10,817 bases of DNA from Octopus sinensis. Lineage: Eukaryota. Each line of letters opens with the position of its first letter. Position 1 is the first letter of the stretch. The stretch lies in assembly GCF_006345805.1 (NCBI RefSeq), contig NW_021827228.1, positions 1 to 10,817 of the forward strand, written 5' to 3'. Below the pieces are notes generated by a model. The model was not told the origin of the DNA. It made no database searches and worked only from the letters and a program-made list of their open reading frames with translations. Positions 1 through 10,817 of this stretch are shown here, piece by piece. Both the position numbers and the translations under genes were made by a program.

Positions 1-76
1 AGCCCGGTCCGGTATTCGAGCTCACAACCTCACGATCGTAAGCTCGACGCTCTAACCACTGAGCCACGCGCCTTCA
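1..76 (-). mobile_element. tRNA-derived SINE 5' head (family D), cut by the window edge
   Basis: Minus strand reads tgaaggcgcgTGGCTCAGTGGttagagcgtcgagcttACGatcgtgaggttgtgaGCTCGAATACCggaccgggct. Pol III A box at 66-56, degenerate B box at 22-11, ACG (Arg) at the anticodon position. Paralogous to 8905-9015. Confidence 0.85.
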
Positions 77-84
77 CTATCAAT

Positions 85-114
<30 letters not shown>
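85..114 (+). repeat. (AAC)10 microsatellite
   Basis: Direct reading; explains the poly-Leu stretch in ORF 30..353. Confidence 0.95.
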
Positions 115-115
<1 letters not shown>

Positions 116-130
116 GGAACAACATTTTGG

Positions 131-240
131 GTGTCGAACTGGCAGTGCTGCTGGCGAATCTCAGGGAATGCCTTGTAGGTCTTACTGTCACTTTTGACTT
201 CGGGTTCAAATCACACCGCGGACAGATTTGCCTTTCATTC
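131..240 (+). mobile_element. Old, diverged family-B SINE head
   Basis: gaactggcag...gggttcaaatcacaccgcggacagatttgcctttcattc aligns by eye with the reverse complement of 895-1004 (gagctggcag...gagttcaaattccgccgaggtcgactttgcttttcatc). Confidence 0.6.
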
Positions 241-276
241 GTCATCATTAAAAAAAATAATAAATAAACACACAAA

Positions 277-353
277 GGCACAGGAATGACTGTGTGGTAA
301 GTAGCTTGCATACCAACCACTTGCATTCCGGGTTCAGTCCCACTGCGTGGCAC
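277..353 (+). mobile_element. Family-A SINE tRNA-like head, truncated just before the CORE-like segment
   Basis: tgtgtggtaagtagcttgcataccaaccac...ccgggttcagtcccactgcgtggcac matches the head of the copy at 5046-5110; B box GGTTCAGTCCC at 331-341. Confidence 0.85.
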
Positions 354-1004
354 TCAGAACGTAACGGCAGACGAAATACCTATTTCTTTACTACCCACAA
401 GGGACTAAACACAGAGAGGACAAACAAGGTCAGACAAACGGTTTAAGTCGATTATATCGACTCCAGTGCGTAACTGGTACTTCATTTATCGACCCCGAAT
501 GGCAAAATCGACCTCGGTGGAATTTGAACTCAGAACGTAGCGGCTGACGAAATACCGCTAAGCTTTTCGCCCGGCGTGCTAACGTTTCTTATTTCTTTAT
601 TGCTTACAGGGGACTAAACCTAAACGGGACAAACAAGGACAGACAAACGGATTAAGTCGATTATATCGATCCCAGTGCGTAACTGGTACTTATTTAATCG
701 ACCCCAAAAGGATGAAAGGCAGAGTCGACCTCGGCGGAATTTGAACTCAGAACGTAGCAGCAGACGAAATACCTATTTTTTTACTACCCACAAGGGGCTA
801 AACACAGAGAGGACAAACAAGGACTGACAAACGGATTAAGTCGATTATATTGATCCCAGTGCGTAACTGGTACTTATTTAATCGACCCCGAAAAGATGAA
901 AAGCAAAGTCGACCTCGGCGGAATTTGAACTCAGAACGTAACGGTGGACGAAATACCGCTAAGCATTTCTCCCAACGTGCTAACGATTCTGCCAGCTCGC
1001 TGCT
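352..1004 (-). mobile_element. Head-to-tail multimer of family-B tRNA-derived SINE (three bodies plus a stub)
   Basis: Minus-strand units 1004-774 (full head; A box tggcagaatcg, B box gagttcaaattcc), 773-590, 589-381 and stub 380-352. The motif ctcagaacgta recurs at 353, 529, 746 and 930. Confidence 0.9.
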
Positions 1005-1034
1005 TTACGACTCTGGAAGTATTAAAAAAGTATG

Positions 1035-1056
1035 GTCGACCTTGGCAGAATTTGAA
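1035..1056 (-). mobile_element. Short family-B B-box fragment
   Basis: gtcgaccttggcagaatttgaa matches gtcgacctcggcggaatttgaa (908-929) with 2 mismatches. Confidence 0.55.
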
Positions 1057-1094
1057 ACTTTCGTTCTATAGAGATGTCAGTAGATAGTTTAAGG

Positions 1095-1313
1095 CAGTGC
1101 TTTTCAAACTTTTTGCTGGAGCGGAACCCCAAGGAAACATTCCACTAGCTCGAGGAACCCTGTGCAATAATTTAATAGTCTTATGCACAGATATCTGCAC
1201 AGAAGAATTAAAAATTACTGCCGATTTTAGCAGTTTTGTAACTTCTTGCGGAACCCCTGGACTGTACTGGCTGAACCCTAAAGTTCCGCGGAACCCTGGT
1301 TGAAAACCCACTG
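1095..1313. mobile_element. Non-autonomous hAT-superfamily DNA transposon (MITE), 219 bp
   Basis: Perfect 8-bp TSD GTTTAAGG at 1087-1094 and 1314-1321. Imperfect TIRs CAGTGCTTTTCAAAC (1095-1109) and GGTTGAAAACCCACTG (1298-1313; reverse complement CAGTGGGTTTTCAACC). An 8-bp TSD with CAG-initiated TIRs is established for hAT/Charlie-like elements. Confidence 0.9.
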
Positions 1314-1369
1314 GTTTAAGGTGTACTGACCGACGATGCTCCACCGTTTATATCAAGCGAACCGCATCG

Positions 1370-1810
1370 TCTACAACAACAACAACAACAACAGGTGCAG
1401 CAGCAATTACAACAGCAGCAACAACACAACAAAAGCAACATCAAACGACACCAGCAACAGCAATTGGCAGGAGCAGAAGCTACAACAACAACAACACGAA
1501 CAAAAACAAGAAGAAGAAGAAGAAGAAGAAGAAGAAGAACAACAACAAAAAACAACAACAACAACAACTACTACTACTACTACTAGTACAAGTGTAGGAA
1601 TAACAGCAGCAGAAACAACAACAGCAACAACAATAATAACGATTTATTCGAAAAGCATTGACTTCAAGAACAGCAACAGCAACAACAACAACAACAAACG
1701 GTTAGAATGACATCAGCGAAAACAGCGAAAAACAAACAACAATAATAGCAACGACATCAAAAACACCGCCAGGACAACAGCAACAACAACAACAACAACA
1801 ACAACCGCAG
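1370..1810 (+). repeat. Compound trinucleotide microsatellite (AAC/CAG/AAG/CTA mosaic)
   Basis: Direct reading; source of the poly-N/Q/E/T/R/L/C ORFs at 1316-1931. Confidence 0.95.
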
Positions 1811-1905
1811 CAATAGTTGAAAAAAAAAACGGAATAACAAAAACACTTCCCTCGCAGCTAATGTTTGTTTCAGATCTGCGTCTGTTCTTCCTAAGAAGTA
1901 TGGTT

Positions 1906-1948
1906 TCAGTTTTTCCCGGCATGCATTGCAAACTGGCGTCTCAGTAGG
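1906..1948 (-). CDS. Candidate terminal coding exon D (xLLRRQFAMHAGKN*)
   Basis: Strong minus-strand acceptor: T20 (1985-1966) then cacgttcttctctccAG (AG at 1950-1949). The phase-2 frame ends in TGA at 1908-1906 and is compatible with the exon-B donor at 8213. No good donor downstream. Inference only. Confidence 0.35.
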
Positions 1949-2040
1949 CTGGAGAGAAGAACGTGAAAAAAAAAAAAAAAAAAAATGGATGCCAGCGGCC
2001 ATAATTGATTCTCATCCAGTTTTCTCTTTGACTTAAAAAC

Positions 2041-2283
2041 ATACACACACACACACACACATACGCACACATACATACATACATAAACACACATACATAC
2101 ATACACACATGCATACCTACATGTATAAATACACGCATTACATACACACACAAATCCATTCGTTCACACAAACGTACATGCATATTTTAATTCATACTTA
2201 CACACACACACATATATACTCAACATACGCATGTATACATACATATACCTATATATATATGTATGATATATATGTATATATTA

Positions 2284-2314
<31 letters not shown>

Positions 2315-2378
2315 GTATATATATATGTATATATAATATGTATATTATATGTATATATTTATATGTATTACATATATG

Positions 2379-2450
<72 letters not shown>

Positions 2451-2467
2451 TATATATATATATATAG

Positions 2468-2510
<43 letters not shown>

Positions 2511-2540
2511 ATGTGTATGTGTGTGTGTGTGGTGTGTGTA
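2041..2540. repeat. Compound CA/CATA - TA - TG microsatellite
   Basis: Direct reading; source of the HT/YI/CV ORFs. Confidence 0.95.
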
Positions 2541-2831
2541 TTAATTCAGAAACATAAATGCATATACGCAAATCTACACATACTCACGCATCAACAAACT
2601 CCCATACGTAAGTACACTTATGCTCAAACTCGTACACAGAAAAAAAAATTTATGGATCCACGCGCGCGTACACATACGCACACACACGTCAACACACATA
2701 GCTATATACACATCCACAGAGATACTCTTATAAACGCAATCCGTTATTGTTGTAACATTATTGTTACGATTTTTTGCTAACTATTCCAGCCAACGACATA
2801 GCAGCTAAATAGACATAGCAGCTAAATCACC

Positions 2832-2834
<3 letters not shown>

Positions 2835-2883
<49 letters not shown>
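2835..2883 (+). repeat. (TAA)~16 microsatellite
   Basis: Direct reading; left flank of the 2884-3429 element. Confidence 0.95.
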
Positions 2884-2884
<1 letters not shown>

Positions 2885-3453
2885 CAGTACCAGGCAGTGG
2901 CTCTCATGGCTTCTGATCTTAACTGATTGGAAGTGTCATCATGTACATTGTTTTGTCTTGGTATAAAAGATGGGCTACAGCAAATATTCTGCTCAATACC
3001 ACAGATTTGCTTGTCAGTTGTTTGACCTTAACCAGTTGAGCATGTCCCTTAGTGGCTGATGATATGTGCATCTCTGATCACGAGCAGAAGTAGTGGGGGA
3101 GCATCATAGCCATGTGTTGAGAGGGATTCTTTGGGGTTTGAATAATTCACCTCTGGAAATATGGGTGGTTTTTTCAACATCCTTAAACAACCCTTATTCA
3201 GGGACCGTTTGAGCGGGATGGGCTACTCAACCTGAAGAAAATTCTAACTGGGCCCCACCTGCAAGGTCATGTGCTGTTTATCTTGATATGAGATGACCAT
3301 GTCGCGCACATATGGTTGTGATGCATGAGCCTGGTGTACCCTTATCAGACGGGTAGTCATGATGGGTATATTGGGCTTCGTATATTTTACCCCAGTGTCA
3401 CTTTGATGGCATGAACTGCTCTCTCACTCAATAATAATAATAATAATAATAAT
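2884..3453 (+). mobile_element. ~550-bp non-coding interspersed element bounded on both sides by (TAA)n; probably a non-LTR retroelement 3' part or non-autonomous derivative
   Basis: A complex sequence (gcagtaccaggcagtggctctc...gctctctcactc) starts directly after (TAA)n at 2884 and ends directly before (AAT)8 at 3430-3453. No long ORF. I recall it as a common octopus repeat; the clade is not verified. Confidence 0.65.
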
Positions 3454-3505
3454 GGCTTCAAACTTTGCAACAAGGGCAGTCATTTTGGGGGAGGGGATGT
3501 GTCGA
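3454..3505 (-). mobile_element. 3' tail fragment of a B-related SINE variant (family C)
   Basis: Minus strand reads tcgacacatcccctcccccaaaatgactgcccttgttgcaaagtttgaagcc then (ATT)n. It begins at the TCGAC hairpin arm seen in family B but has a different tail. The family is recalled from memory; there is no second copy in the window. Confidence 0.5.
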
Positions 3506-3642
3506 TTTTGCCTTTCCTCCTTTCGGGGTCGGTAAATTAAGTACCAGTTACGCACTGGGGTCGCTGTAATTAGCTTAATCCCTTTGTCTGTCCTTGTTTG
3601 TCCCCTGTATGTTTAGCCCCTTGTGGGCAATAAAGAAATAGG
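3501..3642 (+). mobile_element. Family-B SINE body and tail, headless
   Basis: ttgcctttcctcctttcggggtcggtaaattaagtaccagttacgcactgggg...ccccttgtgggcaataaagaaatagg is the reverse complement of the bodies at 381-910. Confidence 0.9.
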
Positions 3643-3651
3643 AAACTTTTA

Positions 3652-3779
3652 TCCCAAGCACACGGTTCCGGGTTCAATCCCATTATTATAGCCTCGTGCT
3701 GACCAAAGCATCGTGAGAGGATTTGGTAGATGGAAACACCGCCTTATGTGTGTGTGAGTGAGAGTGTGTGTGTGTGTGT

Positions 3780-3813
<34 letters not shown>

Positions 3814-4037
3814 GTGTGTGTTGTGTCTGTGTTTGTTCCCACCTCCGCTTGACAACCGGTGCTGATGTACTTACCTCCCTGTAAATAACTGTTCGGGAAA
3901 AAGGGGCCGATACAATAAGTATCAGGCTTAAAAGAAATCAATAACCACTAGGGTCAGGGTCTATTCATTCGGCTAAAAATTCTTCTAGGCGGTGCCCCAG
4001 CATGGCCTCAGTTTAATGATAGAAACAAGTAAACGTA
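3652..4037 (+). mobile_element. Older family-A SINE with an internal deletion and internal (TG)n
   Basis: B box ggttcaatccc (3671-3681) joins almost directly to tatagcctc, so the gcaccttgggcaagtgtcttc part is missing. Then gatttggtagatggaaac, (TG)n 3746-3826, cgcttgacaaccg, and tail ggcggtgccccagcatggcc...gaaacaagtaaa. Confidence 0.85.
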
Positions 4038-4349
4038 ATTTGTACTTTTATACGACATATCACATTTTAAATTATAACATTTAAATACCAAAAAAAAACC
4101 CCCAGAAAAGAAGGAAATATAAAATAAAAAGGAAAAGAAATAAGGTAAAGCAGCTGCAGACAGGGGGCGATGGGCCACATATCCCGGACCAAATGGTGTG
4201 CTCAACCGCGACCCGTGATAACGACTGTAATAGTATTGCCACAGAGAATGGCCAGCGTCAATCGTTACCGCAGCCACTCCACCTAGCGGGGCTCATTTCT
4301 CCGACGGGCCACCGTTACTACTTTTTAGCAGAGGAAATCGGTAGTATAT

Positions 4350-4462
4350 GGTCCAAGAACACCGAGGCTATAGTAGAAGACACTTACACAAAGTGCCACG
4401 CAGTGGGACTGAACCCGGAACCATGTGGTTCGTAAGCAAGCTACTTACCACACAACCTCTCT
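4350..4462 (-). mobile_element. Family-A SINE head plus start of the CORE-like segment
   Basis: ccgaggctatagtagaagacactt...gtgccacgcagtgggactgaacccggaaccatgtggtt...gctacttaccacac is the reverse complement of 5050-5146. Confidence 0.9.
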
Positions 4463-5045
4463 CCCTTATAATATCTTGACCAGTATCTAGCACTCCTTTC
4501 TTTTTCTCTTTTTATTTTCTTTCCCTTCCCCCTCTACTCTAGCCGTTAAGAATACCACTCTCCTTATTCCTGTGACCAACACCACCCTCTCCCATACATA
4601 CTTCTTCCTTCCTTCTAATATTCTTATTCATTCATTCCTCTCTTTAACGACTCCTCCTTATCAGTATAATTCTCAAAATTCATTTATTTTACAAGATCCT
4701 TTTGAATGAACAACGCACGGAATTAATATCTGCACACAATCCATTTGAAATAACAACATATGAATTCTTATCGGACTTTACACATGATGGACAAGAAACC
4801 TCTTTACCTACTTCTACACAACACATTTCTTGGATAACGAAACAGCAACTTTAATATCCAACATGTATTGTTTTTATATTTTCCTTTCATACTTTCTCCA
4901 TTATATCTAATTTATTGTATCTCTCTCCCTCTCCGGAATAACTTCTTAGTTAAGAACTTTACTAATTTCTTCTATAGAAGCCCTTTTAACTCGTCTCTGA
5001 TGATGGGATATCATTTATTTCCCTGCAACAACTGTAAAACCACCA

Positions 5046-5204
5046 AGTGGCTGTGTGGTAAGTATATTGCTTACCAACCACATGGTTCTGGGTTCAGTCC
5101 CACTGCGTAGCACCTTGGGCAAGTGTCTTCTACTATAGCCTCGGGCCGATCAAAGCCTTGTGAGTGGGTTTGGTAGACGGAAACTGAAAGAAGCCTGTCT
5201 TATG

Positions 5205-5260
<56 letters not shown>

Positions 5261-5502
5261 TATATATATATATATATTTATATGGGTGTGTTATGTTGTG
5301 TGTCTGTGTTTGTCCCCCCCAACATCGCTTGACAACCGATACTGGTGTTTACGTCCCTGTAACTTAGCGGTTCGGCAAAAGAGACCGATAGAATAAGTAC
5401 TAGGCTTTCAAAGAATAAGTCTTGGGTCGATTTGCTCGACTAAAAGCGGTGCTCCAGCATGGCCGCAGTCAGATGACTGAAACAAGTAAAAGAGTCAAAG
5501 AG
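5046..5502 (+). mobile_element. Near full-length family-A SINE (tRNA head, CORE-like domain, internal (TA)n, 3' tail)
   Basis: B box GGTTCAGTCCC at 5091-5101. ACCTTGGGCAAGT at 5112-5124 is the best conserved stretch of CORE-SINE/MIR cores. (TA)n at about 5204-5282; tail ends aaaagagtcaaagag. tRNA-derived CORE-SINEs are known from octopus (OR-type); the exact family name is not verified. Confidence 0.92.
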
Positions 5503-5520
5503 CAGGATTGTTTTATTTAG

Positions 5521-5819
5521 CTACCAGATCCACTCACAAGGCTTTCGTCGGCCCGAAAACATACTCACCCAAGGTCCCAGGCATGTGCGTGCGAAAGAGG
5601 GCTGGTGACCTTGACGTGTATCTGTGTAGGTGTGTGGATGTGGGACGGGGAAGTGGTCAGTGCTAGTGTGTGCGTGGTGGTGTGGTGGTGTTGTGTGGTA
5701 TGGTGGTGTATGGTGTGGTGGTGTGGTGTGATGTTGTTGGGATGTGAGGGAGGCGAGAGTGGAGAAAGCAAGGTTGGGGTGAGAAGCAAGGTTCTTACCA
5801 GGCATCCACGTCTGCGTCT
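5521..5819 (-). mobile_element. Family-A SINE split by a ~190-bp GTG/TG-rich low-complexity insert
   Basis: 5521-5576 (ctaccagatccactcacaaggctttcgtcggcccga...cccaaggt) is the CORE-side piece. 5781-5819 (gagaagcaaggttcttaccaggcatccacgtctgcgtc) is the 5' head piece. The B-box region between them is replaced. Confidence 0.65.
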
Positions 5820-5900
5820 ATATATATATATATGAGTGTGTGTGTATGTGTATGTGTGTGGGTGTATGTGTGTGGGTGTATGTGTGTGTTTGTATGTATA
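5820..5900. repeat. TA/TG microsatellite
   Basis: Direct reading. Confidence 0.9.
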
Positions 5901-5902
5901 TC

Positions 5903-6297
5903 TTTAATCATTTGTTTCATGCATTAGACAGTGACCATGCTGGGGCACCACCTTGAGGAACTTTTTAGTTGAATAAATCGACCCCAGCACTTATTTTTTA
6001 AAGCCCAGTGCTTACTCTATCGGTTTCTTTTTGCAAACGAAGTTACAGAGACGCAAACAAACCAACATCGGTTGTCAATTGGCGATGGGGACAAACACAG
6101 ACACAACCCCACCACACACATACGCAGGCATACGCCCCCACCACACGTACATATGTACGACGGGCTTCTTTCAGTTCCCGCCTACCAAATCCACTCCACA
6201 AGGTTTTGGTTGGCTCGAGGCTATAGTAGAAGACATTTGTCCAAGGTTCCACTCAGAGGGGCTGAAACCTGAACCATGTGGTTGGGAAGCCAGCTTA
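5903..6297 (-). mobile_element. Older, near full-length family-A SINE
   Basis: Contains the reverse complements of the tail (ccatgctggggcaccacc), tcggttgtcaa, gggcttctttcagtt, ctaccaaatccactc, gaggctatagtagaagac and the head (gaaccatgtggttgggaagc). Confidence 0.88.
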
Positions 6298-6566
6298 TAC
6301 ATGTATACGAATATTCTTGCATATGTGTATCAATTGTGATAGATTGTGATACATTGTCCAAAATATCTAAGCGGTACTCTACTCCTTTTGTTGCTTTTGA
6401 AAGTGTCAGTGGCCATTGAACAGTGAAAAGTGAAACAATGCACCGAGCCTGAGGACGGAAGCCAAATTAGTGACAGTATCTGGATTCGTGAGTATTGGAA
6501 CTTTGCCGTTGAAGGCGATTGTGTTATCGATTCAGTTATTAATTTTATTAAAGATTTCAATGATAT

Positions 6567-6660
6567 TCATCCATGTTTTGTCCTTGTCAATCCTATTAGT
6601 CTCTCGAAATAGATATTATTCATACAGCCTCCAGGGCAAATGGAGTGACGCTTATTGAAG
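6567..6660 (-). CDS. Candidate coding exon C (xFNKRHSICPGGCMNNIYFERLIGLTRTKHG*), or a 35-nt exon 6660-6626
   Basis: Acceptor ...ttttcttttattgaaccaaattgctacttaAG (AG at 6662-6661; AAG, modest strength). The phase-2 frame is open to TGA at 6569-6567, with AATAAA at 6549-6544. Alternative internal donor GCT|gtatga at 6625. Inference only. Confidence 0.3.
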
Positions 6661-7179
6661 CTTAAGTAGCAATTTGGTTCAATAAAAGAAAAAAAAAATG
6701 ATTAAAAAAAAAATTAGAAGCACGATCGCAATAATGGCTTCTAAGATCATTTTCTAAAAGGAGGTCCACAAAAGTTATACATTGGTATTATTCTATTCAG
6801 CTGATTGTTAATCTATGATATCAAATAAATTTGTTCGTTGAAGCGAATAGAAAGTGGAAAGTAGAGATAGAAATATCGATATTAGAAGAGCAGAGTAAAA
6901 GAGAAAAGAGTTTGCATAAAGCTGGTTAACTTGTTTGGAAGAAAGCAGACGACACACATCAGTAATGGCGGGAAATTGGCAAATGGTCGGAGGTAAAACG
7001 AATACAAAAAAAGCTGACAGAAATCTAATTAAAAGGAATAAAGTTATTTGCTTTAAATCCTCACCAATTTACAAATAAAATGGGTGAATTGGAAAAAGAA
7101 AACAAAAGCAGAGCTAGAAATTTCCTTCTGAATTTACTGAAAGACGGAAAAGATGAGAGTGACATAGAAGGAATGAGGA

Positions 7180-8110
<931 letters not shown>

Positions 8111-8212
8111 TTTTCTATACGTTTTATAATTATAATCTTGATTATCATCACGATTTATTTATCTCATCAGGTTCTTATTTATTCATACACGCAGTCATAT
8201 TTACATTCATAC

Positions 8213-8447
8213 TTATATACACCCTGATCATAAATCGGCAGAGTCATCTGCGCAAGTGGGCGTAGTTTCGTTGTTGCCCAACCTTTCGGGTAAAGATCGC
8301 CGTGTATAAAAATCAAATCGAAACGGATGTGTCGCCAGTAGTTTGATAAAGCGGATATGTTAAACTGACGGGCGACAAACTTACGCTTAGGTTTTACTAA
8401 ATCATATTCCGTTTTGTTTCTCTGTATTGAGTACGTTTTTCGTTTAA
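8213..8447 (-). CDS. Probable internal coding exon B, unknown protein (vKRKTYSIQRNKTEYDLVKPKRKFVARQFNISALSNYWRHIRFDLIFIHGDLYPKGWATTKLRPLAQMTLPIYDQGVY)
   Basis: Acceptor gtgcgttttcAG (8449-8448). Complex, CpG-containing sequence between two microsatellites, with one open frame of 77 full codons; the other two minus frames stop within 17 codons. Phase 1 matches the exon-A donor. Best-looking donor is TAA|gtatga (GT at 8212-8211); alternatives give exon ends at 8223 or 8221. Confidence 0.65.
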
Positions 8448-8454
8448 CTGAAAA

Positions 8455-8677
8455 CGCACATGCATGCACACACACGCACACATACACACACGCACATACA
8501 CACACACTCAGCAGGTTTGGGGAGGTGCTGAATACTAATGTGTGTGCATGTGAGAGTGCATACACATACACGCACAGACACAGACACAGACACACACACA
8601 CACACACACAACACACACACACGTACACACACCACACACACACACACACACTACATACATACAGACAGACAGACAGA
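8455..8677. repeat. CA/CAGA-rich microsatellite
   Basis: Direct reading. Confidence 0.92.
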
Positions 8678-8904
8678 GTAATGTTCATCACCAGTTCATC
8701 ATAGCTGTTCCGTCGGAACCTGTGTTACTACCATTTTAACCGCAGGAGGACGCTGCCTCCAGCTGGTTATTCGAATCAACCTGCAGCCGATATTTATTGC
8801 AAGCAGGGGAGCGAACCCCTACCAATCATTCAACCACAGGACCACCAGACTGTATGGTTTCGATCTCTTTGTGATTTCATGATCGCATGCTGTGACGAGA
8901 ACAG

Positions 8905-9015
8905 TAGGAAATGAAGTAGCCTGTTCAAGAATACAATGCACGGCCGGTTCAGGACTTGAACCTGTGACTTTATGATCGTAGGCCGAACACCCTACCACTA
9001 GGCCACGTGCCTTCA
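8905..9015 (-). mobile_element. Family-D SINE head (diverged)
   Basis: Minus strand reads tgaaggcacgTGGCCTAGTGGtagggtgttcggcctACGatcataaagtcacaGGTTCAAGTCCtgaaccggcc: A box, ACG anticodon position and B box. Paralogous to 1-76. Confidence 0.8.
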
Positions 9016-9045
9016 GTGACGGGTATTTTTCATTGGACTAGGGGA

Positions 9046-9426
9046 AGCACTCTGTCGGTTACGACGATGAGGGTTCCGGTTGATCCGAATCAACGGAACA
9101 GCCTGCTCGTGAAATTAACGTGTAAGTGGCTGAGCACTCCACAGACACGTGCACTCTTAACGTAGTTCTCGGGGATATTCAGCGTGACACAGAGAGTGAC
9201 AAGGCCGTTCCCTTGAAATACAGGTACAACAGAAACAAGAAGTAAGAGTGAGAGAAAGTTGTGGTGAAAGAGTACAGCAGGGATCACCACCATCCCCTGC
9301 CGGAGCACGTGGAGCTTTTAGGTGTTTTCGCTCAATAAACACTTACAACGCCCGGTCTGGGAATCGAAACCGCAATCCTATGACCGCGAGTCCGCTGCCC
9401 TAACCACTGGGCCATTGCACCTCCAC
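9046..9426 (-). mobile_element. Full-length tRNA-derived SINE (family E)
   Basis: A box TGGCCCAGTGG (9414-9404), B box GGTTTCGATTCCC (9371-9359), then a ~300-bp body. The segment gagaactacgttaag...gtgtctgtgg...gagcaggctgttcc is reminiscent of the Deu/Nin SINE domain (from memory, unverified). Confidence 0.85.
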
Positions 9427-9672
9427 TTTCAATGGACTAGCAGTGCTACGTTCCGATCTCTTCATAATGTTTTGAGTAGACGCAGGAGTAACCTAGAGCC
9501 GTGTTAAGCCTTTCACAGCGCTTGCTACTTTTGAAATACTTCTAGAGGACATACATCTAGGGGAACGAATCTTTCAGAGCTGTCCGCTGATCCGGTGAGA
9601 AGTTCGGAGGGGATGTTAACAAACAGCGGATAATGGAAGACTTTGGTGGAGTTAGTTAGTTCATTGATTTAC

Positions 9673-9750
9673 CGGAAGGGGGCATGGCGGTTGTGTGACG
9701 TCGAGCTATTTTGGTGAGTTTATTGATTGTCGCGTAATTTGAGTGGAGTT
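9673..9750 (-). CDS. Probable exon A (78 nt) with candidate start codon at 9685-9683 (MPPS + G)
   Basis: Strong acceptor ctttctctctttctccatAG (9752-9751) and donor CCG|gtaaat (GT at 9672-9671). Only the phase-1 frame is open (xLHSNYATINKLTKIARRHTTAMPPS). The ATG lies in ACCGCCATG, a strong Kozak context. G + TT of exon B gives Val in frame. Confidence 0.62.
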
Positions 9751-9759
9751 CTATGGAGA

Positions 9760-10630
9760 AAGAGAGAAAGAAGGAACGGTGGTGGTGCTGGGGGAGAATT
9801 ATAGGATAGAGAATGAGAGAGAGAAGAGAGAGAAGGTGGAGATGTGGATAGAAAGGGATAGATGGTATGATTAGACAGGCGATAAAATATAATTGAGATA
9901 ATGGAGGGGATAATAGCGATAAAGAAGGAAGGGGAGACAAGTAAAAGGTTTGAGAGAGGGGGAGTGTGTCACATAAAGATTCTCTGAGGGTGAGTGAAAC
10001 CAGGCTGATGAGAGGGGGAAACTGATAGGCGGAGTGATAAAGAGGTGAAGTAAGAGATATGGAGAGGGAGAGAGGGAGAGAGAGAGAGAGGGTGTGTGTC
10101 TATGAAGTGAAAGAAAGACCATCTACGACGGGTTGAGAGTATACAAGGGAGAGAGAAAGAGAGAGAGAGAGAGAGGCAGATAGATATATGAAGAGGAATG
10201 ATATATGAGTAAGATTATACGAAGGAGAGAGGACAAATACGAGAGAGAGAGAGAGAGAGAAAAAATGTTGAGGGGCAGAGAGAGAGAGGGGGGAGAAGAG
10301 AGGGAGAGGGAGAACAGAGGGAGAGGGAGAACAGAGGGAGAATGGGAGGTAGAAAGAGAAAAGCGAGAACGATGAGGGATAGAGAGAACTAGAGAGAGAG
10401 AGAGAGAACGATGAAGGGCAGAAAGAAGAGAGAGAGAGAGAGAGAGAGAGAGCGAACGATGAGGGCAGAAAGAGAGAAAGGGAGAAGAGAGGGAGAAAGA
10501 GAAAGAGAGAGAGAGAAAGAGAGGTAGAAAGAGAAGAGCGAGAATGATGAGGGATAGAGAGAGGTAGAAAAAGAGAGATAGAACAATGAAGGGCAGGAAG
10601 AAAGAGAGAGGGAGAGAAAGTGGGGATGGT
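9760..10630. repeat. GA-rich polypurine/polypyrimidine tract with a degenerate minisatellite
   Basis: (GA)n runs plus a recurring gaacgatga(a)ggg-like motif at 10367, 10406, 10454, 10542 and 10581. Confidence 0.9.
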
Positions 10631-10690
10631 ATGATGGTATTGGGCTAGATGTCAGTGGGGAGGTCAATATTATCGACTGCGCCTGTCAAT

Positions 10691-10710
10691 ACGTCCATAG
10701 CAACCAATGA
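10691..10710. promoter_or_regulatory. RFX X-box half-site (CCATAGCAAC) overlapping an NF-Y-type CCAAT box
   Basis: acgtCCATAGCAAC at 10691-10704; AACCAATGA at 10702-10710 fits RRCCAATSR. Confidence 0.55.
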
Positions 10711-10730
10711 CAGTGTGATACGCTGAGAGG

Positions 10731-10739
10731 ACTCACGTG
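10731..10739 (-). other. Candidate 5' splice donor (CAC|gtgagt) overlapping a CACGTG E-box
   Basis: Plus-strand actcac (10731-10736) is GTGAGT on the minus strand; CACGTG at 10734-10739. All three minus frames from 10817 hit stops, consistent with a non-coding first exon. Confidence 0.45.
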
Positions 10740-10742
10740 TCA

Positions 10743-10756
10743 GTTGCTATGGAAAC
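10743..10756. promoter_or_regulatory. Canonical RFX X-box GTTGCTATGGAAAC
   Basis: Matches the established RFX/DAF-19 consensus GTHNYYATRRNAAC at every position. Confidence 0.75.
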
Positions 10757-10799
10757 AATAGGATATCAATCTCTAACATTTCAATGAAATGTAGTTGAA

Positions 10800-10813
10800 C
10801 CACCAGGGGGAGC
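10800..10813 (+). promoter_or_regulatory. CTCF-like core motif CCACCAGGGGGAGC
   Basis: 13/14 match to the canonical core CCACCAGGGGGCGC. Confidence 0.5.
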
Positions 10814-10817
10814 TGGC

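What the first reader, a model, noticed from the sequence alone, without database searches (positions are those of the whole stretch)
10691..10756. Paired RFX X-boxes with CCAAT and E-box: ciliary-type promoter signature
Seen: within 66 bp lie a CCATAGCAAC half-site, an overlapping CCAAT box, CACGTG and a full-consensus X-box GTTGCTATGGAAAC, with a GTGAGT donor pointing into the minus-strand gene. Established: RFX factors drive ciliogenesis genes through X-boxes near the TSS in nematodes, flies and vertebrates, and X-box plus NF-Y pairing is known from MHC class II promoters. Inference: the unknown gene (or a divergent neighbour beyond the window) is an RFX target, so it is a candidate novel cilium or sperm-flagellum component.
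Basis: partly seen in the sequence, partly recalled or inferred. Interest (0 to 1): 0.7.

Follow-up and report, generated by a model that had tools for sequence, protein, structure and literature searches.

The report
RFX X-box pair, unproven promoter
A 130-base single-copy stretch at the very edge of the window carries a textbook binding site for the cilia-gene regulator RFX, an inverted partial copy of it and several other promoter-type motifs. No gene, transcript start or conservation could be shown, so it stays a plausible but ordinary candidate regulatory element.

Summary
All the reported motifs are at the stated coordinates.

**What is there**
- GTTGCTATGGAAAC (10743-10756) is the only match in the window to the nematode X-box consensus. 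It is the same 14-mer as the human DCDC2 promoter X-box, which binds RFX1 and RFX2 in gel shifts.
- The "second X-box" is not independent. It is one arm of a perfect 11-nt inverted repeat, 16 nt if a 3-nt bulge is allowed. By chance this has P about 4e-4, given the X-box.
- Around it lie the window's only RRCCAATSR NF-Y box, a CACGTG, a 17-nt palindrome and a near-consensus CTCF site.

**What is missing**
- The window has no credible coding exon, no CpG island at the site, and no ORF behind the proposed minus-strand donor. GTGAGT occurs 11 times in the window.
- The window ends 61 nt to the right of the X-box.
- No related sequence from the source lineage could be retrieved, so conservation is untested.
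- In C. elegans only 93 of 4,291 X-box hits survived a conservation filter.

**Verdict**
It is a plausible RFX-responsive regulatory module (about 0.45). Its geometry fits a plus-strand start beyond the window better than the minus-strand gene. The ciliary-gene inference is speculative. Interest is low to moderate.

The parts
10743..10756 (.). Full palindromic X-box, GTTGCTATGGAAAC. It is predicted to bind an RFX dimer. The strong half is GTTGCT and the weaker half is GGAAAC.
   Evidence: 0 mismatches to GTHNYYATRRNAAC and the only site in the window. 1 mismatch to GTNRCCNNRGYAAC. Identical to the human DCDC2 X-box bound by RFX1/2 (PMC5024701).
10691..10704 (-). Partial X-box. On the minus strand it reads GTTGCTATGGACGT: the strong half-site and spacer are kept, and the distal AAC is replaced by CGT.
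   Evidence: Sequence reading. GTTRCY half-site match at 10699 on the minus strand.
10694..10753 (.). Inverted repeat or hairpin-capable unit. The arms are TCCATAGCAAC (10694-10704) and GTTGCTATGGA (10743-10753). After a 3-nt bulge (CAA) they extend as TGACA (10708-10712) and TGTCA (10738-10742). The loop is 10713-10737.
   Evidence: Perfect 11-nt arms. The only such inverted repeat in the window that is not low-complexity. Fold z-scores are -4.6 (RNA, plus strand), -3.95 (RNA, minus strand) and -4.3 (DNA). The chance of an inverted copy of an X-box within 80 nt is 3.9e-4.
10702..10710 (+). NF-Y type CCAAT box, AACCAATGA (RRCCAATSR). It overlaps the last base of the left RFX half-site.
   Evidence: The only RRCCAATSR match in the window, where 1.43 are expected anywhere in the window. 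P = 0.008 for one falling inside the 66-nt span.
10734..10739 (.). Palindromic E-box, CACGTG, in the context TCACGTGT. This is a bHLH-ZIP type site.
   Evidence: One of 4 CACGTG sites in the window; the other three lie at 9004-9311 in the stretch with tRNA-derived SINE heads. P = 0.008 in the span.
10731..10736 (-). GTGAGT, a donor-like hexamer on the minus strand. It overlaps the E-box.
   Evidence: Present, but it is one of 11 GTGAGT and 21 GTRAGT sites in the window. No ORF lies behind the proposed junction.
10776..10792 (.). Perfect 17-nt palindrome, ACATTTCAaTGAAATGT. It contains TTCNNNGAA.
   Evidence: Arms of 8 nt with 1 nt between them. The only compact palindrome in the window with arms >=8 that is not low-complexity.
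10800..10814 (+). CTCF-like site, CCACCAGGGGGAGCT. The window ends 3 nt after it.
   Evidence: 1 mismatch to CCASYAGRKGGCRSY. Expected 0.03 per window, and 5 of 200 shuffles have any such site.
9750..10617 (.). GA-rich low-complexity tract that bounds the module on the left. It includes a 175-nt unit repeated 1.9 times at 10290-10617.
   Evidence: Tandem-repeat search, composition profile and repeat families D2 and D12.

Best explanation
Window 10680-10817 is a compact, single-copy cluster of binding sites for regulatory proteins. It most likely acts as an RFX-responsive cis-regulatory element.

**Proposed mechanism (inferred)**
- An RFX dimer binds the palindromic X-box at 10743-10756.
- A second RFX molecule can bind the strong half-site kept in the inverted copy at 10695-10704.
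- NF-Y competes or cooperates at the overlapping CCAAT box (10702-10710).
- A bHLH-ZIP protein binds CACGTG (10734-10739).

**Likely orientation (inferred)**
The order CCAAT, E-box, X-box, followed by an initiator-like TCAATCT at 10767-10773, fits a plus-strand start around 10770 or a little further right. The regulated gene would then lie beyond the right end of the window. Alternatively, the module is an intronic enhancer or alternative promoter of a plus-strand transcript that starts at the ETS/YY1/CRE-like block at 9671-9713.

**Origin of the second site (inferred)**
Its 11/11 identity, and the TGACA/TGTCA extension outside the RFX recognition sequence, point to a local inverted duplication such as a replication template switch. 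They do not point to independent evolution of a second site.

**Shown versus inferred**
- Shown: the motifs, their quality, the inverted repeat and its improbability, and single-copy status within the window.
- Inferred: protein binding in the source organism, promoter activity, orientation, and any link to cilia.
For: - The X-box matches the consensus exactly and is unique in the window.
- The identical 14-mer binds human RFX1 and RFX2 and is needed for DCDC2 promoter activity (PMC5024701).
- The RFX DNA-contacting residues and the GTTRCY half-site are conserved from fungi to animals (PMC10530576). Binding by the source organism's RFX is therefore a fair expectation.
- The only RRCCAATSR box in the window lies inside the cluster, together with a CACGTG.
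- NF-Y motifs are enriched in RFX1-3 ChIP peaks, and those peaks centre just upstream of transcription starts (PMC7498320).
- Within 60 nt to the right lie a near-consensus CTCF site (expected 0.03 per window) and a perfect 17-nt palindrome.
- CTCF motifs are reported at cephalopod domain boundaries and loop anchors (PMC13652810).
- The segment has no copy elsewhere in the window.
- Two X-boxes acting together are known from C. elegans F25B4.2 (PMC3245922).
Against: - No gene, ORF or protein homology lies anywhere near the cluster.
- CpG observed/expected is 0.58 at 10601-10800, below the window average of 0.76, so there is no CpG-island signature.
- The surroundings are SINE copies and microsatellites.
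- An X-box match alone predicts poorly: 4,291 hits fell to 93 conserved in C. elegans, and Drosophila control genes carry X-boxes as often as targets.
- From, about 8e-6 chance sites per base are expected. That is roughly 20,000 in a genome of 2.7 Gb, a size taken from my own knowledge of octopus genomes.
- All the accessory motifs were recognised after the fact.
- The CCAAT box overlaps the left half-site, so both cannot easily be occupied at once.
- The spacings do not match documented NF-Y partner spacings: 12 bp for USF E-boxes and 29 bp for RFX5 in MHC-II (PMC4889920).
- Conservation, chromatin state and transcription are all untested.
Confidence: 0.45

Rival explanations
1. The sequence is neutral and has no regulatory role. 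A chance X-box match in unique intergenic or intronic DNA was partly copied in inverted orientation by a replication template-switch event. The CCAAT, CACGTG, CTCF-like and palindrome matches are what anyone finds when reading 130 nt with a large motif vocabulary.
For: - The expected genome-wide load of chance X-box matches is in the tens of thousands (derived).
- Published motif-only X-box screens have high false-positive rates.
- The inverted repeat extends beyond the RFX recognition sequence (TGACA/TGTCA) and is 11/11 identical. This points to copying rather than selection on two sites.
- Template switching is documented to create perfect inverted repeats and hairpins in a single event (PMC5453318, PMC8794818).
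- There is no gene, CpG island or ORF nearby.
Against: Several independent high-information features fall within 130 nt of unique sequence, while the remaining 10.7 kb has none:
- the 14-nt X-box;
- the 15-nt CTCF-like site, expected 0.03 per window;
- the only RRCCAATSR box;
- the only compact 8-nt-arm palindrome.

The window shows no general excess of short perfect inverted repeats: one was found where about 0.8 is expected for arms >=10 (my arithmetic). A high local template-switch rate is therefore not evident.
Confidence: 0.33
2. The module is part of a transposable element that carries X-box-like sequences in a palindromic core. The element would continue beyond the right end of the window. 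Any RFX binding would be a by-product of the element.
For: Such elements exist.
- The metagenome scan found a MITE-like family in L002, L007, L014, L016, L030, L047, L051, L065 and L070.
- It is about 350-410 bp long with terminal inverted repeats of 30-57 nt.
- It has an internal perfect inverted pair of full X-boxes, GTTACCATAGCAAC and GTTGCTATGGTAAC, 47-55 nt apart. This is the same architecture as in the window.

The rest of the window is saturated with mobile-element copies. The segment is rich in dyad symmetries, as subterminal transposon regions often are.
Against: - There is no second copy in the window.
- There is no similarity to the MITE family beyond the 10-mers that were searched for.
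- No target-site duplication flanks the 11-nt arms (ACG on the left, AAC on the right). The inverted symmetry stops after 16 nt.
- The position where a left terminal repeat would lie is occupied by the GA-rich tandem repeat.
Confidence: 0.1
3. The cluster is the promoter of a minus-strand gene whose first exon ends at 10737 and splices to about 9750, and that gene is an RFX-driven cilium or sperm-flagellum component.
For: - A GTGAGT donor lies on the minus strand at 10736-10731.
- A pyrimidine-rich run ends in AG near 9751.
- The minus strand at 9690-9681 reads ACCGCCATGC, a good initiation context, followed by a possible GTAAAT donor (my reading).
- The quality of the X-box is as described above.
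Against: - GTGAGT occurs 11 times in the window.
- The 'acceptor' is simply the edge of an 870-nt CT-rich tract.
- The ORF at the Kozak-like ATG is 9 codons long, and no coding exon follows on the minus strand.
- In this orientation the CCAAT box and the second RFX site fall inside the intron and the X-box inside exon 1. This is the reverse of the usual promoter order (for RFX peaks lying just upstream of starts).
- RFX targets are far from exclusively ciliary.
Confidence: 0.08
4. The inverted repeat is a gene for a small structured RNA, such as a miRNA-like hairpin. The protein-binding motifs are then incidental.
For: The segment folds much better than shuffles on both strands: z = -4.6 on the plus strand and -3.95 on the minus strand for 68 nt.
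Against: - The plus-strand fold is an 11-bp stem, then an 11-nt one-sided internal loop, then short helices. This is far from the roughly 30-bp, near-symmetric stem of a miRNA precursor.
- There is no Rfam match at gathering score or at E <= 1.
- The good fold follows trivially from one 11-nt inverted repeat.
Confidence: 0.04

Closest known systems
Human DCDC2 promoter X-box (RFX1/RFX2-bound; Tammimies et al. 2016, PMC5024701)
   Same: The 14-mer GTTGCTATGGAAAC is identical, and the next base (A) also matches. In the human promoter this sequence is supershifted by RFX1 and RFX2 antibodies, and mutating it lowers reporter activity.
   Different: The flanks are unrelated. The human site lies in a mapped, conserved promoter of a known ciliary gene. 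Here no gene, transcription start or conservation is known, and nothing suggests orthology.
Nematode and Drosophila ciliary-gene X-box promoters (DAF-19/dRFX targets)
   Same: It matches the 14-nt consensus used in those screens exactly. Palindromic X-boxes are the class over-represented among true dRFX targets.
   Different: Those sites are defined by position (preferably -50 to -200 from the ATG) and by conservation between species. Neither can be shown here: no ATG-led ORF follows within the window on either strand.
C. elegans F25B4.2, a gene with two cooperating X-boxes (PMC3245922)
   Same: Two RFX-type sites lie in one regulatory region. In that paper one site drives and the other represses expression.
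   Different: There the two motifs are separate, full 15-bp X-boxes found by comparative genomics. Here the second site is a truncated, exactly inverted copy 38 nt away, and its function is unknown.
MHC class II S-X-X2-Y module (RFX5 complex with NF-Y)
   Same: An X-box-type sequence (CCATAGCAAC, compared with CCTAGCAAC) lies next to a CCAAT box.
   Different: - The CCAAT box overlaps the left RFX half-site and lies about 43 nt from the full X-box, instead of the fixed spacing (peak at 29 bp).
- There is no CRE-like X2 box.
- The RFX5/RFXAP/RFXANK/CIITA machinery is a vertebrate system (established knowledge, not tested here).
MITE-like element with an internal inverted pair of X-boxes, from unidentified eukaryotic DNA in metagenome contigs (L002 family)
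   Same: Two X-box sequences share the core CCATAGCAAC / GTTGCTATGG, in inverted orientation, 47-55 nt apart.
   Different: That family has 30-57-nt terminal inverted repeats, several copies per sample and two complete X-boxes. The window's element shares nothing else with it, has one complete X-box, and shows no terminal repeats.
Template-switch-generated inverted repeats (Loytynoja and Goldman 2017, PMC5453318; PMC8794818)
   Same: It is a short perfect inverted repeat with a nearby spacer, created in an otherwise unrelated sequence. This explains why the identity runs past the protein-recognition bases.
   Different: The event itself cannot be reconstructed without an outgroup sequence. This explains the origin of the repeat, not its function.

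Membership tests
RFX X-box (binding site of RFX/DAF-19 winged-helix factors) | Sequence matches the 13-15-nt inverted-repeat consensus (GTHNYY AT RRNAAC, or GTNRCC N0-3 RGYAAC). | tested here: met
   10743-10756 has 0 mismatches to the first pattern and 1 to the second. The left copy at 10691-10704 keeps only one half-site.
RFX X-box (binding site of RFX/DAF-19 winged-helix factors) | The sequence is bound by an RFX protein. | not testable with these tools
   The identical 14-mer binds human RFX1/2 in EMSA (PMC5024701), and RFX specificity is conserved across animals and fungi. Binding by the source organism's RFX is inferred, not shown.
X-box promoter of a ciliary gene (DAF-19/dRFX/RFX2-3 target) | The X-box lies close to the start of a gene: preferably -50 to -200 from the ATG in nematodes, and peaks lie just upstream of the transcription start in mouse. 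| tested here: inconclusive
   No credible ORF or exon lies within the window on either side. Only 61 nt are visible to the right, and both ATGs there (10788, 10793) run into stop codons within a few codons (my reading).
X-box promoter of a ciliary gene (DAF-19/dRFX/RFX2-3 target) | The motif is conserved in sequence and position at the orthologous promoter of related species. | not testable with these tools
   No related locus could be fetched.
- 10 window ORFs are not in the protein collection.
- 3 protein searches gave no hits.
- A 20-mer scan of metagenome contigs gave no hits.
- The collections on hand hold no cephalopod genome.
X-box promoter of a ciliary gene (DAF-19/dRFX/RFX2-3 target) | RFX-dependent expression in ciliated cells, and a ciliary function of the product. 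| not testable with these tools
   No expression data are available and no gene has been identified.
MHC class II-type S-X-X2-Y enhanceosome module | Fixed X-to-Y spacing and an X2 (CRE-like) box next to X1. | tested here: not met
   The middle A of CCAAT (10706) is 6.5 nt from the centre of the left half-site, so they overlap. It is 43.5 nt from the centre of the full X-box, against a reported peak at 29 bp. No TGCGTCA or TGACGTCA lies next to either site.
Miniature inverted-repeat transposable element | Terminal inverted repeats flanked by a target-site duplication, and multiple copies. | tested here: inconclusive
   The bases flanking the 11-nt arms (ACG on the left, AAC on the right) are not a duplication. 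There is no other copy in the window or among the fetched loci. Genome-wide copy number cannot be tested, and the right side is cut off by the window end.
miRNA precursor or other known structured RNA | A long, nearly symmetric stem of about 30 bp, or a match to a curated RNA family. | tested here: not met
   The fold is an 11-bp stem followed by an 11-nt one-sided loop. There is no Rfam match at 10600-10817 at gathering score or at E <= 1.

The most novel reading that the evidence does not exclude
The cluster is the genuine RFX/NF-Y-type promoter of an unannotated gene or non-coding transcript lying just beyond the window. Its second RFX site was born in a single step by a replication template switch that copied the X-box in inverted orientation. 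That would be a concrete example of a new binding site created by this mutational mechanism in a cilia-type promoter of a cephalopod.
Probability: 0.1. Interest if true: 0.5.

Novelty: new member of a known kind. Interest (0 to 1): 0.25.

Why it matters
If the module is real, it would flag an RFX-regulated transcription unit in a lineage where RFX targets have not been mapped. One full-text search for RFX, X-box and cephalopod returned a single, unrelated paper. The gene next to it would then be a reasonable candidate for a cilium, flagellum or other RFX-controlled function.

The exact inverted copy would also show how a second binding site can arise in one mutational step.

As it stands, this is one motif cluster in repeat-rich DNA with no gene attached. 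Published X-box screens show that such calls are mostly false unless they are conserved. Its practical value is as a pointer for a five-minute check in a genome browser.

Tried and rejected
**1. Looking for a gene in the window.**
- Six-frame ORFs are all low-complexity or SINE-derived.
- Ten of the less repetitive ORFs have no Pfam family.
- There is no tRNA gene and no Rfam family at gathering score.
- At E <= 1 there are only microsatellite-driven miRNA-like hits and a sub-threshold tRNA-like SINE head.

**2. Retrieving the source contig or orthologous loci.**
- Exact look-up of 10 ORFs found none in the collection.
- Homology searches with the two ORFs nearest the cluster (10389-10667 minus, 9656-9940 minus) gave no hits.
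- A SINE-derived ORF, intended to identify the organism, also gave no hits.
- An exact 20-mer scan of metagenome contigs gave no hits.
- The source organism therefore remains unconfirmed.

**3. Scanning metagenome contigs for the paired-arm pattern** (CCATAGCAAC N25-55 GTTGCTATGG).
- It returned 70 loci. That is roughly the order expected by chance for a collection of 1e11-1e12 bases, which is my own estimate of its size.
- They are unrelated hairpins, tandem repeats and one MITE family. None is related to the window.

**4. CpG-island test.** There is no enrichment at the cluster. SINE copies dominate the CpG-rich bins.

**5. Bacterial promoter and terminator scan**. It does not apply to a eukaryotic window and was ignored.

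**6. Structured-RNA reading.** Rejected on stem geometry and the lack of a family match.

**7. MHC-II SXY reading.** Rejected on spacing.

Full report
**What is in the sequence**

The finding sits 61 nt from the right end of the window. All reported motifs are present at the stated coordinates:

| Motif | Position |
|---|---|
| CCATAGCAAC | 10695-10704 |
| CCAAT | 10704-10708 |
| CACGTG | 10734-10739 |
| GTTGCTATGGAAAC | 10743-10756 |
| GTGAGT (minus strand) | reverse complement of 10731-10736 |

- The 14-mer matches the nematode X-box consensus GTHNYYATRRNAAC without mismatch. It is the only such site in 10.8 kb. The expected number is 0.17 strand matches, and 8 of 200 dinucleotide shuffles reach the observed count.
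- Against the vertebrate pattern GTNRCCNNRGYAAC it has one mismatch.
- The CCAAT lies in AACCAATGA, the only RRCCAATSR match in the window.

**The two X-boxes are one inverted repeat**

- The left 'half-site' is an arm of a perfect 11-nt inverted repeat: TCCATAGCAAC at 10694-10704 and GTTGCTATGGA at 10743-10753, with 38 nt between them.
- After a 3-nt bulge the symmetry continues as TGACA and TGTCA, which lie outside the RFX recognition sequence.
- This is the only perfect inverted repeat in the window that is not low-complexity (arm >=10, spacer <=80).
- It makes the segment fold far better than shuffles: z = -4.6 and -3.95 for the two RNA strands, and -4.3 for DNA.
- In a simulation, a given X-box has an inverted copy of >=11 nt within 80 nt with probability 3.9e-4. 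The pairing is therefore not chance.
- The exactness and the extension beyond the protein-contact bases point to copying, not to two sites selected independently. Replication template switching is documented to make such repeats in one step (PMC5453318, PMC8794818).
- The left copy keeps the strong half-site GTTGCT and the spacer but lacks the distal AAC. On the minus strand it reads GTTGCTATGGACGT.

**How good is the RFX site?**

- A full-text search for the 14-mer found it in one paper. It is the X-box of the human DCDC2 promoter, used as an EMSA probe.
- That probe is supershifted by RFX1 and RFX2 antibodies, and mutating the site lowers promoter activity (PMC5024701).
- RFX DNA-contacting residues and the half-site GTTRCY are conserved from fungi to animals (PMC10530576).
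- I therefore regard RFX-binding potential as well supported. It has not been shown for the source organism.

**Context**

- The window contains no credible protein-coding sequence. All ORFs of 50 aa or more are microsatellite translations or lie in SINE copies, and ten of the less repetitive ones have no Pfam match.
- There are no tRNA genes or Rfam families. A sub-threshold tRNA match at 8941-9011 on the minus strand marks a tRNA-derived SINE head.
- Repeat analysis shows SINE families and many microsatellites.
- Directly left of the cluster lies an 870-nt GA-rich tract (9750-10617), which includes a 175-nt unit repeated 1.9 times.
- The segment 10618-10817 has no copy elsewhere in the window.
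- CpG observed/expected at 10601-10800 is 0.58, below the window mean of 0.76.
- Two further features lie to the right of the X-box. One is a perfect 17-nt palindrome, ACATTTCAaTGAAATGT (10776-10792). The other is CCACCAGGGGGAGCT (10800-10814), one mismatch from a 15-nt CTCF consensus, with 0.03 expected per window.
- CTCF motifs are reported at cephalopod domain boundaries and loop anchors (PMC13652810).
- So about 130 nt of unique DNA hold most of the window's high-information motif matches. This is my main reason to favour function. These features were recognised after the fact, however.

- The minus-strand donor GTGAGT is one of 11 in the window.
- The proposed acceptor near 9750 is the end of the CT-rich face of the GA tract.
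- Behind it, the minus strand has a Kozak-like ACCGCCATGC at 9690-9681 but only a 9-codon ORF.
- In that orientation the X-box would be inside exon 1, and the CCAAT box and second RFX site inside the intron.
- RFX peaks centre just upstream of transcription starts (PMC7498320).
- NF-Y boxes usually lie about 60-100 nt upstream of starts. This is established knowledge, not tested here.
- A plus-strand start near 10770 would place CCAAT at about -63, CACGTG at about -33 and the X-box at -26 to -13. An initiator-like TCAATCT lies at 10767-10773, but it is low-information.
- A second promoter-like block lies on the plus strand at the left edge of the GA tract. It holds ACCGGAAG (9671), ATGGCGG (9684), TGACGTC (9696) and GGTGAGT (9713).
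- The X-box module could then also be an intron-1 enhancer or an alternative promoter of a plus-strand transcript.

**Prior odds**

- In C. elegans, 4,291 X-box hits upstream of genes fell to 93 after a three-species conservation filter (PMC1794439).
- In Drosophila, negative-control genes carry degenerate X-boxes as often as targets do, and conservation was needed to find real targets (PMC2375033).
- In Salpingoeca, 44 of 239 promoters with the motif belong to the conserved ciliome.
- In mouse ependymal cells, fewer than a third of RFX peaks are in promoters.
- From, the chance density is about 8e-6 sites per base. That means tens of thousands of chance matches in a genome of a few Gb.
- The accessory motifs raise the odds.
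- The exact inverted copy raises them little, because it is explained equally well by neutral copying.

**Related sequences**

- I could not obtain any. Exact look-ups, three protein homology searches and a 20-mer scan of metagenome contigs all gave nothing.
- A scan for the paired-arm pattern returned 70 unrelated loci, none similar to the window.
- One family among them is informative as a precedent. It is a MITE-like element with 30-57-nt terminal inverted repeats and an internal perfect inverted pair of complete X-boxes 47-55 nt apart.
- Transposon-borne X-box pairs therefore exist. This keeps the transposon rival alive until copy number in the source genome is checked.

**Comparison with known systems**

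- The module works like, and may be a member of, the class of RFX X-box regulatory elements with NF-Y and E-box partners. NF-Y motifs are enriched in RFX1-3 peaks.
- It is not an MHC-II-type S-X-X2-Y module. The spacings do not fit and there is no X2 box.
- It is not a recognisable structured RNA.

**Verdict**

| Reading | Probability |
|---|---|
| Functional RFX-responsive regulatory element | about 0.45 |
| Neutral coincidence plus inverted duplication | about 0.33 |
| Transposon-borne | about 0.10 |
| Structured RNA | about 0.04 |

- If real, it is a new member of a known kind.
- Interest is 0.25. The decisive check is a genome-browser look at the source and sister genomes, which is simple but outside these tools.

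Noticed in passing
window 10800-10814 (+): CCACCAGGGGGAGCT differs by one base from the CTCF consensus CCASYAGRKGGCRSY. The expected number is 0.03 per window, and 5 of 200 shuffles have any such site. It lies 44 nt right of the X-box, and the window ends 3 nt after it.
   Followed up: partly
window 10776-10792: A perfect 17-nt palindrome, ACATTTCAaTGAAATGT, containing TTCNNNGAA. It is the only compact palindrome in the window with arms >=8 that is not low-complexity.
   Followed up: partly
window 9671-9720: A second promoter-like block lies at the left edge of the GA-rich tract. On the plus strand it reads ACCGGAAG (ETS-like), ATGGCGG (YY1-like), TGACGTC (CRE-like) and then GGTGAGT. On the minus strand the same bases read as a Kozak-like ACCGCCATGC followed by a 9-codon ORF and a possible GTAAAT donor.
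   Followed up: partly
window 9750-10617: An 870-nt GA-rich tract (CT-rich on the minus strand), with a 175-nt unit repeated 1.9 times at 10290-10617 (84% matches). It separates the two promoter-like blocks.
   Followed up: partly
L002:1638-2046, L047:1334-1728, L070:130-477 (also L007, L014, L016, L030, L051, L065): A MITE-like element of about 350-410 bp in metagenome contigs, with several copies per sample. It is presumably DNA of an unidentified eukaryote. It has 30-57-nt terminal inverted repeats (ACACTGTGTCTCAATAAAAACCGG...) and an internal perfect inverted pair of complete X-boxes, GTTACCATAGCAAC and GTTGCTATGGTAAC, 47-55 nt apart. A mobile element like this could spread RFX-type sites.
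   Followed up: partly
window 381-957 and 3501-3649: A 184-nt unit occurs three times in tandem (63-88% identity), with an inverted copy 2.6 kb away (85%). Further SINE-like copies lie at 4362-4460, 5046-5144 and 6197-6290. tRNA-like heads lie at 1-75 (by eye), 8941-9011 (Rfam tRNA, 24.3 bits, below threshold) and about 9340-9425 (by eye).
   Followed up: partly
window 2880-3450: A stretch of about 540 nt that is not low-complexity, bracketed on both sides by (AAT)n runs with similar junctions (TCACCATATAATAAT... and TCACTCAATAATAAT...). It looks like an insertion or repeat unit bounded by microsatellites.
   Followed up: no
L025:631-719: A tandem repeat with a unit of about 31 nt, found in a metagenome contig. 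It shares a 17-nt exact match (ATACGTCCATAGCAACC) with window 10689-10705. This is probably chance, because the locus was selected on the 10-mer.
   Followed up: no
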